A stretch of DNA of 64,000 nucleotides from Nitrospinota bacterium (GTDB lineage Bacteria; UBA8248): NCBI GenBank assembly GCA_036231405.1, contig JAZAHK010000002.1, positions 39,857 through 103,856 of the forward strand, in the 5' to 3' direction. A program made the position numbers and the translations under genes. This document shows positions 1 to 64,000 of the stretch, in pieces. Within the stretch, counting starts at the first letter, position 1. Every line of letters begins with the position of its first letter. Below the pieces are notes generated by a model. It was not told the DNA's origin and did not search any database. It worked only from the letters and a program-made list of their open reading frames with translations.

Positions 1-342
1 TTGGGATATATGTATTCAGAATTAAATATTAAAATCAACATAGCTGAAGATTTGATTCTAAAAGCTCTGAAAAAGGAGCCAGATAATCCTGCATTTTTAG
101 ATAGTATTGGATGGGTTTATTTTAGACAAGGTAAGTATAAGGATGCTCTAGAAAAAGTTTTAGTTGCGTTTAAGAAACTTCCTAATGATCCGGTAGTTCT
201 TGAACATCTGGGAGACATTTATCTTGCCCTTCAAAAAAAGAAGAAAGCTTTGTATTTTTGGAAAAAATCCATTCAAAAAGGGTCAAGAGATTTGAAGAGG
301 ATTAGAAAAAAAATAAACTTTATTTTAAACATAAAGAAATAA
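1..342 (+). CDS. Tetratricopeptide-repeat protein, C-terminal part (5' truncated by window edge)
   Basis: TPR motifs ALKKEPDNPAFLDSIGWVYFRQGKY and PNDPVVLEHLGDIY; position upstream of lolB-like/ispE matches a conserved neighbourhood. Confidence 0.85.
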   Translation: MGYMYSELNIKINIAEDLILKALKKEPDNPAFLDSIGWVYFRQGKYKDALEKVLVAFKKLPNDPVVLEHLGDIYLALQKKKKALYFWKKSIQKGSRDLKRIRKKINFILNIKK

Positions 343-353
343 TTGAATAATAA

Positions 354-1199
354 TTGAAAATGAGAAAAATGCGCTTTCACAAAACTATATTTATTCCTTT
401 CCTTTTGATGTTGTTAAGTTCATGTAGCTTGCATACTTTTCCTGAAGGGGAAGTAGATTTTTTCCCTGATAAGGAAAAAATTTTACTGAAAATTAAATCA
501 GAGAAGTCAATACGGTCAATTCGAGCTTCAGTATCGTTTGAAATTTTCTTTCCTGGTACGAAAGATGGGAAAAGCATTTTACATGAGGAAATTGGATTTG
601 AAGAGGGTTCTTTCTCAGCAAATGCCTTTCTTGTATGGAAAAATCCAAATTCGTTTAGGATGGAAATACTAAGTCCTTTTGGCAATCCTTATCTTTCTAT
701 CCTTGCCCATAATAAGAGTCTAAAAATCTTTCATGTTTCAAAACAAAAATTATACATTGGTAATTTTAACAAAAAGACTATGGGAAATCTGTTTGGCATA
801 CCTATGGATCTTCATATTTTCCTTGAAATTTTAAGTGTTCTGAGGCCTAAATTAGGCTCGAAATTTTATAAATTTGATAGGAGAAAAGGTATTTTATTCC
901 CTCTTCGTAAAGAGCTAGAAAATTCTAAAACCTTTTGGATAGATAAATCTTTGTTAATGCCTAAAAAAGTCGAAGTTCTTTTAGTAGGACAAAAAATAGA
1001 TGTGCATTATGATTCTTTTGTAAAATTTAACGGGGTCTATTTTTCGAAATCTATTTTGATAAGGAATCCTAGTACTAAGGCGTATATGAAAATTGATATA
1101 GGAGAATTGAATAGTTCAGAGTTTGGTTCGATTCCCAGTAGTATATTTTCAATGGATATTCCTTCAAATATTTCCATTCATCGTCTGTTTATGGATTAG
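354..1199 (+). CDS. Outer-membrane lipoprotein, probable LolB/LolA-fold (DUF4292-like)
   Basis: Basic N-terminus, hydrophobic stretch and lipobox LLSS-C; PNSFRMEILSPFG beta-strand motif; sits between TPR gene and ispE. Start may be ATG 360 or 369. Confidence 0.6.
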   Translation: MKMRKMRFHKTIFIPFLLMLLSSCSLHTFPEGEVDFFPDKEKILLKIKSEKSIRSIRASVSFEIFFPGTKDGKSILHEEIGFEEGSFSANAFLVWKNPNSFRMEILSPFGNPYLSILAHNKSLKIFHVSKQKLYIGNFNKKTMGNLFGIPMDLHIFLEILSVLRPKLGSKFYKFDRRKGILFPLRKELENSKTFWIDKSLLMPKKVEVLLVGQKIDVHYDSFVKFNGVYFSKSILIRNPSTKAYMKIDIGELNSSEFGSIPSSIFSMDIPSNISIHRLFMD

Positions 1200-1214
1200 C
1201 AAGGAAAAAGAATA

Positions 1215-2084
1215 ATGTCTTTAATACGAATCTCCAGTCCAGCAAAAATAAATCTAGGATTGAAAATTTTAGGTTTGAGAAAGGACGGATTTCACGAAGT
1301 TCAAACTCATCTTCTACAGGTAGATTTGTTTGACAACCTAGTCATAAGTAAAATAAGGGGAAAGATAGATATTACCGTTAACAACCCTTTAATTAGAGGG
1401 AAGAAAAATATTGTTTATAAAGCTGCTAGCCTCCTCCGTGAAAAATATGGCGATACTCAATTAGGCGCAAGGATCCATTTAGAAAAAATAATTCCTGTTG
1501 GTGCCGGATTAGGAGGTGGTAGTGGTAATGCAGCGGTTGTGCTTTGGGTTTTGAATCAACTTTGGGGAATTAAGTATCCGATGAAAAAACTTGAAGAGTT
1601 AGCAAAAGAGTTGGGGGCCGATGTACCGTTCTTCTTAGGTGCCCCAAGTTCTGTGTTTACAGGAAGAGGGGATGAAAAATTATTTGCTTGTAAGTTTAGC
1701 CCAAGATATTATATTTTAATTGTTAAACCTCCAATTTCATTATCTACTAGTGATGTTTATAAGTGGTCTAGGGTTAAAGTGATAGAAAATGGCAACCAAA
1801 AAAATAAGAATTTCAAATTGAATAGAAGGTATGGTTTCAGGGAAAATGATTTGGAGGAAGTTGTTTTCCCTAGATTTCCTTCTTTGAAGAGGCATCGAAA
1901 TAATTTACTCAAATTTGGCGCAGAACTTGCACTTTTAAGTGGAAGTGGTTCGGCAATATTTGGCCTTTTTACTAAGAAATCAGATACAGTTAGAGCAGTT
2001 AATTTCTTTTCTAGAAAAAAAGAATTATGGGTTTCTGTTGCAAGACCTTTGCATAAAAGTATTTTGAAGGAAAAGAGATTTTAA
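1215..2084 (+). CDS. ispE: 4-diphosphocytidyl-2-C-methyl-D-erythritol kinase
   Basis: SPAKINLGL, GHMP motif IPVGAGLGGGSGNAA, LGADVPFF, LSGSGSA. Confidence 0.97.
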   Translation: MSLIRISSPAKINLGLKILGLRKDGFHEVQTHLLQVDLFDNLVISKIRGKIDITVNNPLIRGKKNIVYKAASLLREKYGDTQLGARIHLEKIIPVGAGLGGGSGNAAVVLWVLNQLWGIKYPMKKLEELAKELGADVPFFLGAPSSVFTGRGDEKLFACKFSPRYYILIVKPPISLSTSDVYKWSRVKVIENGNQKNKNFKLNRRYGFRENDLEEVVFPRFPSLKRHRNNLLKFGAELALLSGSGSAIFGLFTKKSDTVRAVNFFSRKKELWVSVARPLHKSILKEKRF

Positions 2085-2165
2085 ATTCTAACGAATTTCT
2101 ACTTTGGAATGTTTTTAAATATATGCGATAAAATATTAGGCTTTTCAGTTTTTAATAAACTGGAC

Positions 2166-2193
2166 TTGACAAATTTTGTGGATAGAGTAAGAA
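2166..2193 (+). promoter_or_regulatory. Possible sigma70 promoter for prs-rplY-pth
   Basis: Perfect TTGACA at 2166-2171 in the ispE-prs gap; -10 only weak (TAAGAA after 16 nt). Confidence 0.35.
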
Positions 2194-2234
2194 CTTCGGG
2201 TCTATCGTTGTACTTATGTGTAAAGGGTTAAGTT

Positions 2235-3179
2235 TTGGTGGATAGTCGGATAAAGGTTTTTTCAGGTAGGTCGAATTCACTCCTTTCTGATTGCATTTTC
2301 GAGTCCTTGGGGATCGAGAGGGGTGAGATTGATATTGTCGATTTTAGTGATGGAGAAACATCTGTCCAGATCCAAGAGAATGTGCGCGGTGCGGACGTTT
2401 TTGCGATACAAAGCCTGTGTTATCCTGGGAATGCTAATCTTATAGAAATGCTCATTATGTTAGACGCTTTCAGGAGATCTTCTGCAGAAAGAATTACCGC
2501 TGTTATTCCTTATTTTGCTTATGCGAGACAAGACAGAAAAGTTCAACCAAGAGTACCTATTACCGCTAAGTTGGTCGCTAACCTTTTGACTGCAGCAGGT
2601 GCAGATAGAGTGATCACTATTGATTTACATGCAGGGCAAATACAGGGCTTTTTTGATATTCCGGTAGACCATCTTTATGCAGCACCCGTGATGATTAATT
2701 ATTTTTCAGACAAAGATCTTCAGGACCCCGTGGTTGTTTCTCCCGATGCTGGCGGTGTGGAAAGGGCTAGGGCCTATGCGAAAAGGCTTAATGCAGGGCT
2801 CGGTATTGTAGATAAGCGTAGAGAAAGAGCAAATGAATCTGAAGTTATGAGAATCATAGGAGATGTTAAAGGCCGTGATGTTTTGATTGTGGACGATATT
2901 GTCGATACTGCTGGCACATTAACCCAGGCCGCAGATGCATTAGTTGTAGAAGGGGCTAATAGAGTTTACGCCTGTTGTACCCATCCTGTCCTCTCGGGCC
3001 CGGCATCTGATAGAATCAAAAATTCAGTCTTGGAAGAATTAGTCACAACAGATACTATCCCCCTTCCAGATGATTTGGTAGATTCTAAGAAAGTTAAGGT
3101 TCTAACAATAGGAGTACTTCTTGCAGAAGCGATTACTCGTATTCACGAAGATTCATCTGTGAGTAGTCTTTTTATTTAA
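2235..3179 (+). CDS. prs: Ribose-phosphate pyrophosphokinase
   Basis: FSDGE, YARQDRK, DLHAGQIQGFF, VSPDAGG, IVDDIVDTAGT motifs. Confidence 0.98.
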   Translation: MVDSRIKVFSGRSNSLLSDCIFESLGIERGEIDIVDFSDGETSVQIQENVRGADVFAIQSLCYPGNANLIEMLIMLDAFRRSSAERITAVIPYFAYARQDRKVQPRVPITAKLVANLLTAAGADRVITIDLHAGQIQGFFDIPVDHLYAAPVMINYFSDKDLQDPVVVSPDAGGVERARAYAKRLNAGLGIVDKRRERANESEVMRIIGDVKGRDVLIVDDIVDTAGTLTQAADALVVEGANRVYACCTHPVLSGPASDRIKNSVLEELVTTDTIPLPDDLVDSKKVKVLTIGVLLAEAITRIHEDSSVSSLFI

Positions 3180-3215
3180 AACAAGATTCTATCTTCTTTA
3201 ATCGGAGTAAGACGT

Positions 3216-3911
3216 ATGGAAGAGTTGGTGCTTGAAGCAGAGGTAAGAGAAGGAAAAGGAAAGAGTTATGCTAGAAAATTGAGAAGAGAGGGTCTTATCC
3301 CAGCAGTTGTTTATGGGGTTGATGAAGCAATTTCTCTTCAATTGAATCCTGAAGAACTACATTCCCTTTTAAATACTAAGGCTGGAAGTAACATTGTATT
3401 TAAACTTAGGGTTTCTGGAGAGAAGAAGAAAGAAAGGTCCGTTATTGTAAAAGATTTGAATTATAATGTAATGAACGATTCTTTTATTCACGTGGATTTG
3501 CTTGAGATTCGAATGGATCAGAAAATTACTGTCTCTATCCCTCTTCTCTTAGAAGGTGAAGCAATAGGAATCAAAATGGGGGGTGTTGTATCTCAGGTAC
3601 TGAGAGAACTTGATGTTGAATGTTTTCCTATTGATATCCCAGAGCAAATTTTATTGGATATTTCTGAAGTAGATATTGGAGGAGTGTTGCATGTAAGAGA
3701 TGTAGAAATACCTGAAAATGTATCGCTCATCAATGATGTTGATGATCCCGTTATGTCTATCTCAGTTCCTGCTGAAGAAGAGGAAGAAGAGGAAGAAGAA
3801 ATTGAAGGAGATGAGGAAACAACTGATGATGAATCTTCTGAAGAGCAAGAGGATACTGAAGGGGAGGAAGCAGAATCAGACGATTCAGAGAAAAAAGAAA
3901 ACGAAGACTGA
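3216..3911 (+). CDS. rplY: 50S ribosomal protein L25/Ctc with long acidic C-terminal tail
   Basis: RKLRREGLIPAVVYG, HVDLLE; follows prs; Glu/Asp-rich tail. Confidence 0.96.
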   Translation: MEELVLEAEVREGKGKSYARKLRREGLIPAVVYGVDEAISLQLNPEELHSLLNTKAGSNIVFKLRVSGEKKKERSVIVKDLNYNVMNDSFIHVDLLEIRMDQKITVSIPLLLEGEAIGIKMGGVVSQVLRELDVECFPIDIPEQILLDISEVDIGGVLHVRDVEIPENVSLINDVDDPVMSISVPAEEEEEEEEEIEGDEETTDDESSEEQEDTEGEEAESDDSEKKENED

Positions 3912-3929
3912 TTTTCTTAAGGTTGAGGT

Positions 3930-4463
3930 ATGCACTCCAAAAAAGTGATAGTAGGTTTAGGTAACCCGGGACGGGGTTATAATAAGACCCGCCATAATGT
4001 TGGGTTTAGAGCTCTGGATTATTTTTGTGATAAATATGATATTGAAATTGACCTTTCCGACGATGATGTTGATTTTGGTGTAGGGTCATTCGAGGAAAGA
4101 GAAGTTTTTGTATTGAAACCTAGGAGTTATATGAACTTAAGTGGTTCCTGTGTTAAAAGTTTTATTAAGAGACGCAATATTAAACCCTTTGACCTTCTTA
4201 TTTTGCACGATGATTTAGATGTGAAATTAGGCTCGATTAGCTATAAATCTACAGGTGGCGATGCAGGTCACAAGGGCATTCGTGACATAATTGAGAAACT
4301 AGGGACTTCAGATTTTTCTAGAATTAGGATTGGTATAGGGAGGCCAGATACTCATATAGACGTTTCCGATTGGGTATTAAAACGTTTTGCCCCAAACGAA
4401 TTGAGCATAATAGATGATATTTTGGAAGAGGTGTCTTTGAAAGCTTTTGATTTTGTTTCGTAG
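3930..4463 (+). CDS. pth: Peptidyl-tRNA hydrolase
   Basis: IVGLGNPG, TRHNVGF, YMNLSG, HDDLD, RIRIGIGRP. Confidence 0.96.
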   Translation: MHSKKVIVGLGNPGRGYNKTRHNVGFRALDYFCDKYDIEIDLSDDDVDFGVGSFEEREVFVLKPRSYMNLSGSCVKSFIKRRNIKPFDLLILHDDLDVKLGSISYKSTGGDAGHKGIRDIIEKLGTSDFSRIRIGIGRPDTHIDVSDWVLKRFAPNELSIIDDILEEVSLKAFDFVS

Positions 4464-4529
4464 TTTTTTAATTAAATTTAATAGCCCAATTTTTTTCGAT
4501 TTTTGTAACCAGGAGGGTCAGAATAGTCG

Positions 4530-6521
4530 ATGATTGCTTTTTCTAATTTAGCAGCTTTTTTTGGAATTGCTGGTTTGTTGCTTGCAGGGATTATTTATTT
4601 ATGGATAGACAAACAATCTCCAGGGAATGAACTGATGGTCAAACTAGCAGGTCAGATTCGTGAAGGTGCAATGGTTTTTTTGAAAAGGGAATATAAAATT
4701 TTAGCTCTTTTTGTTTTAGTTGTTTTTTTAATTTTGAGTTATGCGATTAGCTTCGATACTGGTTTGTCATTTATTACTGGTGCCGTCTGTTCTGTTTTAG
4801 CTGGCTTTTTTGGAATGAATGCAGCAACAAAGGCAAATGTCAGAACAGCTGCTGCAGCCAATTCTGGTGGCGGACAATCTGGTGCTCTTTCAATGGCTTT
4901 TTACGGTGGGACTGTTATGGGTCTATCTGTGGCAAGTCTTGGTTTATTGGGTGTTGGTTTCCTTTTTTGGTATTTCGACGTTTTGAATGCACGAGACAAT
5001 GCAAGTATTATCAATGGTTTTTCGATGGGAGCAAGTTCTATTGCTCTTTTCGCTCGTGTTGGTGGCGGAATTTATACAAAAACTGCTGATGTAGGTGCAG
5101 ATTTAGTTGGAAAAGTTGAGGCAAATATCCCAGAAGATGATCCTAGAAATCCTGCTGTTATTGCAGACAATGTTGGCGACTGTGTAGGTGATGTAGCTGG
5201 AATGGGAGCTGATCTTTTCGAGTCCTATGTTGGGGCCATCATCTCTACAATTTTTATAGGCTCGATGATAGGAATGGGTGTTAATACATCTGCAGCTATG
5301 GCTCTACCTTTACTTCTTGCCATGATTGGTCTTGTTGCATCAGTAATTGGGATTGGTTCTATGAAATTACTTTCAGGTGGAAACCCTGCGACAGCACTGC
5401 GAAGTTCTACTTTTTTAGCGGCTTTAATTTTTGTAATTCTTTCTTATTTTTTAACAAATACAATGGGTCTGCCAATTTCTATTTTTGCTTCTATACTCAT
5501 TGGAACATTAGGTGGAATCGCGATTGGTTTGTTAACTGAATATTATACAGGAACTGGTGGCAAGCCTGTTGGTCGGATAGTGGATGCTTCGGAAACTGGA
5601 GTAGCAACCAATATTATTAGTGGTTTTGCTGTTGGTTTAGAGAGTGTTTGTGCTCCTTTGGTTGTTTTGGCTGTGATTACATTAATTTCAAATCAACTTG
5701 CAGATCTCTATGGTATATCGGTTGCTGCTGTTGGTATGCTTGCAACTATTGGAATTACAATGTCAGTGGATGCATATGGTCCAATTGCTGATAATGCTGG
5801 CGGAATAACAGAGATGAGTCAGCTAGGTCCTGAAACTAGAGAAATTACCGATGGTTTAGATGCTCTAGGTAATACCACTGCAGCTATTGGAAAAGGATTT
5901 GCTATCGGGTCTGCAGCTCTAACTGCGTTGGCTTTTTTTGCTGCTTACACAAAAGCGGCTGGAGTTAAATCTATAGATTTGCAGGATGCGAATGTAGTCG
6001 CAGGATTATTGATTGGCGGTGCCGTCCCTTTCATTATTGGTTCTTTGACCATGAATTCTGTAGGGAAGGCTGCTTTTATAATGATTCAAGAAATAAGAAG
6101 ACAGTTTCAAGAAGATAAAGGAATCATGGAAGGTACTTCTGAACCTGACAGTAGTAGATGTATTGATATTAGTACTCAGGCGGCACTAAAAGAAATGGTT
6201 ATTCCTGGAGTGACGGCTGTAGTTGTTCCGATAATAGTTGGTTTTTCTATGGGGAAAGAAGCTTTGGGGGGTATGCTAGCAGGGGCCTTGTTATCTGGCG
6301 TGCTATTAGCATTGCTTATGGCTAATGCCGGCGGTGCATGGGATAACGCCAAAAAAGAAATAGAGGATGGCAAACTCGGTGGTAAAGGTTCGGAGGCTCA
6401 CAAAGCTGCTGTTGTTGGTGATACAGTAGGAGACCCAATGAAGGATACTTCAGGTCCTTCTATGAATATTTTGATTAAACTTATGTCTATAGTTTCTCTT
6501 GTTTTAGCACCTTTGTTTTAA
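4530..6521 (+). CDS. hppA: Membrane-bound ion-translocating pyrophosphatase, K+-dependent, probably Na+-pumping
   Basis: [20 protein letters not shown], EDDPRNP, DNVGDx[14 protein letters not shown] (Ala = K+-dependent), DLFESY (Na+-PPase-type gate), many TM helices; AGGAGG RBS. Confidence 0.96.
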
Positions 6522-6582
6522 TTTTTTATTGTTGTAATATTAATTTTTCTTTTTTATTTTTGTAAGTTTGGAGATTTTATAA

Positions 6583-6936
6583 ATGCGCCAGTATGAAACG
6601 ATGGTACTTCTTTCTCCTGAATTAGATGAGGATGCAGTAGAGAAGAAAATTCAGGATGTTGAGAACCATTTTAAAAAAAATGGTTCTGAAATTATTTCAA
6701 TAGATCGTCTTGGGAAAAAACGTCTGGCTTATCCAATCAATAAGCAAAGACATGGAACTTATTTTGTAATATCTTATAAGGCAGAAAAAGGGGTTGTCTC
6801 TGAGTTGGAGCAAGGCTTGAGATTGGATGAAGATACTTTTAGATATATGACAACCCGAATTGAGCAATCAGTCCTAAGGAAAATTCAGAAGACGGTTGAC
6901 CATCAGGCATCTCAAACGGTTACGGATGAAAGTTAA
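6583..6936 (+). CDS. rpsF: 30S ribosomal protein S6
   Basis: MRQYETMVLL, GKKRLAYPI; rpsF-ssb-rpsR order. Confidence 0.96.
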   Translation: MRQYETMVLLSPELDEDAVEKKIQDVENHFKKNGSEIISIDRLGKKRLAYPINKQRHGTYFVISYKAEKGVVSELEQGLRLDEDTFRYMTTRIEQSVLRKIQKTVDHQASQTVTDES

Positions 6937-6974
6937 TTTCTCCTGTTCGATAATGGTAATTGAGGAGGTTTCCG

Positions 6975-7397
6975 ATGTCTTTAAATAGTGTTTTTTTAAG
7001 AGGCAACTTGACCCGTGATCCTGAAAAGCGTTTCTTGCCATCGGGTACTGCTGTTGTAAATTTTGGCCTGGCAGTTAACAGAAAATATAAAAGTGGTGAC
7101 GATTGGAAAGAGGACACCTGTTTTGTAGATATTGTTGTTTTTGGAAAACAAGGAGAATGGGCAGAAGAGCAGCTAGCAAAAGGCAGTCCAGTGCTTATAG
7201 AAGGAAGACTCTCTTTTAATTCTTGGGAAACGAAGGAAGGGGATAGGAGAAGTAAGCACGAAGTAGTTGCTTATAATGTTCATTTTATAAAACCTAGAGA
7301 CTCTGCTACTAGTGGACAGGTAGGTTCTCAATCTGTTAGTTTCACTGATGATACGTTCGATGCTTCGACTATTAAAGACGATGACATACCTTTTTAG
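6975..7397 (+). CDS. ssb: Single-stranded DNA-binding protein
   Basis: NSVFLRGNLTRDPE OB fold, C-terminal DDDIPF; start moved to ATG 6975 after GAGGAGG RBS. Confidence 0.97.
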   Translation: MSLNSVFLRGNLTRDPEKRFLPSGTAVVNFGLAVNRKYKSGDDWKEDTCFVDIVVFGKQGEWAEEQLAKGSPVLIEGRLSFNSWETKEGDRRSKHEVVAYNVHFIKPRDSATSGQVGSQSVSFTDDTFDASTIKDDDIPF

Positions 7398-7421
7398 ATG
7401 TTTTTTACTTAGGAGCGCTTT

Positions 7422-7691
7422 ATGCCTATAGTTCCACGTGGATATTCTGATAATAGAAGAAAAAAAAGGAAGCGTTTCCAGAGACAGAAGATCTGTCGTT
7501 TTACAACTGAAGGCATCTTTTATATAGATTATAAAGATGTGAAAATGTTGAAAAATATGGTTAGTGAACGTGGGAAAATTATTCCCAGGAGAGTAACTGG
7601 AACTAATGCATTTTATCAAAGACAGTTAACTACTGCTGTTAAGAGAGCGCGCTATATGGCTTTAATGCCGTATACTATAGATCTCTCTTAA
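7422..7691 (+). CDS. rpsR: 30S ribosomal protein S18
   Basis: [31 protein letters not shown]. Confidence 0.97.
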
Positions 7692-7709
7692 GAAAAAGAG
7701 GATATAGTC

Positions 7710-8270
7710 TTGCGTCTGATTTTAAGAAAAGATATTGAACAATTAGGGGAAGCAGGGGATGTAGTTGATGTTTCTGACGGTTATGGAATGAACTACCTCC
7801 TTCCTAATGGGTTAGCGTTACACGCTACTATTGGCAACGTCAAAACAAGTCAGCATGAGAAACTACTCAGAGATGCACAGGTTCAAGTCGCAAAGAGAAC
7901 TGCCGAAGATAGTGCTTCTAAATTCAACGAACTCAAGCTTGAATTTCGTTTAAAAGCTGGTCCTGATGGACGCTTATTTGGTTCTTTGACAAATCGTATG
8001 ATTGAAGAGGGACTTGCAAAATTGGGTATTGAAATCGATAGAAAAAAAATTATTTTAGATGAACCAATTAAGAAAGTTGGGGTTTTCGAAGTCCCGATTC
8101 GTTTGCATGAGGATGTTAGACCTACAGTAAGTATCAATATCCTTCAGGAGGAAGTAGAGGAATCGACAGAAGGGGAAAATTCTGAGATTTCTGAATCAGA
8201 AGTTGCTGAACCAACTGAGACAGACCAAATCCCTCTTGAATCAACAAAAGTTGAATCCGATATAGAATAA
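7710..8270 (+). CDS. rplI: 50S ribosomal protein L9 with acidic tail
   Basis: LGEAGDVVDVSDGYGMNYLLP, GRLFGS; TTG start after GAGG. Confidence 0.96.
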   Translation: MRLILRKDIEQLGEAGDVVDVSDGYGMNYLLPNGLALHATIGNVKTSQHEKLLRDAQVQVAKRTAEDSASKFNELKLEFRLKAGPDGRLFGSLTNRMIEEGLAKLGIEIDRKKIILDEPIKKVGVFEVPIRLHEDVRPTVSINILQEEVEESTEGENSEISESEVAEPTETDQIPLESTKVESDIE

Positions 8271-8390
8271 TTTTTAATTCTATTGTCCTAGAAAAATAAT
8301 TGTAATTTTTATCTATAGTGATGTACAGGATAATTGTAAGCAACGTATTTATATTCTTATTTTTGTCATTTCTGGAAATGGGGGTCTTTT

Positions 8391-9812
8391 TTGAGAACAA
8401 CTCCCTCAAGCGGTAACAATAAGTCAAATTCCGATTACCTTCCTCCACAGAATATAGAAGCTGAACAAAGTGTACTTGGTGCTATGCTTCTCGATAATGG
8501 TATCGTTTCCTCTGTTCTAGAAGTAGTTCGTTCTAACCACTTTTATAGAGTTAGTCATAGAGCTATTTTTAATGCCATTGTTTCTCTTTTTGAAAAACAG
8601 GAGCCAATTGATCTAATTACTTTGGCAGATACCCTTAAAAAACAAGGAACTTTAGATGATGCAGGTGGTCTAGAGTATATTTCACGCTTGTCAGATGATG
8701 TTTCTAGCCCTAGAAGGGCAATTTCTCATGCTAAATTAGTTAGGACAACGTTTTTGCTCAGGAATTTGGTGACAACTTCAAATGAGATTGCCGAAAGAGC
8801 CTATCTAGGAGAAGAAGATACAGACAAGCTGATTGATGATGCAGAGAGAGCGATGTTGGAAGTTTCGTCCGGAAGATTTCAAAAAAGTATTGCCTCAATG
8901 GAAGAAGTAATTAAGGTTACTTTTCCCTACCTCGAAGACCTCTATGATAAGAAGAAGCATATAACAGGTATTCCTAGTGGCTTTAGTGAATTCGATAGAC
9001 TTACCTCGGGTTTGCAGCCCTCTGAATTTATAGTTATTGCAGGTAGACCTAGTATGGGAAAGACTGCATTTGCTTTGAATCTAGCTGAGCATGCTGCACT
9101 AGAGGCTAAAGTACCCACAGCCATTTTTAGCTTAGAAATGAGTGCGAGATCACTAGCAGTTAGAATGCTTTGTGCTCGTTCTATGGTAAATGCAAGGAGT
9201 CTCCAAAGTGGCTTTATGCCTTCAAATAAGTGGCCCATTCTAATTCAATCTGCAGGAGAATTTAAAGAATCTCCTATTTTCATAGACGATGCGACTGATC
9301 TTTCTGTTTTCGATATAAGAGCGAAGTGCAGAAGATTAAAACATGAATCTGGATTAGGTTTAGTGATTGTAGATTACCTCCAATTGTTATCCCATAGAGG
9401 ATCAAATGTAGAGAATCGACAGAGAGAAATTAGTGAGATTTCAAGGGGATTGAAAGGACTAGCTAAAGAATTAGATGTGCCTGTAGTAGCCCTTAGTCAA
9501 CTTTCTAGAGCCGTAGAATCAAGAGAAGGAAAGAAACCTAATCTGTCTGATCTGCGTGAATCCGGATCTATAGAACAAGATGCTGACGTTGTTGCTCTTT
9601 TATATCGTGAGGAATATTATGAGCCCACTCCTGAAAATAAAGGTGTGGCGACTGTTATTCTTGCAAAACAAAGGAATGGCCCTACAGGTGATTTGGAAAT
9701 CAAATTTTTTGATGAGTACGCTCGTTTCTCTAATCTTGACAATTTTCATCGTGAGGGGACAACCTCATTTGCCCAGTCAAGCGGCGATGATTTTAAAGCC
9801 GAACAATTTTGA
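8391..9812 (+). CDS. dnaB: Replicative DNA helicase
   Basis: PPQNIEAEQSVLG, Walker A GRPSMGKT, VDYLQL, LSQLSR, DLRESGSIEQDAD, KQRNGPTG; no intein. Confidence 0.98.
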   Translation: MRTTPSSGNNKSNSDYLPPQNIEAEQSVLGAMLLDNGIVSSVLEVVRSNHFYRVSHRAIFNAIVSLFEKQEPIDLITLADTLKKQGTLDDAGGLEYISRLSDDVSSPRRAISHAKLVRTTFLLRNLVTTSNEIAERAYLGEEDTDKLIDDAERAMLEVSSGRFQKSIASMEEVIKVTFPYLEDLYDKKKHITGIPSGFSEFDRLTSGLQPSEFIVIAGRPSMGKTAFALNLAEHAALEAKVPTAIFSLEMSARSLAVRMLCARSMVNARSLQSGFMPSNKWPILIQSAGEFKESPIFIDDATDLSVFDIRAKCRRLKHESGLGLVIVDYLQLLSHRGSNVENRQREISEISRGLKGLAKELDVPVVALSQLSRAVESREGKKPNLSDLRESGSIEQDADVVALLYREEYYEPTPENKGVATVILAKQRNGPTGDLEIKFFDEYARFSNLDNFHREGTTSFAQSSGDDFKAEQF

Positions 9813-9824
9813 TTAATTGCGGAG

Positions 9825-11044
9825 TTGCCTATTTGTAGTTCAGATTTGCTCTTCAATTCTATACAGGATGAAAGAACGGTTGCCTTTGTAGATTTAGATG
9901 TTCTCCTTGACAATTATAATGTCTTGACCAAATCTTTTAAAGGAAAAGAGATTCTTTGTGTTGTCAAGAGTGAAGCTTATGGCCATGGTGCCATTGAAGT
10001 AAGCAGTCTGTTCCGTGAAGCTGGTGCTAATTGGTTTGGAGTTGCTAGTATTACTGAAGCAGAGATGCTTAGAAAAACATCTTTGCAACTCGAGAAAGGA
10101 AAGGAATTTCCACGAATATTGTTAATGAGTGATGCAACTCAGAGAAATGCAGAAAAAATTGTTTCGTTGAATTTAGATCCTGTAGTTTGGAACCACGAAC
10201 AATTAGCTTCTATCTCAAATTTTGCAAAATCAGAAGGTTTAGAAGTTCGAGCTCATTTAAAAGTGGATACGGGAATGAATCGATTAGGTATTCTCCCTAG
10301 TGATGTCCCTGATTTTCTCGCTAGTGTTAACCGATTTGAAGGTGTAGCCATCCATGGCCTTATGACTCATCTATCTTCCGCGGAAGACCCCACAGGAGTT
10401 GATTTTACAAACAGACAGTTCTCATCCATGAATTCTTTGGTAGTAAAACTGAAGGAGAGAGATTTATTGCCCCCTCTAATTCACTGTTCAAACAGTGCAG
10501 GAGGCAATAATTTTTCAGATTCTATTGGTTCTATCGTTAGGGCAGGTATTGGCTTGTATGGTGGGATAGAATTTGAGGGGATAGATCTCCGTCAGTCTAT
10601 TACATGGAAAACAAAGATATTGCAGATTAAAAACGTAGTTGCAGGTTCGCGAATTGGTTATGATCGGACTTATACAATGGAAAATAATGGAAAATTAGCA
10701 GTTGTGAGTGTAGGATACGGAGACGGTTTTTCAAGGTTGCTTTCTAATCGTGGCCGTGTTCTTTTGAAAGGAAAAAGTGTTCCTGTTGTTGGTAGGGTTT
10801 CCATGGATTTGACTATTCTAGATGTTTCTGAATTTGAAGATGAACTTGATTGCTCCGATGAAGTCATCTTACTTGGAGGAGAATCTAAAGAATTTATACA
10901 CGTTAAAGAATTAGCGGAGAGATGTGAGACAATATCTTATGAGATTTTTTGTGGAATTAGTTATAGGGTGCCAAGGGTTTTCTTGTCTGAAGGAAGAATC
11001 TTAGGAAAAAGAGTTATTGGTCAATATATAGTTGAGGAATACTT

Positions 11045-11048
<4 letters not shown>
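9825..11048 (+). CDS. alr: Alanine racemase
   Basis: VVKSEAYGHG (PLP Lys), HLKVDTGMNRLG, GYGDG, GRVSMD, TISYEI; exact start uncertain. Confidence 0.95.
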
Positions 11049-12936
<1,888 letters not shown>

Positions 12937-12987
12937 GATTTTCACAAGTGTATTTTTTGAAATTTTAAGCTTCCTTTCTTAATTTGC

Positions 12988-13016
12988 TTGACAAGTGGCA
13001 AGTGCTTTGTTACCAA
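12988..13016 (+). promoter_or_regulatory. Possible sigma70 promoter for yajC-secD-secF
   Basis: TTGACA(12988-12993)-17 nt-TACCAA with extended TG; -10 imperfect. Confidence 0.4.
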
Positions 13017-13054
13017 TCCTGATGCGCTAATTTACAGTGATATTGGAGGTTTTT

Positions 13055-13426
13055 ATGTGGGATTTAGTACATGCTTTGATTCTGGATAATTATGTTGTTC
13101 ATGCTATGGCAAGTGCTGGGGGTGAAGGTCAGGGAAATTTTCTTTTGCAAATGGCCCCCTTTGCTGCTGTGTTTGCAATAGTCTATTTTATTATGATAAG
13201 ACCTCAGCAAAAAAAACAAAAAGATCACCAAAACCTTCTTTCTTCAATTAAACCTGGAGATAAAATAGTGGCGAGTGGGATCTTTGGGGAAGTAATTAAA
13301 ATAAAAGAAAATATATTAACAGTTAAGGTTTCTGATGAACCAAAAGTTAATATACGTATAGGTTTAAATTTTGTCACTGAAGTTATTAACAAAAACGAGA
13401 ATTCTGATTCTTCAAAGGAAAAATAA
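13055..13426 (+). CDS. yajC: Preprotein translocase subunit YajC
   Basis: YFIMIRPQQKKQK, PGDKIV; tgt-yajC-secD-secF order; ATG 13055 follows GGAGG. Confidence 0.93.
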   Translation: MWDLVHALILDNYVVHAMASAGGEGQGNFLLQMAPFAAVFAIVYFIMIRPQQKKQKDHQNLLSSIKPGDKIVASGIFGEVIKIKENILTVKVSDEPKVNIRIGLNFVTEVINKNENSDSSKEK

Positions 13427-13479
13427 TAATCTAGTATTACTCCAGATATTAATTTGGCACTTTATAACTAGTTGGAGAC

Positions 13480-15036
13480 TTGTTGATGGGTGGTTTGCGT
13501 TGGAGATTAGGTGTTATTTTGTGTGTACTGCTTGGCACAGGGTATTTTATCTATCCTCCTCAAGAACGTATTAATTTAGGTCTTGATTTGCAAGGGGGTA
13601 TTCACCTTGTGTTGGAGGTTCAGTCTGAAAAGGCGGTAGAATCCAAGGTAGAAAGATACTATAACGATATTAAAAGTGCTTTGAAACAAAAGGATGTTAG
13701 GTTAAGGAAGATTGTAGCAAAGGGTAGAACTCTTAATATTCAAATACATAGGGAGAATGATAAAACTAGATTTCTAGAGTTTATGAAAGAATATCCTGAT
13801 TTTGTTACTACTAAAGTTGTAGGGAATCCTCCGGTTTTTTCATTCAAAATATCTGAAAAGAATGCCGAAAGAATAAAGGAACAGGCCGTTGAGCAGGCTC
13901 TAGAGACAATTAGAAATAGAATAGATCAATTTGGGGTCAGGGAGCCAACTCTTCAAAGACAGGGTGCTAAAAGAATCATAATTCAATTGCCTGGGGTAGA
14001 TGATCCTGCACGGGCAAAAGCACTCATAGGGAAGACAGCTCTTTTAGAATTTAAGATGGTAGATGAGACCAAAAATGTCTCTCAAGTAGTTGAATCTGGT
14101 GAAGTTCCTGAAGGATTCCAGTTGATTTATGATGTGAGAAGGGATTTAGGAACCGGGAGGACAGTTAAGGGAAGACCTTACCTCGTAAGACGTGAATCTA
14201 GTCTCACTGGAAACAGTCTCACTGATGCAAGAGCAACAATTGGAGATAGATTTAATGAACCTTATGTCAGCATAACCTTCGATAAGGCTGGTTCGGACAT
14301 CTTTGATCGTGTTACTTCAAACAATGTTGGCAGAAGACTTGCTATAGTTCTTGATGGAGTCGTTCATAGTGCTCCAACAATCCAAGAAAGAATAAGTCAA
14401 GGACAGGCTCAAATTACAGGTTCCTTTACTTTAGAAGAAGCAAGTGACCTTGCAATAACACTTCGTGCTGGTGCGCTGCCTGCTCCAGTAGATGTTTTAG
14501 AAGAGAGAAATGTAGGTCCTTCTCTTGGTAGTGATTCAATACAAAGTGGGATAATTAGTATAATAACAGGATTTGTTTTAGTCTTAATCTTCATGGCGGT
14601 TTACTATAAGCTTAGTGGATTAATTGCTATTTTAGCCTTGCTCCTCAACTTATTTATACTTTCCGGAGCATTGGGACTATTCGGAGCTACTTTAACACTT
14701 CCAGGTATCGCAGGAATAGTTTTGACTGTAGGTATGGCGGTAGACGCCAATGTACTTATTTTTGAAAGGATTCGTGAAGAACTTAGACTTGGAAAAACAG
14801 TTCGTTCCGCTATTGATTATGGTTTTGGTAAAGCTTTCTTAACTATTTTAGACGCTAATATTACCACTTTAATTGCTGCACTCGTACTGTTGCAGTTTGG
14901 AACTGGTCCTATAAAAGGTTTTGCAGTGACTCTTAGTATAGGAATAGTTGCAAGTATGTTTACCGCAATTTTCTGTACGCGATTCGTTTATGATTCTTTT
15001 CTTTCCTCTAAGGATGTCAGGAGTTTGAGTATTTAA
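13480..15036 (+). CDS. secD: Protein translocase subunit SecD
   Basis: NLGLDLQGG, RNRIDQFGV, LRAGALPAP, GMAVDANVLIFERIREE; start TTG 13480 or ATG 13486. Confidence 0.98.
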   Translation: MLMGGLRWRLGVILCVLLGTGYFIYPPQERINLGLDLQGGIHLVLEVQSEKAVESKVERYYNDIKSALKQKDVRLRKIVAKGRTLNIQIHRENDKTRFLEFMKEYPDFVTTKVVGNPPVFSFKISEKNAERIKEQAVEQALETIRNRIDQFGVREPTLQRQGAKRIIIQLPGVDDPARAKALIGKTALLEFKMVDETKNVSQVVESGEVPEGFQLIYDVRRDLGTGRTVKGRPYLVRRESSLTGNSLTDARATIGDRFNEPYVSITFDKAGSDIFDRVTSNNVGRRLAIVLDGVVHSAPTIQERISQGQAQITGSFTLEEASDLAITLRAGALPAPVDVLEERNVGPSLGSDSIQSGIISIITGFVLVLIFMAVYYKLSGLIAILALLLNLFILSGALGLFGATLTLPGIAGIVLTVGMAVDANVLIFERIREELRLGKTVRSAIDYGFGKAFLTILDANITTLIAALVLLQFGTGPIKGFAVTLSIGIVASMFTAIFCTRFVYDSFLSSKDVRSLSI

Positions 15037-15941
15037 TGGAGTTAATAAGACCAGACATTAATTTGGACTTTGTAGGAAAGAGAAAATTTTTTCTTATGCT
15101 CTCTACATTGTTGATTGCACTCTCTTTTCTTGTCCTTTTTTCTAAGGGAATTAATTACGGTATTGATTTTACGGGTGGGACCCTTGTTCAAGTACAATTT
15201 AAAAAGCAAATAGATATTTCAAAGTTAAGGTCGTCTTTAAAACCTCTTCCTTTAGGCGATACTGTCATACAAAATTTTGGTTCGGAAAAAGAATTTTTAA
15301 TTAGAGTTCAAAAAAGTTCTCGTTCTGTTAAGGGTTTAGAAAATAACATAAAAGTAGCTTTGGTAAATAATTTTGGGAAGGGTTCTTTTAAGATCAGAAG
15401 AACTGAAATGGTGGGCCCAAAAGTAGGTGCAGATCTTCGAAAAAAGGCTTTAAGTAGCATGTTTTTTGCTCTTATAGGAATATTGATTTATGTTAGTTTT
15501 AGGTTTAGATTCCGTCAGGCAATAGCTTCAGTGATAGCTCTTATCCATGATGTTTTAATTACTGTGGCAGTTTTTGCATTTTCCGGAAAAGAGTTTAGTC
15601 TTCCAATAGTTGCTGCTGTCTTAACAATAATTGGTTATTCTCTAAACGACACCATAGTTGTTTTTGACAGAATCAGAGAAAATTCTCTGAGGAGTAGACG
15701 TCAGGGATTCTCCGAAGTAGTCAATATGTCAATTAATCAGACACTTTCTAGGACTATTCTTACATCGGGGACGACTTTGGTTGCAGTGCTTGCCTTTCTT
15801 TTTCTTGGTGGAGAAATTATCTCGGACGTGGCATTTACCCTCGTAGTAGGAATTATAGCAGGTACATACTCTTCTATTTATGTCGCGAGTTCTTTTTTGC
15901 TGGTTTCATACCGAAGTGGAGAAAAACAGAAAAAGAAATAA
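15036..15941 (+). CDS. secF: Protein translocase subunit SecF
   Basis: GIDFTGG, GYSLNDTIVVFDRIRE, QTLSRTILTS, GTYSSIYVA. Confidence 0.98.
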   Translation: MELIRPDINLDFVGKRKFFLMLSTLLIALSFLVLFSKGINYGIDFTGGTLVQVQFKKQIDISKLRSSLKPLPLGDTVIQNFGSEKEFLIRVQKSSRSVKGLENNIKVALVNNFGKGSFKIRRTEMVGPKVGADLRKKALSSMFFALIGILIYVSFRFRFRQAIASVIALIHDVLITVAVFAFSGKEFSLPIVAAVLTIIGYSLNDTIVVFDRIRENSLRSRRQGFSEVVNMSINQTLSRTILTSGTTLVAVLAFLFLGGEIISDVAFTLVVGIIAGTYSSIYVASSFLLVSYRSGEKQKKK

Positions 15942-15945
15942 TTTC

Positions 15946-17169
15946 TTATTCACTACCTTTATGTTTTAATTCACTGTTGGTTTTGATTCGAAGTGCGTTC
16001 AAGTTAATGAAACCTTCCGCATCTTTCTGAGAGTAAACTGAATCTTTTTCAAATGTGGCTAAATCTTCCCTGTATAGATTGTATTCTGATGGAGCTTTTC
16101 TTCCCACAGTTCTGCATAATCCTTTAAAAAGCTTTACCTTGGCTGTGCCGAAAACAGAAAGCATGGAATTATCAATAGAGGCTTGTAAGAATTTCCTTTC
16201 AGGGGAATACCAGAAACCATTATAAACTAATTTTGCATATTCTGGCATTAACGAATTCTTCAAATGGATAACTTCTTTGTCTAAAGTTAAAGACTCTACG
16301 GCTTTTTTCGCTTCGTGGAGTACTGTGCCTCCAGGCGTTTCGTATACACCTCTACTCTTCATGCCGATGAATCTATTTTCTACTATATCAACCCTACCAA
16401 TTCCGTTTTCACCAGCAATATTGTTTAGATTTGTAAGAAGTTCTAACGGAGACATCTTCATTCCGTCCAATTCAACCGGATTCCCTTCTTCGTAGGTTAT
16501 GTCAACGTAAGATGGGGTGTCAGGGGTATCTTCGATTGATTTGGTTAATCTATACATATCTTCTGGTGGTTCTACCCAAGGGTCTTCAAGAATTCCGCCC
16601 TCGAAGCTGATATGAAATAGGTTCCTATCAGTCGAAAACGGCTTTTCATTGCTTACAGGAATAGGAATTTTATGTTTTTTTGCGAAATCAATGAGCTCAG
16701 TTCTTCCTCCAAATTCCCACTCTCTCCAAGGCGAGAGAACTTTCAATGAAGGGTTAAATGCAGCGTAAGTCAGTTCGAATCGAATCTGATCGTTTCCCTT
16801 GCCAGTTGCACCATGGGCAACAGTGTCTGCCCCCGTTTTTTTTGCGATTTCCACTTGTCCTTTTGCTATTATAGGTCTAGCTATAGAAGTTCCAAGGAGA
16901 TAGGAATTTTCATAAATTGCACCTGCTCTCAATATTGGGAAAATGAAATCCGAAGCAAATTCTTCTTTCAAATCGAGAATATGACATTCTTCTGCTCCAG
17001 TTTCTAATGCCTTTTTTTCTAATCCTTTTAGTTCTTCATCTCCTTGCCCAACATTTGCAGCATATGCAACAATTGGACAATTGTATGTTTCTTTTATCCA
17101 TTTGAGCATTACTGATGTGTCTAGGCCACCAGAATAGGCAAGAACAACTTTATTCGGTTTTAAATTCAT
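15946..17169 (-). CDS. argG: Argininosuccinate synthase
   Basis: LAYSGGLDTS, HGATGKGNDQ, KSRGVYETPG. Confidence 0.98.
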   Translation of the reverse strand: MNLKPNKVVLAYSGGLDTSVMLKWIKETYNCPIVAYAANVGQGDEELKGLEKKALETGAEECHILDLKEEFASDFIFPILRAGAIYENSYLLGTSIARPIIAKGQVEIAKKTGADTVAHGATGKGNDQIRFELTYAAFNPSLKVLSPWREWEFGGRTELIDFAKKHKIPIPVSNEKPFSTDRNLFHISFEGGILEDPWVEPPEDMYRLTKSIEDTPDTPSYVDITYEEGNPVELDGMKMSPLELLTNLNNIAGENGIGRVDIVENRFIGMKSRGVYETPGGTVLHEAKKAVESLTLDKEVIHLKNSLMPEYAKLVYNGFWYSPERKFLQASIDNSMLSVFGTAKVKLFKGLCRTVGRKAPSEYNLYREDLATFEKDSVYSQKDAEGFINLNALRIKTNSELKHKGSE

Positions 17170-17171
17170 GA

Positions 17172-18098
17172 TTATGTCCCGAGCAAAAATTTAAGTAGTG
17201 TCTTTTGACAATGCATTCTATTTTCTGCTTGTTTATACACAATACTTCTTTTCCCATCTAATACGGTACTTGTTACTTCTTCTCCGCGGTGAGCAGGTAA
17301 ACAATGCATGAAAACAGCATCCTTCTGCGTGATTTTAAACAATTCTTCATCAACCTGATATGGTGATAGTAATTTTGTTCGAATTTTTTTTTCTTCCTCA
17401 TCTCCCATAGATACCCATACATCCGTATATATTGCTACCGCATCGCGGCAGACAGTATCAATATCATCAGAAATTTTAATTTCTGAACCCGTAGATTTTC
17501 CTATTTTTATTGCTTGTTTTACGACATTTTGATTAGGAAACAATTTCGGTGGACAAGCTGCATGTATGTTTATCCCAAGCATTGCTCCCAAAACAAGAAG
17601 TGAATGTAAAACATTGTTCCCGTCTCCTAAGTAGCTTATTTTTAACCCTTTAAGATCTCCAAATTCCTCTTTTAAAGTCATGTAATCAGCAAGTGCTTGA
17701 CAAGGATGGTAAAGGTCGGTTAATCCGTTTATAATGGGAATTGTAGAATTTAAAGCCAGTTTTTCAATGGTCCCATGATTGAATGTTCTCACTACAATTG
17801 CGTCTAGGTATAAACTAAGCACTCTCGCAGTGTCTGCGACTGATTCTCCTCTAGATAACTGTGTCTCATTTTGAGTGAGAAAGATTGTGTTCCCAGCAAG
17901 CTGATAGACACCGCTTTCAAAAGATACACGAGTCCTTGTAGATTGTTTTTCAAAAAGAAGACCAATAGTCTTATCTTTTAGTGCCAAATCGGATCCACCA
18001 TTTTTAAAAAATTCTTTTTCTTGTATTGATGAATCTATTAAATTTGACAATTCTTCTGGTTTTAATTCGTCTCCAATAAGAAAGTCTTGGTTCTTCAC
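17172..18098 (-). CDS. argF: Ornithine carbamoyltransferase
   Basis: STRTR, HPCQ, DVWVSMG, HCLP. Confidence 0.97.
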   Translation of the reverse strand: MKNQDFLIGDELKPEELSNLIDSSIQEKEFFKNGGSDLALKDKTIGLLFEKQSTRTRVSFESGVYQLAGNTIFLTQNETQLSRGESVADTARVLSLYLDAIVVRTFNHGTIEKLALNSTIPIINGLTDLYHPCQALADYMTLKEEFGDLKGLKISYLGDGNNVLHSLLVLGAMLGINIHAACPPKLFPNQNVVKQAIKIGKSTGSEIKISDDIDTVCRDAVAIYTDVWVSMGDEEEKKIRTKLLSPYQVDEELFKITQKDAVFMHCLPAHRGEEVTSTVLDGKRSIVYKQAENRMHCQKTLLKFLLGT

Positions 18099-18099
18099 T

Positions 18100-19287
18100 C
18101 TACAATTCCTTAAGGCTAGTGTCTAAAAATTCAACAAAAATATCTATCATTTCTTTTTCTACTATTAAGGGAGGTAATAGGCGTACTATATTTCCTAATG
18201 CAACGTTCAGTAGAATGCCATTGTCAATACCTTTAAGGACAATAGAACTTACATCTTGATCTATCTCACATCCGATAATAAGTCCTTTTCCTCGAACCTC
18301 TTCAACAATAGAGTGTTTATCCGCAACTACTTTTAGTTGTGCTAAAGCGTATTTTCCCATTTCTGTAACGTGATTCAAAAAACCTTCTGAAACTATGACA
18401 TCTAAAGCAGCGCAACCAGCAGCGGAAGCGAGAGGATTCCCACCAAAAGTAGAAGCATGATCTCCAGGTTCAAATGCCATTGCTGAATTTGATGAAATCA
18501 AAGCTCCTATTGCTGTTCCCCCCGCTAAACCTTTAGCAACGCTCATGATATCTGGTTCGATTCCGTAATTTTCGTGAGCCCAAAGCTTTCCCGTTCTTCC
18601 CATGCCAACTTGAACTTCGTCGAATATAAGTAGCAGTTCATTGTCGTCACATATTCGTCTTAAATCACTTAAGAAATTATCTGGAGGAACATTTACTCCT
18701 CCTTCCCCTTGTATTGGTTCCACCAAAATGGCACATGTTTTTTTCGACAACAACTTCTCAACTTCTTCTATATTTCCAAATTCTGCATATTGAAAACCGT
18801 CAAGAAGAGGAGAGAATCCTTTGTGGTATTTGTCTTGTCCGGTTGCAGTGAGTGACGCCATTGTTCGGCCATGAAAGCTCATTTTGAATGAAATTATTTC
18901 ATGACGGTCTTCTCCAAAATTTTTAAAAGAAAATTTTCTTGCAAGTTTAATTGCGGATTCCACTGCTTCCGTCCCGCTATTACAAAAAAACACTTTTTCT
19001 CCGAAAGAGTGTTTACAAAGTTTTTCTGCAAGGTGAATTTGTGGCTCTATATGGTATAGATTCGAAACATGAAGAAGTTTCTCTGCTTGGTCCTTTAATG
19101 CTTCAACAACTTTTGGATGACAATGTCCTAGATTGCAAACAGCTAATCCAGAAACAAAATCTAAATATTTTTTTCCATCGGAATCCCAGACGTGGCAACC
19201 TTCACCTTTGGTTAAAGCTAGATTGTATCTTCCATATGTAGGAGCTACGTAATTTGAAGCAGTAGAAATGATATCTTGATTATTCAT
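18100..19287 (-). CDS. argD: Acetylornithine aminotransferase
   Basis: NSGTEA, SFHGRT, EPIQGEGG, DEVQ, AKGL, STFGGNP; arg context. Confidence 0.95.
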   Translation of the reverse strand: MNNQDIISTASNYVAPTYGRYNLALTKGEGCHVWDSDGKKYLDFVSGLAVCNLGHCHPKVVEALKDQAEKLLHVSNLYHIEPQIHLAEKLCKHSFGEKVFFCNSGTEAVESAIKLARKFSFKNFGEDRHEIISFKMSFHGRTMASLTATGQDKYHKGFSPLLDGFQYAEFGNIEEVEKLLSKKTCAILVEPIQGEGGVNVPPDNFLSDLRRICDDNELLLIFDEVQVGMGRTGKLWAHENYGIEPDIMSVAKGLAGGTAIGALISSNSAMAFEPGDHASTFGGNPLASAAGCAALDVIVSEGFLNHVTEMGKYALAQLKVVADKHSIVEEVRGKGLIIGCEIDQDVSSIVLKGIDNGILLNVALGNIVRLLPPLIVEKEMIDIFVEFLDTSLKEL

Positions 19288-19305
19288 AAGATGAGCCTTT
19301 TTATT

Positions 19306-20178
19306 TTAATTTATAATTTCTGTGCCGACTCCTTCATCAGTGAATACTTCTAGTAGAAGAGCATGAGGGGTTCTCCCATCTATTATATGCGTTTTTTTTA
19401 CTCCACATGAAAGTGCATCGAGGCACGCTCTAGTCTTAGGGATCATTCCGCCTTCTATCACTTTTTCTTCTTGCAATTTCTGTACCTTGTCCTTGTTGAT
19501 TGATCCTATTAATGTTCCATTTTTGTCCAGAATACCTTCAACATCAGTTAGCAGGATAAATTTTTCAGCCTCTAAAGAACCGGCAATAGCTCCAGCAGCT
19601 TCATCTGCATTAATATTAAAAACATTTCCTTCCTCATCTACTCCCAAGGGTGCAATCACAGGGATGTAGTCTCCTGCTGTAAGATAATGAATTATTTGAG
19701 GGTTAATTTTGTTCACTTTTCCAACCCTACCTAAGTCAATTTCTTGTTTTTTGCCATTACTCTCTTTTGTCAGTGTAATTTTCATGGCTTTTGTAAGTCC
19801 GGCATCCGAACCTGATAAACCTACAGCTTTACCCCCTTGTTGATTAATGAGCCTGACTATGCTTTTGTTAGTTGACCCTGACAAAACCATTTCTACTATG
19901 TTAAGAGTTTCTTCGTCTGTGACTCTAAGTCCTTCTATGAATTCACTTGTTTTCCCTAATTTTTCTAAAGTTTCAGCTATCTGAGGACCTCCACCGTGTA
20001 CTATTACTACATTGATTCCAATGAATTTAAGTAAGACAACGTCTTCTGCGAATAATTTATTTAACCCAGTTTCAGTTTGCGCAGAACCTCCGTACTTAAT
20101 GACAATTGTTTTGCCAGAAAATTTTTTGATATATGGTAGAGCCTCAATTAAAGTAGACGCAGACCCTTTTTTTGTCAT
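19306..20178 (-). CDS. argB: Acetylglutamate kinase
   Basis: EALPYI, VIKYGG, VHGGGP, NINAD, GGMIPK. Confidence 0.97.
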   Translation of the reverse strand: MTKKGSASTLIEALPYIKKFSGKTIVIKYGGSAQTETGLNKLFAEDVVLLKFIGINVVIVHGGGPQIAETLEKLGKTSEFIEGLRVTDEETLNIVEMVLSGSTNKSIVRLINQQGGKAVGLSGSDAGLTKAMKITLTKESNGKKQEIDLGRVGKVNKINPQIIHYLTAGDYIPVIAPLGVDEEGNVFNINADEAAGAIAGSLEAEKFILLTDVEGILDKNGTLIGSINKDKVQKLQEEKVIEGGMIPKTRACLDALSCGVKKTHIIDGRTPHALLLEVFTDEGVGTEIIN

Positions 20179-20246
20179 GATAAATCCCTCTAAAACAAAT
20201 AAAAAGCAGAGCTATTATTTCTAAGAAAACAGAAAACTGAATGTTT

Positions 20247-21605
20247 TTATAGTATATATCTTGTTAAGTCAATGTTTTCAGCAATTTCAGAGATAGCTTT
20301 TTCAACATAAGGTTTGTCTATGGTTATAGTTTTTTTTTCTAATTCGGGAGCATTGAAAGAGATATCCTCTATAAGGCGTTCCATAATCGTATGTAATCTT
20401 CTTGCACCTATGTTTTCATTTTGCTCATTAATTTTGCATGCAAAATCGGCAATTCCATCTATTGAGTCGTCTGAAAAAGAAAGAGTAATTCCTTCCGTTT
20501 CAAGAAGTGCGATGTATTGCCTGATTAAAGCGTTGCGTGGTTCTTTAAGAATACGAATGAAATCGTCCTTTTCGAGTGAACTTAATTCTACACGAATAGG
20601 AAATCTCCCTTGAAGTTCGGGAAGAAGGTCGGATGGTTTGGAAATGTGAAATGCTCCAGCTGCAATAAAAAGTATATGATCAGTTTTTACAGGACCATAT
20701 TTTGTTTGAACTGTAGAACCTTCAACAATTGGGAGTAAATCTCTTTGGACACCTTCTCTAGAAACATCTGGACTCTGATTACTGTTTCCGCCTGATGCTA
20801 CTTTATCGATTTCATCAAGGAAAACAATTCCTGCCTGTTCTGTCCTATTAATAGCTTCTTGATTTACATTTTCAGGGTCAATTAATTTATCAGCTTCTTC
20901 TTGCGCTAACACCTCGAACGCCTCAGGGACTTTAATGCGACGTTTTTTCGGCTTTGAAGGCATCAGTCCACCCATTATATCTTTGATATTCATTCCTAAC
21001 TGTTCGAGATCGTTCCCAGCCATTAAGTGTATTTCGGGGCTTTTTTCAGAGACCTCAATTTCTACCTCTCTGTCGTCAAGTTTGCCATCCAAAAGTAGTT
21101 TATGAAATTTCTCTCTTGTTCTTTTGTAAGACTCTTCCCCTAGTGGATCCTTTGTTTGTCCTCTCTCGTCAACATCTCCAAAACCAGTGGGTTTTGGGAG
21201 TAAAAGATCTAAGAGTCTTTCTTCTGCATTTTCTTGTGCGGTGGCTTTGTTAAGTTCTCTTTGCTCTTCTTGTACTATGTTCCTGGATAATTCTGTTAGG
21301 TCTCTAATGATGCTCTCGACATCTCTCCCTACATATCCAACTTCCGTGAATTTGCTAGCTTCTATTTTTATAAATGGACTTTTAGTTAAGCGAGCTAGTC
21401 TCCTAGCAATTTCTGTTTTTCCAACTCCAGTTGGACCTATCATAATGATATTCTTGGGAGCGACGTCGTCTCTCATATCTGAAGAAAGTTGTTGTCTTCT
21501 CCAGCGATTTCTTAACGCAATTGAGACAGCTCTTTTAGCTTCACTTTGTCCAATAACGTATTTATCTAGTTCTTTTACAATCTGGGATGGTGTTAGATTT
21601 TCCAT
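20247..21605 (-). CDS. hslU: ATP-dependent protease ATPase subunit HslU
   Basis: [34 protein letters not shown]-terminal RYIL. Confidence 0.98.
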
Positions 21606-22153
21606 TAAAGAGTTTCCACGGAGATGTTGCTATTTGTGTAAATACATATCTCGGATGTGATTTGAAGAGCTCGTTTGACAATTTCCTCTGCAGAAATACT
21701 TGGCTCTAAACTCATCATTCCTCTTGCCGCAGACATCGCAATAGTGCCTCCACTTCCTATTCCAATGATGCCGTCATCAGGTTCAATTATATCGCCAGTG
21801 CCGGATAATATTAAACTTTTCTCCTCGTCAATAACTGCTAAAAGAGCTTCTAATCTTCTTAAAATTCTATCCGTTCTCCAATCTTTACCCAATTCCACGG
21901 CAGCACGCGATAGTTGGCCATCATATTCTTCTAATTTTGCCTCAAATTTCTCAAATAGAGTTATAGCATCAGAAGCCGAACCTGCAAATCCAGCAAGTAT
22001 TTTACCTGTGGAGAGTCTCCTGATTTTTTTTGCAGAATGCTTGACAATGGAATCTCCCATAGTTACTTGTCCGTCACCCCCAATGACAGTTTGCCCATTG
22101 TGCCTTAGGGCTAAGATAGTAGTAGAACGGATAACTTGTTTTTCATTTTTCAT
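21605..22153 (-). CDS. hslV: ATP-dependent protease peptidase subunit HslV
   Basis: Short leader then TTILA, GDGQVT, GFAGS, GSGG, CIYTN. Confidence 0.97.
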
Positions 22154-23110
22154 TTAGGATCCTTTTGATAAGTTTCTATTTTTTCTTGTTTTTGCCCTTG
22201 GGTGAGAACGGTCATACACTTTTTGTAATTGTTGAAAGTTTACCTGTGTGTAAATTTGAGTTGTAGAAAGACTTGAATGTCCTAGCAATTTTTGTATTGT
22301 TCTGAGATCAGTATTATTTTCCATTAAATGTGTAGCAGTACTATGACGCAGAGAGTGTGGTGTGAATACATAGCCAAAATCTCCTTTGATTCTATATTTT
22401 TTTAGAATTCGTCTGACACTTTCTGGAGACATTCTATTGCCTCTCGTGTTAATAAGTAAAGGAAAACTAGTAGTATTTCTAAAATTCCTATCATGACCTA
22501 AATGTTTCACTATAGATTCCTTAGCTCTTCTAGTTATTGGGACTATTCTTTCTTTTTTCCCTTTTCCTTTAACGTGAATCATTCTATTTTCGATGTCTAT
22601 ATCGCCTGAGTTTAGTTGTGTTAATTCGCTTACTCTCAGTCCAGTGCCATATAGTATTTCTAAGATTATACTGTCTCTCAATCCTTCTTTTGAAGTAGTA
22701 TCCACCATATCCATCAATTGGACTGCATCATCAACAGGAAGAAAAGATGGTAATTTCTTCTTTTTTTTCGGGAGTTCAATGTTGTCTGTAGGATTCAATT
22801 TAATCTTGCCTTGTTTCTGCAAGAAAAGGTAAAAACTCCTTAGGCTAGCGATATGACGATTGGAAGTTGTAGCACTAATTCTTCGCTTATGTAATTCTGT
22901 TAAATAACTCCTTATGGTTAATTTGTCAACTAATAGGAAGTCTGGTTTCTTCTTGTTTAAAAATTTACATAGGAAATTTTTAAAGCTGGATAGATCATTT
23001 GAATACGCCCTTATTGTATGAGATGAATATCCCATCTCGACGGACATTTTTTTCTTGAACGCTTGTATTAGTGTATCTATATCTTGCACAGTAATTTTTC
23101 CTCTTTCCAT
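22154..23110 (-). CDS. xerC: Tyrosine recombinase XerC
   Basis: Full catalytic set GLRVSEL, GKGKKER, HSLRH, LGH, TQIY; trmFO-xerC-hslV context; start may be slightly downstream. Confidence 0.9.
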   Translation of the reverse strand: MERGKITVQDIDTLIQAFKKKMSVEMGYSSHTIRAYSNDLSSFKNFLCKFLNKKKPDFLLVDKLTIRSYLTELHKRRISATTSNRHIASLRSFYLFLQKQGKIKLNPTDNIELPKKKKKLPSFLPVDDAVQLMDMVDTTSKEGLRDSIILEILYGTGLRVSELTQLNSGDIDIENRMIHVKGKGKKERIVPITRRAKESIVKHLGHDRNFRNTTSFPLLINTRGNRMSPESVRRILKKYRIKGDFGYVFTPHSLRHSTATHLMENNTDLRTIQKLLGHSSLSTTQIYTQVNFQQLQKVYDRSHPRAKTRKNRNLSKGS

Positions 23111-24447
23111 TTTTCCAAATCACTCAATGCTCGTGTGATGAGAGTATTTCTTCTCTCTTCTTTTTTTCTTATTGAGTCTTTCAAAGTCGGAAAAATGCCA
23201 AAATTAACATTCATAGGCTGAAAATCTTCAGATGCAGATTCTGTAATATATCGGTTGAGAGCACCTATCGCAGTGGTTGAAGGTGGTATCGGTGGTTCTT
23301 CGCCTCTTAAACTAGAGACCGCGTACAATCCAGCTAAAAGACCTATCGCAGCAGATTCGACATATCCCTCTACACCAGTCAGTTGTCCCGCAAAAAATAG
23401 GGTCTTGTTTTCCTTTAACTGCAAATTTAGATTCAATAATCTAGGTGAATGTATATATGTATTTCTATGTAAACTACCATATCTTAAAAATTTAACGTTT
23501 GATAATGCTGGTAGAGTTGAGAAAATTCGTCTTTGTTCTGGATATCTCAATCTAGTTTGAAATCCAACAATAGAATAGAATTCTCCAGTTAGATTCTCTT
23601 TTCGAAGTTGGATAACTGCATAAAATCTTTCTCTGTTTTTTGGGTTTTCTATACCAATTGGTTTCATAGACCCATAAGCAAGCGTATCGACCCCTCTAGA
23701 TGCCATTACTTCTATTGGAAGGCAGCCTTCAAAAAAAATTGCTTTTTCGAAATCTCTTAGAGCTATTTTTTCCCCTTTAGTTAGTTCATTTATAAAGTTC
23801 GTGTATTGGTCTTTACTCAATCCTATGTTGATATAATCACCTCCCTCCTCAGAAGAGCCTTTGCCGTATCTTGAACCAAAGAATGCGATAGACATGTCTA
23901 TACTATCACCATATATGATTGGAGAAATCGCATCATAAAAGTAAAGATATTTTTCGTTTGTTAATTTTTTAATTTCTTCAGACAAGGAATCGCTCGTCAG
24001 GGGACCGGTTGCAATAATGGTAGTTTTATCTTTAAAAAAATCAAGACTTTCAATTTCTTCTCTGATTAAATTTATTTTGGGATTGCTTTTAATTGCTTTG
24101 GTAACGCTCTCACTAAAAATTTCTCTGTCGACAGCGAGTGCAGTTCCTGCCGGAACTTTAGATTCTTCAGCGCAATTCATGATTAAAGAACCCAGTTTCC
24201 TCATTTCTTCTTTTAGCAATCCTACGGCATTTCTGATTGAATTTGAACGGAAAGAGTTAGAACAAACTAATTCGGCAAGATTCTTAGTTTGATGCGCCGC
24301 TGTGGACTTTTTGGGTCTCATTTCATATAAATTTACTTCTATTCCAAGATTCGATGCTTGCCAGGCAGCTTCTGTTCCAGCCAAACCAGCACCTATAATA
24401 TTTAAAATATTTGAATTATGATTTGATTCAGAAATAATGTTAGACAT
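23077..24447 (-). CDS. trmFO: FADH2/folate-dependent tRNA (uracil-5-)-methyltransferase
   Basis: GAGLAGTEAA, ELVCSNS, FYDAISP, FEGCLPIE, AGQLTGVEGY, QPMNVNFG. Confidence 0.97.
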   Translation of the reverse strand: MSNIISESNHNSNILNIIGAGLAGTEAAWQASNLGIEVNLYEMRPKKSTAAHQTKNLAELVCSNSFRSNSIRNAVGLLKEEMRKLGSLIMNCAEESKVPAGTALAVDREIFSESVTKAIKSNPKINLIREEIESLDFFKDKTTIIATGPLTSDSLSEEIKKLTNEKYLYFYDAISPIIYGDSIDMSIAFFGSRYGKGSSEEGGDYINIGLSKDQYTNFINELTKGEKIALRDFEKAIFFEGCLPIEVMASRGVDTLAYGSMKPIGIENPKNRERFYAVIQLRKENLTGEFYSIVGFQTRLRYPEQRRIFSTLPALSNVKFLRYGSLHRNTYIHSPRLLNLNLQLKENKTLFFAGQLTGVEGYVESAAIGLLAGLYAVSSLRGEEPPIPPSTTAIGALNRYITESASEDFQPMNVNFGIFPTLKDSIRKKEERRNTLITRALSDLEKWKEEKLLCKI

Positions 24448-24448
24448 C

Positions 24449-26881
24449 TCAAGTTTTAGCAGTTTGGGCAGTGTCTATAAATGTGCCATCTATCTCAGCA
24501 GATGAGTAGTTGCAATCTTTCGATGGACAACTAAGAATTTCTTTTTCCTCTTTATTTTTTATTTTCGTTAAATGTGGAAAATCACACTTAGGACAAGAGA
24601 GTTTGATAGGGATTGTTGGTAGGATATATCTACATTTTGGGAATTTAGAGCAACCGTAAAAAAGATTTCCTCGTCTATTGTTTTTTCTTTCTACGAGTTC
24701 TCCGCTACAACCATTAGATCCACAACGAATTCCCAAAGTAACAGGTGGTGTAGAGATATCTCCATTTTCCTTTATACTCAACTTTGGATGTTCTTTGGGA
24801 TTTTCGAGACAAGAAAGATAAAATCCAAATCTCCCTTTGTTGCACTTCATAAGGGCGCCACAATTAGGGCAGGGAGGTGCTTTTTCTTCTAATTCGGATA
24901 TATACTTTTTCGTGTCCTCAGAATCTTCAGTGATATTTAGATCTTCACTATGTTTGCATTTAGGGTAGGAAGAACAAGCTATAAACCATCCATTTCTCCC
25001 AAATTTTTCAACTAATTCATTTTCATTACACTCTGGGCAGGTCCTTCCCGTTGATTTTGATATTTTTTTAAGGTTAGGGAGGTTCATTTTTGCTTCTTGA
25101 ACATCGTTATTAAAATTTTTATAAAAGGTTTGGAGGATTGGGAGCCAATCTTGAGTTCCACTTTCTATGTTGTCTAAGTCGGTTTCTAGTTTTCCTGTGA
25201 AGTTGACGTCTATAAGTTTTGGAAACCCTTCAATCAGTAATTTATTCACTTCCATTCCTAAAACAGTTGGTTCAAATTGACGTTTACTTTTTGGGATTGA
25301 TACATATTTTCTGGATTCTAATTTGTCAAAAAAAGATGCATAGGTACTTGGCCTGCCAATACCTTCATCTTCAAGTTTTTTTACTAAAGAAGCATCAGAA
25401 TATCTTGCAGGAGGTTGGGTGAAATGTTGTTTTTGCTCGATTGGTTCTGTATTTTCCTCCGTTTTTAAAAGAAAAACCCTTTCACCTTCAGAAAGTTCGG
25501 GAAGGAGTCTGTCTTTTTCATCTGTCGAGTTCCCTTCCTGTTCTTGTTTTTCATTTTCGTACAATTTCATAAAGCCTGCAAATTTCATTATGGAACCACT
25601 TGCTCTGAGGGTTAAATCTTCTGCTTTTACATCCACGATTGTTTGGTCATAAATAGCTTTTGTCATCTGTGAGGCAAGAAAACGTTTCCATATGAGTTCG
25701 TATACCGAGAATTCATCCTTTTTCATAAGTGATTTTAATTTTTCTGGGGTCAAGCTTACATTAGTGGGTCTTATCGATTCATGGGCGTCTTGTGCAGATT
25801 GTTTTGTCTTGTATGTATTAGGTTTTTCAGGCAAGAATTTTTCCCCGAATTCATTTTCAATAAAATTCCTTGCAGCAGCTATTGCCTCAGGCGCAATTCT
25901 TACGGAATCCGTTCTCATGTAAGTAATCAAGCCTACGGTTCCGTATTCTTTCCCAAGGTTAATACCTTCGTAGAGTTTTTGTGCTACTGACATTGTTCTT
26001 TTTGCAGAGAATCTAAGTTTTGTAGAAATTTCACGTTGTAAGGTGCTAGTTATAAATGGTGGGGAAGGCTGGGATTTCCTTTCTTTTTTCTCTACCTTTT
26101 CTATTTTTAAATCTGCATTTTCTATTATTTCTTTGAACTTTTTACATTCTTCTTGGTTAGATATTAAGAACCTGTTTTTTTTCTTTTGTTCTACTAAATC
26201 TCCAGAAATCTTGTGAAGTTTAGCTTTGAAGGGAATGAGATGGCTTGATTTTTCTAGTAATGTTATTATTTCCCAATATTCGACAGATTGAAATTGGTCT
26301 CTTTCTTTTTCACGTTCACAAATCAATTTCAACGCAACAGATTGTACTCTTCCGGCGCTTAGACCAAAAGCGACTAATGCCCAAAGTATTTCCCCTGAAA
26401 GTTTGAAACCGACTATTCTATCCAGTTTTCTTCTAGTTTCTTGAGCATCTACCTTTTTTTTGTCTATTTCTCCTGGTTTAGACAACGAATTAAGAACTGC
26501 ATTTCTAGTGATTTCGTTAAAAGAGATTCTGTAAATAGGTCTTTTCTCTTCCTTTTTTTCTATTAATTGACTTATATGCCAAGCTATGGCCTCCCCTTCA
26601 CGGTCTGGATCCGTAGCGAGAAAAATTTCATCGGCTGTCGAAGCAGCTTTTTTAAGTTCAGATATAGTTTTTTTCTTCGAGTCTATTGGTCCATAATGAG
26701 CTTTAAACTCGTTTTCTATATCTATCCCCATATTCCTTTCGCCCGTTTTTAGAAGGTCCATTAGATGACCTCTTGAGGCAAGAATTTTGTATTCTTTTGG
26801 CAAGAACTTTTCAAGAGTTCTCACTTTTGTGGGGGATTCAACGATAAGAAGTTTTTTGTTTTCTTTATTAATTTCAGTCAT
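24449..26881 (-). CDS. topA: DNA topoisomerase I with C-terminal Zn ribbons
   Basis: IVESPTK, ATDPDREGE, SAGRVQS, ITYMRTDS (catalytic Tyr), GIGRPSTYA, several C4 ribbons. Confidence 0.98.
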   Translation of the reverse strand: MTEINKENKKLLIVESPTKVRTLEKFLPKEYKILASRGHLMDLLKTGERNMGIDIENEFKAHYGPIDSKKKTISELKKAASTADEIFLATDPDREGEAIAWHISQLIEKKEEKRPIYRISFNEITRNAVLNSLSKPGEIDKKKVDAQETRRKLDRIVGFKLSGEILWALVAFGLSAGRVQSVALKLICEREKERDQFQSVEYWEIITLLEKSSHLIPFKAKLHKISGDLVEQKKKNRFLISNQEECKKFKEIIENADLKIEKVEKKERKSQPSPPFITSTLQREISTKLRFSAKRTMSVAQKLYEGINLGKEYGTVGLITYMRTDSVRIAPEAIAAARNFIENEFGEKFLPEKPNTYKTKQSAQDAHESIRPTNVSLTPEKLKSLMKKDEFSVYELIWKRFLASQMTKAIYDQTIVDVKAEDLTLRASGSIMKFAGFMKLYENEKQEQEGNSTDEKDRLLPELSEGERVFLLKTEENTEPIEQKQHFTQPPARYSDASLVKKLEDEGIGRPSTYASFFDKLESRKYVSIPKSKRQFEPTVLGMEVNKLLIEGFPKLIDVNFTGKLETDLDNIESGTQDWLPILQTFYKNFNNDVQEAKMNLPNLKKISKSTGRTCPECNENELVEKFGRNGWFIACSSYPKCKHSEDLNITEDSEDTKKYISELEEKAPPCPNCGALMKCNKGRFGFYLSCLENPKEHPKLSIKENGDISTPPVTLGIRCGSNGCSGELVERKNNRRGNLFYGCSKFPKCRYILPTIPIKLSCPKCDFPHLTKIKNKEEKEILSCPSKDCNYSSAEIDGTFIDTAQTAKT

Positions 26882-26928
26882 ATGTATCTTTATATGTTGT
26901 TCAACGTTACTAATTTTCTTGGATTAAT

Positions 26929-28506
26929 TTATAAAGCCTCAATTTCATAAGCCTCCAAATGTAACTCATCGTCCGACTTAATTACAAGTTCTAAATGGAG
27001 TTTGTTTTCTATGTCATCCAAATAGACTTTGTCCTCTTCTAGCAATCGACCGGCAACGTCTGGGTGAGCAGTCAATTTTACAGTCTTAATATTTGTGTTT
27101 CCAAAATTCATTCTTTTTATCTCTCTTAAAATTTCGTAGCAAATTGTCGTAGTTGATTTCACGTGCCCTCTTCCTTCACAGTAAGGACATCCCTCGCAAA
27201 GTGTTTTTTGGATGTTGTCCCTTACTCTTTTCCTCGTCATCTCTACTAATCCGATATCACTTATTTTTAATATGCTTGTCCTTGAGCGATCCTTCTTTAG
27301 TTCTTCATTGAAAGCGTTGAAGACTTTGTTTTTGTTCTTCTCCTTCTCCATATCTATAAAGTCAACAATAATAATACCGCCAATATTTCTAAGTCTTAAT
27401 TGGGCAACGACTTCATGGACTGCTTCTAAGTTAGTTTGGGTGATAGTTTCTTCTGGGTTCCGTTTTCCTACAAATCTTCCAGTATTAACATCGATTGTTG
27501 TCAGTGCCTCCGTTTGATCGATTGCTAGGAATCCACCACTCTTTAACCAAACCCTTCGATCCAACATTCGATCTACTTGATGTTCTATGCCATAGAAGTC
27601 AAAAATTGGTTTCTCATCTTCATGTTTAATTAATTTGGGCAACAAATGTTGGTAGTACTTAGATAGAAACCCTTTACATGTTTCAAAGCCAGATATATTG
27701 TCAATAATCATGCTATCAATTTGAGAGTTGAAAAAATCTCTGATAGTTCGTTGAAGTATTGAAAGATTTTCATGGACGACTGCTGGTGCTGAGACTCTTT
27801 TATTTTCGGTTATTATGTTGTCCCATAGTGTATTGAGAAACTGTATATTTGCTTTTAAATCTTCTTCCAAAGCGTTTTCACTTGCAGTTCGTATGATGTA
27901 ACCAGAACCTTTTTTCTTATTCTCTTTTATAAGCTTTCTGAGTCTCTGACGTTCTGAAACATTTTCTATCCTTCTACTAATTCCAACTTGGTTTACGGTC
28001 GGCATGAAAACAACATAATAGCCTGGTAAGGAGATGTAGTTCGTAAGCCTAGGTCCTTTTGTTCCAAACGGTTCTCTGCTTACTTGAACTAAAATATCTT
28101 GTCCTTCTTTGACAAGATGTTCAATTTTGGAATTTTTCCTTTTTCTTTTTTTCTTAAACTTGGCTTCTGCGCTTTTTGTAGAAAAGTTATCAAAGTCGTC
28201 TTCGTTGCCGTATAGGTCGAGAAGATCATTCTCATCAAAATCTTCTGACTCAATTTTGTTTTCATCCTCTATATCGAAAATAGGGCAGATATCATTTGCG
28301 TGCAGAAAGCCAGCTTTATTTACTCCAATGTCTACAAATGCGGCCTGCATTCCGGGTAATACCCTTTTTATGACCCCTTTATAAATATTGCCTACAATGC
28401 TTTTTTCTGTTTTTCTCTCAACAAAGAATTCAGCAAGAACCCCATTTTCTATAAGGCCAACCCTTGTCTCGAAATTTTCCGCATTAACTATAATTTTTGA
28501 TTCCAT
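26929..28506 (-). CDS. rng: Rne/Rng family endoribonuclease (RNase G-length)
   Basis: GNIYKG, PGMQAAFVDIG, IDVNTG, GGIIIVDFIDM, CPYCEGRG; no RNase E scaffold tail. Confidence 0.92.
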   Translation of the reverse strand: MESKIIVNAENFETRVGLIENGVLAEFFVERKTEKSIVGNIYKGVIKRVLPGMQAAFVDIGVNKAGFLHANDICPIFDIEDENKIESEDFDENDLLDLYGNEDDFDNFSTKSAEAKFKKKRKRKNSKIEHLVKEGQDILVQVSREPFGTKGPRLTNYISLPGYYVVFMPTVNQVGISRRIENVSERQRLRKLIKENKKKGSGYIIRTASENALEEDLKANIQFLNTLWDNIITENKRVSAPAVVHENLSILQRTIRDFFNSQIDSMIIDNISGFETCKGFLSKYYQHLLPKLIKHEDEKPIFDFYGIEHQVDRMLDRRVWLKSGGFLAIDQTEALTTIDVNTGRFVGKRNPEETITQTNLEAVHEVVAQLRLRNIGGIIIVDFIDMEKEKNKNKVFNAFNEELKKDRSRTSILKISDIGLVEMTRKRVRDNIQKTLCEGCPYCEGRGHVKSTTTICYEILREIKRMNFGNTNIKTVKLTAHPDVAGRLLEEDKVYLDDIENKLHLELVIKSDDELHLEAYEIEAL

Positions 28507-28528
28507 TATAAATTCCTAAATTATTTTT

Positions 28529-29665
28529 TTAAAATGTTTTTCTTCTTAAGTCTACACTCATAACTAGACCTATCGCTATAATGGAGGTAATAAATGAACT
28601 TCCTCCATAGCTAATTAGTGGAAGAGTGATCCCAACTATCGGGAAGATTCCGATAGTCATGCCTATGTTAAAGACTATCTGTAGTGCAAACAAAATCCCA
28701 ATCCCAAGAGCGAGAATTTTTCCGTGTTCGTCTGTTGCCTTCATGGAAATATCAAAGCATCTTTGTACGATGATTGCTAGGAGCATCAAAATTGCTATTG
28801 CTCCAATAAATCCATATTCTTCACATATGACAGAAAAAATGAAGTCGGAATGTTTCTCAGGTAAAAATTGCAAACTGCTCTGTGTTCCTCCAAGGTGACC
28901 TTTCCCCATAATTTTTCCACTTCCGATTGCAATTATACTTTGTTTGCTTTGCCATTGTGTACCCAGTGTTCCGGATTCAGGAGAGAGTAATGTCAAAATT
29001 CTTTGTTGCTGATATGGCTTTAGTAGGTAGTTCCATGAAAGGGGGATGCTTGCGCATCCAATAAACAGAAAACTAAAAAGTAACCTTCTTGTTACACCAA
29101 TTGCGAGTAAAATAATTACCGCTATTAGTATAATGACTATTGATGTACCAAGATCAGGCTGTTTGTATACCAGAATTGCCAGTGGTATTAAGAACAATGT
29201 AGGATAAAAAATGACTCTGAAAGATAAAACGTTTGATCTTTCTAATGTTCCAAGGAAGAAAGAATATATTAGAATAACTACAATCTTTGCAATTTCAGAA
29301 GGTTGTATTCTCAATGCTCCAAAAGATAACCAACGTTTAGATCCATAAACGGTATCTCCTGAAAAATATACCGTCAATAAAAGAGACAGCACTAGGATGT
29401 AAAAAACTAAGGATAGATTGACGAAATGTCTATAATGTATTGAGAGCACAATAGATATGAGTACTAAGGCAATAACAAAAAATAACAATTGTTTTTTCCA
29501 TAAATTTCTTATAAGCACGTTTTCATCTAAAAAAGTTGCGCTGTAAATCATAAAAACGCCAATTAGGCAAAGTAATATCGTTGTTATTAAAAGAGTTAGA
29601 TCAATCCTATTTGCTAATGAGGATAAAGATAAGTTTTTTTGAGACATATTGTTTTCACTTCTCAA
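28529..29665 (-). CDS. rodA: Rod shape-determining SEDS glycosyltransferase RodA
   Basis: QPSEIAK, QPDLGT, LPEKHSDFIF, LPLISYGGSS; follows mrdA. Start TTG 29665 or ATG 29647. Confidence 0.95.
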   Translation of the reverse strand: MRSENNMSQKNLSLSSLANRIDLTLLITTILLCLIGVFMIYSATFLDENVLIRNLWKKQLLFFVIALVLISIVLSIHYRHFVNLSLVFYILVLSLLLTVYFSGDTVYGSKRWLSFGALRIQPSEIAKIVVILIYSFFLGTLERSNVLSFRVIFYPTLFLIPLAILVYKQPDLGTSIVIILIAVIILLAIGVTRRLLFSFLFIGCASIPLSWNYLLKPYQQQRILTLLSPESGTLGTQWQSKQSIIAIGSGKIMGKGHLGGTQSSLQFLPEKHSDFIFSVICEEYGFIGAIAILMLLAIIVQRCFDISMKATDEHGKILALGIGILFALQIVFNIGMTIGIFPIVGITLPLISYGGSSFITSIIAIGLVMSVDLRRKTF

Positions 29666-31500
29666 TTACGAATTCCTCGTTTTTCTTTCATATAAAATTC
29701 TATAATCTCTTTTGCCATAGATCCAAAATAAGAGCCTTGTAATCCTGAGTTTTCTGCGAGTATGACAAGTGCAATTTTAGGTTTTTTAAATGGTGCAAAT
29801 GCTATGAACCAACTATGGTCTCTTCTTTTTTTTGCAAGTTCTTCTGGATTCCTCTTTCTTCCAGTGATCTCTAATTTAGCTACTTGAGCAGTACCAGTTT
29901 TACCAGAAATTATAAATGAATTGGATTTGGCTTTTTTCCCAGTTCCTTTTGGCCCATTTACTGTTTCTTTGAGAAATGTTCTGACTTTTTCTAGAAATCT
30001 ATTTTCATCGTGAATTCTTTTCCTGATAACCGGTTTTTGTTTAAAGATTTGTTTACCGCTTGAATTAGTTATTTTCTCTACTATATAGGGTTGGTAGATT
30101 TTTCCTCCGTTTGCAATAGCAGAGGTAAAACTTGCAGCCTGAATTGGAGTCATTTTATGATATCCTTGCCCTATAGACATATTCAAAGTGTCCCCAAGAT
30201 ACCAGCGCTCACGCTCCACCTTCTTTTTCCAAACTTTCGTCGGTAAAAGGCCGGAGTTTTCTATTTTCGAGAGTCCAGTTTTTTTGCCAAGACCAAATTG
30301 AGATGCATATTTCGCAATATGGTCGATACCCATTATTTTGCCAGCTTTATAAAAATATACATCGCAACTTTGTGCGATAGCATCTTTCAACCCCATTTTC
30401 CCATGCCCATGCTCTTTCCAACACTCAAATGTTTGTTTTCGTTTCCCTATATTAATTTTCCCATTGCAATAGAACTCATTTTTTTCCTTAAATTCTGGAT
30501 GAGAAAGAAATGCAAAAGCCATAATACTCTTAAAGATTGAACCCGGAGGATAGGTTCCCATTAAAGCTCTGTTCATTAAGGGATTTGAATCATTGCTTAT
30601 GATTGAATTCCAATTTTTCTTGCTGAGTTTTCCCGAGAAAATATTTGGGTCGTAGTTAGGGTGAGAAATCATAGATAAAATTGCACCACTGTTGGGATTT
30701 AATGCAATAATACTTCCTTCATACGCACTAAAAAGTTCTGATACCTTTCTTTGCAGTTTCAGGTCAATAGTTAAGTGTAAATTATTCCCTGGTTTCTGTT
30801 GAAAGGGACTTATTATCCTTTTTATTCTTCCATGTGCGTCAACTTCTCTTCTCTCAATCCCAACACCGCCCCTTAAGAATCTTTCGTGTGTTTTTTCTAA
30901 TCCTTCCTTCCCGATAAGATTCCCTTTCTTATAATTAGTCAGTTTTTTCTTATTTTTATTGGCTTTTGTAATATCTTGAGTGTCGATTTCTCGAAGATAC
31001 CCTATAAGGTGGGGATACGAACGACCAAAAGGGTATTTCCTAACTAAGACATGATCTGTAGTTACTCCTCTAAGTGAAAACTTGTTTTCTTGTACTTTTG
31101 CTAAAGTTTTTTGGTTTATATCTCTTAACAGAAGTACAGGTTTATAACGATTTTTATTCTTTATTTTCTTTATTAAAGACTTGAATTCGACTTTGACGAT
31201 AGATGATAGATTACTCAACGTTTTTTCTAGGTTTTTCGTTTTTTCTATAGTTAAGTATACATTTATAGAAGGGCGATTAACTGCAAGTTCATACCCATTT
31301 TTGTCGTAAATGAGTCCTCTTGGACTTATTATCCTTTGTTTTGAGATTGTATTATTTTTCGACCGCTCCAGGTATACTTCCCCTTTAATCACTTGCAAAT
31401 AGAAAAGTCTAGATGCGAAGATAATCATTATTAATGCGAAGGTGATATTACATACCTTGATCCTTCTGTCACTTGAATAAAATCTTCTGTTGCTTGCCAT
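29662..31500 (-). CDS. mrdA: Penicillin-binding protein 2
   Basis: PRGLIYD, SxxK (SIFK), SCD, KTGTAQ; mre operon. Confidence 0.95.
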   Translation of the reverse strand: MASNRRFYSSDRRIKVCNITFALIMIIFASRLFYLQVIKGEVYLERSKNNTISKQRIISPRGLIYDKNGYELAVNRPSINVYLTIEKTKNLEKTLSNLSSIVKVEFKSLIKKIKNKNRYKPVLLLRDINQKTLAKVQENKFSLRGVTTDHVLVRKYPFGRSYPHLIGYLREIDTQDITKANKNKKKLTNYKKGNLIGKEGLEKTHERFLRGGVGIERREVDAHGRIKRIISPFQQKPGNNLHLTIDLKLQRKVSELFSAYEGSIIALNPNSGAILSMISHPNYDPNIFSGKLSKKNWNSIISNDSNPLMNRALMGTYPPGSIFKSIMAFAFLSHPEFKEKNEFYCNGKINIGKRKQTFECWKEHGHGKMGLKDAIAQSCDVYFYKAGKIMGIDHIAKYASQFGLGKKTGLSKIENSGLLPTKVWKKKVERERWYLGDTLNMSIGQGYHKMTPIQAASFTSAIANGGKIYQPYIVEKITNSSGKQIFKQKPVIRKRIHDENRFLEKVRTFLKETVNGPKGTGKKAKSNSFIISGKTGTAQVAKLEITGRKRNPEELAKKRRDHSWFIAFAPFKKPKIALVILAENSGLQGSYFGSMAKEIIEFYMKEKRGIRN

Positions 31501-31503
31501 TTT

Positions 31504-32022
31504 TTACCTTAGTGGATAATTGACTTCTTTTTTTCTTTGAACGAATTTCGTCTGGCACTTGAATAAAAGGGAGATAAGAAGAGGGCCTAAAAACGCATTC
31601 TGAATAGCTCCTGAAATTGTTCCTAGAAGAAAATCTAATGTGATTGACTCCAAAGGCATTACAAAAAAGAAAGCTAGGGTGGTTATAAATTTATCTAAAA
31701 TCGAGAAAAAGAAGCATAAAATAAAGATAGAGAGGAAATCTTTCCTGGCATAATTGCTTTGTATTCTTCCTACAGAGAAAGTTGTAATCGTTTTCGATAG
31801 TGCGTTTATTCCGAGAATTCCTCCGGAAAGGATGTCTTTTAGAATTCCTAGAGTAAAACCTGAAATTAATGAAGTGTATTTCTCTTCGTTCATTCCAAAG
31901 AAGATTGCAACTATTAAAAATGTGTCGAGTTTTCCTCCCAGGAAAAATGCAAGAAAATCTCCTACTGTATTTTGAAAAATTATCGTAAGAATTATAACTA
32001 TTAGGGAAAAGGTAAAAGTCAT
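31504..32022 (-). CDS. mreD: Rod shape-determining protein MreD
   Basis: Small polytopic membrane protein with GFTLGILKDILSG..LG motif between mreC and mrdA. Confidence 0.85.
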   Translation of the reverse strand: MTFTFSLIVIILTIIFQNTVGDFLAFFLGGKLDTFLIVAIFFGMNEEKYTSLISGFTLGILKDILSGGILGINALSKTITTFSVGRIQSNYARKDFLSIFILCFFFSILDKFITTLAFFFVMPLESITLDFLLGTISGAIQNAFLGPLLISLLFKCQTKFVQRKKEVNYPLR

Positions 32023-32023
32023 T

Positions 32024-32842
32024 CTAATTCCTCTTTGTCACTTCCATGATTGCAAGCTCTTCAAGCTTATTGAAATTGACTGAAGGTCTTGCTTCTATTT
32101 TTTTGAACGATGAACCTTTTTTAATATTCGTAACATATCCGACACGAATTCCTTTAGGAAATACTCCGCCATGTCCAGTTGAGACTAGTAGGTCTCCAGG
32201 CAGAATGTCCGCATCTTTCGAAACAAATTTAACAGTTCCCTTGTCCATGGTTACCATAGAAAAGATTCCTTGTGATCGTGTTCTTTGCACTCTTACATGA
32301 ACAGGACTTCTTGGGTCCGTGATAAGTAATACTCTGCTTGTGAAGGGATTCGAATGCAGTATACGACCGACCAAACCGTGAGAGTTAATTGCTAACATAT
32401 TTTTTGAAATTTTATCAGTACTTCCCTTATCGATTGTGACCGTTTTTAAAAGAACATTTTTTTCTTTTCCAATAACCCTACTAAAATAGTATTTGTAATC
32501 TTTGCTTTTTTTGATTTTGAGATTTTCGTGTAATCTTGCAATTTCTGATTTTAGTTCCCAGAGGGATTTTTCAATCTCTTTCAATTCAGCCAATTCTTTT
32601 TTTAATTTAATATTCTCTTTTCTGTGGTCTTGAATGTCGAGGTAATTTCTCCATATTTTCATGCCCCAGCTTTTTGGTACTGCACTAACTTTTAAGATTG
32701 GACCAATAAAATAGAAGATAGTTTTTTCGACCGGTTCTAACATTGTCCTTGATCTGATGCTTAGCGTGATGAGTGTAAAACAAACACATAAAAGAAAAAT
32801 GAAGATGATTAAATGTTTTTTTCCGATAAAATAATTGAGCAT
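32024..32842 (-). CDS. mreC: Rod shape-determining protein MreC
   Basis: TM + coiled coil, TIDKGS, GLVGRI, GDLLVSTG.GGVFPKG. Confidence 0.94.
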   Translation of the reverse strand: MLNYFIGKKHLIIFIFLLCVCFTLITLSIRSRTMLEPVEKTIFYFIGPILKVSAVPKSWGMKIWRNYLDIQDHRKENIKLKKELAELKEIEKSLWELKSEIARLHENLKIKKSKDYKYYFSRVIGKEKNVLLKTVTIDKGSTDKISKNMLAINSHGLVGRILHSNPFTSRVLLITDPRSPVHVRVQRTRSQGIFSMVTMDKGTVKFVSKDADILPGDLLVSTGHGGVFPKGIRVGYVTNIKKGSSFKKIEARPSVNFNKLEELAIMEVTKRN

Positions 32843-32905
32843 TTGAATCTCAGAAAAAAGCCGGGCGGGTATTCTAGAGGACTTGTGTATATCAAATTAA
32901 ACAAA

Positions 32906-33952
<1,047 letters not shown>

Positions 33953-34107
33953 TTAAATACTCTAAAGATTTGAATTAACATCACTTAATAACATTTATCA
34001 GTGCTGTAACATGAACAATTTTAAAAAGCAAGCACGGACAATGAATATAGCAGTTTTAGATAAATAGAAGCATTTTTTTATATTTAGGATATTATTTATT
34101 TCCTATC

Positions 34108-34136
34108 TTGCAACTTTTTCTTCACTAAGCTAGCTT
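34108..34136 (+). promoter_or_regulatory. Probable sigma70 promoter for ppiD-like gene
   Basis: TTGCAA(34108-34113)-17 nt-TAGCTT(34131-34136) in the divergent mreB/ppiD gap. Confidence 0.45.
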
Positions 34137-34182
34137 ATTTCCCCACAGGATAACATAAAAATAGTTTCAAGGATTAATAAAA

Positions 34183-36078
34183 GTGCTTACGTATTTAAGA
34201 AGTAAAGGAAATTCTCTAATTTTAAAAGCGCTACTAGCATTTGTAGCGTTAACATTCGTCACTTGGGGAGGATTTTCTCTCTCTCAGGGACCTAGTTCTA
34301 ATGCCGCAAGAATTGCAATTCAGGTAGATGACTCTTCTATTTCCATTAAGGATTTTGAAGCTCGGTATTTGATTAAAATGGAGGCCATGAGAAAACAATT
34401 GGGCCCTCTTTTTAACGAAGAACTTGTCAAGAAAATGGGTTTTAGGAAGAGTATTTTTAGCAGTATGGTTATCGAGTTATTGCAAATCAAGGAATCGAAA
34501 AGGTTAGGGATATCTGTTTCCAAAGAGGAAGTACGCTCAATAATAGAAGATATGCCACATTTTAAGAGGAGTGGAAAGTTTGACTCCAATTTATATTTTA
34601 AATTACTAGATTCGAATAGAGTTACTCCAAAAATGTTTGAGAATGATATTGAAAATCAGCTTATTCTTCAGCGTCTTAGAGATTATGTTGGACTCGGTGT
34701 CTCGGTTGATGAAGAGGATGTTTTAGAATCTTTTAGATTCGATAATGATATGACCGCTATACAATATGTTGATTTGAATTTTAATTTTTTTGAAAAGAAT
34801 GTTTCGTTGACGAAGGCAAAACTAGAAAAATTTTATACAAAGAAGAAAGAGGATTTTCGAGTAGCTGAAAAGAGAAACGTAAGATGGTGGTACATTTCAT
34901 ACGGTTCTGTTAAGTCAAAGATTGAAATTTCTGAATCTAAAATTAAGGCTAGATACTCCCAGACTAAAAATCGTTACAAAGTCAAAGGCAAGGCGGAATT
35001 AAGTCAAATATTTTTAAAAAGTTCTCCTGGCGTTTCTAAAGAAGAATTAGTTAAATTAGAAAAATCATTAGCTTCGATAAGACAACGAATAGAGAATGGG
35101 GAGAATTTTTCCGAATTAGCTAAAATATATTCTCAAGGACCTGCAGCAAAGAAGGGTGGTAATCTTGGAATAGTCAATGAATCCGATATACTTCCAGAAA
35201 TTCGTAAGTATTTAAATAAGATGAAAAAAGGAGAACTTAGTGTTCCGATCAAATCTTCTTTTGGTTTTCATCTTGTGTTTCTGAAGGATAGAAAAAAAGG
35301 ACGTCTAAAAAGTTTGGAAGAAGTCCGAACAGAGGTAAAGAAGGATATTTTGAATATAAGTGCACCTGGTTATGCGGAGAATTTTTTGAAAAAAATAAGA
35401 TATGCTTATGAAGATAATAAGAAACTACCTGAAGTTGGAACTTTAGTAGAGGGAGAAAGTGGGTTTTTCGAAGAGAAAGATCCGCCGAAATTTATTCCTG
35501 ATAAAGAACTGTTGTCAGATCTTTCCTTTTCTTTATCTAGGAAGAATAAAATTTCTCGTGAAAAGAAAGGGAAAAACGGGGTGATGTTTGTTTCACTGTT
35601 AGGAAAGAAGAGTTCGGTTATCCCTGAATTTTCGACAATTTTAAGTAAAGTGAAGAAAAAATTTGTTGTTCAAGAAAGCGAAAAGCTTGCAAAGATAGAG
35701 GCAGAAAAATATTTGGGAAAATTAAGAACTGGGGTAAGTTCACTAAATCAAATCTCAAAAGATTTTGATGTGAAAATTGAAAAGACCAAGAAATTCTCTA
35801 GGTCAAGGGTTCCAATTTTTCTTCAGAACAATAGAAAGGAAATATCTGAATTATTCTCTTTTGGAAAAAATAAGTTTGGGAAAATTATTCTTCCTAATAA
35901 GTTTATTTTGTTCAAGGTTTTGATTGATCCTAGTAGTGACATGAAGAATTATGATAAACAAAAAGTAGAAATCAGAAAGAGGGTTTTAGAAGAGAAGAGA
36001 TCCCTTCTGTACAATCGTTATTTGCAGTCCTTAAGACAGTCTTCGAAAATTCTTTTGGGTCCAGGATTTAAACTTTAA
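34183..36078 (+). CDS. ppiD: Membrane-anchored periplasmic chaperone/PPIase, PpiD/SurA-like
   Basis: N-terminal TM (MLTYLR..FVTWG), SurA_N region, parvulin motif FSELAKIYSQGPAAKKGGNLG and SSFGFHLV; divergent from mreB. Confidence 0.8.
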   Translation: MLTYLRSKGNSLILKALLAFVALTFVTWGGFSLSQGPSSNAARIAIQVDDSSISIKDFEARYLIKMEAMRKQLGPLFNEELVKKMGFRKSIFSSMVIELLQIKESKRLGISVSKEEVRSIIEDMPHFKRSGKFDSNLYFKLLDSNRVTPKMFENDIENQLILQRLRDYVGLGVSVDEEDVLESFRFDNDMTAIQYVDLNFNFFEKNVSLTKAKLEKFYTKKKEDFRVAEKRNVRWWYISYGSVKSKIEISESKIKARYSQTKNRYKVKGKAELSQIFLKSSPGVSKEELVKLEKSLASIRQRIENGENFSELAKIYSQGPAAKKGGNLGIVNESDILPEIRKYLNKMKKGELSVPIKSSFGFHLVFLKDRKKGRLKSLEEVRTEVKKDILNISAPGYAENFLKKIRYAYEDNKKLPEVGTLVEGESGFFEEKDPPKFIPDKELLSDLSFSLSRKNKISREKKGKNGVMFVSLLGKKSSVIPEFSTILSKVKKKFVVQESEKLAKIEAEKYLGKLRTGVSSLNQISKDFDVKIEKTKKFSRSRVPIFLQNNRKEISELFSFGKNKFGKIILPNKFILFKVLIDPSSDMKNYDKQKVEIRKRVLEEKRSLLYNRYLQSLRQSSKILLGPGFKL

Positions 36079-36099
36079 TATAGATTGTTTTAAATTCAA

Positions 36100-36414
36100 T
36101 CAATCCCAAAAGTCTTTCTTGTCTTCCTCTCTGAATGTGTGTTTTTCCTTTACTCGTTCTTCAAATGTTTTGTTCGCTTGCTCTTTTTGAATCTTTTGTT
36201 TCTCAAATAAATCGCTGAATTCGATCTTCTTTTTGTTTTTTGCTTCTAGGAAGGGGTCTTTAATTTGATGTCTTGACATTGAAGCTATTTGATTAGTTAT
36301 TTGGATTTTTATCTTATGACCCGACACAATTCCAAGTTTCTTCATTATCTCTTTTGATAGGTAGATTCTACCTTTGTCTCCAACATCTAGAATGTAAGTA
36401 TGCTCATCTGACAT
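36100..36414 (-). CDS. Small protein with N-terminal AbrB/MazE/SpoVT-type DNA-binding domain and charged helical tail
   Basis: VGDKGRIYLSKEIMKKLGIVSGHKI matches the swapped-hairpin pattern; GGAGG RBS upstream. Confidence 0.6.
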   Translation of the reverse strand: MSDEHTYILDVGDKGRIYLSKEIMKKLGIVSGHKIKIQITNQIASMSRHQIKDPFLEAKNKKKIEFSDLFEKQKIQKEQANKTFEERVKEKHTFREEDKKDFWD

Positions 36415-36480
36415 TGTCTTGCCTCCAGTTTTTTTTCGACTTTTTCAAATCCATAATATGTAAAAATTAAAAGAACCTCT

Positions 36481-37317
36481 TTAAGAGGAATTAGGCTTTC
36501 TACGTTTTCTTAAAACATGCATATGATTTAGTGGTCCTTGACCTCTCCCAATCGTGAGAGAAGATTCTATACATTTCTGTATAAAATCTTTTGCATCTTT
36601 AATCGCACTCCTTAAAGAGAGTCCGTGAGCTAGACCGCATGCAATTGCAGAAGAGAGCGTACAGCCAGTTCCATGGGTATTCTTTGTGTCGACAAAAATC
36701 CCTTTGTAAGTATAGCAAGTGGAGCCATAACATAAAATATCAGTAGATCCTCCTTGTAAATGCCCACCTTTGAGTAGAACGGCTTTTGGACCTATCCTTT
36801 TTATATTTCTCGATATTTCTTTCATTTCGTTGATTGTTTTCACTTCGTCCTTTAATTTTAGTATTTGTTTGGCCTCTTCGATATTTGGAGTTATGAGCGT
36901 AGCTAATGGAAAAAGTTCGTTAATTAGACATGGAATAGAATTCTTAGACAACAGTTTATCTCCAGTTTTCGAAAGCATTACGGGATCTACAATAACATTT
37001 GGTATTTTATATTTTTCAATCATTTCACAAACAACCTTAATGGTCTTCTTGTTGACAAGCATTCCAACCTTGAGTGCGTCAATGGGGAAGTCTGTACAAA
37101 CAGAATCAATTTGTTTTTTGATAACATCTACTGGAATAGGAACAATTTTTTGAATTTTAAAAGTATTTTGCGCTGTTATGGCAGTTATTACAGAAGTTCC
37201 ATATACATCAAAAACAGTGAATGTTTTTAGATCAGCTTGTATTCCTGCGCCTCCAGAAGAGTCAGAGCCGGCTATCGATAATGCGACAGGGAGTTTTTTT
37301 CTTTTTCTATTTTTCAA
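36481..37317 (-). CDS. thiD: Hydroxymethylpyrimidine/phosphomethylpyrimidine kinase
   Basis: [48 protein letters not shown]. Confidence 0.96.
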
Positions 37318-37408
37318 AAAATTGTCCTTAAACGATTTATTCTTAAACTTTTTTATATATCACAGAATTAGTTGATGCAATTATAAATGAAATATGTGAA
37401 TTAAAATA

Positions 37409-37442
37409 TATTCTTGACAAAAATATTTAGGAATAATAACGT
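37409..37442 (+). promoter_or_regulatory. sigma70 promoter of the cys operon with overlapping Rrf2-type inverted repeat
   Basis: TTGACA(37414-37419)-17 nt-TAACGT(37437-37442); dyad TATTCTTGA-N9-TTAGGAATA at 37409-37435; AGGAGAGG RBS before TTG 37478. Confidence 0.65.
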
Positions 37443-37477
37443 TATAAAGTTTTTTATATTTAGGAGAGGATTAACTA

Positions 37478-38440
37478 TTGAGTCCTTCTGGTATAAGAGG
37501 TAGACCTCCAAAGTTTTCGAGAATCCTCCCCGATGTTCTTAGTCGGGTCGGTTCAACACCTTTAATAGAGTTGAAAAAACTCCCTGATAGTAATGGCGCG
37601 CGTGTTTTTGCAAAAATAGAACAATTGAATCCTGGTGGAAGTGTAAAAGATCGAATTGCTCTAAATATGGTCCTCGATGCTGAAAGACGAGGTCTGATAG
37701 AAAAAGGTTCCACTATTATAGAACCTACAAGTGGGAATACTGGTATTGGGTTGGCAATGGTTGGTGCTGTCCTGGGTTATAATGTAATTATTGTACTAAG
37801 CGAGAGCATGAGTCATGAGAGAAAGTCGATTCTGGCGAATTTTGGCGCAGAGGTTATTTTGAGTCCCAGTGAAGGGGGAATGTATGGTTCTGTAGTTAAA
37901 GCGAATGAAATTCTCTCAGAGAATCCTGGTTTTTACATGCCACAACAGTTTAATAATCAAGCCAATCCAGAGGTACATAGAAACTATACGGTTAGAGAGA
38001 TTCTTCGCGATATGGGTCCAAAAACTGTAGGTGCATTTGTTGCGGGTGTAGGAACTGGTGGAACAATCACGGGTGTTGGTGACGTTCTAAAGTCAATAAA
38101 TTCAGGAACCATGATTGTTGCTGTTGAACCTAAAGGCTGTGCAGTTTTATCAGGTGAAAAACCAGGACCACACCGAATACAGGGCATTGGAGCTGGTTTT
38201 ATCCCTAATGTTTTAAACTTGGATTTAATAGATAAAATTAAGACAGTTTCTGATCAGGATGCCTATGATTTTTCAAAAGCCTTAAGCAAGGAAGAAGGAA
38301 TTCTCGCAGGAATTTCTTCTGGGGCCGCTACTTTTGCAGCTGTATCGATTGCAAGTGAAATGTCTAGAGAAGAAAATGTTGTCGTGATTTTACCTGATAG
38401 TGCTGAGCGTTATTATAGTTTGGAGCCCTATTTTGGATGA
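37478..38440 (+). CDS. cysK: Cysteine synthase A (O-acetylserine sulfhydrylase)
   Basis: NPGGSVKDR (PLP Lys), EPTSGNTG, QQFNNQANP, GVGTGGT, CysK-type HRIQGIGAGFIP, GISSGA. Confidence 0.93.
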   Translation: MSPSGIRGRPPKFSRILPDVLSRVGSTPLIELKKLPDSNGARVFAKIEQLNPGGSVKDRIALNMVLDAERRGLIEKGSTIIEPTSGNTGIGLAMVGAVLGYNVIIVLSESMSHERKSILANFGAEVILSPSEGGMYGSVVKANEILSENPGFYMPQQFNNQANPEVHRNYTVREILRDMGPKTVGAFVAGVGTGGTITGVGDVLKSINSGTMIVAVEPKGCAVLSGEKPGPHRIQGIGAGFIPNVLNLDLIDKIKTVSDQDAYDFSKALSKEEGILAGISSGAATFAAVSIASEMSREENVVVILPDSAERYYSLEPYFG

Positions 38441-38484
38441 ATTGTGTTTTTTATTTTAGGTTCGTAATTTTATGGGAGAAAAAT

Positions 38485-38763
38485 ATGGCAATTGTCATTC
38501 GAATACCTACCCCCCTACAGGAGTTTTCTGAAAATAGAGAAACTGTTGAAGTGGAAAGTGATAATGTTAAAGACGCTCTAGAAGCTTTAGATGCTGAATG
38601 TCCAGGTATCAAGAGTAGATTATATGATGAAGATGGGAAACTACGTCGTTTTGTCAATATTTACGTTAATCAGGAAGATATACGTTTTTTGAAAGGCGAA
38701 GGAACGTTGTTGAACGAGACTGATGAAATATCTATTATTCCAGCAATAGCTGGTGGAATTTAA
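38485..38763 (+). CDS. MoaD/CysO-type ubiquitin-like sulfur carrier, precursor ending GG-I
   Basis: IRIPTPL, RRFVNIYVNQEDIRFL, IIPAIAGG-I; ATG 38485 after GGGAG gives 92 aa. Confidence 0.9.
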   Translation: MAIVIRIPTPLQEFSENRETVEVESDNVKDALEALDAECPGIKSRLYDEDGKLRRFVNIYVNQEDIRFLKGEGTLLNETDEISIIPAIAGGI

Positions 38764-38833
38764 CTGGTGGGGTCGACCACTCTGGCCCGAGCAATAATTA
38801 TCAGTTGCAGTTGTTTTTAGAGAAGGATTTCTC

Positions 38834-39766
38834 ATGAGTAGATTTGAAATTGAGTCATCGGTGACACCTTTTAAAGATATAGAAAATTCACAGATCCTCA
38901 AACAGATTGGAAACACACCACTTCTGAAAGTTGAACTTTTCAAAGATGAATTTCCCGATGTTGAAGTTTATGGGAAAGCAGAGTGGTTTAATCCGGGAGG
39001 TTCTGTGAAGGACAGACCAGCACTCAATATGGTTAAAGAAGGAATAAATTCTGGAGTTCTTTGCCCAGGGAAGGTATTGTTAGATTCTACGAGCGGGAAT
39101 ACTGGCATTGCATACGCTATGATAGGTGCTGCATTGAATATTCCCATTTCCCTTGTAATACCAGAAAATGCAAGTTCTGAACGTATAGAAACTTTGAAAA
39201 AGTATGGTGCAGATTTGATTTTTTCAAGTCCTATGGAAGGATCAGACGGTGCACAACGAATGGCAAGAAAATTATACGAAGAAAATCCAGATTTATTTTT
39301 TATGCCATGCCAGTATGACAACTCGTTCAACCCGTTAGCACACGAAGAGACTACAGCCTTAGAGATTCTTGATCAAACGGATGGAAAAGTTCAGCATTTT
39401 GTTGCAAGTCTAGGCACTACGGGAACTCTGGTAGGTACAGGACGTGGGTTGAAGAAAAACAAGCCTGACGTGAAAGTTCATGCTGTTATGCCTTCCGAAC
39501 CTTTTCATGGCTTAGAGGGAATGAAACACATCCCATCCTCTATTCGACCAGGGATATATGATGTTGCAGTTCATGATAATTTGATTCTTTCAGGCACTGA
39601 ATCTAGTTATGATTATGCTGAGAAAATTTCTATTAAGGAGGGATTGTTTGTTGGACACTCTTCTGGGGCAGCCCTCGTAGGAGTTCATGAAGTAGCAAAA
39701 TCAATTAAAAAGGGTGTGATAGTAACAATTTTTCCAGATGGTGGAGATCGTTACCTTGCACCTTAA
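38834..39766 (+). CDS. cysM: Second cysteine synthase-family PLP enzyme (CysM-like, likely carrier-dependent)
   Basis: NPGGSVKDR, DSTSGNTG, LGTTGT, GLEGMKH (basic residue instead of CysK QGIGAG), PDGGDRYL; flanked by carrier and JAMM genes. Confidence 0.75.
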   Translation: MSRFEIESSVTPFKDIENSQILKQIGNTPLLKVELFKDEFPDVEVYGKAEWFNPGGSVKDRPALNMVKEGINSGVLCPGKVLLDSTSGNTGIAYAMIGAALNIPISLVIPENASSERIETLKKYGADLIFSSPMEGSDGAQRMARKLYEENPDLFFMPCQYDNSFNPLAHEETTALEILDQTDGKVQHFVASLGTTGTLVGTGRGLKKNKPDVKVHAVMPSEPFHGLEGMKHIPSSIRPGIYDVAVHDNLILSGTESSYDYAEKISIKEGLFVGHSSGAALVGVHEVAKSIKKGVIVTIFPDGGDRYLAP

Positions 39767-39778
39767 TCGAGGATGTAA

Positions 39779-40258
39779 TTGAGACTTTTAAGGAAACAAA
39801 CAGACCTGATTTTTTCACACGCGGAATCTAACTATCCAGATGAGTGTTGTGGTTTGATTGTGGGTCCTAAAGGTGAAGATTCTGATCTCGGGGATTTTGA
39901 AATTATTTTGTGCCGTAATATTCAGAATGATATGCATAAATTGGATCCAGAGACCTATCCTAGGACAGCACGTACAGCTTTTTTAATTGAGCCAAAAGAG
40001 TTTCTTCGTATTGATAATTCTGCAAAAGAAGGGAAGGTTTTAAAGGCTATATTCCACAGCCATCCTGATGAAGAATCGTATTTTTCAGATGAAGATAAAA
40101 GGGCGGCTGTCCCTTTTGGAGATATTCCCACTTTTCCTGATGCTAATCATGTAGTTATTAGCATTCGTCAAAATGAAGTAAAAGAAACAAAAGTGTTCGC
40201 CTGGGATCAAGGGAAAAAGAATTTTGTCCAGAGGGTTTTTAATGTTGTCGATGATTAG
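39779..40258 (+). CDS. mec: JAMM/MPN+ (M67) zinc metallopeptidase, Mec+-like
   Basis: YPDECCG and HSHP-x6-S-x2-D (HSHPDEESYFSDED); TTG start after GAGG. Confidence 0.88.
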   Translation: MRLLRKQTDLIFSHAESNYPDECCGLIVGPKGEDSDLGDFEIILCRNIQNDMHKLDPETYPRTARTAFLIEPKEFLRIDNSAKEGKVLKAIFHSHPDEESYFSDEDKRAAVPFGDIPTFPDANHVVISIRQNEVKETKVFAWDQGKKNFVQRVFNVVDD

Positions 40259-40287
40259 ATCCTTTTCAAAGTCTGTAGAGGTAAAAA

Positions 40288-40755
40288 TTGAAGGTATCGA
40301 CAAAAGGTAGATATGCTGTAATGGCAATGGTTGAATTGGCTCTTTTTTCGCAATCGGAGCCAGTCTCCTTGTCCCAGATAGCAAGAAGACTAAATATTAG
40401 CCAAAGTTATCTTGAGCAACTTTTCGTAAAGATGAGAAGGTCTAGTTTAGTTAGAAGCACTCGAGGACCTGGAGGTGGTTATGTGCTTGCAAAACCGCCT
40501 GCTGAAATTGATATGAAAACATTACTTTGTTCAGTTGGGGAATCGATCGTTCCCGTTGACATAAATCTTGAAAATGGAGGTTTGAAAAGTTCTGGTAATG
40601 AGAATTTGGCTAGTCTGGGTAGTCAATTTTTGTGGAAAGAACTCGAAGGTTCTATTGATAAAACTCTCTCGAGGATATCTCTTGCTGATCTTTGCTCTTC
40701 TGCAGAAAATTCCTTAAGGAAGGCTAAGTATCCAGATTTTCAAGTTGGTATATAG
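40288..40755 (+). CDS. Rrf2-family transcriptional regulator without Fe-S ligands (CymR-like)
   Basis: STKGRYAV, SYLEQLF, STRGPGGGY; the three IscR cluster cysteines are absent; ends QVGI. Confidence 0.9.
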   Translation: MKVSTKGRYAVMAMVELALFSQSEPVSLSQIARRLNISQSYLEQLFVKMRRSSLVRSTRGPGGGYVLAKPPAEIDMKTLLCSVGESIVPVDINLENGGLKSSGNENLASLGSQFLWKELEGSIDKTLSRISLADLCSSAENSLRKAKYPDFQVGI

Positions 40756-40792
40756 TTTTTTATAGTCTCTTTTTTGGAAGGAACAATTCAAA

Positions 40793-41827
40793 ATGACATT
40801 TGAAAAGGTAAGAGCAGCATCTATGGGTTTGGGCCGTTGGGCGAATGTTTTAGCAGATGCAGCTAAACGTGGTGGAAAGATAGACTTGGTTTCATGTTTT
40901 AGTAGGACAGAAGAAAAAAGGAAAATTTTTATGGAATGTTATGATACGAGAGCAGCTAGTTCTTTTGAAGAATTTCTTAAGGATGATGAAATTGAAGCTG
41001 TGATTTTAACTACCCCTAACTATGCACACAGAGAGCATATAGAAGCAATATCTGATTCTGGGAAACATATATATTGTGAGAAACCCATTGCTCATAGTTT
41101 GGAAGACTCTAAAAAAATAGTGGAAACTGTTAGTAGTTCAGGTATTAAACTTGCAGTTGGACATAGTGCGAGGAGGCTATCTATATGTAGAGAAATGAAA
41201 AGTCTCGTTGATAACGGTGCTCTTGGAAAGATCTCTATGAATGAAAGTAATTTTTGCACTGAAAGGGGTCTTGAATTAACTCCAGGTTTATGGCGTTCCG
41301 ATCCGGCATTGAACCCTACAGGCGTGGTTATCCAACTTTCCATTCATCATATTGATACGTTAAGGTTTATGCATGGTCCTATAAAAGAAGTTACTGCAGT
41401 TTTAAGGAGTATTCATACAAAAGCCGACGTGGAAGACGCATCGATGATTGTCATGGAACATGATTCTGGTGTGATTTCCTACGTAGGTTCTGGATGGTCC
41501 TGCCCTTGGGCTTTCCATATGAATATTCATGGCACAGAGGGAATTGCACATTTTCGTATTACAGGTCAACAGTGGAGGGATCCTTCAAAATCTCCCGTTC
41601 CCATAAGATTGCATATTGACAGAGATCCGTTAGGAGAAGATACGGTTTCAGACATGGTTGAAGGAGATATGTTCCGTGATGCATTAGAAGATTTTGCAAT
41701 TTGTGTTAGAGAAGATAGAAGTCCAGAAGTAGATGAGAAAATTGCACACGAATCGCTCGCAGTTGTGCATGCTGCATCAGAAAGCTCAAAATCAAGAAAA
41801 ACAGTGAGTGTTAAAGATTTTCTTTAG
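40793..41827 (+). CDS. Gfo/Idh/MocA family oxidoreductase
   Basis: GLGRWA Rossmann start, TTPN..H, CEKP, IHHID. Confidence 0.88.
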   Translation: MTFEKVRAASMGLGRWANVLADAAKRGGKIDLVSCFSRTEEKRKIFMECYDTRAASSFEEFLKDDEIEAVILTTPNYAHREHIEAISDSGKHIYCEKPIAHSLEDSKKIVETVSSSGIKLAVGHSARRLSICREMKSLVDNGALGKISMNESNFCTERGLELTPGLWRSDPALNPTGVVIQLSIHHIDTLRFMHGPIKEVTAVLRSIHTKADVEDASMIVMEHDSGVISYVGSGWSCPWAFHMNIHGTEGIAHFRITGQQWRDPSKSPVPIRLHIDRDPLGEDTVSDMVEGDMFRDALEDFAICVREDRSPEVDEKIAHESLAVVHAASESSKSRKTVSVKDFL

Positions 41828-41829
41828 TT

Positions 41830-42807
41830 TTAAATTTTTATTTGACGAACAAACTCTTTATTCTGTAGATGCCAAGCCACTACTTTTTTTATTCCATCCA
41901 TAAATGAAGTTTTTGGAACCCAATTCAGTATTTCTTTAGCCTTCTTAATATTAGCCCATGTGGCAAAAACATCGCTTTCAAATTTATCCTTAAACTCTAA
42001 GTTCGCCTTCATTCCCGTTTCTTGTTCAATTATTGAGATAACGTCTAGTAATTTAATGGGATTGTCAGAGCCAAGATTGAAAGTTTCAAGACCAACCCTT
42101 CTAAGGGAACTGATTGTTCCTTTTGCAATATCATCAACAAAGGTGAAATCCCTTTTTTGTTGACCATCACCATATATCTGAATTGGATCACCTTCGATTA
42201 TCCATTTTATGAACCTGAAGATGCTCATATCCGGTCTTCCTGCAGGACCGTACACAGTAAAAAATCGTAAGATGCTAATATCTGTTCCAAAAAGATAATT
42301 ATATGTTTTGCAGAGGTCTTCAGCTGATTTTTTGGAAGCAGCATAAGGTGATAGGAAAATATCTGTATCGCTCTTCTCTGAAAAAGGAATTATATCAGAT
42401 TCTCCATAAATACTAGAGCTTGATGCAAGAACAAATTTTCCTATTTCAAATTTTTTGCATAATTCTAAAAGATTGAGTGTTCCTAACACATTTGTTTCAT
42501 AATAAATACGAGGATTCTCCACTGATTTTCTCACACCAGCATGAGCCGCAAGATTAATAATGGCTTCAAAATTCTTTTTTGTTTTTGATACAAATTTATC
42601 TAATATCTTGTGGTCATAAATATCAATTTCTTCATATATGAAATTAGAAAATGTTTTTAGTTGCTTCAGTCTCCATTTCTTTAGTCTATTATCATAACTA
42701 TTATTTAAGTTATCTATCCCAACTACAAGATGTCCTTCCTGTAATAGGATTTCAGAAACTCTTGAACCTATGAATCCTGAAGTACCAGTAACTAGAAAGT
42801 CTGACAA
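41830..42807 (-). CDS. NAD-dependent nucleotide-sugar epimerase (UDP-glucuronate 4-epimerase-like)
   Basis: VTGTSGFIG, AGVRKS, ASSSSIYG, YAASK, RFFTVYGPAGRPDM; start set at TTG 42807 after AAGGA. Confidence 0.9.
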   Translation of the reverse strand: MSDFLVTGTSGFIGSRVSEILLQEGHLVVGIDNLNNSYDNRLKKWRLKQLKTFSNFIYEEIDIYDHKILDKFVSKTKKNFEAIINLAAHAGVRKSVENPRIYYETNVLGTLNLLELCKKFEIGKFVLASSSSIYGESDIIPFSEKSDTDIFLSPYAASKKSAEDLCKTYNYLFGTDISILRFFTVYGPAGRPDMSIFRFIKWIIEGDPIQIYGDGQQKRDFTFVDDIAKGTISSLRRVGLETFNLGSDNPIKLLDVISIIEQETGMKANLEFKDKFESDVFATWANIKKAKEILNWVPKTSFMDGIKKVVAWHLQNKEFVRQIKI

Positions 42808-42906
42808 ATGATATTCCTTTTCTTGTAAACAATTATCGAATTTTTTATTTTTCTTAATAGAGATTTCCAAAAGTAATTGAAAAAAGACATCACATTCTAT
42901 TGAAAA

Positions 42907-44802
42907 TCAGTAATTATACTCAACTCTATTTTTATCGCACCAACGAATTAGAACAAAAAGTGCCCAAGGTCTAGACCAAAATGAGTCATTTGAAGAGGAC
43001 AAGTATGATCTCCAGATCTTAGATATTTTTTCTGGAGATAATCCTAATTTCTCTTGTATTTCTATTCCCCCAATTAAAACCTCATCTACATTCTGTTTGA
43101 GTGATGTTCGAAGCCATTGATCAAAGGGTAGAGTGAATCCCATTTTCTTTCTGTTTTTTATTTCTTCTGGTATTAGATTACCCATAGAATCTATCAAAAT
43201 TGATTTTAATCTACTATCTTTAATTTTCCACTTTCCTGGAATTTGTGATGCGAAATTGTAGACCTCTTTGTCAATAAAGGGCACTCTTACTTCTAGTGAA
43301 TTTCCCATACTCATAAAATCAGTATCTCTCAATAGAGTGTTAGTCATGTATCCTTGCATTTCTAATTCTGACATCAGATTGACTGGATCTAAATCATTTT
43401 CATTTGCATATCCTTCGATGGCAGAAGAAGTTGCAGCATGTTTTATATTTGGAAGTAGTGCTTGTCTGTCATTTTGATTTAGAAGTTGTCTAGATATTTT
43501 ATAAAGTGAATGAATATTAGGATCGCTTCCTATTAACTCGAAAGCTTTCATTTTATTGGTTGAATTTCTGAATAGAAGTTGTGCTGATTTTGCGAGTAAT
43601 CTTTTTGGTATGTTTGGTATGTATTTCAAATAGTTTAGTTTAGATATTCTTGAAAAACTCGAATATCCGGCAAACAATTCATCTGCGCCAAGGCCTGACA
43701 GAGCTACAGTAATACCTGCTTTTTTCACAGCTTTAGATATTACATAGGTATTTACCCCGTCCATTGTAGGCTGATCCATGCAATCTAAGGCTTCTGGAGT
43801 CATATTAAGAATTTCACTTTCAGAAAGTAGAATTTCAGAGTGATTTGTTTTGTATTTTCTTGCTATTTGTTTTGCGAAGATATTTTCGGTATATTTTTTT
43901 TGTTCAAACACGACACTAAAAGTGTTGATAGGCTTTTTGTTTGTCTCATGCATAAGGGCAACAATTGTACTAGAATCTATTCCTCCTGATAAAAATACCC
44001 CAAGAGGGACATCACTCATTAAGTGAGAACTTACAGAATCTCTTAAAATATTATATAAATCTTTTGAAGTCTCAGAATATGTTTTTAGACTGATTTCTTT
44101 TTCTTTTGATGTTTTCTTACCTCTAAAACTTTCTTTCCTTATACTTAGAGAATCTCCTAACTTAATTTCAAGGTACTCACCAGGCATTAATGAATAAATA
44201 TCTTCTATTATTGTATTTGGAGAAATTACTGAACCAAATTCCAGATATGATTCAAGTCCTTGTTGACTAAGTTTTCTAGGAATTAATTCACTTGCAAGTA
44301 AGGAACGAATTTCTGAGGAGTAGATAAATTGGTTTTCTTTATAGTAAAAGTAAAGGGGTTTGATTCCAAATTGGTCTCTAGCCAAAATTAATGTTTTTCT
44401 CTGATGATCCCAAATTGAAAATGCAAACATGCCTCTAATTTTTTCAAGGCATGCTATACCCCATTGATTGAAACATTTCAGAATTACCTCTGTATCGCTA
44501 GTCGATTTCCATTCCGATTTCTCTTGCATCTCATTTCTTAATCTAGAATAGTTGTAAACTTCTCCATTGTAACATATTGTATTTAAAGTTCTTGTGTCTG
44601 TCATTGGTTGATTTGCATTATGACTTAAATCAATAATCGATAGTCTAGTGTGTCCTAGGCCTATTTCCCAATTATTATGTAAGAGAATCTTTTTCCCATT
44701 ACTATCAGGACCTCTGTGTTTTTGAATACTGATCATTTTTTCTAAGATATCTGCAGTGTTGTAACTGCTTTTCTTAGAAATGATTCCAGCTATGCCACAC
44801 AT
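42907..44802 (-). CDS. asnB: Glutamine-dependent amidotransferase, asparagine synthase family (probably glycan amidation)
   Basis: MCGIAG Ntn nucleophile, HRGPD, NGEVYN, LSGGIDSS, SGLGADELF, EVRVPF; embedded in glycan locus. Confidence 0.93.
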   Translation of the reverse strand: MCGIAGIISKKSSYNTADILEKMISIQKHRGPDSNGKKILLHNNWEIGLGHTRLSIIDLSHNANQPMTDTRTLNTICYNGEVYNYSRLRNEMQEKSEWKSTSDTEVILKCFNQWGIACLEKIRGMFAFSIWDHQRKTLILARDQFGIKPLYFYYKENQFIYSSEIRSLLASELIPRKLSQQGLESYLEFGSVISPNTIIEDIYSLMPGEYLEIKLGDSLSIRKESFRGKKTSKEKEISLKTYSETSKDLYNILRDSVSSHLMSDVPLGVFLSGGIDSSTIVALMHETNKKPINTFSVVFEQKKYTENIFAKQIARKYKTNHSEILLSESEILNMTPEALDCMDQPTMDGVNTYVISKAVKKAGITVALSGLGADELFAGYSSFSRISKLNYLKYIPNIPKRLLAKSAQLLFRNSTNKMKAFELIGSDPNIHSLYKISRQLLNQNDRQALLPNIKHAATSSAIEGYANENDLDPVNLMSELEMQGYMTNTLLRDTDFMSMGNSLEVRVPFIDKEVYNFASQIPGKWKIKDSRLKSILIDSMGNLIPEEIKNRKKMGFTLPFDQWLRTSLKQNVDEVLIGGIEIQEKLGLSPEKISKIWRSYLSSSNDSFWSRPWALFVLIRWCDKNRVEYNY

Positions 44803-44842
44803 TGAGTAACCTTATAATTAGAATTTTTTCAAGAGCTTATTT

Positions 44843-46045
44843 TTAACGATGATTTTTTAGAGCATTTAAAATTCCAATGACATCTTCTTCATAACTCCAT
44901 GAATTCATTATCTCTTTAGCTTTTTTTCTCATATCAAATAGTTTTTTTGGATTTTCTATTAATTCTCTTAAGTGACTTGCTAGTTTATCAGTATCGCCTA
45001 TTTCTATCACATAACCATTTTCCCCGTTCTTAATTAAATCAGCTTGAGAGGAAAGTGCATTAGTAGAGATTACAGGCAATGAACACGCAAGGGACTCATT
45101 AACAGTTGCTCCCCAATCTCCTTTGTCGGGAAGATCAGTTCTAACGAAAATATCTGAAATTGAGTAGTACTTCACCATGTTTTCTTGATTTTGAAATCCA
45201 AGAAAGGAAACGTTATTTAATTTTTCTTTGTGAACGAATTCTTCCATAGTTTTTCTTAGGTGTCCGTCACCTATAATTAGTAGCTGTTTGTTTGGAAGGT
45301 CATTTATTTTTTTGTATGCTCTTAATAGATCTAGCGGACATTTTTTAGTTATTAATTTAGATGCAAAAAGTAACACTGTAGTCGAGTCATTGATTCCATG
45401 TTCTTTTCTGATTTCTTTTCGGTTTTTAAAGAATGATTCTGATTTTTCAAAAAAATATTTATTATCGACTGCGTATGGACAATGAAAAATCTTTTCATTA
45501 GCGATCCCATAACTTATGAAAAAATCTTTGTTTCTTGAACCTATAGAAAGAAAGGAATCTATTAAGAATTTGTATACAATTTTTAGGTATAGTTTTTTTG
45601 CTGTAAGTATTATTTTATTTCTTTGAACAATATTATCGTAAAAGTTTGAAGCAATTGCTCTTAAAAGAACTTGTGTTCCGGTTAATTTAGACGTGATGAA
45701 AGCTATTAGATTCGTGGTAGCAAAATGACCATGTACAAAAATTCCATCATACTTATTTTTTATCAACTCATAAGCAATACCAGGATTTATTTTCCCCCAT
45801 ATTGGGTTAAAACTTGGTTTGGGAGAATAGTTTTTTAAAAAAATTGATTTATATCCATCAAGTAGTTGCAAGTCCCATTTGTATTTCACACCGAATTCTG
45901 GTTCAAATTGCTCTTTTATGCCAAAGTCAGAACAATAATAGACAGTTAAATCGATTTCTGGATGTTCAGATAATCTCTTCCATAAAGGGCATTGATATTG
46001 AATAAGATGAGAGGTGAGGACCGCTAATTTGTAATTCTTTCTCAT
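44843..46045 (-). CDS. Glycosyltransferase family 4
   Basis: GT-B layout; SHLIQYQ start, KLITKKCP, GDGHL, WGATVNESLACSLPVI. Confidence 0.88.
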   Translation of the reverse strand: MRKNYKLAVLTSHLIQYQCPLWKRLSEHPEIDLTVYYCSDFGIKEQFEPEFGVKYKWDLQLLDGYKSIFLKNYSPKPSFNPIWGKINPGIAYELIKNKYDGIFVHGHFATTNLIAFITSKLTGTQVLLRAIASNFYDNIVQRNKIILTAKKLYLKIVYKFLIDSFLSIGSRNKDFFISYGIANEKIFHCPYAVDNKYFFEKSESFFKNRKEIRKEHGINDSTTVLLFASKLITKKCPLDLLRAYKKINDLPNKQLLIIGDGHLRKTMEEFVHKEKLNNVSFLGFQNQENMVKYYSISDIFVRTDLPDKGDWGATVNESLACSLPVISTNALSSQADLIKNGENGYVIEIGDTDKLASHLRELIENPKKLFDMRKKAKEIMNSWSYEEDVIGILNALKNHR

Positions 46046-47407
46046 TTATGACCTTTTTGAAATTTCTTTTCCCAAAATTGCATCTAAAATTTGAACCGCA
46101 ATTCTGTAAGTTGGGACATCTGTTTTAATTTCTAATAATTTCTTCTGTTTCATATCAATCTTTTTATATTTTTCAATATGTTCTTTTATTTCATCAATAC
46201 TTAGTTCTTTTCTCCTCTCAAAAATTCTCTCAGGGATGTCGTATAGCATTATTACCATATAAGGTTTAGGTAAAAAAAAGTAAATTAATTTTATGAACCA
46301 ATTTGGAGTAGTAACTTTAGGATTTTTCCTTGTACCTGCTAAATAATCTGAAAAGTATCTTTCCGTAATTACGAATCCTTTTTTGCATAAAATTGGTCTT
46401 ATCTTTATTAAATAGTCAAAAAGATAGTCGATTGAATAGTAAAGAAATTTTAAGTATCCCATTTTATTTTTTGAAATTGTTTTAAGTTTTTTGTCATTTT
46501 TCTCTTTGTTTTTTGAAGGTAGTTCTTTTCTCCAAAACAGAATTTCTCTCTTAGTAGGTAAGAAAGCAGGCCTAAATCCTAAATGTATGTGCGCACATAA
46601 AAAATGAAACATCTGTATTAATTCAACAACAGATTTTGATGCGGTGGATTTTCCCGATCCATCTGGTCCTATAAGGACAATAAATTTTCCTTTTGGAAAA
46701 CTATATCTATAAATTCGGCTTAACCATTTTTTGAAAAATTGGAAAAATGGGAAATACAATCTTTTTAGTTTAAATAACATGAGATATTTGTAAAAATATT
46801 TCCTATTCAATATTGTACGAGTGTTTTTAGTTTGGAAATTTCGTATTAAAGTTTCAGAAATTTTAACGGGAAAAATTTCTTTAAGAGATGTATAAAAGAC
46901 ATCCCAATCTATGTCTTTATTTTGAATTTGTGAACTAATTTTATCAGAATATTTATCCCTATTATATTCTGGGCCAAGAAGAAAATGTGCGAGAATGTGA
47001 AACAACTCCAAGGTTGGGTCAGGAATCTTAAATCCTTTTTTCGAAATTTTATTCGATTCTAAAAATCTTTTAGCAGGAAAATATTCAACACCTCCAGATT
47101 CCAGTTTGGTTACAATGTCAAGTCTGAAGAAATCAAGATCGTTTTCATCTATATAAAATAATAGAAAATACAGATTAGTTCCTCTTTGTCTGTAATCCCA
47201 ATTCAAATCTTCTGCGCAATCTTGAATGATATTCGCAACGACTTTTTTCGAGCTTTCTTCTATAAGAATGTCTATATCGTTTCGAAATTCTTCAGGAAGC
47301 AATTCATGATTTCTGAGTATACAATAGGGGACATTTTCGATATTGAATCTTTCGAGAATTGATTTTAGAAGTATAGTTTTGCTCGATTGATTTAATTTTT
47401 TCATCAA
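46046..47407 (-). CDS. Two-domain protein: N-terminal nucleotidyltransferase-like, C-terminal thymidylate-kinase-like P-loop
   Basis: YCILRN..NDIDILI in the N-half; LIGPDGSGKST and VITERYFSDY in the C-half. Confidence 0.65.
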   Translation of the reverse strand: MMKKLNQSSKTILLKSILERFNIENVPYCILRNHELLPEEFRNDIDILIEESSKKVVANIIQDCAEDLNWDYRQRGTNLYFLLFYIDENDLDFFRLDIVTKLESGGVEYFPAKRFLESNKISKKGFKIPDPTLELFHILAHFLLGPEYNRDKYSDKISSQIQNKDIDWDVFYTSLKEIFPVKISETLIRNFQTKNTRTILNRKYFYKYLMLFKLKRLYFPFFQFFKKWLSRIYRYSFPKGKFIVLIGPDGSGKSTASKSVVELIQMFHFLCAHIHLGFRPAFLPTKREILFWRKELPSKNKEKNDKKLKTISKNKMGYLKFLYYSIDYLFDYLIKIRPILCKKGFVITERYFSDYLAGTRKNPKVTTPNWFIKLIYFFLPKPYMVIMLYDIPERIFERRKELSIDEIKEHIEKYKKIDMKQKKLLEIKTDVPTYRIAVQILDAILGKEISKRS

Positions 47408-48441
47408 AGTTCTTTTATAATAGACAATAGTTCGGTAATACGTTTTGTGTAAGTGTGGTCTTCATGTGCTCTTTTGTATCCTTTATCCGCTATTTCTTTT
47501 CTTTTTTCCGGATTTGCAAGATAGAATTTAACTTTTTCATTGAGTTCATCTAAATTCCTGAAAGTTTCTATTTCTTCTCCAGGAATAAATAATTCTTCTA
47601 TTTCTTCTCGATATTCACATATCTGAAATGCTCCAGATCCAGCAGCTTCAAAAGTTCTAAGATTTATTCCTTCAACTTCACCTTGAAATGTATTTATTAC
47701 AATTTTCGCTCCGGAAAAAGCCTTGGCTTTTTCTTCTTCAGTAACAAGTTGATTTTGATGAAATTTATTGAGGTTTGTTTTCAACCATCTGGGAATAGGG
47801 GGCCCCCATATTTTCACGTCACAGTATTTAGAAAGTTCTTCAAAAATTTTAGCCCTGTAATAATAAAGATTCCCTGCGATCGTTACGTCGCATGTATATT
47901 TTTTGAGTTCTTCTTCAGAAAGGGTTATTCTTTTATGCCATTTCGGTTCACAGCACTCTGGTAGGTAAGCAGCATTTTGATTAATTCTTTTTGCCATGCT
48001 GACAAGATATTTATCTTTGAAAAATAAGTAGTCGTAACAGCCAGAAAGTAAATATTGTCTTCCAAGATTTCCAGGATGGTCCGGAAACCAACAGACTATT
48101 TTTGCGTTTGTATTTTTCTTGAGTCTCAATAGTGATTCTGGTGGAACCCAAGTGCTATGTGTGATGACAAGATCGGGTTGGAAATCTGCTGAGAGGTCAG
48201 CAATACGGTTGTATATCTTATTTTCAAAATTTGGAAATATTTTCATCGCGTAGTCTGCAAGCCGAAGTTTTAAGATAGACCATTTTTTCATTTTTCCTCT
48301 ACTTAGATCCTTGTCTAAAGAGACTTTCAATACTTTTCTTTCGTCTACAGTTAAGACCTCATTTCCAAGAGCTCTAAATGTTTCTGCTGAGCACTTAGGA
48401 AGTGAATCAGGATGTTGAGGACCTATAACGACAATTTTCAT
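47404..48441 (-). CDS. Glycosyltransferase, CgeB/YkvP-like (Glyco_trans_1_2)
   Basis: CWFPDHP, AKIVIN, NLRTFEAAGSGAFQICE, HTYTKRI. Confidence 0.82.
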   Translation of the reverse strand: MKIVVIGPQHPDSLPKCSAETFRALGNEVLTVDERKVLKVSLDKDLSRGKMKKWSILKLRLADYAMKIFPNFENKIYNRIADLSADFQPDLVITHSTWVPPESLLRLKKNTNAKIVCWFPDHPGNLGRQYLLSGCYDYLFFKDKYLVSMAKRINQNAAYLPECCEPKWHKRITLSEEELKKYTCDVTIAGNLYYYRAKIFEELSKYCDVKIWGPPIPRWLKTNLNKFHQNQLVTEEEKAKAFSGAKIVINTFQGEVEGINLRTFEAAGSGAFQICEYREEIEELFIPGEEIETFRNLDELNEKVKFYLANPEKRKEIADKGYKRAHEDHTYTKRITELLSIIKEL

Positions 48442-48456
48442 TTTTGTCCTAATAAA

Positions 48457-49743
48457 TTAGATTGAAACTACATCTTCTACATCAACAATATATATCTGAC
48501 GAGTTCCTTCATGTACAGAGTCAATACATATTTGAGTGCCTTCTTTATTCCATCTAGGATGAAGGTCCGATCTCATTGCACTTTCGTCCCAGTTAAGTTC
48601 TTTGAAGTTTTCCTTGCTCGGAAGAGAGTAATAATTGCCAATTATATGCTTTGCTTTTTTGTTTAAGTCATAAACGATTAATTGCCTGTAATGTTCAGAA
48701 TCAGCATATGTGTCAGTAACAAAAAACCTTTCATTTGGAGAAGGCATGGGATGTCCGTCATCTGTAAGAATTCCAATTCCAATTGATTCCGTTATTTTCT
48801 CTTTGTCTGTTAAAAGGAAATATCTGTCACCTACTAACTGTTGTCTTACATGTGATCTCGTTTTTCTTATTAATGTCAGAAGTTGTCTGAAAATTGGAAG
48901 AGAAAAGACGTTATGACTCCTTATTTTCGAAATCCACGGTCTGTTTCTCCCAAATGCTAAGATTCGATTAGAATTTAGCCAATTAAAGTGAGTGACAGTA
49001 ATTGGGAAAATATGGAGATCAGTACCATCAGTGTTGCTTGTGCAAAGTCGTATAGGTGAACCGCCATCTTCTGCCCAGTATCTGTGACAAAAAGCAATTC
49101 TTGAACCATTGGGATTGAATGTTATGTGTGACAAGAAGTGGTTTTTAGTTTTACTTATGTCGTAATTCCCAGTTTTGGCAACATCTGAAATAGAAATTAC
49201 AAGTTTTTTTTCTCCAGTAGAGAAATCAATACGAAAAATGCCATCATTATCTGGAATGTTAACAAAAGATGTATTCTTCTTTTGAGAATCGTAGCCATAT
49301 CCTCCTGTTTCGTAGAGCCTTTCAAAATTGATTCCTAAACCATATTCTCCATCTGGATGAATGGCATATATAGGACATTCAAAGATCTCTTTTTCAAGAG
49401 TTTCTATATTTATTTTTATAGAGCAGAATCTATCGTTTAATAGATCGTTGTAAATAATTTCCCTTTCATTTTTCGGGAACCATTGTTGTCTAGCACCTTG
49501 TTGAAAATTCCACGCATTAGTTGTTGCAATCTCTTTGAATTTGCAATCTTCATTAAGATCTATTACTCCGACGACAGCCTTGTCTGAATATACTGGAGGT
49601 CTGTCAATGAAATTAGTTTGAAGTGAAATTACATATCGGCGATCTGAACTCCATGGACAAAGATCGTGAAACCCAAAAAAATGATGTTTGGGTCCGTTAG
49701 TAAGTCTTCTTGTAGGGTAGGAAGTATTGTTTTTAGATTCCAA
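48457..49743 (-). CDS. Beta-propeller protein (TolB/oligogalacturonate-lyase-like), function unknown
   Basis: Repeated blade motifs PWSSDRR, IHPDGE, FNPNGSRIAF, HPMPSPNERF, DLHPRWN; no signal peptide. Confidence 0.6.
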   Translation of the reverse strand: MESKNNTSYPTRRLTNGPKHHFFGFHDLCPWSSDRRYVISLQTNFIDRPPVYSDKAVVGVIDLNEDCKFKEIATTNAWNFQQGARQQWFPKNEREIIYNDLLNDRFCSIKINIETLEKEIFECPIYAIHPDGEYGLGINFERLYETGGYGYDSQKKNTSFVNIPDNDGIFRIDFSTGEKKLVISISDVAKTGNYDISKTKNHFLSHITFNPNGSRIAFCHRYWAEDGGSPIRLCTSNTDGTDLHIFPITVTHFNWLNSNRILAFGRNRPWISKIRSHNVFSLPIFRQLLTLIRKTRSHVRQQLVGDRYFLLTDKEKITESIGIGILTDDGHPMPSPNERFFVTDTYADSEHYRQLIVYDLNKKAKHIIGNYYSLPSKENFKELNWDESAMRSDLHPRWNKEGTQICIDSVHEGTRQIYIVDVEDVVSI

Positions 49744-49777
49744 TCTTCTAAGGAGTTCCTTTTGGCGGATTTAGTTT

Positions 49778-50527
49778 TTAACTTTTATCGTCTTTTTTCG
49801 TGAAAAAAATTTTCTGACCTTCTATTAAAGTATATGGTTTCGAGAACCCGGGCATCGATGTAGCTCTGATATGAGTTTTTATTTTTTCTTCTGGCCAGTC
49901 TAGTTCAATTTTTTTTATATCTTCTATTTCACTCCTGTAATGGAAAGAAGAATTTCTAGATTTTTCTAATTCATTCTGTGGAATCAGAGAAAAATCATTA
50001 GATACAATTTTTGGCAGAGCATTTTTGAAAAGTTCAATTGATTTCATTTCCGTCAAACTATATAGGTCTTCAACCCAATAATCTTTTGGTATTTTAAATC
50101 GGTTTTCGAAAATTATTGCCCCACCATCAACTTGTTCTGTAAGCTGATGAATTGTTGCACCGAAAATGTCATCATTGTTTAGGATTGCAAAAGTGAATTG
50201 GTTGCACCCCCTATATTCTGGAAGGGGAGCCATATGTAAGTTAATGAAAATTTCTTTTGCTTTTTCAATATGTTTTTTTTTAAGTATTTTTTCATATTGA
50301 ACGCAGATACCAATATCGAATGGTTCAGAATCTTTGAGTGTATTAAGGTCTTTTAGTATTTTTATTCCATTTTGAATGCAAAATTGTTCTATCTCTTTTC
50401 CTCTAGGGTTCGTCAAAACGTAAGATATCTCAATGTCTAGTTCATTCTTTTTGTTGAAGATATGTTGTAAACATTCAGAACCTATTTTTTTTGATCCTAA
50501 AAAGCAGATTTTCTTCATTTTCTTCAC
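49778..50527 (-). CDS. Nucleotide-sugar N-formyltransferase
   Basis: INLHMAPLPEYRG, GATIH, VDGG formyltransferase motifs; directly downstream of DegT aminotransferase. Confidence 0.82.
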   Translation of the reverse strand: MKKMKKICFLGSKKIGSECLQHIFNKKNELDIEISYVLTNPRGKEIEQFCIQNGIKILKDLNTLKDSEPFDIGICVQYEKILKKKHIEKAKEIFINLHMAPLPEYRGCNQFTFAILNNDDIFGATIHQLTEQVDGGAIIFENRFKIPKDYWVEDLYSLTEMKSIELFKNALPKIVSNDFSLIPQNELEKSRNSSFHYRSEIEDIKKIELDWPEEKIKTHIRATSMPGFSKPYTLIEGQKIFFTKKDDKS

Positions 50528-50570
50528 TAAATGGTAATAGTCTAAAAATAATTAGGCATTATACAACTAT

Positions 50571-52130
50571 TTAACATAGAAATTCTTGAATCTTTTTTGT
50601 AACTAATTTTTGTTGTTTGAAGTTTATCTCCGGAAAAAGGGGAAGGCTTAAAACCTGTTTAGATATAATTTCCGTATTTGGTAATGTAGAGTTGTTTTTT
50701 ATATTTTCAAATGCGGGTTGTAAGTGAAGTGGAATAGGATAGTGTATCCCAGCAAAAATTTTATTTTCTCTTAGAAAGTTGATTAACTCATCTCTTTTGT
50801 TTTCATGCACCCTGATAACATAAAGATGGTATACGTGATAATAATCATCTGTAGAGATCGGACATATAACTTGGTCTACTTTTTTAAGTAATTCATTATA
50901 TTTCTCTGCAGCTTTTCTTCGTTTGATAGTCCATTCTTCTAAATATTTTAGTTTTACTCTAAGTATAGAACATTGAATAGCGTCTAGCCTGCTGCTCCAT
51001 CCGTAGATAGTATGTTCGTATTTATTAGTCCTTCCATGGTCTTTCAATAATCTTATTTTTTTTGCTAACTCAGAGTCGTTCGTCGCGAATCCACCGCCAT
51101 CACCAAAAGCGCCTAAATTTTTCCCAGGATAGAAACTAAATGCAGTGCCATCGCAGAGTGAAGAAATATCCCGGAATTTATTGTTGATTCTGATTTTAGA
51201 TCCGTGAGATTGCGCTCCATCACCAATTAGAGTGAGATTGTTCTCTTTTGCGATTGGTATTAATTTTTCGATTTCTGCTGGATGACCATATAGGTGAACG
51301 GGCAGTATAGACTTTATTGAAGTATTACTTTCTTTGTGAATTAGAGAGCCATCGTCTTTTTTAAAACACTGTTCTTGAATAAATTTTTCTAAAGATTCTA
51401 TAGAAATACAATAGTTTTTTGGATTAATATCGATAAAAAATGGTACTCCCCCGCACATGATAATAGATTCGGCAGTTGCAAAAAATGTGTGAGAAACAGT
51501 TAATACACCATCTCCTTTTTTTATTCCAAGTGCTCGTAAACCTAAATGAATTGCATCTGTTCCACTTCCTGTAGTAATAAAATGTTTTACATTGCAAAAA
51601 TTGGCAAATTCTTCTTCAAATTTAAGTACTTCTTCACCCATTACAAAATTAGAACGTGAAATAGTATTGGAAATAGCTTCGTTAATTTCAAATGAAATTG
51701 AAGAGTATTGCCCTATTAAGTCAACTAGTGGAACATCCTCTTTCTTTTTCAATTCGCTAATTTCTGATAGCTCTATTGCGTTAAGTCCTGACTTTTTCCA
51801 AGCTCCCTTTTCAAGTGTTAAGATAAAAGCTTGATTGATGTTATTGCAAATTCGTATTTCATCGTTTTTAATGTCGCTTATTTCTTTTTTTTCTAAATAT
51901 TTAATCAAGCTATTGGGTTTTAAATTACAAATAGTAGCAGATGCGATTATTTTTTTTGCCCAGTCAGGGGTGTTTTCAATGCTAGATTTTATCAGTATGA
52001 AGTTAGAAGACCATAATTCGTATTTGTCATCTTGCAATTTCTGAATTAATTCTTCTGCATCCAATTCTGTGTAAGAATTGTTGAAAAAAAAATCGATTAC
52101 TTCTCCAGAAATAAATAGTCTCGTACTCAT
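50571..52130 (-). CDS. DegT/DnrJ/EryC1/StrS sugar aminotransferase with ~130-aa N-terminal extra (PIN-like) domain
   Basis: VPLVDL starts at residue 133, SGTDA, PVHLYG, DGAQSHG, SFYPGKNLGAFGDGG (PLP Lys), IHYPIPLH. Confidence 0.92.
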   Translation of the reverse strand: MSTRLFISGEVIDFFFNNSYTELDAEELIQKLQDDKYELWSSNFILIKSSIENTPDWAKKIIASATICNLKPNSLIKYLEKKEISDIKNDEIRICNNINQAFILTLEKGAWKKSGLNAIELSEISELKKKEDVPLVDLIGQYSSISFEINEAISNTISRSNFVMGEEVLKFEEEFANFCNVKHFITTGSGTDAIHLGLRALGIKKGDGVLTVSHTFFATAESIIMCGGVPFFIDINPKNYCISIESLEKFIQEQCFKKDDGSLIHKESNTSIKSILPVHLYGHPAEIEKLIPIAKENNLTLIGDGAQSHGSKIRINNKFRDISSLCDGTAFSFYPGKNLGAFGDGGGFATNDSELAKKIRLLKDHGRTNKYEHTIYGWSSRLDAIQCSILRVKLKYLEEWTIKRRKAAEKYNELLKKVDQVICPISTDDYYHVYHLYVIRVHENKRDELINFLRENKIFAGIHYPIPLHLQPAFENIKNNSTLPNTEIISKQVLSLPLFPEINFKQQKLVTKKIQEFLC

Positions 52131-52136
52131 TAAATA

Positions 52137-53153
52137 TCACCTTAGTTTTACAGGAGTTCCATTTTTCGAAGCAGATTTATCCATTGCTTCAAGAATTTTC
52201 AAGACCTGTATAGCTTTTTTGGGATTTGATAAACAATTTTCTTTTTCATTTATGCAATCTATGAAATGTTCACACTCGATTCTAAGTGGTTCTTCAAAGT
52301 TTATTTCAGGAGTAAAAACATTTCCTTCTTTGCTTAATAATTGGAACTGAATAAAATCTTCAAAATTTAAAGAATTCTTTCCTTTTTTTCCGAATCCCTT
52401 GTCGTAAATGTTATTTTTTGAATCTAAGGAAGTATCATCATAAACTAGCATTTTCCTTGTTCCTACGATAGTTGCGCCTCTTGTCTTGGTTGGATTAATC
52501 CAACTCGAGTGAATATATGCAGTAAGATTTTTCTTGAATGTAAGAGAGGTAAACGCAATGTCTAGTACCCCTTTTTTTAATTGTGAAATACCATGAGTTC
52601 TTATTTCAGTTGGCATTTGGTCGAAAAGGTATAAGATAATTGAAATATCATGGGGAGCTAGATTCCAGTTAACATCAACGTCCGAACGAACAATGCCGAA
52701 ATTTAATCTTTGTGTGAAAATATAGAAAACCTCACCTAATTCTCCTGATTCTATATATTCCTTTATCTTCCTCACTGCTTCGTTATATAGGAATGTAAAT
52801 CCAGCCATAAGTGTCAACTTGTTTTTTTTTGCTAAGTTAGCAAGTTTGCTAGCATCTTTGGAACTAAGAGTGAAGGGTTTTTCTATCAGGACGTGTTTTC
52901 GTGCTGTTAGTGCTTTTGTAGCTATTTGGTAGTGAAATTTAGGTGGAGCAGATATTACAAATGCATCAATTTCTTTGTCCAAAATAGCTTCTTCTATATT
53001 TGGATAGGAAGTGTTTAAAGAATATTTTTTCTTGACTTGGGAAACAATCTTCTTGTCAGTATCAACAATGGAATGTAAACATCCTATTTCTGACAAGTTA
53101 CGACATAAGTGTTTTCCCCAGTACCCGACTCCGACTAAACAAACGTTTCGCAT
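52137..53153 (-). CDS. Gfo/Idh/MocA NAD-dependent sugar oxidoreductase (WlbA/WbpB-like)
   Basis: GVGYWGKHL, IEKP, WNLAPHD, EPLRIECEHF; adjacent to aminotransferase. Confidence 0.88.
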   Translation of the reverse strand: MRNVCLVGVGYWGKHLCRNLSEIGCLHSIVDTDKKIVSQVKKKYSLNTSYPNIEEAILDKEIDAFVISAPPKFHYQIATKALTARKHVLIEKPFTLSSKDASKLANLAKKNKLTLMAGFTFLYNEAVRKIKEYIESGELGEVFYIFTQRLNFGIVRSDVDVNWNLAPHDISIILYLFDQMPTEIRTHGISQLKKGVLDIAFTSLTFKKNLTAYIHSSWINPTKTRGATIVGTRKMLVYDDTSLDSKNNIYDKGFGKKGKNSLNFEDFIQFQLLSKEGNVFTPEINFEEPLRIECEHFIDCINEKENCLSNPKKAIQVLKILEAMDKSASKNGTPVKLR

Positions 53154-53285
53154 CTTTTTCTCAGTATCAGTTAAAATAAGTTAAATTCGAGTGATAATAA
53201 TCAAATTTTTATTATGTTACATAAATATTTTTTTTGTTGGTAGGCAAAATGCAGAAAGTTCATTGTTTGTTGAAATAGTTTGAGG

Positions 53286-54833
53286 TTATGGATGATTATA
53301 GAAAAAGAACTTTAGTTTTCTTGCAATTATTTTTTTTTCTTCTTTCTTGAGCCAGATTTGGCAAGTTCCAAAAGCTACTAAAATCAATGTGCATATAAGA
53401 GTTGTAAGTATACGAAGTGGTGTGTTGAGGTTTGTGAAATGATTTATTACCCATGAAATAAGTAGCGAAGGAATTCCTAGTGATAAAATACCGGCCCATA
53501 AATTTATTATGAATTTCTTGAAGTTTTCGTTTGTTAGGAGGCATGTTTTTTTTATTATCCAAAAATAACAACAAATAAATTCTCCAATTATTAATGCGAT
53601 AACTAGTCCATGAAGTTTGTGAGATTTTATTAAAAATAGGGCTAAAATTAATCCAATAAAACTTGAAAACAATTGCAATTTAGCAATTTGTTTGTGTTTG
53701 TTAGCCGCTTTTAAAAGTAGAGCGCTCGACATCCAAGGAGTCTGAAAAAGTATATATAACATCAAAAGTCTGAATAGGATTAAGTCTGGTTGGATTTTGT
53801 TTTTTGTCCAAAATGAGATGACATTGCTCCCTTCATACCAAAGGGTTGAGATAAAGATGATACATAATGAAGTTGAAATACAAACGATTAATCTATGAGA
53901 TCTCTGGAGTTTCTCCTGTTCGTCCAAAATTTCCATTTTTGTTATTTCTGGCCACAATGGCATTAGAAAAGAACGAGTAAATTGTCTAATTAAATTTGCT
54001 AATGTCCTGCTTACGACAAATAGAGCTACAAAAGCGCCACCAAGTTCTATTGAAATCAAAATTACGCTTCCTTGATGAAGTAGGACTAGCGAAAAGTCTA
54101 GAAGGAAGAAGTAAATCCCATGGGGTAACATTTTATATAGGACTTTTAAGGAAGTTTTCTTGATTCCCGGGGATAGGTTAGGGAATCTTCTTTTGATATC
54201 CCAAACAGCAAAGAAAACTAAAAAGGTTGCAACCGTTTGACTTGTCGCAACTGTGATAATGTCTCCTCCTAACAGAAGTACAGTTGGAATAAGTCCAATA
54301 GAGATAAACTGTCTTGCATTAGCGAACCATTGAGAAGTTGAAAAATTTCCATTTGTCCTATAAATCGCTGTAACCATGCCTGCTGGCAATGCCCATAAGA
54401 CCTGGATTGACAATAAAAAGAAGACCCATCTAGTTTCGATAGGACTTATTTCTCTGAATCCGAGGATTTTCTGAACAGGTAAAAAAAACAAAATCGGAAT
54501 CAAAATCAGTGTAACCATTATTGAAATTGACAAGAAAAGTACGAAAGACGAATGTAGATAAAGACGATATTCTTCTGTTTTATTTAATGAAAATAACTGA
54601 GTGAGTTTATTTATTATTGCTAATCTTATACCAGGATCAAATGAAGTAAGATAAGCAGTTAAAGAAAAAATAGTGAGCCATTCCCCATATTTTGTGGGTG
54701 ACCAGTAAGTAAGAAAGATTGGAACGAGAAGGAAGTTGCCTATTGTGAGGACAATTTGACCGAAAAAAACTGAAACAACTCCGCTTCGTAATCGACTAAA
54801 AAATGATTTTGTTTTTTCTAGCTCTATTTCCAT
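53286..54833 (-). CDS. wzx: Polysaccharide flippase (Wzx/MOP family)
   Basis: Roughly 12-14 hydrophobic segments, VPIFLTYW..YGEW motif, first gene of the glycan block; GAGG RBS. Confidence 0.78.
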   Translation of the reverse strand: MEIELEKTKSFFSRLRSGVVSVFFGQIVLTIGNFLLVPIFLTYWSPTKYGEWLTIFSLTAYLTSFDPGIRLAIINKLTQLFSLNKTEEYRLYLHSSFVLFLSISIMVTLILIPILFFLPVQKILGFREISPIETRWVFFLLSIQVLWALPAGMVTAIYRTNGNFSTSQWFANARQFISIGLIPTVLLLGGDIITVATSQTVATFLVFFAVWDIKRRFPNLSPGIKKTSLKVLYKMLPHGIYFFLLDFSLVLLHQGSVILISIELGGAFVALFVVSRTLANLIRQFTRSFLMPLWPEITKMEILDEQEKLQRSHRLIVCISTSLCIIFISTLWYEGSNVISFWTKNKIQPDLILFRLLMLYILFQTPWMSSALLLKAANKHKQIAKLQLFSSFIGLILALFLIKSHKLHGLVIALIIGEFICCYFWIIKKTCLLTNENFKKFIINLWAGILSLGIPSLLISWVINHFTNLNTPLRILTTLICTLILVAFGTCQIWLKKEEKKIIARKLKFFFYNHP

Positions 54834-54973
54834 GTTCCTCTGACTCTGTTATTAGAAATTTTATGATAGAGTAAAAAGGTTTGAAGCAAAAGAAATTAAA
54901 TTTAGTTTCCAATTATAAACAATTTTTTATGTTTATGTTTTGTCTTCTTAAATTTTTTTAGGGTCTTAATATT

Positions 54974-56539
54974 ATGGTCTGGAATGGTTGGAATTTTCTT
55001 ATTCCAACAGATACAAAAATAGTTTTAGAGATTGGCAATTTTCCGCATATTTCTAACTTAGAACTAGAAAGTTCTGATTGGATGAAGATTGTTTTCCCTT
55101 CAGATTGTAGAGAGATTTCTGAATTTGAAAAGTTTGAAAAATTCCTTAGAGATATCAGACCTAGAGGGGCAATTTTAGATTGTATCTTGATTAATGCGGA
55201 TTCTTTGAAGGAATTGGGAATAATAACAATAATAGAAGAATGTGAATCACTACTTAGCCCTAGTGGGAAGATATTTGTTTATTCTAAAAAAGGAACTTCG
55301 CCAGTAAATAAGCTCGATTTTATTTCATTAGAGAAGTTCAATTTTCAAGAATTTCATTTTCTAGGTTTCCCTCTGAGTAATGCCATACTTTTTTCTGAGA
55401 TTCATTCTAAAGAAGATAATGGAGATCATGCTTATATGAAATTTAAAGTAACTGAAAAATTACTAAAACATTTTCAGCAAATAAAATATAGAAGTAGGCG
55501 AGTTTATTATTTTTTATTTATCCTTAGAGTATTAAACTATTTTCGATTGTCGCGTATTTTTTTTCGTCAACAACTACTTGTATTTGTCAGAGAAAGTGGA
55601 CTTGGAAACTCTTCAGGAGAAAGAGAGCATGAACCATGGGTCTTTAAAAATATTAGTGTTTTGCCTACAAAAAGGAAAAATCTTGTTCCTGTATTTTCTG
55701 AAAATGGTGATTTAAGGTCTTTTTGTAAATATTCTTCAGGAAAGCAAGGAGAAGAAATAATTTCAAACGAAGTAAAAATCCTTAAATATTTAGCGAATTA
55801 TGAATTTCATACAGCGAAAGTCCCAAAAGTTCTCAACTTCAAGACTTGTTTGGCAAGATCCTTTCTGGAAATATCTTCAAAATCAGGATTGAAATATCCA
55901 AAAAAAATGAGTGATGCGCATGTTGACTGGTTAATTGAATTGTTTTCTAAAACTTCTACTTCAATTCCTTTTCACAAAAGTGAGTTCTTCTCTGAAATTC
56001 AAGAGAAACTAAAAGTAATTAATCATTACTTTAAAGAGGAAAGTAATATCTGGCTGAATCAATTATGCGAGGAGATGGTAGCCGTTATTGATGATTTAAA
56101 TTTGCCTTTTGGTGTCGTCCAAAGGGAATTCCCCTTCTACCATGCAAATATGATAGGTGGTTCAGAAAAAATGTTTGTGTTTGACTGGGAGTTCGGTCGT
56201 GTTAATTATCCACCTTTGTTTGATTTGTTCCACTGTTTGTTAAGTGACAAATATATTTCTGGGGCTGGAAATGTCCTGTTTCCCGATCGAGTCACTAAAA
56301 CACTGTTTGATTCCAAACAATCTCAAGTGTTTATTAAAAGATATCTTGAAGGTTTAAATTTATCTTCTAAGATAGTTTATCCTCTTTTCATTCTTTTTTT
56401 GATTGATCAACTTGCTTGCTATCTTCCTTTTGTTGACGAGTTAGAAGAAGTTAGAGGACATTGGGATGCTTTGCAGAAACTGAAAAATAAGAGTAGTTTT
56501 TCTTTGGAAAAATTGACATCTACTGTTTCTGTTCGATGA
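54974..56539 (+). CDS. Hypothetical protein: degenerate methyltransferase-like N-domain plus APH/kinase-like C-domain
   Basis: VLEIG, LDCILIN, LLSPSGKIFV in the N-half; FCKY, NEVKILKYL, VPKVL, FVFDWEFG, LFDLFH in the C-half. Confidence 0.5.
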   Translation: MVWNGWNFLIPTDTKIVLEIGNFPHISNLELESSDWMKIVFPSDCREISEFEKFEKFLRDIRPRGAILDCILINADSLKELGIITIIEECESLLSPSGKIFVYSKKGTSPVNKLDFISLEKFNFQEFHFLGFPLSNAILFSEIHSKEDNGDHAYMKFKVTEKLLKHFQQIKYRSRRVYYFLFILRVLNYFRLSRIFFRQQLLVFVRESGLGNSSGEREHEPWVFKNISVLPTKRKNLVPVFSENGDLRSFCKYSSGKQGEEIISNEVKILKYLANYEFHTAKVPKVLNFKTCLARSFLEISSKSGLKYPKKMSDAHVDWLIELFSKTSTSIPFHKSEFFSEIQEKLKVINHYFKEESNIWLNQLCEEMVAVIDDLNLPFGVVQREFPFYHANMIGGSEKMFVFDWEFGRVNYPPLFDLFHCLLSDKYISGAGNVLFPDRVTKTLFDSKQSQVFIKRYLEGLNLSSKIVYPLFILFLIDQLACYLPFVDELEEVRGHWDALQKLKNKSSFSLEKLTSTVSVR

Positions 56540-56593
56540 GAGTTGTAAAAAAAAAGAAAACTTTAAGACTTCTTATACGCGAGAGAGACTTTA

Positions 56594-57595
56594 GTGAAGA
56601 ATTTTAAACAAAATACAAATCAGATTGAAAGTACTAAAGTAGGGGTGATCGGGTTAGGAGATATTTCTACTAAGGTTCATTTGCCGATTCTTAGTGCGAG
56701 AAAAGATACTGAGATTGTTTGGTCTTTTGATATTAACGAAGATAATGCCAAGCATATAGCAAAAATATATGGCTTGCGTTTACTTTCCCCGAAAACTGCA
56801 TTAATCGATTTTCCTGAAGTTGATGTTATTTTAATGGCGATTCCACCGACACAGAGACAAACGTATCTCGATTTTTTCTTAAAAAGTAATACTTCTTTTT
56901 ATATAGAGAAACCATTTGCCTTTAGTGCTAGTGAACATGAGTTAATATGTGGCAAGTTTGCTCCTTTTAGACTTGGAAATGGTTTGCAATATAGATCGTG
57001 GGGAAGAACACTTTTGTTGAAAAAAATAATCGAGGAAAAGGTTTTCGGTAATTTGCTTAGTATCGAGTTAGGACAAGGTACTCCTTTATCTGGTTTTGGA
57101 GGAAGGAAAAGAAAGGATGTTGGAGGAGTTCTTTGGGATTTAGGAATACATGGTTTAGATATGATTTTTAACGTGACCAAAGCACGTTCTATTGAGATTC
57201 TAAAATCAGATATTTTTGAAGACAATAGTTTCGCTCTAGATGTTTCAGCCTCACTAAATTTGCACTTAGTGAATGAAAAGACAGTAACTTGTAAATGTCA
57301 TGTGAGTTGGATTAAAGAGACTATAGAAGGGTGCAAATTTAATTTTGAAAATGCAGAATTTAGATTGCCTTTTGATATCCAGTCTCCAGTCGAGATATTG
57401 TCCAAAAATAAAAATAAGGTTTTGAACATAAGTGAAGAAAGTCAAGAATATCCCTTGACGCCCCTGCAAACATTCTCTTCCCATTGGGATCATTTTCTAG
57501 ACGGAATTTCGAATCAGTCCTCGAATAGAACTTCTGCAGAAAATAGTCTTTTGACTACGCAAACAATTGAGAAAATTTTAGAAGGCAAAGTATAG
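56594..57595 (+). CDS. Gfo/Idh/MocA family oxidoreductase
   Basis: GVIGLGDIS, IEKP, WDLGIHGLD. Confidence 0.85.
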   Translation: MKNFKQNTNQIESTKVGVIGLGDISTKVHLPILSARKDTEIVWSFDINEDNAKHIAKIYGLRLLSPKTALIDFPEVDVILMAIPPTQRQTYLDFFLKSNTSFYIEKPFAFSASEHELICGKFAPFRLGNGLQYRSWGRTLLLKKIIEEKVFGNLLSIELGQGTPLSGFGGRKRKDVGGVLWDLGIHGLDMIFNVTKARSIEILKSDIFEDNSFALDVSASLNLHLVNEKTVTCKCHVSWIKETIEGCKFNFENAEFRLPFDIQSPVEILSKNKNKVLNISEESQEYPLTPLQTFSSHWDHFLDGISNQSSNRTSAENSLLTTQTIEKILEGKV

Positions 57596-57597
57596 CA

Positions 57598-58659
57598 ATG
57601 AAGAAAATAGGTGTTATTGGAGCAAATGGTCAGGTTGGTACAGAGGTATGTATTTATCTGTCAGAAATGGAGAATTTCGAAATCGTTCCTGTTTGCAGGT
57701 CAGATTCTAGCACTGCCTTTTTAAGGAAATTAGGTCTAAATTGTAAGGTTGGTAATATGGAAGATCCGGAACAAGCAAAGGAAATACTTAAGGATATAGA
57801 TATAGTGATAGATTTTTCCTACCCTAAAGGTACTGCCCTAAGAATGAGAGAAATGACGCGAAAGATTATCTCAAATGCACTTAGATATACTCCACTGGAT
57901 TCTTCTTTTATTTATATGAGTTCGATCGTTGCTTTTGGTGTTCATAGTTCAAGTCCGTGGGTCAGAAGACATGTATTCACGCATACTCCCTATAGTGCTC
58001 TTAAGAGATACGGTGAAAGGGTCACACGATTCATAGGTTTGTTGAATAGAAAGAAGGTTTATATCTTGCGACTTGGACAAGTACATGGAGAGATGCAATC
58101 TGTTGGGCGTAAAATGAGAAAGGAAATAGAAAATAAATATTTATCTCTTCCTTTTAGCGGGAATGTTCATTCTCCAACAGTTTTTTGTTCAACAATTTCA
58201 GAGGCTATCTGGTCAATTGCTACAGGGAAGGAAAAATCTGGTCGATATACTTTAGTTTCGAATCCAGAGCCTACATGGAGAGAATTATATGATTTTTATG
58301 CTAGAGAAGAAAAAAAGGATATACAGATTACTTCTTCAGGATATTTGGGTTATAGGAGTAATTTTTTTGATATGAAGTCTTCGGTTTTTTCTTTTGCGAA
58401 AAGAAATCGCGAGTTTATTGCTGCACAAATTTTGAAATTCTTTCCCAATCTGGAACTTCGTTTAAGTGGAAAATATTGGATAAAGAAAGCAGAGAATGAG
58501 ATCAATAAGAATCCAATTTTTGAAATAATAACGCCGAAAGTTTTTCTGGGAAGTCCTCCTGGGAAAAGATTAAAACACATTTTAAAAAGTGATTTGTCCA
58601 GAGAATCGGAATCTGAAACTGTCAAAAAAAGGTTGGAAAAACTTTTTTCTGAAGACTGA
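57598..58659 (+). CDS. NAD-dependent epimerase/dehydratase family protein
   Basis: GVIGANGQVG, YMSS, YSALK, LRLGQVHG. Confidence 0.8.
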   Translation: MKKIGVIGANGQVGTEVCIYLSEMENFEIVPVCRSDSSTAFLRKLGLNCKVGNMEDPEQAKEILKDIDIVIDFSYPKGTALRMREMTRKIISNALRYTPLDSSFIYMSSIVAFGVHSSSPWVRRHVFTHTPYSALKRYGERVTRFIGLLNRKKVYILRLGQVHGEMQSVGRKMRKEIENKYLSLPFSGNVHSPTVFCSTISEAIWSIATGKEKSGRYTLVSNPEPTWRELYDFYAREEKKDIQITSSGYLGYRSNFFDMKSSVFSFAKRNREFIAAQILKFFPNLELRLSGKYWIKKAENEINKNPIFEIITPKVFLGSPPGKRLKHILKSDLSRESESETVKKRLEKLFSED

Positions 58660-58678
58660 TCATCTGTTATTTTGTGAA

Positions 58679-59572
58679 TTAATTTTCTATAATATTTTCA
58701 AAATTATTACCTAAAATCTTTTCTTTATTTCCCTCAGAGATTTTCAATCGGTCAATCCATCCTTTTATATGCCCGTAATCATATTTTCCGTCCTCCCCTG
58801 TGATTCCGTAAGGGCTGTCTGTGCCAAAAAGACATTTTTCTGGACCAAGTGTAGATACCACTTTTTTTGTAAAATTTTCAGATAAATGAGCACTTGAAAG
58901 ATCGACATAAGCATATTTATGTTTTTGTATGAGGGGCCATATACTCTTATAAAAAGGTAATCCTGCATGAGCGAAAATAATTTTCAAACTAGGGAAAGTT
59001 TCAACAAGCCATTTAAAATCACCTTGATCACCGAATCCCATGTGTATTAGTAGTGGCAAATTTAATTTTTCTGCCCTTCTAGCAGTGCTCTCTAAATCTT
59101 TGAGAGGAAATTGGTGCCAGTAAGGATGAACTTTAACGCCAATCATCCCCTTAATGGACCTCCATTTATCAATCTCATCTTCCGGGGAAGAGTGAACTTT
59201 TGGATTTATGAAAATCCATCCTAAAAACCTTTCTGGATATCTTTCTAGAGCAGTTGCTACACTCTGATTGTCAGGGACGATCGTCTTAGTGTACCCCTTT
59301 TTGTTGTCGGTAAAAAAAGACCATATTGGGCGTAATGTCCCTTTTGAATCATAAAAAGTGAGACTTACTAAAGACGTAATTGTACGTAGAATATTAGAGT
59401 TCATCATTTGTCTTTGGATGCCGAGAAGAAGTTCTGATTTGTCTGGTTCAAGAGTTTCTGTTATGCGGGCAATTAGGGCAGTTTTCTCTATTCCTTGTTC
59501 ATCCATTTTCCTGATCTGGTCTTCTAAGCTTAGGGCTCTTTCATCTAAATGAGCGTGGCAGTCTATGATCAT
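58679..59572 (-). CDS. Amidohydrolase family 2 protein
   Basis: IIDCHAH, GVKVHP, IHMG, FAHAG, FGTDSPY metal-binding motifs. Confidence 0.85.
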   Translation of the reverse strand: MIIDCHAHLDERALSLEDQIRKMDEQGIEKTALIARITETLEPDKSELLLGIQRQMMNSNILRTITSLVSLTFYDSKGTLRPIWSFFTDNKKGYTKTIVPDNQSVATALERYPERFLGWIFINPKVHSSPEDEIDKWRSIKGMIGVKVHPYWHQFPLKDLESTARRAEKLNLPLLIHMGFGDQGDFKWLVETFPSLKIIFAHAGLPFYKSIWPLIQKHKYAYVDLSSAHLSENFTKKVVSTLGPEKCLFGTDSPYGITGEDGKYDYGHIKGWIDRLKISEGNKEKILGNNFENIIEN

Positions 59573-59599
59573 ATTGGTCCCTTCTTAGAACAATTAAAA

Positions 59600-60343
59600 T
59601 TATTTGTAATCCCTATATTGGTTCATCATTCTAGAAAACATTCTGTCTGTAAAAACTCTAAAGAGGCCAATTAAAATTCTAGGAATTATTGGAATAGATT
59701 TGCATGCTTTTTTTCTCGAGATGGTTTTTATAATACTATCAGCAGCTTTTGATGGAGAAATTTTAAAGGGACTGCTTGAATTTGCTCCCATCCCTGTATC
59801 TACTGCCCCCAAATGAATTGTAGTAAAAGTGATTCCCTGGTCTGTATATCTTCCTCTTAAGGATTCAAAGGATTTTGATAATGCGGACTTGCTAGCGGAA
59901 TACCCTATCCATCTAGAGTCGCCGCGATATGCATTAAGTGATGATATTGCTGCGAATTGACCTTTTTTTCTCTCTAGGAAATATGGCATGAAAATTTCAA
60001 TACAGCGTAGGGCCCCAAGATAATTTATTTGGATAGTCTCTTCAATTTCATCTATGGAAAAGGAATTCTTGTTCGCCTCTGGGTTAATTCCAGCATTTAA
60101 AATAACAATATCTGGGATGAAATTGTTATTTTCCATTTCTGTTTTTGTTTCATCTATCTGTGCTGGGCTAGAAATATCGCAGACCGAAAAAAGAAAATTA
60201 TCTTTTCCGAGTTCTTCTGAAAGTGTGTATAGTTCAGCCTGTCTTCTTGCAATACCCCAAACTTCATGACCGCTTGCTACATATTGTTTGGTGAGTTCGC
60301 GTCCTAGTCCTGAAGAAACCCCTGTAATGAAAATTTTTAACAC
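59600..60343 (-). CDS. Short-chain dehydrogenase/reductase
   Basis: ITGVSSGLG, NAG, ISS, YSASK. Confidence 0.9.
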   Translation of the reverse strand: MLKIFITGVSSGLGRELTKQYVASGHEVWGIARRQAELYTLSEELGKDNFLFSVCDISSPAQIDETKTEMENNNFIPDIVILNAGINPEANKNSFSIDEIEETIQINYLGALRCIEIFMPYFLERKKGQFAAISSLNAYRGDSRWIGYSASKSALSKSFESLRGRYTDQGITFTTIHLGAVDTGMGANSSSPFKISPSKAADSIIKTISRKKACKSIPIIPRILIGLFRVFTDRMFSRMMNQYRDYK

Positions 60344-60374
60344 TTATTTTTAATCTCAAATTGATTTAATTGTA

Positions 60375-61103
60375 TTAAACTTTAAAAAATAGATATACGA
60401 TTCGTCTAAGTAAAATATGAAACACTGCATTTCCAACAGACAAAATGTTCTTAATTGTAAAGGCTTTAGAAACTCCTTTTTCTCTATCTGAATTTTCTAC
60501 TTGAATTTCAATGTAAGTAGTTTTTTCATTTAAAAGATAACATATTAACTCTGCTTGGTAGGCAAATCCAATTGTCTCAGAACGAAAAGTTTTAACGTTT
60601 ACCGTTTTATGTAAAACTGGACCATTATAGTATTTAATTCTGTTTCCAGAAATTATGTTAACTAAAAAGGTAAATGAAACGCTAAGGAATCTTCTGAGTA
60701 ACACTCTTGAATCATTTTTGCCAAAGTAGGGAATGATCATGTCAGCATTTCCTTTTTGGGTAACAATGTCCCTTATAGTCTCATTTGTTTCTGCTGCATC
60801 TCCATTCACAAGCATGTAGTGTTTCCCAAGTGCTTTATGAGAAGCAAGAAAATAATTTCGTCCTAATCCTCTTGTCACTAGATTTTTTACGAGGTTGATT
60901 ATAACATTTTTATTCTTGTTCATCTCTTCCGTTATTTTATTGACGGTGTCATCTGAAGAATTGTCGTCTACGATTAAAATTTCATATTTCATGTTCATGT
61001 TCTTCATTACTTCAATAACACATTCAATTGTTTTTCCTATATTGTCTTCCTCATTAAGACAGGGGATGAAAAAACTTATTTCGATGTCCTTATCTGTTTT
61101 CAT
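60375..61103 (-). CDS. Glycosyltransferase family 2 (polyprenol-phosphate glycosyltransferase-like)
   Basis: FIPCLNEE, IVDDNSSD, GLG, VNGD, R..GVSK. Confidence 0.87.
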   Translation of the reverse strand: MKTDKDIEISFFIPCLNEEDNIGKTIECVIEVMKNMNMKYEILIVDDNSSDDTVNKITEEMNKNKNVIINLVKNLVTRGLGRNYFLASHKALGKHYMLVNGDAAETNETIRDIVTQKGNADMIIPYFGKNDSRVLLRRFLSVSFTFLVNIISGNRIKYYNGPVLHKTVNVKTFRSETIGFAYQAELICYLLNEKTTYIEIQVENSDREKGVSKAFTIKNILSVGNAVFHILLRRIVYLFFKV

Positions 61104-61107
61104 GCAT

Positions 61108-61596
61108 TTATCCTTCTAACGAAACCCCTACTAATCGTCCAAACATTTTAGTTATAGAAATTAATCTTCTGCCTTTTGGCTCGATGGTAACCATATCATC
61201 AGAAATTTTTATATATCCGTTTTTTTCCATTAAATCCATTCTATCTAGAAAACGTATTGATGACTCATAATCTTTTACAAGGGTCAGGAAATTTATTGAT
61301 TTTGATTTTGAAATTTTTTCAAGAAGAGTAAGTGAGACAGAACGTGACAAGCCTGCATATAAAAACAGGTAACAGATGATGAAAAAAATATCCATCCATA
61401 CAGTTGAAGCGATTGAAACTATATTTGTGTTAAAAAAGAATGAATGTACGATTACAGAACATACTATTCCTATGATTACCAAGAGAAAAAGTAGTGACAT
61501 ACGTGGGGTGTTTGAAGGTGAAATTCTCCACAATGTTATATGTATAAGTAGGAAAAGAAACATTCCTGAGAGTGATGATATCATGATCTCGTACAT
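61108..61596 (-). CDS. Membrane protein, 3 TM helices plus winged-helix-like C-terminus
   Basis: Three hydrophobic segments then SRSVSLTLL..RMDLMEKNGYI..TIEPKGRRL. Confidence 0.6.
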   Translation of the reverse strand: MYEIMISSLSGMFLFLLIHITLWRISPSNTPRMSLLFLLVIIGIVCSVIVHSFFFNTNIVSIASTVWMDIFFIICYLFLYAGLSRSVSLTLLEKISKSKSINFLTLVKDYESSIRFLDRMDLMEKNGYIKISDDMVTIEPKGRRLISITKMFGRLVGVSLEG

Positions 61597-62148
61597 TTAT
61601 TCTGCTCTTTCCAGTTTTAAAATTTCTCGGAATAGGGCACCTAAAAAATTCATTAATTTTCCGAAAATAGTAAGAGGTCCAACTGTAGGATGGGAGTAAT
61701 GTATCATTCCTAATTTTTTGATTGTATTTAATCTTTTATCGAGCAATCCGTTGAAGCCAAGTCCTCCTCCATATCCATCTTTTAGCGATTCTAATTTTAC
61801 CGGAGTATTCGATTCGTCTAAATCCTTCAAGATTCTCAATGACAGTCCCCTTGAAAGTAAAGACTTTATTTCTAAGTAGGTGAGGAACATCGCAAAAAAC
61901 AATAATGTGGTTGTGATTCTTAAATGATCTGGAAAACCTACTAAGGGATTAATGTTATTTGATAAGCATGGGGAAGATTTATAAATAAAGATGGAAAGTA
62001 TGATACAGAATAAAAATATAAAAATAGATTCTGTATAAAGTGGAAAAGAAAGTATTTTTTTTCTGGATAAAAATCGAAGAGTATTTGAAACTAGAATTAG
62101 AAATAATAAAGAAAAAAAGGATATGAAAAACGAAAATAAGATAGTCAT
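61597..62148 (-). CDS. Membrane protein, 3 TM helices plus winged-helix-like C-terminus (apparent paralog of neighbour)
   Basis: Hydrophobic segments then SRGLSLRIL..RLNTIKKLGMI..LTIFGKLM; start moved to ATG 62148 to avoid overlap (uncertain). Confidence 0.6.
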   Translation of the reverse strand: MTILFSFFISFFSLLFLILVSNTLRFLSRKKILSFPLYTESIFIFLFCIILSIFIYKSSPCLSNNINPLVGFPDHLRITTTLLFFAMFLTYLEIKSLLSRGLSLRILKDLDESNTPVKLESLKDGYGGGLGFNGLLDKRLNTIKKLGMIHYSHPTVGPLTIFGKLMNFLGALFREILKLERAE

Positions 62149-62170
62149 AAAATCGTAATACACGCTTCGC

Positions 62171-63214
62171 TCATTTTCCCATTTTGATGAGGGCCCTTCC
62201 AACTTTTCCTTTTTCCAAGTCGGAAAAACCTTCGTTAATATGTTCTAAGTCATACTCGTGAGTTATTAAATCACTTAGACCCATCTCTCCTGAGAAGAAT
62301 TTCTTGATATAGAATCTTATGTCTCTTTCTGGAGAAGTTTCTCCACCCCAGGTCCCAACAATGTTTTTCCCTTTTATAAGGTCAAAGGGATCGATAGATA
62401 TTTTTTCTCCGAATGGGAGATTCCCCGCAAGAATACAAAGCCCACCATTTATTCTTACAGCACTAAAAGCATCTTCCATTGTTTTTGGATTGCCGATCGC
62501 CTCGACAGAAAAATCTACTCCTTGATTATTCGTTATTTTTTGTATTTCCTCGATTACCTTTACTTTTTTTGCGTTTACAATGTTGGTAGCACCTATTTCT
62601 TTTGCTCTCTCTAATTTGTTTTGTTCTACGTCGATGCCAATGATCACTTTTGCCCCCATCATTTTCGAAGCAAGAACAACACTCATTCCAATTCCCCCCA
62701 GTCCAAAAATAGCAATACTATTGTTCGCTTTTAGACTTGCTGTATTTCTAACAATTCCAGCCCCAGTGGGTACTGCGCATCCTAACAGGGCGGCTTCTCG
62801 AAGTGGCATTTTTTTTGGAATTTTGATCAAACGATTTTCACTGACTACTGTTTTGTCCATAAAAGTGCTTATTGCACCCGAATTTATTTCCCCTATCGCA
62901 CTTCCATACTGCGTTGATTGAACATCCATTCCGGAAGCTTTAATCCAAGTGAGTACGACATGATCTCCTGGTTTTACTTTCTTTACCCCTTGCCCAATTT
63001 TAACCACTCTCCCAGAGCCTTCGTGTCCCAAAGTGTGTGGGAGAAAATGGTCTATGCCACGCTTTCCTCTAATCTCTAGAAGTTGAGTGTGACATAGTCC
63101 GCTATATGCAGTTTCGACGAGAACCTGCCCATTTTTAAGTGCAGGAACTTGCAAATTAAAAACTTTTAAAGGCTTTCCTGTATTTAAAAGTACAGCTGCC
63201 TTTGAGTGAACCAT
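62171..63214 (-). CDS. Zinc-dependent alcohol dehydrogenase (MDR family)
   Basis: GLCHT, GHEGSG, LGCAVPTG, GLGGIG; no structural-Zn four-Cys loop. Confidence 0.92.
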   Translation of the reverse strand: MVHSKAAVLLNTGKPLKVFNLQVPALKNGQVLVETAYSGLCHTQLLEIRGKRGIDHFLPHTLGHEGSGRVVKIGQGVKKVKPGDHVVLTWIKASGMDVQSTQYGSAIGEINSGAISTFMDKTVVSENRLIKIPKKMPLREAALLGCAVPTGAGIVRNTASLKANNSIAIFGLGGIGMSVVLASKMMGAKVIIGIDVEQNKLERAKEIGATNIVNAKKVKVIEEIQKITNNQGVDFSVEAIGNPKTMEDAFSAVRINGGLCILAGNLPFGEKISIDPFDLIKGKNIVGTWGGETSPERDIRFYIKKFFSGEMGLSDLITHEYDLEHINEGFSDLEKGKVGRALIKMGK

Positions 63215-63780
63215 TACATGATCCCATTTCTTAAGTAGAATAGATTAAATGTTAGTATCGAAATAATTGTTAAGCTATCCAGAATTTCCTTTGTCTTTAT
63301 CATTTCTAAGCAATCTACAATTTTGATCCAATTATATTTCTCCACCTCTGCAACATTAGGTTCAAATTCGTTGCTTATTTTAAAAGTGTCGGATTGGTAT
63401 ACATATGTTGGATTATGGAGAGAATCAAGTCCCTGTTCATAGTTTATAAGTAGTTCTGCGTTCTGCGCTAATAGTCCTGTTTCCTCAAGACATTCTCTTA
63501 TTGCCCCAGTTTCGGGTGATTCAGACTCTTCTACTCTGCCACCTGGGATTTCCCAAGAACTTCGATTGATTAGATGTCTAAATTGATTTACCAACAATAT
63601 AGAATTGTTTTTATGTAAAATCATTGCCGCACGTCTTCCGAAGTTTGTGACAAAGTACTCTTTTTCAATTCCCTTGATCTTCGCATTCACGCGAGAAAGT
63701 TTGAGGTATTGGTTTTGAAAAATTGATAGTTCAGATGAAATTTCTAGATTGTTTCGTTTATCTTGATCAATAGAAGACAA
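63214..63780 (-). CDS. NUDIX hydrolase (ADP-ribose/NDP-sugar pyrophosphatase-like)
   Basis: Nudix box PGGRVEESESPETGAIRECLEETGL, QFR; real start likely TTG 63780 after AGGAGG. Confidence 0.88.
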   Translation of the reverse strand: MSSIDQDKRNNLEISSELSIFQNQYLKLSRVNAKIKGIEKEYFVTNFGRRAAMILHKNNSILLVNQFRHLINRSSWEIPGGRVEESESPETGAIRECLEETGLLAQNAELLINYEQGLDSLHNPTYVYQSDTFKISNEFEPNVAEVEKYNWIKIVDCLEMIKTKEILDSLTIISILTFNLFYLRNGIM

Positions 63781-63793
63781 TGAACAATTCCTC

Positions 63794-64000
63794 CTATTCG
63801 GCAATAAACCAGTAATAATCACCGGTGTATCCCTCGGATTGAAACAACTGTTTCCAATCATCCACATGCATATAGGTTAGTGCTGTAAGATTCCAGCCAA
63901 GCATTCTTTTCTTTTCTTCGTTGTCTCTCCATGCATCAACTACAATAAAAGCGTGTTTTCTTGAGACTCTTTCTATTTCGCGGATAGATTCTTTGCAATC
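63794..64000 (-). CDS. C-terminal fragment of a probable class I SAM-dependent methyltransferase (5' part outside window; not in the ORF track)
   Basis: Manual translation DCKESIREIERVSRKHAFIVVDAWRDNEEKKRMLGWNLTALTYMHVDDWKQLFQSEGYTGDYYWFIAE-stop; EIERV is a typical methyltransferase motif. Confidence 0.65.
   Translation of the reverse strand, partial: DCKESIREIERVSRKHAFIVVDAWRDNEEKKRMLGWNLTALTYMHVDDWKQLFQSEGYTGDYYWFIAE

Follow-up and report, generated by a model that had tools for sequence, protein, structure and literature searches.

A probable CymR-like regulator with a candidate CysK-docking tail in a CysO-type cysteine operon of an uncultured Nitrospinaceae bacterium

Does a C-terminal isoleucine mark a protein as a ligand of the cysteine synthase CysK? 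The question is raised by positions 37409-40755 (+ strand) of the window, the 64,000-nucleotide stretch of DNA that was analysed, where a sulfur carrier and an Rrf2-family regulator encoded together with CysK both end in Ile. The host of this cysK-cysO-cysM-mec-rrf2 operon is an uncultured Nitrospinaceae bacterium, a relative of marine nitrite oxidisers; Nitrospinota are the main marine nitrite oxidisers. In the cysteine synthase complex, the C-terminal Ile of the CysE tail is the anchor in CysK (PMC9547175; PMC5562914). The original prediction had quoted the tails of E. coli CysE and CdiA-CT as precedents; the role of the terminal Ile is borne out, and the tail letters themselves do not occur in the available text of PMC5562914. 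In the genome, Ile ends 7.2% of the 1401 ORFs that reach 200 aa, and two or more such ends among five proteins are only marginally unusual (P = 0.045). Comparison of relatives indicates that the Ile of the regulator is not due to chance and that the Ile of the carrier is.

Translation of the ORFs and profile searches confirm that the claimed five-gene cysteine operon is real, since all five ORFs lie on the + strand and their families match the profiles. The gene order is kept across the family loci compared, rrf2 being the last conserved gene in all 20 loci that extend that far. The first gene, cysK (37478..38440, +), encodes O-acetylserine sulfhydrylase A and passes the curated TIGR01139 equivalog cut-off (403.4 vs. 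350.95 bits; PALP, 247.3 bits). It is followed by the gene for a 92-aa CysO-type ThiS/MoaD carrier (38485..38763, +; PF02597, 62.4 bits), which has the ThiS/MoaD domain and then GG and one residue, Ile in this strain (AIAGGI). The third gene (38834..39766, +) encodes a CysM-like second PLP cysteine synthase. Its best NCBIfam model is cysM, with a score of 311.6 bits that stays under the TIGR01138 cut-off (394.2 bits), and it also stays under that of the cysKM subfamily. Next comes a Mec-like JAMM/MPN+ metalloprotease of the Prok-JAB type (39779..40258, +; PF14464, 58.8 bits, cut-off 25). Its JAMM motif, read from the translation as E22...H93-S-H95-x7-S103-xx-D106, is intact and agrees with the motif quoted in PMC5925218. 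The last gene (40288..40755, +) encodes the 155-aa Rrf2-family regulator ending DFQVGI (PF02082, 103.9 bits, cut-off 30).

This set of genes recalls the mycobacterial mec+-cysO-cysM cluster. The best solved relative of the carrier is M. tuberculosis CysO (3dwg_C, E 1.9e-16), aligned from end to end, and a JAMM protease and a second cysteine synthase adjoin it as they do in mycobacteria. There are also differences. CysO in 3dwg stops at GG whereas the Nitrospinaceae carrier has one extra residue, and cysK and the Rrf2 gene lie inside the Nitrospinaceae operon, unlike in the mycobacterial cluster. In addition, the best solved relatives of the CysM-like synthase are OASS-B/CysM enzymes (2jc3, 2bhs) and M. 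tuberculosis CysM (3dwg_A) is a weaker match (E 4.9e-43), so that the synthase is no closer to mycobacterial than to enteric CysM. Mycobacterial CysM is termed actinobacteria-specific in a review (PMC9547175). From gene context, the enzyme of the operon is presumed to use the carrier thiocarboxylate. As to the activating enzyme, no match to a ThiF-family E1 was found in this assembly, which is 91.9% complete. A rhodanese-MoeB is encoded in a same-genus genome (541 bits), and a rhodanese-MoeB/MoeZ-type E1 gene lies within the operon in larger relatives, a further likeness to the mycobacterial pathway. The E1 gene of this genome probably falls in an assembly gap, because the neighbour of the same-genus rhodanese-MoeB gene maps here to contig C28, at 214 nt from its end.

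The tail of the regulator is where a CysK ligand can best be argued for. The proposed docking peptide, P149-D-F-Q-V-G-I155, is encoded by 40732..40752 (+). Among 46 Rrf2 orthologues, whose counts overstate independent events because they are related by descent, the terminal Ile is invariant (46/46) and P149, F151 and V153 (positions -7, -5 and -3) nearly so, which gives the motif P-x-F-Q-V-[S/G]-I. Entropy is 0-0.4 bits at positions -1, -3, -5 and -7 vs. 2.3-2.9 bits at linker positions 137-147. In the AlphaFold2 model (mean pLDDT 80.8), the protein has a winged-helix fold with a helix-turn-helix and a long dimer helix, and residues 143-155 are disordered, with no secondary structure and a pLDDT of 44-53. 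Among 80 Rrf2 loci from a scan of species-representative genomes, five encode a protein with a terminal Ile, all of them in cysK-carrier-cysM-JAMM clusters.

These features resemble those of CymR. In S. aureus, a crystal structure has the CymR peptide EDLDGYMFYI (KD 25 nM) in the active site of CysK and Ala at -1 or -3 abolishes CysK binding, according to a preprint (10.1101/2024.09.19.614015); these are the two best-conserved positions of the Nitrospinaceae tail, and the alternating hydrophobic residues at -1, -3 and -5 are likewise conserved. CymR on DNA is stabilised by CysK and the signal is O-acetylserine (PMC2940859). As in the CymR-CysK pair of B. subtilis and S. aureus, an Rrf2 protein, cysteine genes and a C-terminal peptide ending in Ile occur together, and like CymR the regulator of this genus lacks Fe-S ligands. 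The differences are that the tail reads F-Q-V-[S/G]-I instead of Y-M-F-Y-I, that the phylum is Nitrospinota and not that of the Bacillales, and that, unlike the global regulator CymR, the protein is encoded within the cysK-cysO-cysM-mec operon and seemingly has a single genomic site. Because the Ile is invariant, the linker is free to vary and the hydrophobic residues alternate as in the CymR peptide, docking of the tail into CysK is plausible, and the Nitrospinaceae regulator is probably a member of the CymR/CysK kind placed within a CysO operon. The fold check with CysK suggested by the original prediction gives this weak support. With Rrf2 residues 116-155, a median score of 0.50 was obtained, as against 0.00 for the best of three controls. 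Of the reference pairs, 58 of the 80 solved complexes and two of the 110 mismatches reach that mark, but scores from there to 0.60 were given to only seven of the solved complexes and to both mismatches; moreover, the score may reflect memory of solved CysK-peptide complexes. In these predictions the partner had a pLDDT of 54 or more and at least 92% of contacts were common to the runs, with no interface reported.

CysE, the usual owner of such a tail, seems to have given it up. The CysE of this genome ends ...TPGQ, and, in contrast to the cysteine synthase complex, a CysE with a C-terminal Ile was found in none of the 16 family genomes and in one of 20 genomes overall. A canonical CysE-CysK complex is therefore unlikely in the family, as far as sequences can tell, which would leave the docking site of CysK to the regulator. 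The tail of M. tuberculosis CysE, DFSI (PMC9547175), resembles the V-S-I end of the family regulator.

The tail could instead serve another partner or purpose, such as the CysM-like enzyme, the third CysK-like paralogue, self-folding or turnover, the effector being sensed differently. The genome does encode three CysK/CysM-family proteins, the predicted complex with CysK is weak, and a distant Rrf2 protein of another family (L054) keeps the Ile end with no cysK within 5 kb. However, the tail pattern fits peptides known from the cited sources to bind CysK rather than other sites, and the tail is intact in a relative (G013) whose cysM is a remnant of about 156 nt. Conversely, a Nitrospinota locus with the carrier, CysM and Rrf2 but without CysK has an Rrf2 protein devoid of the terminal Ile. 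We consider this explanation unlikely.

Distinctly less probable is the idea that an IscR-type Fe-S regulator came to lie in the operon by chance, its tail being an inherited lineage feature with no sensing role. The best curated model is indeed IscR (TIGR02010, 117.8 bits) ahead of CymR (NF047409, 97.8 bits), neither cut-off (207.55 and 195 bits, respectively) being reached. The best solved relatives are IscR-type as well, and CymR structures align over the N-terminal 79-92 residues only. Many orthologues, unlike CymR, also keep three Cys at IscR-like positions; in those, an Fe-S signal may therefore be the primary input. The protein of the window lacks Cys at all three of these positions, as had been noticed from the sequence: its only two Cys, C81 and C136, do not align with the cluster. 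Against this idea, the Cys ligands have been lost in several lineages including this genus whereas the tail has been lost in none, and the contrast in entropy between linker and tail speaks against passive inheritance. Besides, none of the next 73 Rrf2 matches, which are IscR-like, ends in Ile, and a separate IscR-like gene adjoins a cysteine desulfurase gene elsewhere in the genome.

The Ile of the carrier behaves differently. After GG, a lone Ile is found in 4 of the 120 closest carrier homologues; about 34 have Arg, the most frequent residue, and 10-11 stop at GG itself. The original prediction had asked whether Ile is kept specifically where cysK is co-operonic. In the 29 loci where the carrier gene directly follows cysK, the residue is Ile in two, with R in 10, L in 4, F, D and V in 2 each, and H, G, C, VG, TH, KLWN or one long extension in the remainder. 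Within the genus, carriers continue after GG with I, F or a stretch of 11 residues that has Q at its end; across the family, mostly with R, and also with L, D, H, G or C. What is usually kept is exactly one residue of nearly any kind. Since the residue varies among relatives, selection appears to keep the cap and not the Ile, and on this comparison the Ile of this strain is an arbitrary, disposable cap and not a signal. Docking of the carrier tail as a conserved feature is rejected from the 120 homologues and the 29 cysK-adjacent loci, a variable residue after GG being the outcome that the original prediction had itself named as refuting. More generally, when a GG carrier ends in Ile, this should not be taken as evidence that it docks into CysK; here the Ile is one among many interchangeable caps.

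It is thus very improbable that, as first proposed, the GG-I carrier and the VG-I regulator compete for CysK while removal of the Ile by the JAMM protease couples both routes to transcription: the carrier does end GG-I here and in one same-genus relative, the ligands in the published sources cited all have a C-terminal Ile and the JAMM motif is intact, but Ile is scarce after GG even within the genus, and exchange of the terminal Ile for Ala in the S. aureus CymR peptide abolished CysK binding (10.1101/2024.09.19.614015). Of the two-tail claim, the regulator half is backed by the conserved tail and the carrier half is not supported; competition between the tails is unsupported, the coupling by JAMM cleavage finds no comparative support because the post-GG residue is not conserved, and as a conserved mechanism the circuit is, judging from these alignments, close to refuted.

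Capped carriers have precedents. The HcyS carrier of Wolinella has a one-residue Ala cap. In the QbsE/QbsD and CxnE/CxnF pairs, a neighbouring JAMM protease cuts the cap, exposing GG for adenylation (PMC5925218). The Nitrospinaceae carrier likewise extends past GG and has a JAMM gene in the same cluster; unlike in QbsE and CxnE, its cap is generally a single, almost freely chosen residue, the cleavage of which is predicted.

If the regulator is CymR-like, where would it act? A 34-bp box (37409..37442, +) overlaps the cysK promoter. It contains a perfect -35 (TTGACA), a conserved 17-bp spacer, a -10 region and 5-bp inverted arms (TATTC...GAATA), and is found upstream of cysK in 24/24 family loci, the flanks of which diverge. 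Position 37409, with which the interval of the original prediction begins, is the first base of this box. A search of the whole 2.09-Mb genome for a regulon with a PWM of the box gave only the operon's own site as a strong match (41.0 bits; next best, 14.6). This result must be read knowing that the PWM was derived from the very sites that it scores and that it takes in the promoter hexamers, so that weaker half-sites could be missed. From a single match it follows neither that the regulon is one gene nor which protein binds the box. We infer that the Rrf2 regulator binds it as operator.

The reading that we favour, with some confidence, is that of a CymR-like, CysK-sensing repressor in a CysO operon that serves two cysteine routes, the Ile after GG being a cap. 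CysK would make cysteine from O-acetylserine and sulfide. In the carrier route, similar to that of mycobacterial CysO, the JAMM protease would trim the single residue after GG, the rhodanese-MoeB E1 would adenylate and then thiocarboxylate the carrier, the CysM-like enzyme would build cysteine on it and the JAMM protease would release this cysteine. The terminal Ile of the disordered Rrf2 peptide would insert into the CysK active site, and the CysK-bound regulator would hold an operator overlapping the -35 and -10 of its own operon promoter. Under a shortage of sulfur or cysteine, O-acetylserine would accumulate and occupy CysK, thereby freeing the tail and de-repressing both cysteine routes together with the regulator itself.

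If the tail docks, the use of the CysK active site to sense the supply of cysteine, so far described for the CymR of Bacillales, extends to Nitrospinota and probably to many uncultured lineages too. One O-acetylserine-sensing repressor would then govern the free-sulfide and protein-thiocarboxylate routes, the CysE-CysK complex having been dropped. More tentatively, a large unnamed Rrf2 class intermediate between IscR and CymR may exist, of which the Nitrospinaceae regulator would be one member, with both an Fe-S Cys triad and a CysK-docking tail, which could integrate Fe-S status with O-acetylserine/sulfide status. If true, a member of this class governs an operon for the sulfide and carrier routes where CysE has dropped its docking tail. 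The tail form of the class is hydrophobic-x-hydrophobic-x-Ile. An Ile end occurs in 32 of the 150 nearest 50%-identity Rrf2 representatives, with an aromatic residue at -3 in 23 of the 32, and none of ten other Ile-tailed representatives that were tested reaches the CymR cut-off (92-148 bits) or that of IscR. Searches of the literature, mostly main texts of non-subscription papers, returned nothing relevant on a cysK-carrier-rrf2 arrangement in Nitrospina or on Rrf2, CysK and isoleucine outside Firmicutes.

Finally, the surroundings of the operon add a few details. Between positions 36000 and 43000, no terminator-like site was found on the + strand, and no riboswitch or other RNA element gave a credible Rfam match (best E 0.1). 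Downstream, a GFO/IDH/MocA oxidoreductase gene (40793..41827, +; Pfam matches) adjoins rrf2 in several, not all, relatives and is possibly co-transcribed with the operon. Upstream, the divergent thiD, for phosphomethylpyrimidine kinase (36481..37317, -; PF08543, 310.6 bits), occupies the same place across the family. The cysK gene itself starts with TTG, preceded by a AGGAGAGG ribosome-binding site, and same-genus cysK genes have ATG at this position.

Five closely packed genes lie on the + strand within positions 37409-40755. cysK (37478-38440, +; TIGR01139, 403.4 bits, cut-off 350.95) is followed by a 92-residue ThiS/MoaD carrier with the C-terminus AIAGGI (38485-38763, +), a second cysteine-synthase homologue (38834-39766, +) whose best model is cysM (311.6 bits, under cut-off), a Prok-JAB/JAMM protein (39779-40258, +), and an Rrf2 regulator ending in DFQVGI (40288-40755, +). 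The translated JAMM motif, E22 and H93-S-H95-x7-S103-xx-D106, is intact when set against the motif quoted in the accessible part of PMC5925218. Among solved structures, the carrier's best relative is M. tuberculosis CysO (3dwg_C, E 1.9e-16), whose C-terminus is GG and which aligns with the carrier end to end. For the CysM-like enzyme, M. tuberculosis CysM is no nearer a relative than enteric CysM. Open reading frames, profile scores and C-termini thus agree with the original prediction of a five-gene operon with two Ile-ending proteins. They also agree with its description of an Rrf2 protein devoid of the IscR Cys ligands, since the regulator has two Cys only, neither of them at the three positions used by its IscR-like relatives. 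Ile is the last residue in 7.2% of the 1401 long ORFs of this genome, and two Ile ends among five operon proteins are by themselves only marginally unusual (P = 0.045). Here cysK is joined to a carrier pathway of the CysO type, under a tailed, CymR-like regulator; the operon is known in kind and new in setting. Literature searches for such an arrangement, with most subscription papers and supplements outside their reach, returned nothing relevant.

The regulator tail is strongly conserved. Wherever a family locus reaches far enough (20 loci), the operon's last conserved gene is the one for Rrf2, and its product ends in Ile. In a large protein search, Ile is the last residue of all 44 full-length orthologues (identity 50% or more) and of a further, more distant protein, counts that reflect few independent events because the orthologues are kin; of the two leftover rows of this tier, one is a fragment of 85 aa and the other a protein whose C-terminus differs. 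The IscR-like proteins that make up the next 73 matches carry the Cys triad and never end in Ile (0/73). In a 46-row alignment, I155 is invariant and P149, F151 and V153 are nearly so (entropy 0.15-0.43 bits), the eleven residues preceding the tail having entropies of 2.3-2.9 bits. In the AlphaFold2 model of the protein (mean pLDDT 80.8), the chain past residue 142 lacks secondary structure and has a pLDDT of 44-53. A tethered short linear motif leaves just this signature. Three Cys aligned with the IscR ligands are kept in many orthologues of larger genomes; these ligands were lost in the window's genus and in one other lineage, whereas the tail was lost in none. In one relative (genome G015, locus L034), the orthologue is found in two reading frames, residues 1-39 and 57-155, probably through a frameshift or an assembly error. 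A second Rrf2 gene of the window's own assembly (G000), on contig C6 (L069:1420-1917, -), adjoins a cysteine desulfurase gene; its product has several Cys, ends in AGEIK and is likely to be the true IscR of the genome.

CysK is the likely partner of the tail. The C-terminal decapeptide of S. aureus CymR sits in the CysK active site with a KD of 25 nM; binding is lost on Ala substitution of the last residue or of the residue at -3, and is weaker with Ala at -2, -4 or -5 (preprint 10.1101/2024.09.19.614015). The binding-critical positions -1 and -3 of CymR are the best conserved of the present tail. Likewise, the DFSI tail of M. tuberculosis CysE, seen in CysK1, resembles the V-S-I ending found in this Rrf2 family (PMC9547175, in part). 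The CysE of the window's genome ends in TPGQ, and a terminal Ile on CysE is found in 0/16 family genomes and 1/20 genomes overall. For want of this Ile, the canonical CysE-CysK complex is unlikely in the family, and the CysK site would be free.

Gene neighbourhoods bear on the same question. In a scan of species-representative genomes, an Ile-ending Rrf2 was found at 5 of 80 loci, all five being cysK-carrier-cysM-JAMM clusters of Nitrospinaceae/Nitrospinota. The other 75 are mostly alphaproteobacterial IscR loci, with no Ile end and no nearby cysK; among them, a Nitrospinota locus (L104) has the carrier, one CysM-type synthase and an Rrf2 ending in VRSNL, and is devoid of CysK. In genome G013 (L051/L025), all that is left of cysM is about 156 nt, matching residues 243-309, and cysK, the carrier, the JAMM gene and the Ile-tailed Rrf2 gene are kept. 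Its sister genome G009 has a full cysM; the loss may be genuine or may stem from misassembly of this metagenome-assembled genome.

Against CysK as the partner, a distant Rrf2 of another family ends in Ile without cysK within 5 kb. Against it, too, the genome encodes a third CysK-like paralogue of 355 aa (G000:C40:9194-10261, L096:1195-2262; TIGR01139, 339.7 bits, just below cut-off). A gene for a luciferase-like F420/FMN oxidoreductase adjoins it.

Docking of the tail in CysK was also modelled by folding CysK (29-row alignment) with Rrf2 residues 116-155 (41 rows used). The runs had a median score of 0.50, against 0.00 for the highest of three controls, with a partner pLDDT of at least 54 and at least 92% of contacts agreeing between runs. 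Of 80 solved complexes 58 reached that mark, as did 2 of 110 mismatched pairs; they did so at 0.60 or under in only 7 of the complexes and in both mismatches. As CysK-peptide complexes have already been solved, the score may reflect likeness rather than binding. The fold gives the predicted docking weak support.

The carrier behaves differently from the regulator. It is present in 37 of the 41 related genomes searched, and its residue after GG is variable. Among the 120 closest homologues, a lone Ile occurs in 4, Arg in about 34, Glu in 9, Val in 6 and Leu in 5; 10-11 have no residue after GG and several have longer extensions. Even among the five closest (80-98% identity), two end in I, one in F and two in one and the same 11-residue extension. 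Longer extensions occur in the close homologues P0002, P0005, P0104-P0109 and P0118, 11-residue in the same genus and hydrophobic, of the ILIF type, elsewhere. Where the carrier directly follows a CysK orthologue (29 loci), the cap is R in 10, L in 4, I, F, D and V in 2 each, and H, G, C, VG, TH, KLWN and a long extension in 1 each. Hence, the expectation that Ile after GG is conserved when cysK is co-operonic was contradicted, and competition between carrier and regulator tails for CysK is not supported by the comparison. What persists is a short cap, usually of one residue, beside a JAMM protease. The Wolinella HcyS system has a one-residue Ala cap. A capped carrier with a neighboring JAMM protease, arranged as here, is found in QbsE/QbsD and CxnE/CxnF, in which the protease exposes the carrier GG (PMC5925218, accessible part).

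A 34-bp box precedes cysK in 24 family loci, its flanks being unrelated and compositionally different. Within the box lie TTGACA, a conserved spacer of 17 bp that ends in GGAAT, and the -10 region. Its 5-bp inverted arms are perfectly paired in 11 of the 24 loci; the arm sequences are AATTC/GAATT in most cases and TATTC/GAATA in the window's genus, both sides having changed. A position weight matrix finds one box in the 2.09-Mb genome, at 37409-37442 (41.0 bits; next best 14.6). It matches once per family locus, which is partly circular as the matrix was built from those sites, and has no match in 11 loci of more distant relatives. We infer that the Rrf2 protein binds this putative operator. 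If so, the regulator would be local and self-regulating, unlike CymR, which is a global regulator (PMC2940859, in part).

A ThiF-family E1 had no match in the window's assembly, which is 91.9% complete. A same-genus genome encodes a rhodanese-MoeB protein (400 aa, 541 bits), and the neighbor of its gene falls on contig C28 of the window's assembly, 214 nt from the contig's end; the stand-alone rhodanese-MoeB gene therefore probably lies beyond it, in a gap of the assembly. In larger relatives, the operon itself has a second, ThiF-family E1 gene, placed between those for the JAMM protein and Rrf2 (L046:1819-3054, -; L036:7018-8157, +). In larger-genome Nitrospinaceae, the carrier-cysM gap holds an extra ORF of about 216-232 aa without Pfam match (L036:5288-5986, +; L046:4336-4986, -), absent from the window's genus. 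Outside the operon, a 104-aa ORF without Pfam match lies at 36100-36414 (-), between ppiD-like and thiD genes.

Ile-tailed Rrf2 proteins extend further. A profile search over 1.84 billion representatives gave 150 best Rrf2 proteins (P0241-P0389), 32 of them with a terminal Ile; 23 of these 32 have an aromatic residue at -3, vs. 6 of the 118 others. The Ile-ending tails are mostly aromatic-x-aromatic-x-Ile, and many of the proteins also have the Cys triad. None of ten Ile-tailed representatives tested reached the CymR or IscR NCBIfam cut-off. Judging from these tail counts and sub-cut-off scores, CysK-docking Rrf2 regulators may be common outside Bacillales and poorly captured by curated models. 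Source names of cluster members include Tectomicrobia and 'Deltaproteobacteria', and one member carries the pipeline label 'cysteine metabolism transcriptional repressor'.
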